Shown: positions 1 to 32,000, counted from the first letter of the stretch. The stretch is 32,000 bases of DNA from Candidatus Nanosynbacter lyticus (GCF_000803625.1 NZ_CP007496.1:673139-705138); one strand, 5' to 3'. Translations and numbers: made by a program. The notes: generated from the sequence alone by a model not told the origin.

Positions 1-11
1 AGGGGGAGAAA

Positions 12-1640
12 ATGTTAATAAAAAAACGTTTTTCAAATAAAAAAGTAAAGGCATTGGCTGGAATAATGACCGCATGTCTAATTTTCGGCGGAACATTATT
101 TGCGTTACCAATACAAAATGCTAGAGGTAATGATGATTCATATCCACCCAACGATGACAATTACGAAAAGGTTTGGTGGGACGAATTTAATGACACGTCT
201 TTAAATAGAGAAAAATGGGATTATTACGTCGGCGGCTGGAACGCCAGTGAAGTTCAAAACTGCTATAAAGATTCACCCGAGAACGTTAATGTTAGTGGTG
301 GCAGCTTAAACCTGGTCGGCCTTTATAAGCCAGGTCTGACATGTAACCAAGGAAGGAACGGTGACTTTACCTCTGGATTTGTGCATACAAAAGATAAAAA
401 AGCTTGGACTTATGGCTATTTTGAAGCTCGCATAAAAATGCCAACAAATAAAAGTACTTGGCCTGCATTCTGGATGAGCCCTCAGGAAGCTAAATACGGT
501 GGCTGGCCTAAGAGTGGAGAAATCGATATCGTAGAGACAAAGGGCTCTAACTTAAATTATGCCGCTTCTGATGCTCACTGGGGAATTTCAGCAGTGAATA
601 AAAGCCACAGTCAGCGCGTAATTGGAACAGATAAATTTAGCGATACTAGCCAGTGGCATACATACGGCGTTAAGTGGACCGAAGGCAAGCTTGAATTTTA
701 TATTGACGGTAATAGATACCATGAAATTAAAAACTTTAGCCAGCCGAACTCTACTAATCACCCTGGACCCTTCAATATCCCATTTTACCTACGACTTAAC
801 CTAGCGATTGGCGGTAGCTACATTGACGCTCCATGGAAAGATGCCCATAATTCTATAGCCGACTTCCCAGCTACTATGTCAATCGACTATGTCCGTGTTT
901 ATCAGAGAAAACCGCGACAGCCTAAAAACGTCAATGTGCCAGATAGCAATTTGCGTACCCTGCTTAACCAAAAATTAGCAGCACAACTTGGGACTACTCG
1001 CACCAATGATCAAGTCATTACCGACGTAGAGCTAGAAAGCTTAACAAATCTTAACTTGGATGCAGCACCAAATGCACCACTTGATCAGCGAATTAACAAT
1101 CTTACCGGCCTAGAGGCAACTAAAAACCTCACAGCCCTGTCCCTTCAGAATAATGCAATTAGCGACCTAAGACCGCTTGCCGGACTAGCATCCTTAACTT
1201 CGCTAAATCTTAATGATCAATTAATCGCTTCAAGCACTAATACCGACTCATTTGCTTCACCTCTAAGGGATCCTGCAGGAAATACTGTCGATATAAATAA
1301 TTCAGCAGAAGTAGCTAACGATGCAGCAAACCCTGGAAAGATTAAACTACTCTCACCAATCCGTGACGGCAATCCTCATCTTATTGTCGCTAATTGGTCG
1401 AGGAACGTAACTATTGGGACAGCTTCAGCCGTCTTTAGTGGCAAACTTAATGTAACCGCCACCTTGCAAGCAGCGCCAACACCACAGCCACAGCCTAACC
1501 CTAGTACGCCAAGTAATACTCAGAAACCAGGAAAAACTCAAAGCTCTAATAATTCACTAGCAAGCACAGGATTTAATATTCTCCTGGGAGTCGTAACTGC
1601 CCTACTGATTGGTATAGCAGGCATGTTTATCCTACGATAA
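12..1640 (+). CDS. Secreted, wall-anchored glycoside hydrolase family 16 (beta-glucanase/laminarinase-like) fused to leucine-rich repeats and an LAxTG-type sorting signal
   Basis: 542-aa ORF with AGGGGGAG Shine-Dalgarno at 1-8. N-terminal signal peptide (..ALAGIMTACLIFGGTLFALPIQNA). GH16 catalytic motif E-I-D-I-V-E at aa 170-175 (nt 519-536), preceded by WPAFWM. LRR-type segments (LTNLNL, LTGLEATKNLTALSLQNNAISDLRPLAGLASLTSLNL) at aa ~340-400. P/Q/T-rich linker. C-terminal LASTG + hydrophobic helix + terminal R. Confidence 0.85.
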   Translation: MLIKKRFSNKKVKALAGIMTACLIFGGTLFALPIQNARGNDDSYPPNDDNYEKVWWDEFNDTSLNREKWDYYVGGWNASEVQNCYKDSPENVNVSGGSLNLVGLYKPGLTCNQGRNGDFTSGFVHTKDKKAWTYGYFEARIKMPTNKSTWPAFWMSPQEAKYGGWPKSGEIDIVETKGSNLNYAASDAHWGISAVNKSHSQRVIGTDKFSDTSQWHTYGVKWTEGKLEFYIDGNRYHEIKNFSQPNSTNHPGPFNIPFYLRLNLAIGGSYIDAPWKDAHNSIADFPATMSIDYVRVYQRKPRQPKNVNVPDSNLRTLLNQKLAAQLGTTRTNDQVITDVELESLTNLNLDAAPNAPLDQRINNLTGLEATKNLTALSLQNNAISDLRPLAGLASLTSLNLNDQLIASSTNTDSFASPLRDPAGNTVDINNSAEVANDAANPGKIKLLSPIRDGNPHLIVANWSRNVTIGTASAVFSGKLNVTATLQAAPTPQPQPNPSTPSNTQKPGKTQSSNNSLASTGFNILLGVVTALLIGIAGMFILR

Positions 1641-1652
1641 TCATATAAACTA

Positions 1653-1690
1653 GAAGATGTCATCACTTATGGTATGACATCTTCTTTTTG
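1653..1690 (+). terminator. Rho-independent terminator after the GH16 gene
   Basis: Perfect 11-bp stem GAAGATGTCAT (1653-1663) / ATGACATCTTC (1674-1684) followed by TTTTT (1685-1689). Confidence 0.8.
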
Positions 1691-1720
1691 TATATTTACT
1701 GTCCAGCTAAGATAGGTAAA

Positions 1721-1745
1721 GAAAAAACACCTCCGCAGAAGTGTC
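1721..1745 (-). terminator. Short hairpin terminator downstream of tRNA-Asn
   Basis: On the minus strand: ACACTTC-TGCG-GAGGTGT (7-bp stem with one G-U pair, 1727-1744) followed by TTTTT (1722-1726). It lies directly 3' of the tRNA. Confidence 0.55.
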
Positions 1746-1751
1746 TTTTCT

Positions 1752-1826
1752 TGGCTCCGGCAGCTGGGCTCGAACCAGCGACCTATTGGTTAACAGCCAA
1801 CCGCTCTACCACTGAGCTATGCCGGA
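1752..1826 (-). tRNA. tRNA-Asn (anticodon GTT), CCA encoded
   Basis: The reverse complement reads TCCGGCATAGCTCAGTGGTAGAGCGGTTGGCTGTTAACCAATAGGTCGCTGGTTCGAGCCCAGCTGCCGGAGCCA. The acceptor stem TCCGGCA/TGCCGGA pairs, the anticodon loop is CTGTTAA, a GGTTCGAGCCC T-arm is present, and the 3' end is CCA. Confidence 0.93.
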
Positions 1827-1837
1827 ATACGAATCTT

Positions 1838-1866
1838 ATTATAGCGAGTTTTTAAACAGTTGTAAA
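1838..1866 (-). promoter_or_regulatory. Sigma70-type promoter for tRNA-Asn
   Basis: Minus strand: TTTACA (1861-1866), 17-bp spacer, TATAAT (1838-1843). The -10 ends 11 nt upstream of the mature tRNA 5' end. Confidence 0.6.
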
Positions 1867-1867
1867 G

Positions 1868-2200
1868 TTACTGACGAACAATTTCTAGTGCTTTTTTCAA
1901 AATTTCTACTTCTTTGCGTGATTTTTCATCATCTTTTTCTTCTCTTTTCTTGATCTCTCTAGTCAAATTATTCCACCAAACCTCTTTTTCAGCACTACAC
2001 ACAGCCAAAGACCTTACTTCGCCGTCGCGCTTATCCAGTAATCCTGCCGACACCAAATTATCAACATGTTTAGCTACAGTTGAAACCGATTTATATCCGA
2101 GTGCACGCATAATTTCCCGCAGTGTCGGACTGTAGCCGTTACCCTTAATAAAACCATCGATGAAATCCAGCATCATTTTCTGTTTTTTCGTCAACTTCAT
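1868..2200 (-). CDS. Small transcriptional regulator with a LexA-type N-terminal winged-helix DNA-binding domain and a charged coiled-coil tail; no S24 peptidase domain
   Basis: From the ATG at 2200 the protein starts MKLTKKQKMMLDFIDGFIKGNGYSPTLREIMRALGYKSVSTVAKHVDNLVSAGLLDKRDG.., which matches the LexA N-terminal pattern (..LT.RQ..vl.fI......GypPs.REI......S.s.v..hl..L...G.l.r). The C-terminal 40 aa are K/E-rich. The ORF track starts at a GTG at 2215; the ATG at 2200 is preferred because of the homology-like N-terminus and the TATACT-N6-ATG context. Confidence 0.7.
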   Translation of the reverse strand: MKLTKKQKMMLDFIDGFIKGNGYSPTLREIMRALGYKSVSTVAKHVDNLVSAGLLDKRDGEVRSLAVCSAEKEVWWNNLTREIKKREEKDDEKSRKEVEILKKALEIVRQ

Positions 2201-2206
2201 ATCTAA

Positions 2207-2228
2207 AGTATACACTATGCGCTATACT
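2207..2228. promoter_or_regulatory. Back-to-back TATACT -10 elements for divergent, apparently leaderless genes (also a 7-bp inverted repeat)
   Basis: AAGTATA (2206-2212) and TATACTT (2223-2229) form an inverted repeat with a 10-bp spacer. Read outward, each is TATACT exactly 6 nt from an ATG (2200 on the minus strand, 2235 on the plus strand). Neither gene has a Shine-Dalgarno sequence. Confidence 0.5.
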
Positions 2229-2234
2229 TACAGT

Positions 2235-3650
2235 ATGTCAAAAAACCTCATCAATGATATTCAATTTTGGCTCCTCGTAACGGTTATTTTCGGTGGTGCA
2301 TTTGCCTTGCATCCCAGCCTCAACTTAGCAATCCTTGATTTTCCTTCATTACGATTAGGTCTATATCAGTTAGTTGCAGTCAGCCTAGTACTATCCACGA
2401 TACCGATATTATTTAAGAAACGGCAAACCTTCCTTAAAAATCGTTACCTAATTGGCGGGTTTTTAGCAATTTTTCTAGCCATGGCTATAGGCGTCTTTTT
2501 TGCCGAAGCGCATCTTCGCACTGCGCTTTATTCATTGTCGCTCTTATTTTTATTAGTTGTAGGCTTGTCGGCTGGCGTGGTTTATACAGAATTGTCAAAG
2601 ACCAAAAAACACAGATTAGTCAAGTTTGGTTTATGGAGCGGTCTGGTTTTCGGAATCTTAGCAATTATCCAGCTCGTCGTTGCCACCTTCGAACCAACTG
2701 GCTTTGGCACGCTTTGTTCTGGCTGTAAAGCTGACGTTTTTGGTTTTCCGCGCATCAATCTATTCGCCGCTGAACCACAGTTTTTAGCCAATGCCCTGCT
2801 ACCCGCCTTTTTCTTAGCCCTCTTCCAACCAAAATCCCGCCTCACTCAACTCAGTTTATTTTTCACTGCCACAGCCATAGCCTTAACCTTTTCTCGCGGC
2901 GGATTTTTAGCAATTTTTCTAGCCATTATAATTTTCATCGCTATCGCCTCAATCAAGCGCCTCAATATTTCTTTCCTCTATAAAAACCTTCCTCTGATTA
3001 TTATCGGCACGTTTTTCGGATTTACTTTACTATTTCTGTCTGCCAATATTCGCTATAGCAGTTCGCCGTTTATAGCACATAACACGCTTGTTAGTATGAT
3101 TGACCAATTATCCCTCGGCCGAATTAAAATACCGCAAAAAACTGTCATTAAAACCCAGCCAGCACCATCTTCTCAACAGAAGACCTCAGATATAAAATCC
3201 ACCCCGACAAAACAGGACTTCCAGCCTACCGGATTCGTTGAAGCTTCAGCTAACGATCGTCTTAGCGCCAGCGACCTAGCCCTTAAGTCCTGGCTGAGTT
3301 CGCCTCGTACGTTATTCTTTGGCGTCGGCCTCGGTAATCTCGGCAGCTTCATCCAAAAGCACCTCCACATTAGCGTACCGACCGACCAAACCGTCTACAT
3401 TTTCTACGTTTTACTACTTAGCGGACTCGGCATCATTGGCTTATTGCCGCTCATCCTACCATCTCTTACAATTATCTTCTTTGCTATAAAAAATATCTGC
3501 CACCCTAAAGCGCAGCTTATCTTTTCATTAACCACTGCACTACTTATCCATTTCTGGTTTTTTGGCAGTTTTATTAACACAATTCATTGTTTTGCTATAA
3601 TTGGTATATTTTTGTATAATTACCCCAGAGATTATGCGGAAAAAGTCTGA
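2235..3650 (+). CDS. Polytopic membrane protein of the O-antigen ligase / O-antigen polymerase (Wzy_C-like) family
   Basis: About 10-12 hydrophobic helices. It has a Wzy_C-like core (..ALTFSRGGFLAIFLAIIIFIAI..) and a long hydrophilic loop (aa ~320-390 of the track ORF). The ORF track start at 2160 would overlap the divergent gene, so ATG 2235 (or 2217) is preferred. Confidence 0.65.
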   Translation: MSKNLINDIQFWLLVTVIFGGAFALHPSLNLAILDFPSLRLGLYQLVAVSLVLSTIPILFKKRQTFLKNRYLIGGFLAIFLAMAIGVFFAEAHLRTALYSLSLLFLLVVGLSAGVVYTELSKTKKHRLVKFGLWSGLVFGILAIIQLVVATFEPTGFGTLCSGCKADVFGFPRINLFAAEPQFLANALLPAFFLALFQPKSRLTQLSLFFTATAIALTFSRGGFLAIFLAIIIFIAIASIKRLNISFLYKNLPLIIIGTFFGFTLLFLSANIRYSSSPFIAHNTLVSMIDQLSLGRIKIPQKTVIKTQPAPSSQQKTSDIKSTPTKQDFQPTGFVEASANDRLSASDLALKSWLSSPRTLFFGVGLGNLGSFIQKHLHISVPTDQTVYIFYVLLLSGLGIIGLLPLILPSLTIIFFAIKNICHPKAQLIFSLTTALLIHFWFFGSFINTIHCFAIIGIFLYNYPRDYAEKV

Positions 3651-5055
3651 TTTTTACTTCAAAGTTGTTCTGGTCGTTCTTGATATCTTGGCTTTATTGA
3701 GCGCCTTTACTATTGCCTATATTTTACGCATATCCTTAGATCCTAGACCGTTCCACGTCAGTATCAATGCTTTAGATTTCATTACGTCTATCGCTATGAC
3801 CTTACCGCTATGGATTATAATGTTCTATTTCTTCGGACTTTACGACCGCGAAAGCTACACCCATCCTTTACGCCAATTTGGACGAATTCTTCTGGCATCA
3901 GTTACCGGAATTATGATTATGATTTCAGTAACTTTTTTCACCAACACGCCGCTGTTTCCAGCCAAGCTTGTCGCTGTCTATGCTACCGTGATTGGCTTTG
4001 CTCTATTGATGGTTTTTCGTAGCACCGCCAATATCATTCGTTTACGGTTATTAAAACGTGGATTGGGTGCACGTCGAGTCGTAATAGTCGGCAATTGCGA
4101 CTTAACTCATGTTTTAGCCGATTTTATTGAGAATAATCCACTAACTGGCTTTAGGGTCAGCGGAATTGTAGCACGAGCTGAGTTTATACCGATTGAGCTG
4201 AAAAGTCTCAGACGCTCATCATTAGAATCAGCACTAACCAGAGATAAAATTGACGTTATTATCCAAACTGATTCAAAAAATGTTAATAACAATTACCAGC
4301 TCGCCCAGAAACATTATTTAGATTTTTATCAAGCACCAGAATTTGACGGAATTATGACCACTAAGCACACGATTGACATCATTGATTCCGTGCCGCTAAT
4401 TCACGCCCACCCAACACCGCTGATGGGCTATGGCCAGATTGTGAAACGAGTTATGGATATTGTCGGCGGAACAATTGGTATTATTTTAGCCTCGCCGATA
4501 ATGCTTTTGGTAGCAATTGCCGTGAAAATTAGCGATCCAGCCGGCCCAATCCTGATGCACGGCAAACAACAAAAGCGTCTCACTCGTTACAACCGGCCGT
4601 TCAAAGTTTACAAATTCCGCTCGCATTATGCCAAATTTGACGGTAAGACTGACGAAGAAGTATTCCAAATGGTCGGCAAACCGGAGCTGATTGAAGAATA
4701 TCGTAAAAACGGCGATAAACTTGATCAAGATTTTCGCGTTACGCCAGTCGGCCGTTTTATCCGCCGGTTTAGTCTGGATGAATTGCCGCAGTTGTTTAAT
4801 GTCCTAAAGGGTGACATCAGCCTAGTTGGACCGCGTGCTTTAGTACCGCATGAACTCAGCGCATACGATAAAAAACATGTTTTACTGGCGGTAAAATCCG
4901 GATTGACTGGGCTGGCGGTAGTCTCTGGCAGGCGCAGTATTAGCTTTGAGGAACGGCGGCGAATTGATCTATACTACGTACAGAACTGGAGTTTATGGTT
5001 GGATATTACTATTCTATTAAAAACCTGCTTGGTTATTTTCCAAAAGGATAATTGA
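3634..5055 (+). CDS. Polyprenyl-phosphate hexose-1-phosphate transferase (WbaP/CpsE-type initiating phosphoglycosyl transferase, Bac_transf family)
   Basis: N-terminal TM bundle, central Rossmann-like segment (RRVVIVGNCDL), and a C-terminal sugar-transferase domain with hallmark motifs KRVMDIVGG.., YKFRSH and LDELPQLFNVLKGDISLVGPRA. The track ORF begins at TTG 3601; ATG 3634 (MRKKSDF) is the likely start. Confidence 0.88.
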   Translation: MRKKSDFYFKVVLVVLDILALLSAFTIAYILRISLDPRPFHVSINALDFITSIAMTLPLWIIMFYFFGLYDRESYTHPLRQFGRILLASVTGIMIMISVTFFTNTPLFPAKLVAVYATVIGFALLMVFRSTANIIRLRLLKRGLGARRVVIVGNCDLTHVLADFIENNPLTGFRVSGIVARAEFIPIELKSLRRSSLESALTRDKIDVIIQTDSKNVNNNYQLAQKHYLDFYQAPEFDGIMTTKHTIDIIDSVPLIHAHPTPLMGYGQIVKRVMDIVGGTIGIILASPIMLLVAIAVKISDPAGPILMHGKQQKRLTRYNRPFKVYKFRSHYAKFDGKTDEEVFQMVGKPELIEEYRKNGDKLDQDFRVTPVGRFIRRFSLDELPQLFNVLKGDISLVGPRALVPHELSAYDKKHVLLAVKSGLTGLAVVSGRRSISFEERRRIDLYYVQNWSLWLDITILLKTCLVIFQKDN

Positions 5056-6197
5056 TGAGCAAGCCAAAGATTGCCATAGTTCACGACTGGCTGTATGGCG
5101 GCGGCGCGGAAAAAGTCGTCTTAGAAATCCACAAATTATACCCAGAGGCACCAATTTATACTTCTTTTTGCAGCGATGAATGGCGACAAAAACTAGATAA
5201 TAAAGTCATTACTGGCTATTTGCAGCGCTGGCCATTTTCAAAACTCCGTCGCTTTTTGCCGCTCTTGAGGCAATGGTGGTTTGCGCGGCTCGACCTTAGT
5301 CAATATGACATTATCCTCTCTAGCTCGGGCAACGGCGAAGCTAAATTTGTCCGTAAGTCCCGCCCCGAACAACTGCATATTTGCTATTGCCACACGCCAA
5401 CGCACTTTTATTGGCGGCACTATGATGAATATATTAAGCGCCCCAGTTTTCGTCCGCGCTGGCTAGCCAGATTAGGCTTAAAAACTTTGGTTCGTCCGCT
5501 GAAAAAACGCGATTTTATTGCTGCCCAGCAAGTTGATATTTTCATTGCCAATTCCACCGGCATCCAAGCTGATATCACAGAATTTTACCAGAAAAAAAGC
5601 ACTATTATTTTTCCGCCCATTGACCTATCGAATTTCTCGCCGCTATCTAAAACTCGTCAGAAAAAAATCATTCCTAAAAAGCCGCGTTGCCTGATTTGGG
5701 GACGAATTGTGCCGATGAAGCGACTTGATGTAGCTATCAACGCCTGTCAAAAACTTGGTTGGAAACTAGATATTATAGGTAAGGGTCCCGACATGGACCG
5801 TCTAAAAAAACTGGCCGGCCCACATACAAATTTCTTAGGATTTGTTGATGATGCAACGCGGGAAAAGTACATAAAAGAAGCCGATTTATTTATTTTTTGT
5901 TCACACGAAGACTTTGGTATCGCGCCAGTTGAGGCTTTAGCGGCAGGAATTCCGGTAATCGCTTACCAAGCAGGCGGCGCACTTGATTATATTAAACCAG
6001 AAAAAAACGGCTGGTTTTTCTCAGAACAAACGGCCGAACAATTGGTAAAAACTTTGAAAGAGTTGCCAGGCAAAAAAATTTCGCCAGCAAAAATTTCTGC
6101 TACTGCCAATGAATTCTCAGCCGCCATTTTCCGCAAATCAATGAAAAATATAGTTGAAAAATCATGGAAGGAGTATTCTCATGAAAATCGCCATTGA
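5055..6197 (+). CDS. Glycosyltransferase family 4 (GT-B fold)
   Basis: Starts KIAIVHDWLYGGGAEKV. C-terminal GT1/GT4 motif EDFGIAPVEALAAGIPVIAYQAGGALDYI (E-x7-E). Its ATG overlaps the upstream TGA (TGATG at 5053-5057). Confidence 0.85.
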   Translation: MSKPKIAIVHDWLYGGGAEKVVLEIHKLYPEAPIYTSFCSDEWRQKLDNKVITGYLQRWPFSKLRRFLPLLRQWWFARLDLSQYDIILSSSGNGEAKFVRKSRPEQLHICYCHTPTHFYWRHYDEYIKRPSFRPRWLARLGLKTLVRPLKKRDFIAAQQVDIFIANSTGIQADITEFYQKKSTIIFPPIDLSNFSPLSKTRQKKIIPKKPRCLIWGRIVPMKRLDVAINACQKLGWKLDIIGKGPDMDRLKKLAGPHTNFLGFVDDATREKYIKEADLFIFCSHEDFGIAPVEALAAGIPVIAYQAGGALDYIKPEKNGWFFSEQTAEQLVKTLKELPGKKISPAKISATANEFSAAIFRKSMKNIVEKSWKEYSHENRH

Positions 6198-7284
6198 CGC
6201 TCGCACATTACGAACAAGTACTGGACGCTACATTGAACGGCTGATTCATTATCTACAAAAGATTGATAAGAAAAATGACTATATTATTCTACTAAAGCCA
6301 AAGGATTTCGATAGCTGGCAGCCAACTAATCCGCGTTTTCAAAAAGTAGCTTGCCCTTATAAAGAATATACTTTTGCTGAACAAATTGATTTTAAAAAAC
6401 AATTGGAGGGGCTGAATCTAGACCTGGTGCATTTTGCAATGGTTCAGCAGCCGGTTTGGTATCATGCTAGTCCAGTCGTCACCACCATGCAAGACCTAAC
6501 CACTGTTCGGTTTAGAAATCCTGATAAAAATCCCGTTATATTCTGGATAAAGCAACAAATTTACAAATGGGTCAATAAAAAAGTCGCTCGAAAATCCGCT
6601 CATATTATCACTATTTCCGATTTCGTGAAAAATGATTTGGTTGGATTTACTGGTATTAGTCCAGATAAAATTACAGTGACACTGGAGTCGGCTGACGAAC
6701 TACCAAAGGGTAACGAGCCTGTTAAAGATCTGATTGGCAAGAAATTTATTATGTATATCGGTAGGCCAACACCGCATAAAAATTTACGGCGGCTGATTGA
6801 TGCTTTTGCATTATTGCAAAAAAAATATCCAGAGTTGACTTTAGCTTTAGCTGGCAAAAAAGACAGTAATTATGCTCGCCACGAAGCATATGTCAATAAG
6901 CATGGAATTAAAAATGTCGTATTCACTGACTTTATATCAGATGAACAATTGCGCTGGATGTATGAAAATACGGCTGTTTATTGTTTCCCCTCACTTAGCG
7001 AAGGATTTGGCTTGCCAGGTCTTGAGGCAATGCTACACGGCGCGCCAGTTGCTTCAAGCACCACTACTTGCCTGCCAGAAACTCACGGCGATGCCGCTCA
7101 CTATTTTGATCCGTATGATGTCGAGGATATAGCGCGAGCTATTGATGAAATTTTGTCTGACGAAAAGCTACGTCGAGAATTGATTAAAAAAGGCAAACAG
7201 CACGTCAAAACTTTCTCCTGGCAGCGGATGGCCGAGCAGACGCTAGCGGTTTATGAACAATACGGTAGCCAGAATAAAAACTAG
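6181..7284 (+). CDS. Glycosyltransferase family 4 (GT-B fold)
   Basis: GGAAGGAG SD at 6167-6174. Starts MKIAIDARTL... Motif SLSEGFGLPGLEAMLHGAPVASSTTTCLPETHGDAA (E-x7-E). It overlaps the upstream gene by 17 nt. Confidence 0.85.
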   Translation: MKIAIDARTLRTSTGRYIERLIHYLQKIDKKNDYIILLKPKDFDSWQPTNPRFQKVACPYKEYTFAEQIDFKKQLEGLNLDLVHFAMVQQPVWYHASPVVTTMQDLTTVRFRNPDKNPVIFWIKQQIYKWVNKKVARKSAHIITISDFVKNDLVGFTGISPDKITVTLESADELPKGNEPVKDLIGKKFIMYIGRPTPHKNLRRLIDAFALLQKKYPELTLALAGKKDSNYARHEAYVNKHGIKNVVFTDFISDEQLRWMYENTAVYCFPSLSEGFGLPGLEAMLHGAPVASSTTTCLPETHGDAAHYFDPYDVEDIARAIDEILSDEKLRRELIKKGKQHVKTFSWQRMAEQTLAVYEQYGSQNKN

Positions 7285-7718
7285 CTTTCTTGACCAGTAG
7301 CCTGATTAATACGCGTAGACGAATCTGCTTTATTTGTACCGCCAACTCCATATACCATTTCGATGTTGTATTTTTCACAAACATTACGCTCTGGTACAAC
7401 CTCTGGCGCCGATCGATCGCCGCCATTAGCAAATACCAATTGACAACCTGGATACTGTCGCGCAATCATTTCCAGCGTCTCCGTTACTGGCGGCTCTTCG
7501 TCAATAGACAACATTACTTGATCAACACCTTTTAATGCTCGCATTAATCGAAGCCGATTTTCCTCATTGAGAATGATTTTTCCTTTTTTAAGCAATTGCT
7601 GTTTGTCGTTATTAACAACCACAATCAAATAATCACCCATTTTTGCCGCTGCTTCAATCATGCCTAAATGTCCACCGTGCAATGGATTAAAATAGCCACT
7701 AACAATTACAACCTTCAT
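7281..7718 (-). CDS. Small cytidylyltransferase-like nucleotidyltransferase (TagD / HldC-RfaE domain II-like)
   Basis: 145 aa. N-terminal MKVVIVSGYFNPLHGGHLGMIEAA carries the (T/H)xGH signature of the cytidylyltransferase superfamily. GGAGGAAAT SD upstream on the minus strand. Substrate cannot be assigned by eye. Confidence 0.65.
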   Translation of the reverse strand: MKVVIVSGYFNPLHGGHLGMIEAAAKMGDYLIVVVNNDKQQLLKKGKIILNEENRLRLMRALKGVDQVMLSIDEEPPVTETLEMIARQYPGCQLVFANGGDRSAPEVVPERNVCEKYNIEMVYGVGGTNKADSSTRINQATGQES

Positions 7719-7749
7719 ATTTCCTCCTCTGTAACTTCTATATTATACC

Positions 7750-8778
<1,029 letters not shown>

Positions 8779-8780
8779 TT

Positions 8781-9347
8781 ATGTTTGATCCAAACGACTA
8801 CAACGAACTAACCGTCACCGAATCACCCATCCCTGGTCTATTCGTCGTCAAATTACCAGTCCATGGCGATAATCGCGGCTGGTTCAAAGAAAACTACCAA
8901 AAAGAAAAAATGGAAGCACTGGGACTACCGTCGTTTACCATCGTGCAAAACAACATCAGCTTCAATGATAAAGCTGGCGCCACTCGGGGCTTACACGCCG
9001 AGCCATGGAACAAATTCATCTCCACCGCCAACGGTCGGGTGTTCGGCTCGTGGTGCGATTTGCGTAAAGGCGACAGCTTTGGCCGAGTTTTCACGCACGA
9101 AATTAACCCCGGCACAGCAATTTTCGTACCAAAAGGCGTTGCCAATGGCTATCAAGCGCTTGACGACAACATTGCCTACACTTACCTGGTTGACGCGCAC
9201 TGGTCGCCAGCCGCCAAATACACCTTTGTCAATCTGTTTGATCCGGCACTCGGTATTGACTGGCCGATCAGCCAGGATCAAGCGATTATTTCTGAAAAGG
9301 ACGCCGCTCACCCGCTACTTACAAACGTAATCCCAATGGAGGTTTAA
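8781..9347 (+). CDS. rmlC: dTDP-4-dehydrorhamnose 3,5-epimerase
   Basis: 188 aa from ATG 8781 (AAGGA SD). Cupin-type RmlC motifs: GDNRGWFKE, RGLHAEPW and a KGVANGYQ segment. The track ORF start at 8700 lies inside rmlB. Confidence 0.92.
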   Translation: MFDPNDYNELTVTESPIPGLFVVKLPVHGDNRGWFKENYQKEKMEALGLPSFTIVQNNISFNDKAGATRGLHAEPWNKFISTANGRVFGSWCDLRKGDSFGRVFTHEINPGTAIFVPKGVANGYQALDDNIAYTYLVDAHWSPAAKYTFVNLFDPALGIDWPISQDQAIISEKDAAHPLLTNVIPMEV

Positions 9348-9348
9348 T

Positions 9349-10194
9349 ATGAATTCAAATAACATTTTTATCGTCGGAGCAAATGGTCAACTAGGGCGGG
9401 CACTTCGTCAACAATATCCAGAAGCACAGTTCGCCGACATAGACGAGATGGATATTACTGACCGCCAATCAGTTGAGTCATTTGATTGGTCAGGAATATC
9501 AATCGTTTTAAACGCAGCAGCCTTTACTAATGTTGACGGCGCAGAAACACCAGAAGGTCGCGTTGCAGCCTGGAAGGTTAACGCCTCAGCGGTTGCCAAC
9601 CTAACCCGAGTTTGTCGCTCTCACAATATGACTTTAGTACATATTTCCAGCGATTACGTATTTGACGGGACAAAAGAACCACATTATGAAAGCGAAGACT
9701 TTAGTCCGCTGAGTGTTTATGGTGCATCAAAGGCTGCTGGAGATTTGTTGGTTGAACAACTCGATAATTTTTACCTACTGCGTACTACTTGGGTGATTGG
9801 TGAAGGTAAAAATTTCGTCCGCACCATGCTGGGATTGGCGGAGAAAAATATTTCACCAACTGTTGTTCATGACCAAATTGGCCGGCTAACCTTTACTAAT
9901 GAATTGGTGAGAATTATTGACCACCTGCTGTCAACTAAGGCACCGTTTGGCACATACAACGCCACCAACGATGGCCCGTTGGAAAGCTGGGCTGACATTA
10001 CCAGGCGAATATTTAAGCTGGCTGGGCGCAATGACCTGACTGTTACCAACACGACGACGGCTGAATATTTTGCTGGCAAAGATGGGATTGCACCACGTCC
10101 ATTAGGCAGCAACATGAGCCTTGACAAGTTACATTCAACTGGATTTACTAGCTGTGATTGGACGCATGACTTAAAAGATTATATACTGAGCTAA
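9349..10194 (+). CDS. rmlD: dTDP-4-dehydrorhamnose reductase
   Basis: [13 protein letters not shown](P)-binding motif, [17 protein letters not shown] (YxxxK). 281 aa. GGAGG SD. Confidence 0.92.
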
Positions 10195-10204
10195 AAGGAG
10201 TTTT

Positions 10205-11050
10205 ATGAAAGGAATAATTTTAGCAGGTGGATCAGGGACGCGCCTTTGGCCAATTACTCAGGCGATCAGTAAACAACTAATGCCGATTTATGATAAGCCG
10301 ATGATTTATTATCCGCTTACTACACTCATGCAGGCAGGAATTCGCGATATTTTGATAATTACCACACCAGACGACCAGGCTGGCTTTCAACGACTCCTTG
10401 GCGACGGTTCACAGTGGGGTATCACCCTCGAATATGCCGTTCAACCTAGCCCAGACGGCCTAGCACAAGCCTTCATCATCGGTGAAGATTTCATTGGCGA
10501 CGACAAGGTGGCGTTAGTCCTGGGAGATAACATCTTCCACGGTGAGCGGCTGGATGAATCTCTACAGGGGTGTACTAATCCTGATGGTGGTATAGTTTTT
10601 GCCTACAAGGTTTCTGACCCAGAACGATACGGTGTTGTCGAGTTTGATGAACAAAATCAAGCTATTTCCATTGAAGAAAAACCAGCCAAGCCAAAATCAA
10701 ACTTTGCCGTTGTTGGTTTGTATTTTTATGACAATGACGTGGTCGAAATCGCCAAGAACGTCAAACCATCCGACCGCGGTGAGCTAGAGATTACCTCCAT
10801 CAATGCTAAATACTTGCGCCGCGGTAAACTGCGGGTCCAAGCCTTAGACAACGGTGACGTTTGGCTGGATACTGGAACGATTGACAGCCTGACCGATGCC
10901 TCTGACTTTGTTCGGGTTATCCAAAAACGAACCGGCCGCATCATTGGTAGTCCAGAAAAAATTGCCTTTAAAAATGGCTGGATTAATCGGGATCAGCTTA
11001 GCAAGCTCTCTGAGCCGCTGAAAAAATCTGGTTACGGTAAGTATTTATAA
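10205..11050 (+). CDS. rmlA: Glucose-1-phosphate thymidylyltransferase
   Basis: [18 protein letters not shown].., [17 protein letters not shown], and an EKP..PKSN.AV.GLYFYD segment. AAGGAG SD. Confidence 0.95.
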
Positions 11051-11054
11051 ATAG

Positions 11055-11063
11055 TGTTATACT
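11055..11063 (+). promoter_or_regulatory. Extended -10 (TGtTATACT) 6 nt upstream of the ATG at 11070
   Basis: TGTTATACT at 11055-11063 and ATG at 11070, with no SD between them. Confidence 0.45.
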
Positions 11064-11069
11064 ATTAAC

Positions 11070-11774
11070 ATGAAGAGGGTTTGTGTTATTATTCCAGCTT
11101 ATAACGAGGCAGCTGTCATTGAAAGTGTAATTAAAAAAGCCAAGAAGGTTTTTTCAAAAGCCAAGAAAGATTATTTGATAGATATCGTACTTGTTAATGA
11201 CGGGTCGAAGGATAATACTCTTGATCAAGCGCAAAAAGGCGGCGCAATTGTCATTGATCATATCTTGAATTCCGGAGCTGGCGGTGCAACACTAACTGGA
11301 CTTGCCTACGCGCAGCAACGCGGCTATGATATTGCCGCCACCATGGATGCTGATGGTCAGCACGATCCAGAAGATGTCTTGGCGGGCATTCGACAGAGCG
11401 ACAAATCTAACACTGATTTACTTATCGGTAGCCGGCTCATCAATAGCGAAGGCATGTCTAGGACTAAGGTTTTGGGAAATAAAGGCTTAAGTTTCATCAC
11501 TTATGCTCTGTTTGGCATCAATGTCACTGATTCACAGTCCGGTCTGCGAGTTTACTCGCGAAAGGCAATTGATAACCTCGACTGGAAATCGACTGGCTAC
11601 GAATTTTGCTCAGAGATGATTTGGCGCGCCAAACAAGCAGGCATGGTTATTTCCGAATACCCAATTAAAGCAATTTACACCGACTATTCCCGTGCCAAAG
11701 GTCAAAACAACTGGAATGCCATCAATATTGTCAAACGACTATTTAAGCAACGCTTAACGGAGTTATTCGAATGA
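11070..11774 (+). CDS. Soluble GT2 glycosyltransferase, polyprenyl-phosphate sugar synthase-like (GacI/DPM1-like)
   Basis: 234 aa. VIIPAYNEAAVI.., VNDGSKDNT, and MDADGQHDP (DxD-type). No C-terminal TM helices. Translationally coupled to the downstream small membrane protein. Confidence 0.75.
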   Translation: MKRVCVIIPAYNEAAVIESVIKKAKKVFSKAKKDYLIDIVLVNDGSKDNTLDQAQKGGAIVIDHILNSGAGGATLTGLAYAQQRGYDIAATMDADGQHDPEDVLAGIRQSDKSNTDLLIGSRLINSEGMSRTKVLGNKGLSFITYALFGINVTDSQSGLRVYSRKAIDNLDWKSTGYEFCSEMIWRAKQAGMVISEYPIKAIYTDYSRAKGQNNWNAINIVKRLFKQRLTELFE

Positions 11775-12124
11775 GATACCTTGTCCTTGTATTACTTAAT
11801 GTGCCGATTATTTTAGCAGCATTGATCAATATCATCACTCAGTACAAACTGCGCAAAGTCAGCGTAGCACGCTTTCGTCATCAATTAATCATCTGGGTAG
11901 TTATCATGGTTGTCCTGATTGGGTCATTTCCTCTGTATAATATTTCGATTGGCCATCCGCCGCTGGATTCATCAGAGTTAAGCTTATTTGATATTTTGCA
12001 AACTACAGCGATTATTTTGCTATTCTACATCGCCAACAACCAGCGCCAGCGTATCGACCAAAACGAGCGAAGACTACGCGATTTACATCAAGAATTATCA
12101 ATTAGGCTGTCGGATGAAAAATAG
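11771..12124 (+). CDS. Small 3-4 TM membrane protein, DUF2304/GacJ-like partner of the upstream GT2
   Basis: 117 aa. Hydrophobic N-terminal two-thirds and a charged C-terminal tail (QRQRIDQNERRLRDLHQELS). Its ATG overlaps the upstream stop (ATGA at 11771-11774). GGAG SD. The family assignment rests on size, topology and synteny only. Confidence 0.55.
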   Translation: MRYLVLVLLNVPIILAALINIITQYKLRKVSVARFRHQLIIWVVIMVVLIGSFPLYNISIGHPPLDSSELSLFDILQTTAIILLFYIANNQRQRIDQNERRLRDLHQELSIRLSDEK

Positions 12125-12929
12125 TATTGATATCATCGTACCTTACTGGGGTGAGTTTTCACTGCTGAAACAAACCGTCGATTCAGTGCTAGCACAAACC
12201 AGCAAAGCCTGGCATTTAACGATCCTCGACGATCATTATCCAGATAAGACCGCCTATGATTATTACAAAAAGTTAAATGATAAACGCATCACATATATCA
12301 GACATAGCAAAAATATTGGTATCACTGCCAACTTTAATTACGCTATTCAGCATGCAAGCGCACCGTATTGCATGATTGTTGGCTGCGACGACAAGCTATT
12401 GCCTAACTATGTTGCAACTATGCTAAAAAATATCGGTGAAGCAGATTTTTATCAGCCTCGCGTACAAATAATCGACGACAAAAGTAACGTATATCTACCG
12501 CTTGTCGATAAAGTGAAAAGAATATTGCAGCCTAAAAAATCCAGCATACTGTCTGGCGAAAAACTTGCCGCGTCGCTTTGCCACGGTAATTGGCTTTATT
12601 TTCCATCCATCACTTGGAAAACCGATACTCTCAAACGATATTCATTTGATACAAAGTATAAAATCCTTGAAGACGTCATCGTCGAATTAACCATGATTAT
12701 TGATGGCGCTTCGCTTTGTTTTGACACAACAGAAACTTTTCAATACCGCCGTTTTGCCGAGTCGTTATCTAGCAAGGAAAAAGGTAAAAATGGTGTCCGA
12801 TTCAAGGAAGAGAACGAAGTCTATGATAATTTTTCCGATAGGTTTAATGAGATTGGCTGGAAAAAAGCCGCACGAGCAGCAAAACTTCGCGTGACATCAC
12901 GCATCCACAGTTTCCTGTCGCGGTTTTAG
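12114..12929 (+). CDS. GT2 family glycosyltransferase
   Basis: 271 aa from ATG 12114. IDIIVPYWGEFSLLKQTVDSVLAQT.., LTILDDHYPD, and a GCDDKLLPNY (DxD-like) segment. The track ORF start at 11988 lies inside the upstream gene. Confidence 0.8.
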   Translation: MKNSIDIIVPYWGEFSLLKQTVDSVLAQTSKAWHLTILDDHYPDKTAYDYYKKLNDKRITYIRHSKNIGITANFNYAIQHASAPYCMIVGCDDKLLPNYVATMLKNIGEADFYQPRVQIIDDKSNVYLPLVDKVKRILQPKKSSILSGEKLAASLCHGNWLYFPSITWKTDTLKRYSFDTKYKILEDVIVELTMIIDGASLCFDTTETFQYRRFAESLSSKEKGKNGVRFKEENEVYDNFSDRFNEIGWKKAARAAKLRVTSRIHSFLSRF

Positions 12930-12945
12930 CGCTTATCCTATCACT

Positions 12946-13929
12946 CTATTTTGTCTTTGCAAACTTACGATTAACCGCCCACGTATACAGATTGACGATT
13001 ATCGATTGCGGCAATAGGTCATACAGTCGCCAGTTTATGTCTTTCTTCGCCACTGGCATTTTAGCGTTTTTCCAGGGCGTTAGTTTCAAATATTTACGCC
13101 ACAAAAAACCAACTGGATTATCGTTACCCCGCTGCCATGGCCGACCGTTCACACCAAACTGCGAATGAATGATCTTCGGCGTGTAGTAACTCTCCATGAT
13201 TTCATCATAACTGTAAAAGCTTTCAGGCAAGAAACCGTTGGCTTTAATGTATTTTTTAATATCATAGCCATAGAAAACAGTCGAGAAATTATATTCCACA
13301 CCAACTTTCTTGATCTTACCTTTGAAAAACACGTTGCACAAATCTTGGTCAGCCACCTCGTAGCTATTGTGCCGCAAATGCTCGCGCATCTTGGCATCAA
13401 TCTTATCTTTCATCCATTTTTTGTGATTGATAAGCATAATTCCACAGTTAAAGTAGCCGTCGGTTGGTTTCAAACCAATGACATCTTTGTGCGCGTTCAC
13501 CATGGTAGCGTCGTACGACAGAGCCATCACATTACCCTCGAAATCAAGCTCCAGAAGACCATCAAGCGCACCACTAATCACCGTGTGCGGGTTAATGTAC
13601 AAAATTCGGTCCGTTTTAATATCAAGCTTAGCAAACGCCAACATCTTATACCACGTGATATACAGCCCCTTCCAAGCCTTAACGCCGATCTCTTTCAGTT
13701 CATCATGGTAGCTTGAGACATCAACAAACGTAATTGTGGCATTCTGGTAGTTACCAACCATTTTGTTGAATTTATTGATACTATCTTTTTCCAGCTGGTG
13801 TCCGAGGTAAAAAATATTAATCTCTTTCAAATGTTTATTGTTCTCCAAAAGCGATACAATAGAAATTGCACTGACTACGGCATAGTTGTCATCACTTTGA
13901 TATATAACATTTATAATTCCTTTATTCAT
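12946..13929 (-). CDS. GT8 family glycosyltransferase (LPS galactosyl/glucosyltransferase-like)
   Basis: INVIYQSDDNYAVVSAISIVSLLENN, YINPHTVI, FNCGIMLIN and ADQDLCN are all typical Glyco_transf_8 motifs. Confidence 0.82.
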   Translation of the reverse strand: MNKGIINVIYQSDDNYAVVSAISIVSLLENNKHLKEINIFYLGHQLEKDSINKFNKMVGNYQNATITFVDVSSYHDELKEIGVKAWKGLYITWYKMLAFAKLDIKTDRILYINPHTVISGALDGLLELDFEGNVMALSYDATMVNAHKDVIGLKPTDGYFNCGIMLINHKKWMKDKIDAKMREHLRHNSYEVADQDLCNVFFKGKIKKVGVEYNFSTVFYGYDIKKYIKANGFLPESFYSYDEIMESYYTPKIIHSQFGVNGRPWQRGNDNPVGFLWRKYLKLTPWKNAKMPVAKKDINWRLYDLLPQSIIVNLYTWAVNRKFAKTK

Positions 13930-13940
13930 GACTGTAATTC

Positions 13941-14798
13941 CTATCCACTAACCGGCAGTTGTTTAATGTAATCTTTCAGCATGTCCGTGTAGTCTCTTGG
14001 CGTGAAACCTGCTCGACGCAACTTCGACAAGTCCATATCACTATTGAGTGGTCGTGGCGCAAAGCCTGGTTTGCTGGCAGCGTATTCCTCGGTAGAAATT
14101 GGTTGCACACGATTGCGGTCATGTCCGGCGTATTCGAACACATCGGCAGCAATTTCATACCATGATTTAACTGGACCTTCGTTAGTGACATTGTATAGTC
14201 CGTATGCTACGTTATTATCTAAGAAATATTTAGTAGCTCGAGCAATCTCTGACGCAAACGTCAGCCGACCAAACTGATCATTAACTACTTTTGGATTGAT
14301 GCGCATATCCGCCAATTTTTTCATAGTTTTTGGCATATTGTGACCGTCACCAACGACCCAAGATACCCGCATAATGTAGTGTTTTGGCACTAAGCTAACC
14401 ACCAAATCACCCGCCGCCTTACTTTCTCCATAAACCAAAAGAGGCGCAACCACTTCATCATCTTGATGGTTTTTCTCCCGACCGTCCCAGACATAATCTG
14501 ATGAATAGTGGACAAGGGTCTTATTCTGCTCAATAGCAATCTTAGCTAGGTTGCGTGGACCATAAGCATTCGCCAACCACGTCTTAGCACGCAGGTCGTC
14601 TGTCTCAGAACCATCAGCGTTAACCAAGGCTGCCGCATTTATGATAACGTCGTATTTCGACCAATCAAACGCGTCTATTTGCGCTTCATCGGATATATCT
14701 AATTCTTCTCGTGATAACGCCTTGGCGTCTGGAAACATAACACACAGCGCCCTACCCAGTTGTCCACTTGCTCCCACAATTACATACTTCTTACTCAT
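13941..14798 (-). CDS. Second RmlD-family NAD(P)-dependent 4-ketoreductase (dTDP-4-dehydrorhamnose reductase paralog)
   Basis: GASGQLGRAL, SSDYVWDG and YGESKAAGD motifs. It aligns without major gaps to the rmlD at 9349-10194, at roughly 40-50% identity by eye. Confidence 0.85.
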   Translation of the reverse strand: MSKKYVIVGASGQLGRALCVMFPDAKALSREELDISDEAQIDAFDWSKYDVIINAAALVNADGSETDDLRAKTWLANAYGPRNLAKIAIEQNKTLVHYSSDYVWDGREKNHQDDEVVAPLLVYGESKAAGDLVVSLVPKHYIMRVSWVVGDGHNMPKTMKKLADMRINPKVVNDQFGRLTFASEIARATKYFLDNNVAYGLYNVTNEGPVKSWYEIAADVFEYAGHDRNRVQPISTEEYAASKPGFAPRPLNSDMDLSKLRRAGFTPRDYTDMLKDYIKQLPVSG

Positions 14799-16051
14799 AA
14801 CTCCCCTTTTCTCTTGTCAATTATTATAGCATCTTTTAGTGACCGCTTGTAGATAACCAACAGAAGTGCTAGTTGCAAAAAGCTGATCAGCATAAAAACT
14901 AACACACTACCCAACATCGCCAACTGCTCAATCAGGCATATAGACATCACTACCGCCAAAACATCTGTGAGTAGCAATGTATAAAACTGCCCCTTAAACC
15001 GACGCATAATTATCAGCAAATTAACATAAATCGACACAAAAGCGTTCGCCGCCGCGCCAATCACCATAATAGTCAAATCAAGGCGGAAATTATTGATATT
15101 GATGCCAAAAATAACGTTAAGCATCCAAACACCAATCAAATAGCTCAGGACAACTGAAAGTACGCCCATCCCAAAAGTTATTTGATTAATCTTACCAACA
15201 ATTCGCGCGAACTCCTTCAATTTTCCTTTTGCTAATAACTCAGACAAATTCACGACATTCGGCTGAATGATAAACGATATGAAGAGTCCAAGGAGCGTAA
15301 TTGGCATCGCCATAATGCCAAAATAGCCAATTTGGTCAGGATGGGACTTGTCCAAAAAATACCGCGGGATATTGAGTGAAAACATCGTCAAAAACATCAC
15401 AACGAACACCACTGAAGTGTGTTTCATGATGACAACAGCCTGGGTGATATACTCTTTGCATAATTTTTTACTTATACTGATAGTTTCAACGCGCCGCACC
15501 CAAAGTATATCGTAGAGGAATATAATCAGCATATTAATCAATAATATTGCCAACGTGCCGTATATGACATTTTTAGTGACAATGTCAACCGCCATGAACG
15601 CCGCAAAACCAAGCATCGCTTTCATAGTTAATGATATGCCAGCGATATATAGCTTATGATGAATTTGCAGGACACCGTATAGCGAGTCGGCGATTGATTC
15701 TAGTATCTTAAAGGTTACCAAAATCATGATCAGACCTGTCTTTGTAGTGTTATATCCGTTAAGGAAGCAAAATGCTACCGCGGAAATCGCCACAATGAGT
15801 GATGCGACGAAGCGTACAGCAACATAGCCGCCACTCGAAAATTCCCGCTTAATATCAGATACTTGATAGGTCCGACCACCCCATAAAGAAACCGCCCAAA
15901 ACACCACCGAAAGCGACAGCGCAAACGAAAATAACCCAGAATCCTCGATGCCATTCAACCGCGTAATAACAATCAATAATACTGGTGAAATTGCACTCTG
16001 TAACAATGAACCTAACGAGTTCCAGATGTAGTCCTTTTTCTGCGATTGCAT
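14795..16051 (-). CDS. Wzx-type (MOP superfamily) lipid-linked glycan flippase
   Basis: 418 aa with ~12 predicted TM helices. Polysaccharide-biosynthesis-protein-like N-terminus (IWNSLGSLLQSAISPVLLIVITRLNGIEDSGLFSFALS). Overlaps the downstream RmlD paralog by 4 nt. Confidence 0.7.
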   Translation of the reverse strand: MQSQKKDYIWNSLGSLLQSAISPVLLIVITRLNGIEDSGLFSFALSLSVVFWAVSLWGGRTYQVSDIKREFSSGGYVAVRFVASLIVAISAVAFCFLNGYNTTKTGLIMILVTFKILESIADSLYGVLQIHHKLYIAGISLTMKAMLGFAAFMAVDIVTKNVIYGTLAILLINMLIIFLYDILWVRRVETISISKKLCKEYITQAVVIMKHTSVVFVVMFLTMFSLNIPRYFLDKSHPDQIGYFGIMAMPITLLGLFISFIIQPNVVNLSELLAKGKLKEFARIVGKINQITFGMGVLSVVLSYLIGVWMLNVIFGININNFRLDLTIMVIGAAANAFVSIYVNLLIIMRRFKGQFYTLLLTDVLAVVMSICLIEQLAMLGSVLVFMLISFLQLALLLVIYKRSLKDAIIIDKRKGEL

Positions 16052-16057
16052 ATCATT

Positions 16058-16066
16058 AGTATAGCA
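16058..16066 (-). promoter_or_regulatory. Extended -10 (TGcTATACT, minus strand) 6 nt upstream of the wzx-like ATG
   Basis: The minus strand reads TGCTATACT-AATGAT-ATG (ATG at 16051). No SD. Confidence 0.5.
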
Positions 16067-16092
16067 AGTTTGCTCAATAAACTACTCTACTT

Positions 16093-16098
16093 TATAAT
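16093..16098 (+). promoter_or_regulatory. TATAAT -10 element 11 nt upstream of the ATG at 16110
   Basis: TATAAT at 16093-16098. No SD before ATG 16110. Confidence 0.4.
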
Positions 16099-16109
16099 TT
16101 GCTTAGTAT

Positions 16110-17498
16110 ATGAAAAAATATTGGTCTTTATTCTTATCTTTTATTAAAAAGCCTGAAAATGTCTTTATATCTTTGTCATTGTTTTTTGGAGTGTTGTCGG
16201 CAGCCACCGTACCTCTGCTATCAATCAATGACGAAGGTGTACATTATATGCGGGCCTATGGGCTATCCCAAGGAAAAATTGAATCAGGAGTTGCCTGTAC
16301 TTTACCTAAAGAAGTGGTATTAAAAGCAAAAGAAGCAGATGTAAATAATTTCGTAACTAGCTATAAGAAAACTATAAATCGTAGCGATACAGAGACAGGG
16401 AAATGCAGTAGCGCAACTGGCTATCCTCCAATTATGCATCTACCGCAGACAATTGGTATCATTTTGGCAAATCTCGTACACGGTTCACTTGGGATAACTA
16501 TTATATTCGGAAGATTAGCCAACCTAATATTTTATTCATTTGCTCTTTATTTCATCATAAAATGGGTACGCGTTGGCAAATGGGCATTCGTAGCAACCGG
16601 CCTATTTCCGCTAATGATACATTTGGCAGCGTCTCTTTCCGGAGATAGTGTGACAAATATCGCAATTTTTACCGCTATTGCTGCTACATTAAATTTCTTT
16701 AGTCAAAAAAGCCCGTTAACTCGACAACAGCAGTTGCTTATTATTGCTGTAGCCTGCTTGTTAATTCTCACAAAGTCGGTAACAATACTCTTATTATCAC
16801 CAGTCATTTTCTTGCCAAAGCGCCTCTTTGTTCCAGATAAAAAATCAAAAATATCTTTTATTCCGCAAAAATGGTTGGTTCTCTCAGCAGCAGCAATATT
16901 AGCAGGCCTTTGTTTAATAGCGTGGCTTCATGTATACACACAACCCCTACTCACCACTGGCGCACCGCATAATCCGCTTCATAGCAATCCGCTCAAATTT
17001 ATCCAGATATTATTTAATACTTACCTAAACCCAAACCTGCCCGTATCCGACGATATCCTGAGGGGCGTGATTGGCGCATTCTCTGCTTTTAAATACGGGC
17101 TGCCACTTTTTATATTACTACCATCATTTTCCCTCCTCTTCCTCTCTCTCCTTCATTACAACAAGAAAGACCAGGAGTTATTAGGAGAGCAGACTGGTAA
17201 ATTGGCAGTGTATAATTTGGCGACAATTGGGTTGTTTGTTTGTGCAGTGTCGTATGCTATGTATACAGCGTGGGCCTTATTGCCATTTAGGTTTGGCGAG
17301 GGAGCGTATTATGCGGATGGTGTTCAGGGTAGATATTTTACAGCAACAGCAGCTATGTTGGTGCCGGTAGGATTGTGGCTGCAGAAGTATATTAATGTGA
17401 GAACTAAGAATGACAAGGTATTTAACCTTATTATGTTCTTTGGGCTAGCTTTAGTGCTTGGGTTTTATGTTTTTGAGACGGTGTGGAAATTTAAGTAG
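16110..17498 (+). CDS. Polytopic GT-C-like membrane protein (DUF2142-like putative polyprenyl-phosphate-sugar-dependent glycosyltransferase), paralog 1
   Basis: 462 aa with ~11-13 TM helices. An acidic motif in the first predicted external loop (SINDEGVHYMRAY) resembles the GT-C/DUF2142 DE..H motif. It sits next to Wzx and polyprenyl-P-sugar synthase genes. Confidence 0.6.
   Translation: MKKYWSLFLSFIKKPENVFISLSLFFGVLSAATVPLLSINDEGVHYMRAYGLSQGKIESGVACTLPKEVVLKAKEADVNNFVTSYKKTINRSDTETGKCSSATGYPPIMHLPQTIGIILANLVHGSLGITIIFGRLANLIFYSFALYFIIKWVRVGKWAFVATGLFPLMIHLAASLSGDSVTNIAIFTAIAATLNFFSQKSPLTRQQQLLIIAVACLLILTKSVTILLLSPVIFLPKRLFVPDKKSKISFIPQKWLVLSAAAILAGLCLIAWLHVYTQPLLTTGAPHNPLHSNPLKFIQILFNTYLNPNLPVSDDILRGVIGAFSAFKYGLPLFILLPSFSLLFLSLLHYNKKDQELLGEQTGKLAVYNLATIGLFVCAVSYAMYTAWALLPFRFGEGAYYADGVQGRYFTATAAMLVPVGLWLQKYINVRTKNDKVFNLIMFFGLALVLGFYVFETVWKFK
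17127..17487 (+). repeat. 361-bp perfect direct repeat, copy 1 (3' coding module of GT-C paralog 1)
   Basis: Base-by-base comparison shows 17127-17487 is identical to 18555-18915 (offset 1428 bp, in frame). It begins with a 28-nt all-pyrimidine run (17127-17154). Confidence 0.95.
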
Positions 17499-17518
17499 CT
17501 ATCCTAATCATGACAATG

Positions 17519-17527
17519 TGCTAGAAT
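17519..17527 (+). promoter_or_regulatory. Extended -10 (TGcTAGAAT) 10 nt upstream of the ATG at 17538
   Basis: TGCTAGAAT at 17519-17527. No SD before ATG 17538. Confidence 0.4.
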
Positions 17528-17537
17528 AAAAACAGTT

Positions 17538-18926
17538 ATGAAAAAATATTGGTCTTTATTCTTATATTTTATTAAAAAGCCTGAAAATGTCTTTATATCT
17601 TTGTCATTGTTCTTTGGAGTATTGTCGGCAATACTAGTCCCTCAGTTATCTGTAAGCGATGAAAATATGCATTACCTGCGAGCTTACGGAATATCTCAAG
17701 GCCGCGTAGAATCTGGATCACATTGTACGCTTCCAAAAGATGTTGCTAAAAGAGCTGGGTCGGTTTACGAAGGTAATTTTTCTGCAGACTACTCTAAGCC
17801 TATAGACCGCAATACATTAGATGTTGATAAATGTAGTAGTGCATCTGGCTATCCGCCAATTATGCACCTGCCGCAAGCAATCGGCATTAATATAGCAAAT
17901 CTATTTGGAGGATCTACTGGGTTAACTATTCTGTTTGGACGAATTGCTAATATAATTTTTTATTCAGTAGCCGTCTTTTTCGTCATAAAATGGGTACGCG
18001 TTGGCAAATGGGCATTTACGGCAATTGGGCTTATCCCTCTTATGGTTCATATGGCCGCTTCACTATCAAGCGACTGCATGACAAATGTGGCAGTCTTTAC
18101 AATTACTGCTTTTACCTTGAACCTATTCACCCAAAAGGACAAGTTATCACATAAACAAACAGTCGCTCTTATCTGTATAGGAGTATTCCTTACTCTAACC
18201 AAATCTGTAAATGCCTTACTACTATTTCCTCTTCTGTTTTTACCAAAGCGTCTATTCTCACCCAACAAAAACGAACGTCTGCCATTTAATATTCAGAAGT
18301 GGGCTATATTAACAGTAACTGGTGTTGCCGCGATTATTAGCATACTAATTTGGCAGAAAATATTTGGACAGCCGTTACTTACGTTAGGCGCAGCGCACAA
18401 TCCGCTCCACAGTAATCCATTAAAGTTTATTGCCATACTGTTTAACACCTACATTAGCCCAACTATCGGATACACGGATGTTGTATTACGTGGTAGCGTT
18501 GGTGATTTTTCATCCTTTAAATACCACCTGCCTTTGTTTGTGTTGATACCGCTCTTTTCCCTCCTCTTCCTCTCTCTCCTTCATTACAACAAGAAAGACC
18601 AGGAGTTATTAGGAGAGCAGACTGGTAAATTGGCAGTGTATAATTTGGCGACAATTGGGTTGTTTGTTTGTGCAGTGTCGTATGCTATGTATACAGCGTG
18701 GGCCTTATTGCCATTTAGGTTTGGCGAGGGAGCGTATTATGCGGATGGTGTTCAGGGTAGATATTTTACAGCAACAGCAGCTATGTTGGTGCCGGTAGGA
18801 TTGTGGCTGCAGAAGTATATTAATGTGAGAACTAAGAATGACAAGGTATTTAACCTTATTATGTTCTTTGGGCTAGCTTTAGTGCTTGGGTTTTATGTTT
18901 TTGAGACGGTGTGGACTTATAAATAA
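17538..18926 (+). CDS. Polytopic GT-C-like membrane protein (DUF2142-like), paralog 2
   Basis: 462 aa, collinear with paralog 1 with no indels. External-loop motif SVSDENMHYLRAY. The C-terminal ~120 aa are identical to paralog 1. Confidence 0.6.
   Translation: MKKYWSLFLYFIKKPENVFISLSLFFGVLSAILVPQLSVSDENMHYLRAYGISQGRVESGSHCTLPKDVAKRAGSVYEGNFSADYSKPIDRNTLDVDKCSSASGYPPIMHLPQAIGINIANLFGGSTGLTILFGRIANIIFYSVAVFFVIKWVRVGKWAFTAIGLIPLMVHMAASLSSDCMTNVAVFTITAFTLNLFTQKDKLSHKQTVALICIGVFLTLTKSVNALLLFPLLFLPKRLFSPNKNERLPFNIQKWAILTVTGVAAIISILIWQKIFGQPLLTLGAAHNPLHSNPLKFIAILFNTYISPTIGYTDVVLRGSVGDFSSFKYHLPLFVLIPLFSLLFLSLLHYNKKDQELLGEQTGKLAVYNLATIGLFVCAVSYAMYTAWALLPFRFGEGAYYADGVQGRYFTATAAMLVPVGLWLQKYINVRTKNDKVFNLIMFFGLALVLGFYVFETVWTYK
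18555..18915 (+). repeat. 361-bp perfect direct repeat, copy 2 (3' coding module of GT-C paralog 2)
   Basis: Identical to 17127-17487. Further identity islands: 16110-16202 vs 17538-17630 (90/93) and 16555-16588 vs 17983-18016 (34/34). Confidence 0.95.
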
Positions 18927-18965
18927 ATCTTTTTTCATATTACTCTTGTTGCTTATGCTTATTTA

Positions 18966-18974
18966 TGTTAAAAT
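18966..18974 (+). promoter_or_regulatory. Extended -10 (TGtTAAAAT) 9 nt upstream of the ATG at 18984
   Basis: TGTTAAAAT at 18966-18974. No SD before ATG 18984. Confidence 0.4.
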
Positions 18975-18983
18975 ATCATAAAT

Positions 18984-19550
18984 ATGAGAATCGCAAAGAA
19001 AAAACTTTCAAAAAAACATATATTATTTACTTCTGCGGTATTTGTCGTCATAGCCTGCTTATCTGTTTTTGCACTTGATAAGCTTGGTGTTATATCAATT
19101 TTATCAAAAGACACCATATTAAATATTTCCAAAGAACCAACTCAACAAGAGAAAAAATCTGAAGAAAAAACTAATCAGGATACCAAGGACTCTTTTTTGG
19201 ATAATAGTAAAGACGACAAGAAAAAGTCTGTTGAAAAAAGTAAACCAGCACCCGTTCCAGTAAATAATTCTTCGATAGAATTATCTGCAAATAAAGATGG
19301 TAGCAATGTTACGATTATTGCAAAACTAAAAGAACAGGGATATTCACAAGGTAAATGTCTACTAATAATAACCGTAAATGGAAAGAAATATTCTCAAGAG
19401 GCAGAAATTATATATCAACCAGAATACTCAACCTGCGCTGGATTTTCAGTTCCTGTCTCATCTGTTGGCAATGGCAGCTGGGACATCTCTCTTTCCGTAA
19501 CACCCATCAATGGCAAGTCTATAAATAAAAAGATGATAAAGGATATATGA
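18984..19550 (+). CDS. Hypothetical membrane-anchored protein (N-terminal TM anchor, K/E/D-rich linker, C-terminal beta-rich two-cysteine domain)
   Basis: 188 aa. Basic N-terminus + TM (ILFTSAVFVVIACLSVFAL), low-complexity charged linker (aa ~50-85), and a ~95-aa C-terminal domain containing two Cys. Its stop overlaps the downstream start (ATGATG/TGA at 19547-19550). No recognisable family. Confidence 0.6.
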   Translation: MRIAKKKLSKKHILFTSAVFVVIACLSVFALDKLGVISILSKDTILNISKEPTQQEKKSEEKTNQDTKDSFLDNSKDDKKKSVEKSKPAPVPVNNSSIELSANKDGSNVTIIAKLKEQGYSQGKCLLIITVNGKKYSQEAEIIYQPEYSTCAGFSVPVSSVGNGSWDISLSVTPINGKSINKKMIKDI

Positions 19551-21820
19551 TGGCAAAATTTAAAATTTTTATCTCAACAATAGCCACTGCTATTGGTGTA
19601 TTAGGCCTAGTTTTTTTTGCCAATCAGTCAGGCGCCATCACTTCTAGCGATTGGAAAGCGGGCAATATAGTCGACGATTTCATATTCACAAACTCCGACG
19701 ACATGACAGTTGCTGACATTCAAGCATTTCTTAATAGCATAAATCCAAGTTGTGATACATACGGAACAGGACGTGCTACAGAAAGAGGAAGGGGCGATAT
19801 TACGCGTGCTCAATATGCAGCATCCAGAGGTTGGGCAGGACCACCATATATTTGCTTAAAAGATTATTACGAAGTCCCCAAATATTCACCTGGCGATTAT
19901 ATACCAGCTAACAACTTTAGTGGCTCAATTCCACAAGGTGCTGTCAGTGCTGCACAGATAATTTATGATGCAGCAAAACGCAATAATCTAAGTCCAAAAG
20001 TAATTTTAGTTAAAATCGCTACTGAATCGGCCGGCCCACTCACCACAGATAATTGGCCGTTGCAGAGTCAATATACTTACGCCATGGGCTCGCATTGCCC
20101 AGATAGCGGCCCTGGAGGTAGCGCTAACTGCGACCGCAACTATGCTGGTTTTTCCATGCAGGTAGAATCTGGTGCTCAGCTAATGCGTCAGTATCTTGAT
20201 AACATGGAAAAACCTTGGTGGAAATATAAAAAACCATTTGCAACTAACTCAATCCTATGGAATGTAGTACAGAGTGGCTGTGGCGCTGGAGATGTTTATA
20301 TATCCAGCAAAGCAACAGCTGCACTATATACTTACACCCCGTATCAACCAAATCAGGCCGCTCTTAATAATATGTACGGACTAGGCGACCATTGCAGCGC
20401 TTATGGCAATCGTAACTTTTGGCGCGTTTGGAACGACTGGTTTGGATCGACCCAGTACAGCCGTCCAATCATTAGTTTCAAATCGCATATTAGCTACTAT
20501 GGCTGGACTGGACTAGTACACAATCGCGGCATTACTGGCTTTACCGGCCAGAGCAAATCCATGCAAGCCTTCAGTATCGACGGTGAAGTTACCTATTCGT
20601 CGTATAGCGAGGAACGCGGTTGGCAGCCAACTGTCTATGGAGGTATGCAGTCTGGCACAACCGATCTCAACCGGCCTATTCAAGCAGTCAAAATCCAGCC
20701 AACTGGATCGCTTGCTGCAAAATATGACTTATACTACCGCACGCATGTCAGCTATGTCGGCTGGATGGGCTGGGCAAAAAATGGCGAGCCAGCCGGCATA
20801 ACGGGCGGACCTGGAAATAACATAGAGGCCTTAGAAATCCGGCTTGTTCACAAAGGATCTAGCGCCCCAGAAGATTCAGGCCAAGCTTTCAAGAATATTA
20901 GCACAAAGGGAGATTCTTCGCCGTTAGCAGTCTCAATTAGCTCGCACGTTGGCATGGTTGGCTGGCAACCAGCAGTCACTGATGAAATGATTAGCGGCAC
21001 TACCGGCCAAAGCCGTCGGATTGAAGCCGTCAAAGCCTCCCTTATTAATAAAACTGGCATTTCTGGCGACCTTCGCTATTCGTCTCACGTCTCATGGGTT
21101 GGCTGGCAAGACTGGAAAAATGCAAACGAAATATCAGGCACTACTGGTCAGTTCAAATCAGTCGAAGCAATTCGTTTTATGCTCACTAGCGACCTTGCAA
21201 AATCATACGATATCTGGTATCGTGCTTATTCGCAGTATGTCGGCTGGATGGGTTGGGCAAAAAATGGCGAGCCAGCCGGATCAACTGGCGCAACCAGACA
21301 GCTTGAGGCCATCCAGATTCGTATAGTGCCAAAAAATTCAATCGCCCTACCTAGCGGCGCATTCTACAACCCAGCCAATACGCCTGTCCCAGATTTGTAT
21401 GATCTCAGCTATTCAACCCACGTCAGCTATGTTGGCTGGATACCAAATGTATCCCAGGGTGTCATGTCTGGTACAACGGGGCGATCGTTCGCCGTTGAAG
21501 CACTACGCATTGCCAAAGCTATATCACAACGCGACGGATCGACCATCACCATCCGCTGCTCGTCAAAATCGGCTAACGACCCTTGGTCGGCAGATATACC
21601 TGTGACTGAACAACAAATCTGCGGCACTACCGGCCAAACAAAAGCGCTCAATGGCATAAAACTATCCCTCAGTGAAACCGACGCCAAGAAATATGATATT
21701 TACTACCAAACTCACCTATCATGGATTGGTTGGCAAGAGTGGAAAAAGAACGGTGAGGTTGCCGGCGATAAACCAGGATCACACATTGAAGCTGTTAGGA
21801 TAAAGCTTGTTGAAAAATAG
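19547..21820 (+). CDS. Secreted protein: conserved Cys-containing N-terminal domain (possible lysozyme-like peptidoglycan hydrolase) + nine ChW (clostridial hydrophobic W) repeats
   Basis: 757 aa. Signal/anchor sequence (IFISTIATAIGVLGLVFFANQSGA). The N-terminal domain is aa ~31-305, with a segment AAQIIYDAAKRNNLSPKVILVKIATESA reminiscent of glucosaminidase/lysozyme-like domains. Aa ~308-757 contain 9 modules matching the ChW pattern Y..HV...GW......G...G.TG....iEAi.i.L (e.g. LRYSSHVSWVGWQDWKNANEISGTTGQFKSVEAIRFML). Confidence 0.8.
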   Translation: MMAKFKIFISTIATAIGVLGLVFFANQSGAITSSDWKAGNIVDDFIFTNSDDMTVADIQAFLNSINPSCDTYGTGRATERGRGDITRAQYAASRGWAGPPYICLKDYYEVPKYSPGDYIPANNFSGSIPQGAVSAAQIIYDAAKRNNLSPKVILVKIATESAGPLTTDNWPLQSQYTYAMGSHCPDSGPGGSANCDRNYAGFSMQVESGAQLMRQYLDNMEKPWWKYKKPFATNSILWNVVQSGCGAGDVYISSKATAALYTYTPYQPNQAALNNMYGLGDHCSAYGNRNFWRVWNDWFGSTQYSRPIISFKSHISYYGWTGLVHNRGITGFTGQSKSMQAFSIDGEVTYSSYSEERGWQPTVYGGMQSGTTDLNRPIQAVKIQPTGSLAAKYDLYYRTHVSYVGWMGWAKNGEPAGITGGPGNNIEALEIRLVHKGSSAPEDSGQAFKNISTKGDSSPLAVSISSHVGMVGWQPAVTDEMISGTTGQSRRIEAVKASLINKTGISGDLRYSSHVSWVGWQDWKNANEISGTTGQFKSVEAIRFMLTSDLAKSYDIWYRAYSQYVGWMGWAKNGEPAGSTGATRQLEAIQIRIVPKNSIALPSGAFYNPANTPVPDLYDLSYSTHVSYVGWIPNVSQGVMSGTTGRSFAVEALRIAKAISQRDGSTITIRCSSKSANDPWSADIPVTEQQICGTTGQTKALNGIKLSLSETDAKKYDIYYQTHLSWIGWQEWKKNGEVAGDKPGSHIEAVRIKLVEK
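20468..21817 (+). repeat. Coding array of nine ChW modules organised as three super-repeats of three
   Basis: Modules 3 and 6 share a near-identical 44-nt core (20753-20796 vs 21236-21279, 1 mismatch; YVGWMGWAKNGEPAG). Modules 3, 6 and 9 each close one triplet. Confidence 0.75.
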
Positions 21821-21825
21821 AATCT

Positions 21826-24024
21826 CTATTTGTATATATCAACAATCCGCTGCTCAAGCTTACTCCACTGATAAGCTTGAGCAGTTTTTTGACCATTTTT
21901 AATGATTTTATCGCGCAGTTTTTTATCGTTTAGTAACTTTTCGACAGCTGCAACGCCCGCATCGATATCGCCTTGGCGATAAAATAGACAGTTGTAATCA
22001 TCTTTTAGATATTCAACATTGCCACCATTTGGTACTACAACAGATACGCCGCCAGTCGCCATCATTTCAAGCGGCGGATATGAAAAGCTCTCAACGATAC
22101 TAGTTTTAATCAAAATATCGCAGCTTGCGTACACTTCTCCAACTTTTTCTGGAGCAATACGATTATAAAATCTATCGACTCGGTACCAATCTTTTGGTTC
22201 CTTGCGATATGATAAATACAAAATCTCAAATTTATCAGGGTCAAGCCTCTCAACGATACGAAAAGCTTCGTCAGTATTTTTATACTCACTTTTGCTGTCG
22301 CCTTCAATAAGTATCTTTATTTTGCCCGTAAAATCACGTTTGCGATATGGGTACAATTCAAGATCAATTCCATTTGAGACATACTCGGATTCTTTATGAA
22401 AGACATCTTTCAACCACTTCTGACACCATAGCGACATCGTAATATACCGTATACCAGATTGATCGCAGTAAGAAGCGTTTGCCAAAAAGCGCGGTTCACC
22501 AGTGCCTGGTATATAAAAATCCGTTTCAAAGTTTTGCACAAAATAAAGCCGACTACGAACATTAGGCTGCTTCTTAACTAGCTCAACAGTTGACCACAAC
22601 GTTGCAACCTGCGTGTCAAAAAACGCTTTCATTTTAGTTTTGTGCGTAGCAACGACATTAAATCCAGGCAACTCATATCTATAGCTATAGGTTTTCTTAG
22701 CAATTTTTAGAGCGTGCTTACTGACTGCATCAATTAGCGTCACGTCCCAGCCATGTCTTCTTAGTACATCAGCATGCTTTAAGGCGACAATTACTCCTCC
22801 CGAAATATCGGTCGACGGCAGAACAAAACCGATATTTCGCGCCAAATGCTTCCTAATAAACGAAGCTAGGTTATAGCCAGTGTACACCGTCGAATAGTTA
22901 TGAATTATCTCCTCGTGAGCTTTATCTGCAAGTTTACCGCGCAAAGCCGAGTCTGATACTAGTAAGTCAAGCGCTTTAAACCACTCTGTGTCAGTATTGT
23001 TTACTAGTATGCCTGTTTCGTTATTCTGAATTTTCTCTGCAAAAGCGCCAATATTGCTGGCTATGGTTGGAATCTTTACAAGAGCCGCCTCAACCCATTT
23101 ATTCTCAGATTTTGCGCGGTTAAAAATCGTATCAACCAGCGGCGCTAAAACAATATCGCACTCCGCCATAACAGCTGGCAATTCTCGCCAATCAACAAAT
23201 CCTGACGTAATAAGACGCTCTTTATACGGATCAAGGGCGTCTGGAACATCCAGAATGCCAGCAATTTTAAGGTAAATTTGCGGATACTTTTCGAATATTT
23301 TAATAAGACTAGGAATAACGAGATCGAAATCTTCATTATGGGTAATGCTTCCACTGAAATAGCCGACGATAATTTTGTTATTATCTTTACTAACCGCCTC
23401 AAGCGCTAAATTAGATAGCTTAATCATTTCATCAGATGCAACATTGCGGTTAATCAACACTTCACCCTTCGTGTAATGCTGTAGCTCCTCTTGCAGTTGA
23501 GTAGTCGTGGTAACAACATGATCGCACAACTCCAGCGTTTCGCGCATTCGATTAACACCGTCGTCGTAGAGCTGCTTATCATCGACGCTCATCTGTTGAA
23601 CATATTTAATTGAATCAGTATATTTCTGGTCAATTACTAAATCATCGATATCAAAAAAACAGGTTTTATTAAAATAATGCGCCTGCTTGATAAACTCACG
23701 AATCGTATCAGTTATTGGGCAGCGGAAAAATACAAATCCGCGATAATACTTCAATTGATCAAGCGATAATCTATCATAAAAAATGCTCTCAACAGTTAAC
23801 CCCTGCGACATTAGCTGTTCCATCTGGTGAGCAACACGATATCGTTCTGGATGAGGCAGTGTGCAGCCATTTATAAATAATATGTCTTTATATTCCATCT
23901 TTCTTTTATCGGGAAACTTACGATAGTATAAATACTTTGCCGTACGCTTAGTAAATCGAACAAGGCCATCGTCCTTTATAATAACAGTACTTTTCTTTAC
24001 AAGATTATTAACTTTTCGTATCAT
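21826..24024 (-). CDS. Dual-domain glycosyltransferase (two GT-B GT1/GT4-like modules fused)
   Basis: 732 aa. The first module ends with ECDIVLAPLVDTIFNRAKSENKWVEAALVKIPTIASNIGAFAEKI and the second with SCDILIKTSIVESFSYPPLEMMATGGVSVVVPNGGNVEYL (E-x7-E-type motifs). GGAG SD 8 nt upstream. Confidence 0.75.
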   Translation of the reverse strand: MIRKVNNLVKKSTVIIKDDGLVRFTKRTAKYLYYRKFPDKRKMEYKDILFINGCTLPHPERYRVAHQMEQLMSQGLTVESIFYDRLSLDQLKYYRGFVFFRCPITDTIREFIKQAHYFNKTCFFDIDDLVIDQKYTDSIKYVQQMSVDDKQLYDDGVNRMRETLELCDHVVTTTTQLQEELQHYTKGEVLINRNVASDEMIKLSNLALEAVSKDNNKIIVGYFSGSITHNEDFDLVIPSLIKIFEKYPQIYLKIAGILDVPDALDPYKERLITSGFVDWRELPAVMAECDIVLAPLVDTIFNRAKSENKWVEAALVKIPTIASNIGAFAEKIQNNETGILVNNTDTEWFKALDLLVSDSALRGKLADKAHEEIIHNYSTVYTGYNLASFIRKHLARNIGFVLPSTDISGGVIVALKHADVLRRHGWDVTLIDAVSKHALKIAKKTYSYRYELPGFNVVATHKTKMKAFFDTQVATLWSTVELVKKQPNVRSRLYFVQNFETDFYIPGTGEPRFLANASYCDQSGIRYITMSLWCQKWLKDVFHKESEYVSNGIDLELYPYRKRDFTGKIKILIEGDSKSEYKNTDEAFRIVERLDPDKFEILYLSYRKEPKDWYRVDRFYNRIAPEKVGEVYASCDILIKTSIVESFSYPPLEMMATGGVSVVVPNGGNVEYLKDDYNCLFYRQGDIDAGVAAVEKLLNDKKLRDKIIKNGQKTAQAYQWSKLEQRIVDIYK

Positions 24025-24026
24025 TA

Positions 24027-25436
24027 CTAGTTCTCCTTTATTGTTATATACGGATTATATAGCGTCCTAAATCCTTTATTACAAAGCGCTTTGGTTAGCG
24101 ATTGACTATCTATCTTTGTTGATTGATCAATCAAGGAAAGCTTTTTTCTCTCTATAAATAGTACCGAAGAGCATACATCTTTAAGATTATATTTCGAGGT
24201 TAAGTAAATGTGTTTCGTAAATGACCGTCTACTCAATTCCTGTATAAATTTCACGATTTTTTCATCTAAAATAGACTTTAAATTTCCTACAACTTGGCTC
24301 TCGTCATATATTCGCGGAATTACAGCACCAATGTCTTCTCTAAATATATCACCTAATAAACTATAATCTCCAGAATAATCAACTGAAGAGTTTGAAAATA
24401 TTATTACATCTGAAGTTTCTCTACTCAAAACATTACCAACACTATCATCCCTGCTAAATAATATATTATTTACAGTGACATCTTGTTGAGAAGGGCTAGA
24501 ATATCGCATACACCACTGAGCGCCATATAAAGAATCTCGTACTACCTCGGCCTCCATATGACGCTTTTTAATATCATCCGTTAAGGCTTTTTTTTGAGCA
24601 CCAATAACATAAGGTTTTGCATCTAGGTTTCCTGCCGTAGAATTATTATGAACACGCCAATAATAAAGAATCTTCGGTATATGAGCAATCTGACTTGATT
24701 TTAGTGTTCGCGTTGCCCTCAAAAATAATTCCCAGTCCTGAGTTCCGTTGTATACGCCATCTTCACCTCCCAGTTCTATTAGAGAATCGCGCTGGATTAT
24801 AGCAAAATGTGTAATATAGTTTATTGATCGCAAAAAATCAATATTCCAATCAGGCTTAAAAAATGGCTGATACTGTCGCCCTTTCTCATCAAGCTTAACT
24901 TCATCAGTATATATAAATTTTACGCCAGGCAATTCATTTATCTTATTAACAACCAATAGAAGAGCATCTTTATGTAGCATGTCATCATGATCTAATAACC
25001 CTATATATTCACCATTAGCTTTATTAATACCATAATTTGTTGCCCCTGCTATGTGTCGATTAGTTTTTAGAAAAAAAGGCTTTATTTTCGTATTGTTTTT
25101 TGCAATCTTTCTAATCTCATGTTTTACATCATCATTAGGTGAGGCATCATCAACAATAATCAATTCCCAATTATCATAAGATTGACCTTCAACTGATTTA
25201 ATCATATCCCTCAAGTATTTAACTGGGGTATTGTACGTCGGAACAATAATAGAGATAAGAGGTTGTTTGTCTATTTTTTTATTTATAGGCTGATTGTGTG
25301 TTTGTCTATTTTCCCATTTTTCATAGATTTTTCTCTGTTGCGTATCAAGATATCTCCTGTACGGCGCCATTATTAGTAATATAAAATTATAAAGGTATCT
25401 CCTGCGCTTTATGATATTTTTTAAATAATTCAGCAT
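24027..25436 (-). CDS. GT2 family glycosyltransferase with ~190-aa uncharacterised C-terminal extension
   Basis: PLISIIVPTYNTPVKYLRDMIKSVEGQSYDNWELIIVDDASPND, LLDHDDML (DxD), and a following conserved W.L..A segment. The C-terminal region has no recognisable motif. Confidence 0.8.
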   Translation of the reverse strand: MLNYLKNIIKRRRYLYNFILLIMAPYRRYLDTQQRKIYEKWENRQTHNQPINKKIDKQPLISIIVPTYNTPVKYLRDMIKSVEGQSYDNWELIIVDDASPNDDVKHEIRKIAKNNTKIKPFFLKTNRHIAGATNYGINKANGEYIGLLDHDDMLHKDALLLVVNKINELPGVKFIYTDEVKLDEKGRQYQPFFKPDWNIDFLRSINYITHFAIIQRDSLIELGGEDGVYNGTQDWELFLRATRTLKSSQIAHIPKILYYWRVHNNSTAGNLDAKPYVIGAQKKALTDDIKKRHMEAEVVRDSLYGAQWCMRYSSPSQQDVTVNNILFSRDDSVGNVLSRETSDVIIFSNSSVDYSGDYSLLGDIFREDIGAVIPRIYDESQVVGNLKSILDEKIVKFIQELSRRSFTKHIYLTSKYNLKDVCSSVLFIERKKLSLIDQSTKIDSQSLTKALCNKGFRTLYNPYITIKEN

Positions 25437-25440
25437 CCCT

Positions 25441-26604
25441 CTATTTCCACGTATGGTCTAATTTAGTAACACCACCCCAACGCCCACTTTCATAATCCCG
25501 TTGAACTGAAAAATGAGGACCTTCTTCTATAAAAGCTATAGTGTCTATATCTCTTTTTCCAGTTAAGCCAGCTTTTATAAAATAATCCCCCTCATTAAGG
25601 TTCAACTTAACTGTATACTCTGCTTTGTTTTTGTGCTTAATTTTATATTGATCCTGATAGGTATTAGGGCCAAATACATATTCTCCATTTTCTCTAAATA
25701 TAGCAACTCCGATATTCTTTACGTTAGGCTGCTCCCAAGATAATTTAATTGTAATCTGTTCATTATACTTAAAGGAATTATTCTCTTTACCTTGACTATC
25801 GTATATGCGTACATCAAAAGGTGCGGATGATCGATTAAAATTATGTGTTTTTGCGTGTTCTAATTGATTACTCATGCTATATGCAGCGGCAACTATATGA
25901 GGTTTTCCTTGTATCTTTACTTTGCCGTTCTCTATTAGTACAGCTTTATTGCAAAAACGCTCTACAGCTCCCATATCGTGAGTCACTAATATGACAGTCT
26001 TATTTTCACGCTTTAATTTATCAAAATAAGCATAGCATTTTTTCTGAAATGCCTCATCGCCAACCGCCAGAACCTCGTCAAGCATTAAAATGTCACCCTT
26101 AGCTTTTATCGCAATAGAGAATGCTAAGCGAACTTGCATACCACTTGAATAATTCTTCAGCCTCTCTTCCATAAAATCATGCATTTCAGCAAAATCAACA
26201 ATATCATCGTACATTTCATCAACTTCTTTTCGACTGAATCCTAGAAGTGCACCATTCAAATATACATTATCCCTGCCGGACAATTCAGGATTAAATCCAA
26301 CACCTAATTCGATAAAAGGAACTAATTTACCTTTTGTGCGTATATGACCCTTATTAGGTGTATATATACCTGCTATTAATTTCAATAAGGTACTTTTACC
26401 AGACCCATTTTTACCAACTATTCCAAAAAAATCACCCTCTTCAATACTGAAAGAAACGTTTTTTAGCGGAGTAAAGTCTCTATAGCCTTTTTTTCTCAAC
26501 AAAAAGCCTACAACTTTCTGCTTAAACATATTCACCGACTCAATTGGAATTCTGAAAGTTTTAGTTACTCCGACGATTTCAACTATATTATTTTTTGCCA
26601 TCAT
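25441..26604 (-). CDS. wzt: Polysaccharide ABC exporter ATP-binding protein (Wzt/TagH/RgpD-like) with C-terminal beta-rich extension (Wzt_C-like)
   Basis: Walker A GKNGSGKST, signature YSSGMQVRL, Walker B ILMLDEVLAVGD, H-loop VTHD. About 140 extra C-terminal residues. GGAGG SD. The start overlaps the wzm stop by 1 nt. Confidence 0.88.
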   Translation of the reverse strand: MMAKNNIVEIVGVTKTFRIPIESVNMFKQKVVGFLLRKKGYRDFTPLKNVSFSIEEGDFFGIVGKNGSGKSTLLKLIAGIYTPNKGHIRTKGKLVPFIELGVGFNPELSGRDNVYLNGALLGFSRKEVDEMYDDIVDFAEMHDFMEERLKNYSSGMQVRLAFSIAIKAKGDILMLDEVLAVGDEAFQKKCYAYFDKLKRENKTVILVTHDMGAVERFCNKAVLIENGKVKIQGKPHIVAAAYSMSNQLEHAKTHNFNRSSAPFDVRIYDSQGKENNSFKYNEQITIKLSWEQPNVKNIGVAIFRENGEYVFGPNTYQDQYKIKHKNKAEYTVKLNLNEGDYFIKAGLTGKRDIDTIAFIEEGPHFSVQRDYESGRWGGVTKLDHTWK

Positions 26605-27425
26605 TATATATCCTCCGCAAAATACCGTGATTTTTTAGAAAAATAATAAACTCCAAATATTACCGTAATTAGTATTATTAGCCACGGTATTATGATACGC
26701 CAATCATGAATTAAATCAGTTGCTCTAATAATCGAACCATCTTGATTTATCAATACATACCTAGCATCTTGAATAATTTGCGTTACTGGATTAATAAAAA
26801 GTAGCTCTGCTGCCACACGACTGCGCTCTAGTGCCATTTGTAAAGGATAAATAATCGGAGCTGCGTAAAAAGCCGCTTGCAGAAAGATTTCCCAAATATA
26901 GCTAGTGTCACGATATTTCACGTTAAATACAGATAACAACAATGCTATACCTAAAGAAAATATATATAACTCGATAATAAGAGGAATAATCCATAGTGCC
27001 GAGAAAGAAAGGCTTACGCCATTTAACAGAATAAATATTAGAACTACGCCTAGATTAATAAATAAGTTGATTAAAGAAGATACTGTTCCTGATATTACAA
27101 TAATATACTTTGGAAAATTTAATTTTCTAATCAAATCTCCCCTATTAACGATAGACCCTAGTCCATTACTTGTCGCTTCTGTAAAGAATGACCACAGAAC
27201 AATACCTAACAGCATTGTTACGGGAAAATGAGGTATTCCCCTGTCTAATCTTAGTATGTGTACAAAAACAACATACAGGATAGCAAACAGAAACAGCGGT
27301 TTTAGTACACTCCATACATAGCCTAAAACCGAGCCCTGATATCTTAATTTAAAATCAGTTACAATAAGTTCTCTTAATAATATAAGGTTTTGACGACCTA
27401 AAAAGTTTAGAGGTTTCCACATCAC
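26604..27425 (-). CDS. wzm: Polysaccharide ABC exporter permease (ABC-2 type, Wzm/TagG/RgpC-like)
   Basis: 273 aa with 6 TM helices. Typical ABC-2 N-terminus (LIVTDFKLRYQGSVLGYVWSVLKPL). Starts at GTG 27425 (or ATG 27422). Confidence 0.85.
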   Translation of the reverse strand: MMWKPLNFLGRQNLILLRELIVTDFKLRYQGSVLGYVWSVLKPLFLFAILYVVFVHILRLDRGIPHFPVTMLLGIVLWSFFTEATSNGLGSIVNRGDLIRKLNFPKYIIVISGTVSSLINLFINLGVVLIFILLNGVSLSFSALWIIPLIIELYIFSLGIALLLSVFNVKYRDTSYIWEIFLQAAFYAAPIIYPLQMALERSRVAAELLFINPVTQIIQDARYVLINQDGSIIRATDLIHDWRIIIPWLIILITVIFGVYYFSKKSRYFAEDI

Positions 27426-27431
27426 TATTCT

Positions 27432-27441
27432 AGTATATAAT
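27432..27441. promoter_or_regulatory. Overlapping divergent -10 elements in a 28-bp intergenic region
   Basis: On the minus strand, TATACT (27437-27432) lies 6 nt upstream of GTG 27425. On the plus strand, TATAAT (27436-27441) lies 12 nt upstream of ATG 27454. The two hexamers overlap by 2 bp. Confidence 0.4.
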
Positions 27442-27453
27442 AGTTAGTGTATT

Positions 27454-28467
27454 ATGAATAGACTTGCAATTATAGTACTGAACTGGAATGGGTCTGATGA
27501 CGCCATAGAGTGCATCGAATCTCTAACTAAGCAAACTTTAAAACCTACTATCATCGTCGTGGATAATAATAGTAGCGATAATTCTGTTTCCGTATTTGAG
27601 AAATATATTTCAATACATAAAAGAGAAGACATTACTTTAATTAAAAACCCACGAAATCTAGGGTTTGCTGGCGGAATTAACACCGGATTGGTTTATGCAC
27701 GCAAACAAGGTTTCGAGTATATTGGCGTGCTGAATCCAGACGCAATTGCCGATAAAGAATGGTGTCAAGCACTCGTTGACGAACTATCTAGTCATCCAAA
27801 ATGCGGCATTACAACTGGAATTTTACAGCGTCGCAACAGTAAAACTCTCGACACAACCGGCGATTTCTATACTACCTGGGGTCTACCTGGCCCAAGAAAC
27901 CGCGATGAGCCTATAAAAAATGCACCCAACAAAACTGGTGAAGTTTTTGGCGCGACTGGCGGCGGAGCGATTTATCGCGCGGCAATGTTTGACGATATCG
28001 ATATGTTCGACGAAGATTTTTTCATGTATTACGAAGATGTCGACCTCAGTTTTCGCGCCCAACTAGCCGGCTGGAAGGTCCGCTTTACGCCCAAAGCCAT
28101 CGCTTATCATAAGGTTGGCGCCAGCAGCAAAAAAGTGCCTGGTCTCGCCGTTTATAATACCTTTAAAAACCTGCCGTTAGTTTTCATTAAAAACGTTCCA
28201 GGGAAGTTATTTTGGTATATTGGCCTGCGCTTTTTCTTAACATATTGGCTGATTTTTGCTAGCGCTTTCCGCCACGGCAACGGCTGGCCAGCTTTCAAAG
28301 GTATATTAGCCTCAATAATTCGTAAACCTGCTGCTTACCATAAACGCTGGTCTATTCAAAAAAACCGCAAAGTCTCTGTCAACTACATCCGCAGTATTAT
28401 CCACGATGGGCCGTTACCCAATCAAACCGGACTGCTGAAATTTAAGCGTTTTTTCAGGATAAAGTAA
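27454..28467 (+). CDS. GT2 family glycosyltransferase (rhamnosyltransferase-like, WbbL/RgpB-type architecture)
   Basis: LAIIVLNWNGSDDAIECIESLTKQT.., VVDNNSSDNS, GFAGGIN, GGGAIYR, and a YYEDVDLSFR segment typical of this GT2 subgroup. Confidence 0.8.
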   Translation: MNRLAIIVLNWNGSDDAIECIESLTKQTLKPTIIVVDNNSSDNSVSVFEKYISIHKREDITLIKNPRNLGFAGGINTGLVYARKQGFEYIGVLNPDAIADKEWCQALVDELSSHPKCGITTGILQRRNSKTLDTTGDFYTTWGLPGPRNRDEPIKNAPNKTGEVFGATGGGAIYRAAMFDDIDMFDEDFFMYYEDVDLSFRAQLAGWKVRFTPKAIAYHKVGASSKKVPGLAVYNTFKNLPLVFIKNVPGKLFWYIGLRFFLTYWLIFASAFRHGNGWPAFKGILASIIRKPAAYHKRWSIQKNRKVSVNYIRSIIHDGPLPNQTGLLKFKRFFRIK

Positions 28468-28480
28468 TATTCTTAGCGAA

Positions 28481-29431
28481 ATGAAATCAATCACCATCCT
28501 TGTCCCAGTATACAACGAAGAATCCGTCCTTCCTCAGCTATTTGATCGCTTAGATGACGTCGCAAAAAATACTCCCAATTACAAATTTGAATTTCTATTC
28601 ATCAATGATGGCAGCGTCGATGAATCTTTATATATTATTGCCGATCAAGCCCAGAAAGATACACGCATCAGTTATATCAATCTGTCGCGCAACTTCGGTA
28701 AAGAAATAGCGATGCTCGCCGGAATTGACCATGCCGAAGGCGATGCTGCCGTGATTATTGACGCCGATTTGCAAGATCCGCCAGAGTTAATAAAAGAGAT
28801 GATTGCCTATTGGGAAGATGGTTATGATGATGTCTATGCTCGCCGCAGTAGCCGGCAGGGCGAAACTTGGCTAAAGAAAAAAACCAGCCAGTGGTATTAT
28901 AGAATCCTCCAAAAATCGACTAGTATTCCTATTCAAGTTGATACCGGCGATTTTCGCTTACTGGATCAGCGTTGCGTTGAAGCCTTGCGGCAATTTCGTG
29001 AATCTCAGCGCAACACTAAGGCGATTTTCAGCTGGATTGGCTATAGGAAAAAAGAAATTTTTTACGATCGCGACCCCAGATTGGCTGGCCAGACTAAATG
29101 GAATTATCGCAAATTAATTAACTTGGCTATCGACGGTGTCACTAGCTTTACCACCGCGCCACTGCGAATGGCTACCATCTTTGGATTTATCATTTCCTTC
29201 GTAGCTTTCTGCTGGATTATCTATCTTTTAGTTCGCCCTTTGTTCGGAGTTTCGACTGGCGCCGGCTATTCTTCCTTAATGGCGGTTATCCTATTCTTAG
29301 GCGGCGTTCAGCTACTGTCACTGGGAATAATTGGTGAATATGTCGGCCGAATATTTATTGAAACTAAAAATCAACCGTTATATTTAATTGAGGAATATCA
29401 TGCAGGAAATCGCAAAAAAACACGCCGATAA
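28481..29431 (+). CDS. GtrB/CsbB-like polyprenyl-phosphate glycosyltransferase (GT2 with two C-terminal TM helices)
   Basis: ITILVPVYNEESVL.., FINDGSVDES, IIDADLQDPPELI, GDFRLLD. C-terminal TM pair ending in GIIGEYVGRIFIE. Confidence 0.88.
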   Translation: MKSITILVPVYNEESVLPQLFDRLDDVAKNTPNYKFEFLFINDGSVDESLYIIADQAQKDTRISYINLSRNFGKEIAMLAGIDHAEGDAAVIIDADLQDPPELIKEMIAYWEDGYDDVYARRSSRQGETWLKKKTSQWYYRILQKSTSIPIQVDTGDFRLLDQRCVEALRQFRESQRNTKAIFSWIGYRKKEIFYDRDPRLAGQTKWNYRKLINLAIDGVTSFTTAPLRMATIFGFIISFVAFCWIIYLLVRPLFGVSTGAGYSSLMAVILFLGGVQLLSLGIIGEYVGRIFIETKNQPLYLIEEYHAGNRKKTRR

Positions 29432-29834
29432 GCTACGTTTTACTATTGTCGGCGGCGTTAATACAGCGCTTGACTTCAGCATACTCTTTATCTTAACGAT
29501 GCTTTTTAATGTCCCGAAAGAATTAGCTAATTTTATATCAACTTTTGTCGCATTTTTGTTCTCTTTCTTTGCCAATAAAAAATACACTTTCAAATCAACA
29601 TCTAAGAATCTAAAAAAACAGTTTCTACTATTTACTATCGTCACACTATTTGGTTTATGGGTAATCCAAACAATTATTATTGCCACTATTACGCCAATAT
29701 TCACAAATATTGGCGTAAATAAACCAGCAGCCCTACTTATTAGCAAGCTAATCGCCACTGTCGCCAGTCTTATCTGGAATTACACGCTCTATTCTAAAGT
29801 GGTCTTTAAAAAGCCTAAGAGCTTTTCTGACTAA
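29400..29834 (+). CDS. GtrA family membrane protein
   Basis: 144 aa from ATG 29400 (GAGGA SD). LRFTIVGGVNTALDFSILFIL.. and 4 TM helices with the characteristic F.FNK.(Y/W)(T/V)F motif (FFANKKYTF). Overlaps the GtrB-like gene by 32 nt. Confidence 0.85.
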   Translation: MQEIAKKHADKLRFTIVGGVNTALDFSILFILTMLFNVPKELANFISTFVAFLFSFFANKKYTFKSTSKNLKKQFLLFTIVTLFGLWVIQTIIIATITPIFTNIGVNKPAALLISKLIATVASLIWNYTLYSKVVFKKPKSFSD

Positions 29835-30276
29835 TAATCAGCTGACGATCCCGACCTTCACCTTCAGAGTGCGTCTCAATATCGCTATACTCACCCGCCA
29901 AATGATGTACCGTCCAGCGATCAGCCGCGTTCAAATTGACAATCTTTGACTCGCCAGTCCGGCGAACTTCCTCAATCCAGCCACGTGCTTTTTCAATAAT
30001 TTTCTCGGCATGCTGTTTTTTATAATCAGCGATATCCAAATTCACCCTAACAGTCGAAGCTTTTTTATGATGAAGTGCTGTCGATAAAAGGGTCTGAATA
30101 CTACGCAGAGTTTCCGCACCCCTACCAATTAAGATACTACTTCGTTCGCTACGCGGAATTGAAGCTATAATAATTCCATCCTCAATTTTTACAGCAACTT
30201 CCAGGTTTAAATCAAAAAATGTCAATAAATCTTCCAGATATTTTTTTACGAATTCAATAGTTTCGATTTGATCCAT
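29815..30276 (-). CDS. khpB: Jag/KhpB-type RNA-binding protein (KH + R3H domains)
   Basis: 153 aa. ILIGRGAETLRSIQTLL (KH GxxG-like) and a C-terminal ADRWTVHHL.. R3H-like segment. Conserved position downstream of yidC. AAGGAGGG SD. Confidence 0.8.
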   Translation of the reverse strand: MDQIETIEFVKKYLEDLLTFFDLNLEVAVKIEDGIIIASIPRSERSSILIGRGAETLRSIQTLLSTALHHKKASTVRVNLDIADYKKQHAEKIIEKARGWIEEVRRTGESKIVNLNAADRWTVHHLAGEYSDIETHSEGEGRDRQLIISQKSS

Positions 30277-30285
30277 ATTCCCTCC

Positions 30286-31209
30286 TTAACCTTTAGCCTT
30301 GATTCGCGTTATTCGCGCTTCTGTCGCCTGTTTAGCGCGTTTTTTCGTCTTGGCTGACGCTATAGACTTTTGAGAGGCTGTCTTTTTATTTGCAACTGCT
30401 TCCATTTCCAAAGAGTCTTGTTTAAGAATAATATGATTCTGTAAATATCCTACTGCACTAGCGGTTGCCAAATAAAGAGCTAAAGCTGCTGGTAGATATA
30501 TAGTCACCATAAACATCATTAGTGGCATAAATTTCATCATCTTTCGGGTCATTATGGCATTTACTTCTGACTGATCAGCTTCTTTACCGCCACCAGCCTC
30601 AGCTAAAATGTCTCGTAATTTACGCTTACTGTCCGACTGTGGAGATAGCTGTTTTGAGGTCAAATATTGCAGATAGGCAGCAACTCCCGCCAGAATTAAC
30701 AGCCCAATAATAACTCCGTCTTTCGACACAGCGTGCTGAGTTAAGTCTATAACACCTAAGAAGTTCTGATTGAACTGGTCTGGATTATTAACCAGATTAT
30801 TAGCTACTGGAAGATTTTTTACAAAATCATAAACATATTTACCCAGATCAGCACGACTAGAAACAAAGATCTGCACCACGCGGTACATCGCAATCAAAAT
30901 CGGTAATTGAATAATCAAAACACCTATAGATCCAAACGCGCTTATATTATGTTTTTTATATAGCTCCATCATCGCCAAATTACGCATCTGCGGATTTTTG
31001 GCATATTGTTTTTTAATCTTAGCCAGCTCAGGCTGCATCTTGCGCATTGCCTTTGCCTGATGAAGCTGTTTCTTAATCAATGGCCATAGTAATAACCTTA
31101 CTAAAATCGTAAAGACAATAATACTAATACCAAAATCTGGAATTAGACTATAGATAGCCATCAACAGATTAAGAATCGGCCTAACAATAAACTCATCAAA
31201 AAAACTCAT
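30286..31209 (-). CDS. yidC: Membrane protein insertase YidC (YidC/Oxa1 family, monoderm type with basic C-terminal tail)
   Basis: ILVRLLLWPL...KMQPELAKIKKQYAKNPQ...ELYKKHNI.. core, 5 TM helices, and a K/R-rich tail. Located in the rnpA-yidC-jag synteny. Confidence 0.92.
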   Translation of the reverse strand: MSFFDEFIVRPILNLLMAIYSLIPDFGISIIVFTILVRLLLWPLIKKQLHQAKAMRKMQPELAKIKKQYAKNPQMRNLAMMELYKKHNISAFGSIGVLIIQLPILIAMYRVVQIFVSSRADLGKYVYDFVKNLPVANNLVNNPDQFNQNFLGVIDLTQHAVSKDGVIIGLLILAGVAAYLQYLTSKQLSPQSDSKRKLRDILAEAGGGKEADQSEVNAIMTRKMMKFMPLMMFMVTIYLPAALALYLATASAVGYLQNHIILKQDSLEMEAVANKKTASQKSIASAKTKKRAKQATEARITRIKAKG

Positions 31210-31215
31210 ATCCTG

Positions 31216-31224
31216 ATTATAGCA
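31216..31224 (-). promoter_or_regulatory. Extended -10 (TGcTATAAT, minus strand) 6 nt upstream of the yidC ATG
   Basis: The minus strand reads TGCTATAAT-CAGGAT-ATG (ATG at 31209). Confidence 0.45.
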
Positions 31225-31233
31225 AAAATACTA

Positions 31234-31581
31234 CTATTTATACAGTTTTGCCTGAGAAAGGATATTTTTTATGACTTGTTTTAAATCCTTATGTGGCATC
31301 AATAACACTTCTGCTGAAAATATAATAATAGCAACGTCTTGATCATTTTTTAGATATGGCAGTTCTAGGCGAATAATTTCATAAACCCGTCGACGTATTC
31401 TGTTCCGCCGCACTGCTGATTTTAAAACCTTTTTACTCACAACTACCGCGAATCTACTATGACTGCGGTATAGGTTTTTCACATATTTTACAGTAGCTAT
31501 AGAAGAACGAGCCGCTTGTCCATTTTTATAGACAAATTTCAGACTACCATGACCGTGAAAACGATTACATTGTTGTAACAT
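31234..31581 (-). CDS. rnpA: Ribonuclease P protein component
   Basis: 115 aa, basic, with the RNR motif region KSAVRRNRIRRRVYEI. Located in the rpmH-rnpA synteny. Confidence 0.9.
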   Translation of the reverse strand: MLQQCNRFHGHGSLKFVYKNGQAARSSIATVKYVKNLYRSHSRFAVVVSKKVLKSAVRRNRIRRRVYEIIRLELPYLKNDQDVAIIIFSAEVLLMPHKDLKQVIKNILSQAKLYK

Positions 31582-31589
31582 ATTTTACA

Positions 31590-31598
31590 ATTATATCA
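31590..31598 (-). promoter_or_regulatory. Extended -10 (TGaTATAAT, minus strand) 8 nt upstream of the rnpA ATG
   Basis: The minus strand reads TGATATAAT-TGTAAAAT-ATG (ATG at 31581). It immediately follows the U-tract of the rpmH terminator hairpin. Confidence 0.4.
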
Positions 31599-31630
31599 AA
31601 AAATCCCGCCTACATCGACGGGATTTTTTA
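31597..31630 (-). terminator. Hairpin terminator/attenuator between rpmH and rnpA
   Basis: AAAAAATCCCG (31598-31608) pairs with CGGGATTTTTT (31619-31629). A T-run follows the stem on both strands. Confidence 0.65.
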
Positions 31631-31639
31631 TTCGCTAGA

Positions 31640-31777
31640 TTAAATAGCAATTTTAGCACGACCCTTCAAACGGCGTCGCTTCAAGACCATCCTACCGGCC
31701 TTAGTAGAAACTCGCGCTCTAAAACCGTGCGTCCTTGCACGATGTCGAGTGTGTGGTTGAAATGTTCGCTTTGGCAT
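31640..31777 (-). CDS. rpmH: 50S ribosomal protein L34
   Basis: [45 protein letters not shown] (45 aa) is a canonical L34 sequence. The track ORF's 17-codon N-terminal extension is rejected. Confidence 0.95.
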
Positions 31778-31787
31778 ATCAAGAAAT

Positions 31788-31816
31788 AGTATATATTTTT
31801 TTAGTATTTTTTGCAA
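31788..31816 (-). promoter_or_regulatory. Sigma70-type promoter of rpmH
   Basis: Minus strand: TTGCAA (31811-31816), 17-bp spacer, TATACT (31788-31793), then 10 nt to the ATG (31777). No SD. Confidence 0.6.
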
Positions 31817-31828
31817 GTCACTAGACAC

Positions 31829-31945
31829 TTTTCCACTACCATGGCTAATTTTTCCACAGTTTTAACAGATGTATTTTTTAATTGTGGAAAACTCTACCCC
31901 TGTTTTCCTTTACATTACAGTTTACGGAATTGTACTTGTGGAAAA
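31829..31945. promoter_or_regulatory. DnaA-box cluster (chromosomal origin region, rpmH-dnaA intergenic)
   Basis: Four close matches to TTATCCACA/TGTGGATAA: TTTTCCACT (31829-31837), TTTTCCACA (31850-31858), TGTGGAAAA (31883-31891) and TGTGGAAAA (31937-31945). The last two share the flank TTGTGGAAAACTCT. AT-rich stretches lie between them. GAGGGAG at 31986-31992 looks like the SD of a gene starting beyond the window. Confidence 0.75.
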
Positions 31946-32000
31946 CTCTTAATATTTGCTATAGTAAAGATAGTTAAAGAATTTGAGGGAGTAAGTTTTC

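Follow-up and report, generated by a model that had tools for sequence, protein, structure and literature searches.

Recurrent gene conversion as the probable origin of identical ends and diverged centres in a tandem GT-C-like gene pair of Candidatus Nanosynbacter lyticus TM7x

How can two neighboring genes be perfectly identical over some stretches and strongly diverged over others? This question is raised by a tandem pair of genes in Candidatus Nanosynbacter lyticus TM7x, an oral bacterium with a genome of 705,178 bp that is the model strain of the Saccharibacteria/Patescibacteria and has become amenable to genetic manipulation. Within the window, i.e. the whole stretch of 32,000 nt analysed here, copy 1 (hereafter A, TM7x_03705) occupies positions 16110..17498 and copy 2 (B, TM7x_03710) positions 17538..18926, both on the plus strand, and each ORF codes for a 462-aa polytopic membrane protein of the DUF2142 / GT-C-like type.

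Two complete genes with patterned identity

A sequence-only reading of the window had described two ORFs of 462 codons placed 1428 bp apart without any indel, a description confirmed by ORF calling and by an alignment that is gap-free over the full length at an offset of 1428 nt; the block identities that it gave proved exact to the base. The ungapped nucleotide identity of A and B amounts to 1008/1389, and their homology is bounded upstream by the ATG and ends downstream 11 nt short of the stop codon. The 3’ blocks (17127..17487 in copy 1 and 18555..18915 in copy 2, plus strand; gene nt 1018-1378, aa 340-459) are identical at 361/361 positions and encode the last four transmembrane helices together with an invariant external loop, A402-G404-Q406-G407-R408-Y409, which holds the most conserved residues of the family. 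The 5’ blocks (16110..16202 and 17538..17630, plus strand; gene nt 1-93), coding for the cytoplasmic tail and TM1, are identical at 90/93 positions, with uninterrupted runs at gene nt 1-28 and 30-74. An internal island (16555..16588 and 17983..18016, plus strand; gene nt 446-479), which encodes IKWVRVGKWAF with the invariant K157 and W158, is identical at 34/34 positions. The centre (nt 94-1017) retains 59.6% nucleotide identity; it is diverged, as had been claimed, although the former estimate of 60-65% protein identity was slightly high, the measured value being 57% (aa 32-339). A recombination test, also called for by that reading, was carried out as a Sawyer-type permutation (683 polymorphic sites, 20,000 trials) and puts all three blocks beyond chance: the 3’ block comprises 90 consecutive concordant sites, while no permuted run exceeded 18 and, with the 3’ block masked, P is 1e-4 for the 5’ run and 0.002 for the island.

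The spacer between the copies (17499..17537, plus strand) consists of 39 nt, is conserved in sequence across clades, and contains a -10-like TGCTAGAAT box (TAGAAT, 17522-17527), a putative promoter element, with no Shine-Dalgarno sequence in 17499-17537. Both A and B are full ORFs that possess a start and a -10-like box of their own, and they evolve under purifying selection (orthologue dN/dS about 0.1).

Concerted evolution among Saccharibacteria

Gene conversion of the ends, suggested from the single genome, is borne out by the alignment and dS comparison of orthologous loci from 20 distinct species-level Saccharibacteria genomes, where the pattern is again one of blocks and own-genome paralogs are closest in the 3’ block. 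Between genomes this block shows a median of 17/361 nt differences (maximum 57) and 90 polymorphic sites; within genomes it shows 0 differences in 13/20, a count possibly inflated since the comparison genomes are mostly short-read MAGs and assemblers can collapse near-identical repeats, and 1-10 differences in the other genomes. Its haplotypes pair by genome. Synonymous divergence of the block has a median of 0 between paralogs of one genome (maximum 0.09), as against 0.18 between orthologues (maximum 0.93), which argues for ongoing gene conversion and not for protein constraint or assembly artefact; in the centre, dS exceeds 1.3 or has reached saturation. In 35/40 comparisons the 3’ block is closest to that of its paralog in the same genome, while the centre is closest to an orthologue in 40/40 and to the own-genome paralog in 0/40. 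The signal is weaker for the 5’ block, whose nearest neighbor is the own-genome paralog in just 7/40 comparisons; variants common to both of its copies are found in different genomes, its right boundary is fixed at nt 94, and it appears to be homogenised sporadically, by short tracts. Identity of the island is limited to TM7x-like and L012-L015 copy-2 alleles, a distribution that fits a short putative tract transferred from copy 1 to copy 2. Conversion is ongoing even at strain level, as copy 1 of strain L003, about 99% identical to TM7x, has the B states at 3/3 discriminating 5’ sites. The two 3’ blocks of contig L010 differ at 16 positions, and in the distant lineage L055 the pair is diverged uniformly (about 32% aa) and lacks any homogenised block, which implies that conversion is not intrinsic to the family.

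The blocks vary in extent between close relatives, and they repeatedly end at conserved islands located at gene nt 95, about 361, about 831-911 and 1018. In two-copy genomes the 5’ run of identity extends from nt 1 to nt 95, 361 or 363, and the 3’ run starts at nt 831 or 1018 and continues to nt 1377. The only segment that is paralog-specific in every two-copy genome examined is nt 364-830 (16473..16939 in copy 1 and 17901..18367 in copy 2, plus strand; aa about 122-277, predicted TM3-TM8), and in the most homogenised pair, that of L059, A and B differ there only. Alleles are segmental mosaics. A tract of 2.75 kb that ends inside gene A is 100% identical to Ca. Minimicrobia vallesae, the rest of the locus being 73-95% identical, and this tract, together with the segmental allele types, shows that exchange between strains also yields mosaic alleles in this locus; natural competence is documented in Saccharibacteria (PMC10633639). 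The idea of a cassette-like centre is sustained by the mosaic alleles, the recurrent island boundaries and the core that stays paralog-specific, whereas its equation with the external loops has to be amended, as the core consists mostly of predicted transmembrane helices and not of external loops only. The sequence-only reading had further regarded the repeats as a substrate for deletion. In agreement with this, three lineages possess a single hybrid gene within conserved flanks, the outcome expected of crossover deletion, with mapped breakpoints inside the 3’ block in L049 and in L052/L064/L071 and at about nt 840-890 in L035. These single-copy lineages are separate and lie outside the TM7x species, with flanks only about 80% identical to TM7x. 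A candidate array, possibly of three or more copies, occurs in L057.

Might the tandem duplicate, or its perfect repeats, be an artefact of assembly? Many short-read contigs do break at the repeat (they end at aa about 357-372 or start just before copy 2). However, both proteins have been deposited under two NCBI accession series of cultured TM7x (AJA06950/1 and QCT41840/1), with exact matches to AJA06950.1 / QCT41840.1 for copy A and to AJA06951.1 for copy B, and no fewer than 8 metagenome assemblies, independent of each other, and some 25 species-level genomes show the tandem pair again, the complete Nanosynbacter sp. TM7-008 genome (L034) among them. Since the centres of A and B differ by 40%, they do not represent a collapsed or duplicated single gene. 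Moreover, the dozens of lineage-specific variants common to both copies are not producible by assembler collapse, and some assemblies do separate 6-10 differences between the 3’ blocks. The two copies assumed from the outset are real, and we give an artefactual origin practically no credit. Scarcely more tenable is purifying selection on protein or nucleotide sequence alone, with no exchange between the copies. The conserved C-terminal loop and the invariant K157 and W158 of the island are what such selection would leave, but the same 3’ block has 90 polymorphic sites between genomes and an orthologue dS of 0.18 and up to 0.93, against a within-genome dS of 0 and haplotypes that pair by genome.

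A history in which a single recent duplication was followed by the acquisition of a foreign central allele by transformation, the ends being merely young and conversion not continuing, would accommodate the clear inter-strain imports and the mosaic alleles of the locus, as well as conserved ends able to anchor recombination. Yet the nt 1018 boundary is found in lineages whose 3’ blocks are up to 16% apart and nevertheless identical within genomes, which implies repeated homogenisation after speciation. Block extents vary among close relatives, with a strain-level change in L003, and 40/40 centres group by position, i.e. they form two orthologous groups. We consider this history very unlikely. 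Programmed high-frequency variation, whereby repeats and islands would be selected as handles and populations would switch among one, two or three enzymes or shuffle modules and so vary their surface glycan, fares somewhat better and still seems quite improbable. Junctions recur at the same islands, at least two independent deletions have different breakpoints, with three single-copy lineages in all, an array of at least three copies is possible, and surface glycans, for which the locus codes, are classically subject to diversifying selection. On the other hand, the ORFs of the window are glycan-synthesis or housekeeping genes, those of at least 150 aa contain no recombinase domain, the window holds no silent cassettes, and its inverted repeats are at chance level only (21-27 nt, 70-81% complementarity). 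Each copy is a complete gene on which purifying selection acts, and the single-copy states belong to separate lineages, not to the TM7x species. Besides, the junction islands coincide with conserved protein motifs, so that their recurrence is explained without special selection.

Protein family, predicted fold and genomic setting

Both proteins match Pfam DUF2142 (PF09913) over its full length (profile positions 1-393 of 395) and beyond the gathering score of 30.1 bits (copy A, E 1.5e-31, 110.1 bits; copy B, E 5.4e-37, 127.9 bits). The AF2 model of copy B (pLDDT 90, pTM 0.91) contains about 11 membrane-length helices, where GT-C enzymes have 8-13 or more, and hydropathy and positive-inside loops fit a predicted N-in, C-out topology. 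Its best-ranked Foldseek matches in the PDB are GT-C enzymes (ALG9, ALG12, ArnT, EmbB, DPY19, Pmt4, AglB, AftA and PimE), although with weak E-values (best 2e-3; TM 0.35-0.46); the designation ‘GT-C-like’, first given from the sequence, agrees with both results. In a conservation alignment of 52 sequences with identity down to 39%, D41-E42, located directly after TM1, is at least 90% conserved, and C63 and C99, in the first external loop alongside D41-E42, are invariant. Their position in the first extracytoplasmic loop makes D41-E42 a candidate for the acidic catalytic motif of GT-C enzymes.

Judging from its gene content, the pair sits in a locus for a rhamnose-rich cell-wall polysaccharide, the organisation of which resembles that of the WpsI/WpsJ system in Lactococcus; in the literature searched, we found no description of the cell-wall glycan locus of TM7x itself. 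Genes for dTDP-rhamnose synthesis (RmlB, C, D and A domains, 7765-11050) and for an ABC-transporter-dependent rhamnan backbone (Wzt, with ABC_tran and Wzt_C, 25441-26604; Wzm, with ABC2_membrane, 26604-27425) share the locus with several GT2 and GT4 genes and with GT8 genes. A GT2 gene similar to polyprenyl-phosphate sugar synthases (11070-11774, plus strand) matches NCBIfam PpgS (NF058614) with E 2.8e-46 and 157.8 bits, under the curated cut-off of 370 bits, and is overlapped by a 117-aa membrane ORF (11771-12124, plus strand) with a weak match to DUF2304 (E 0.002, 18.7 bits, under the 25.5-bit cut-off); together (11070..12124) they are a candidate initiating pair of the GacI/GacJ or WpsA/WpsB type. 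In every syntenic locus the GT-C-like pair adjoins a divergently oriented gene (TM7x_03700, 14795..16051, minus strand) for a 418-aa polytopic membrane protein, for which we found no Pfam or NCBIfam match and an unusable AF2 model (pLDDT 35). Its relatives are named ‘polysaccharide / lipopolysaccharide biosynthesis protein’ in source records, and these names together with synteny designate it as a putative Wzx-type flippase of a lipid-linked glycan. The gene always found 3’ of the GT-C gene or genes, including in the distant locus L055, codes for a 188-aa protein with one N-terminal transmembrane helix (18984..19550, plus strand) and no family match in Pfam and NCBIfam searches, which its conserved synteny makes a possible WpsH-like partner.

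In L. lactis/cremoris, WpsI and WpsJ are DUF2142 proteins with a GT-C fold that belong to the dual-chain Rha-CWPS pathway, and strains with WpsJ as sole GT-C have oligosaccharide, not polymeric, side chains (PMC9574508, PMC12599335). A and B share with them the DUF2142 family and about 11 transmembrane helices. Both systems have two such genes among the side-chain genes of a rhamnan locus, and the TM7x locus resembles that of Lactococcus in its rml genes, ABC-transporter backbone pathway, candidate GacI/GacJ-type pair and putative Wzx-type flippase. Lactococcus strains with one or two GT-C enzymes also parallel the one- and two-copy Saccharibacteria genomes. TM7x differs in being a member of the Patescibacteria with a 0.7-Mb genome, and A and B have the same length, share 71% identity and have been homogenised in part by conversion, a partial identity of which PMC9574508/PMC12599335 give no description for WpsI and WpsJ; likewise, the single transmembrane helix of the 188-aa neighbor is unlike WpsH as described. 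By analogy, a polymerase/ligase pair like WpsI/WpsJ and a pair of ‘decorating’ enzymes would be equally possible roles for A and B. The locus can also be compared with three-component systems, such as GacI/GacJ/GacK/GacL in Streptococcus pyogenes, CsdA/CsdB/CflA in Lactococcus and PpgS/Rv3632/Rv3779 in mycobacteria, which combine a polyprenyl-phosphate sugar synthase of the GT2 family and its small DUF2304-type membrane partner with a flippase and an extracytoplasmic GT-C transferase. A PpgS-like GT2 (below cut-off) and a weak DUF2304-like ORF are present in the window, but these systems have one GT-C per modification and the TM7x locus has two, and its additional genes of the GT2 and GT8 types point to an oligosaccharide and not to a single sugar.

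Mechanism and implications

The explanation that we regard as probable is that of old tandem GT-C paralogs subject to recurrent conversion, coupled to a biochemical role in side-chain synthesis. Its genetic part is established by comparison of sequences across genomes. Homologous recombination between the copies resolves time and again as gene conversion without crossover; identity is thereby maintained over the final 361 nt and, less regularly, over the initial 93 nt and short islands within the gene, while the centre has reached synonymous saturation and stays paralog-specific. As tracts start and stop at a few conserved islands (nt about 95, 331-361, 831-911 and 1018), the genes behave as modules. 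In at least 3 lineages, an occasional crossover in the same repeats has removed one unit of about 1.42 kb, with a single in-frame hybrid as the result, and imports from other strains make the alleles more mosaic. For the biochemical part, we infer that both enzymes would act, on the external side of the membrane, on an undecaprenyl-phosphate-linked glycan made by the neighboring GT2/DUF2304-like pair and GT2/GT8 enzymes, with the 418-aa protein as its flippase. The C-terminal module of four helices that A and B share, in which the ADGVQGRY loop is invariant, may handle a common lipid-linked donor or partner, and the divergent first external loop and TM3-TM8 may set different acceptors or linkages. 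Such a division of labour would resemble that of WpsI (polymerase, together with WpsH) and WpsJ (transfer onto rhamnan), and loss of one copy would simplify the side chain.

The pair is clearly a new example of an already known evolutionary process. Concerted evolution or partial gene conversion of paralogs affects tufA/tufB in Salmonella and babA/babB in Helicobacter pylori, and the bab genes possess conserved 5’ and 3’ ends around a divergent, function-determining middle, with chimeras generated by recombination. The TM7x pair has in common with tuf and bab the existence of defined tracts where within-genome paralogs are more similar than orthologues, but it is made of adjacent direct repeats that encode GT-C glycosyltransferases in an ultra-reduced episymbiont, and its tract boundaries are stable over many species. 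In Streptococcus mutans, the adjacent and similar genes gtfB and gtfC recombine into a single in-frame hybrid with deletion of the intervening DNA. The S. mutans Gtf enzymes are secreted GH70 glucansucrases and their hybrids are laboratory or clinical variants within a species, whereas the TM7x pair encodes membrane GT-C enzymes and hybrids of its type are fixed in separate lineages.

Although more speculative and, in our opinion, rather unlikely, the ends and islands might constitute a modular recombination scaffold that allows oral Saccharibacteria to shuffle modules between copies and, by natural transformation, between strains, and to vary copy number (1, 2 or 3) over ecological time. If so, the pair would act as a switch for the surface-glycan type of the episymbiont, with consequences for host range, for competition among TM7 strains, for susceptibility to phages or for recognition by the human immune system. 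A reduced genome of 705 kb retains both GT-C paralogs, on which purifying selection acts; recombination within genomes is sufficiently active to keep 361 bp homogeneous in many species; and GT-C copy number and module composition vary among oral lineages. With two named genes, modules whose boundaries are mapped, and hybrids that occur naturally in one copy, the surface-glycan diversity of an episymbiont becomes open to concrete tests. This natural domain-swap series indicates that specificity would reside in aa about 122-277 and in the first external loop, and that aa 340-459 would be interchangeable in a DUF2142 / WpsI-WpsJ-type enzyme.

A tandem gene pair with identical ends

Our comparisons show that the adjacent membrane-protein genes A (TM7x_03705; 16110-17498, + strand) and B (TM7x_03710; 17538-18926, + strand) have repeatedly exchanged sequence in defined tracts, that crossover products of this exchange exist, and that DNA has been imported between strains. 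As read from these alignments, the pair is a classical case of tandem paralogs in partial concerted evolution, with hybrids formed by unequal crossover; tufA/tufB, babA/babB and gtfB/gtfC are comparable. We found no prior description in the literature on DUF2142 in Saccharibacteria, on the TM7x locus tags or on Saccharibacteria glycan loci. A and B sit in a tractable model strain and, together with their hybrids, offer a natural domain-swap series for DUF2142 enzymes.

Both genes are 462-codon open reading frames that align at an offset of 1428 nt with zero indels and an ungapped identity of 1008/1389. Counting from each ATG, they are identical at nt 1-28 and 30-74 (90/93 across the first 93 nt, the 5' block), at 34/34 positions of an internal island (nt 446-479) and at all 361 positions of the 3' block (nt 1018-1378); the remaining ~924 nt are 59.6% identical. 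The two indel-free genes and the three identical blocks described in the sequence-only reading were thereby recovered to the nucleotide. Homology begins at the ATG and stops 11 nt short of the stop codon, and the flanks are unrelated. In a Sawyer-type permutation (683 polymorphic sites in a 40-sequence set, 20,000 trials), the 3' block forms 90 concordant sites in a row against a permuted maximum of 18. With this block masked, the 5' run (P = 1e-4) and the island (P = 0.002) stand out as well.

Exchange between copies and between strains

Both copies were taken from 20 distinct two-copy genomes, with L003, near-clonal to TM7x, added for difference counts. Within a genome, the 3' blocks show 0 differences in 13 of the 20 genomes and 1-10 differing sites in the rest, as against a median of 17 and a maximum of 57 of 361 sites between genomes; the 90 polymorphic sites make up 27 haplotypes, paired genome by genome. 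A 3' block has as its nearest neighbour the paralog beside it in 35 of 40 cases, whereas that of a centre (nt 94-1017) is an orthologue in 40 of 40. Synonymous divergence follows the same division: median dS in the 3' block is 0 between paralogs of one genome and 0.18 between orthologues (maximum 0.93), and in the centre the A and B paralogs reach dS >1.3 or saturation, with dN 0.35. Between orthologues dN/dS is ~0.1 for both copies, a value indicating that A and B are both functional genes. The earlier proposal of gene conversion at the gene ends is borne out by the dS contrast and the nearest-neighbour counts, which support conversion between A and B as the process that keeps the blocks identical.

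Other explanations fare less well. The pair could be an assembly artefact, but both proteins match TM7x_03705 and TM7x_03710 of the 705,178-bp Candidatus Nanosynbacter lyticus TM7x genome exactly, each in two NCBI accession series (AJA06950/1 and QCT41840/1), and the pair was found again in near-identical strains (at least 8 independent metagenome assemblies) and in ~25 Saccharibacteria genomes at species level, one of them the complete Nanosynbacter sp. TM7-008 genome. Many short-read contigs terminate right at the repeat, as expected if the 361-bp repeat is real; the two accession series, the recurrence and these contig breaks exclude an artefact. Constraint on the protein might also hold two segments alike, but it alone cannot give the block pattern, since at synonymous sites the median divergence is zero within a genome and clearly above it between orthologues. 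A one-off recent duplication is ruled out because the pattern persists over lineages with up to 16% divergence in the 3' block. Gene conversion between the copies is the reading that we retain.

Two observations concern the 3' block itself. In both genes its GC3 is 0.467 (17127-17487 and 18555-18915), compared with 0.34 in the centre, a difference compatible with GC-biased gene conversion in what is a small sample of 120 codons. In the JGI contig L010 (2-379 against 419-1807), 16 block sites at the 3' end of the upstream copy do not match the contig's own copy 2, making this contig either an exception to homogenisation or a chimera assembled from mixed strains.

Homogenisation of the 5' block, up to a fixed boundary at nt 94, is more sporadic than that of the 3' block. 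Its variants CAC..TC (nt 19-25) and T..A (nt 69/72) occur in either copy depending on the genome, and in L003, ~99% identical to TM7x, copy 1 has the copy-2 state at 3/3 discriminating 5' sites. Identity of the 34-nt island is confined to TM7x-like and L012-L015 copy-2 alleles, which hold a copy-1-like tract there. In the sister clade that includes TM7-008, the extents of the identical runs vary by genome and their endpoints recur: nt 1-95 and 1018-1377 in L021 and TM7-008 (L034), 1-361 and 1018-1377 in L060, 18-68 and 831-1377 in L058, and 1-363 and 831-1377 in L059, whose copies differ only within nt 364-830. Tract junctions coincide with short conserved islands (nt 331-361 and 859-911). Across ~75 distinct 462-aa homologues, proteins are segment-wise mixes of two to four allele types, and the first 31 and last 120 residues are at least 90% identical, the two most divergent proteins excepted. 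The cassette-like behaviour of the centre suggested from the sequence alone is well matched by these mosaics and recurrent tract ends.

Exchange also crosses lineages. TM7x and Candidatus Minimicrobia vallesae IHU2 (NZ_CP076459.1) share a 100%-identical 2.75-kb tract (14119-16869) whose right end falls within gene A (gene nt ~760-800); elsewhere in the polysaccharide locus the two are 73-95% identical. The tract looks like a recent import by recombination between lineages. Natural competence is documented for Saccharibacteria (PMC10633639), and the mosaicism is partly due to exchange between strains.

Hybrid genes, arrays and distant relatives

In three lineages a single gene has the upstream flank of copy 1 and the downstream flank of copy 2. 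The gene of L049 is copy-1-like to nt 1017 and then has the copy-2 tail; its breakpoint lies within the 3' block, since 333/348 informative sites are copy-1-like and the following 5/5 copy-2-like. L052, L064 and L071 have an A-type body (97% identical to that of TM7x A) and the tail and downstream flank of B; because all three have the same downstream variant, they probably represent one deletion event and are not counted as three independent ones. A single gene might also be taken for the ancestral state, but this does not fit L035, where the switch lies at ~nt 840-890: its gene is a recombinant, being copy-1-like up to ~nt 850 (274/293 sites) and copy-2-like beyond (57/59). When JGI metagenomes were scanned by pattern for A-type bodies, 11 contigs were returned, of which 9 run on through the A tail and the spacer into the start of a second copy, and 2 carry a single hybrid. 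The flanks of single-copy contigs are only ~80% identical to TM7x, so these are separate lineages and not variants within the TM7x species. The idea that the repeats serve as a substrate for deletion holds at the level of lineages, as single in-frame hybrids with mapped breakpoints.

Other rearrangements occur. The 3.1-kb metagenome scaffold L057 (1-3152) has two hybrid copies, each ending in a copy-1-type tail (RFK), and then the spacer and the beginning of a third copy; this array of three or more copies is either real or a mis-assembly from a mis-threaded repeat graph. In the complete IHU2 genome (L037, 7424-8934), copy 2 is cut off after gene nt 1075, the copy-2 end (~315 nt), the spacer and the first ~26 nt of the following 188-aa gene having given way to ~435 nt of unrelated DNA.

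A distant Saccharibacteria lineage (L055, 44% identity, 8001-10809; also L056) has, at a syntenic locus, two tandem 458-aa DUF2142 genes. These are uniformly diverged from each other (~32% aa), with no common identical block; A and B are both nearer to the first of them, and the sister lineage L053 has one B-like gene. From this uniformly diverged pair and single gene it follows that the two-GT-C architecture is old, that A/B is a younger duplication, and that homogenisation is a property of this pair and not of the DUF2142 family. A uniformly diverged pair in related genomes had been set against the recombination view beforehand; one exists, in this distant lineage.

These observations can be accommodated in one model. 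RecA-type recombination would initiate in the long identical 3' block and usually resolve without crossover, re-homogenising it; rare crossover resolution would remove a single repeat unit, which measures 1428 bp in TM7x and 1423 bp in the sister clade. Mismatches, together with selection for two enzymes that differ, would halt spread into the 60%-identical centre, and the 31-53-nt islands, which would owe their conservation to the invariant motifs they encode, may be occasional footholds for exchange.

Predicted enzymes in a cell-wall polysaccharide locus

A and B match the full DUF2142 profile of Pfam (E 1.5e-31 and 5.4e-37) and most probably belong to the GT-C superfamily. The AlphaFold2 model of B (52-sequence alignment; pLDDT 90, pTM 0.91) has ~11 membrane-length helices, and its top-ranked Foldseek matches in the PDB are GT-C enzymes (ALG9, ALG12, ArnT, EmbB, STT3/AglB, DPY19, Pmt, AftA, PimE); the first 19 matches have probabilities of 0.69-1.0, yet weak E-values (best 2e-3) and TM-scores (0.29-0.46). 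A PDB sequence search with the 52-sequence profile gave chance nanobody matches only (E ~0.9). The nearly invariant D41-E42 lies directly past TM1, the position of the acidic motif in GT-C enzymes, in the same loop as the invariant C63 and C99. The most conserved motif of the family, A402-G404-Q406-G407-R408-Y409, is in the last external loop, within the homogenised 3' block. The C-terminal four-helix module with this ADGVQGRY loop, common to both proteins, may serve a common step, such as use of a lipid-linked donor or of a common partner. Acceptor or linkage specificity would be set by the first external loop (paralogs 54% identical; copy-1 and copy-2 sets without a common residue at 26 positions) and by TM3-TM8 (29-72% identity across elements).

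The window around the pair is a rhamnose-type cell-wall polysaccharide locus. It includes rmlB/C/D/A, Wzm/Wzt, GT2, GT4 and GT8 genes, a PpgS-like polyprenyl-phosphate sugar synthase (11070-11774) overlapped by a 117-aa ORF weakly resembling DUF2304, a multi-helix 418-aa membrane protein divergent from and upstream of A (TM7x_03700), a single-TM 188-aa protein and a ChW-repeat wall protein. In Lactococcus, the DUF2142 proteins WpsI and WpsJ are the side-chain polymerase and the transferase onto rhamnan, acting with WpsA/B (GacI/J homologues), the Wzx flippase WpsG and WpsH, and strains lacking WpsI/H have oligosaccharide, not polymeric, side chains (PMC9574508, PMC12599335). The TM7x locus follows the same logic, and A and B would work in a WpsI/WpsJ-like context; its flippase, WpsB and WpsH equivalents we only infer. 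For the 418-aa putative flippase, an AlphaFold2 run on a shallow alignment (sequences at least 89% identical) gave pLDDT 35 and no usable fold; lenient Pfam scans yielded no usable match for either this protein or the 188-aa one.

Boxes resembling a -10 element (TATAAT, TGCTAGAAT, TGTTAAAAT) stand 15-17 nt ahead of the ATG of A (16093-16109), B (17522-17537) and the 188-aa gene (18969-18983). These three starts have no Shine-Dalgarno sequence, whereas many other genes of the window have GGAG-type sites, which suggests separate, nearly leaderless transcripts. A sigma-70 and terminator consensus scan of 15900-19700 gave promoter matches not above shuffled expectation and zero terminators. The A-B spacer is conserved across clades.

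The locus has two RmlD-type reductase genes (9349-10194, + strand; 13941-14798, - strand); the second lies among side-chain genes and could produce a different 6-deoxyhexose. At the locus edge, a 542-aa protein (12-1640) has both a GH16 glycoside hydrolase domain and leucine-rich repeats. Between TM7x and the otherwise near-identical L001, only the 757-aa ChW-repeat wall protein (19547-21820) varies noticeably (89-95%); in L001 it is split into two ORFs of 526 and 213 aa.
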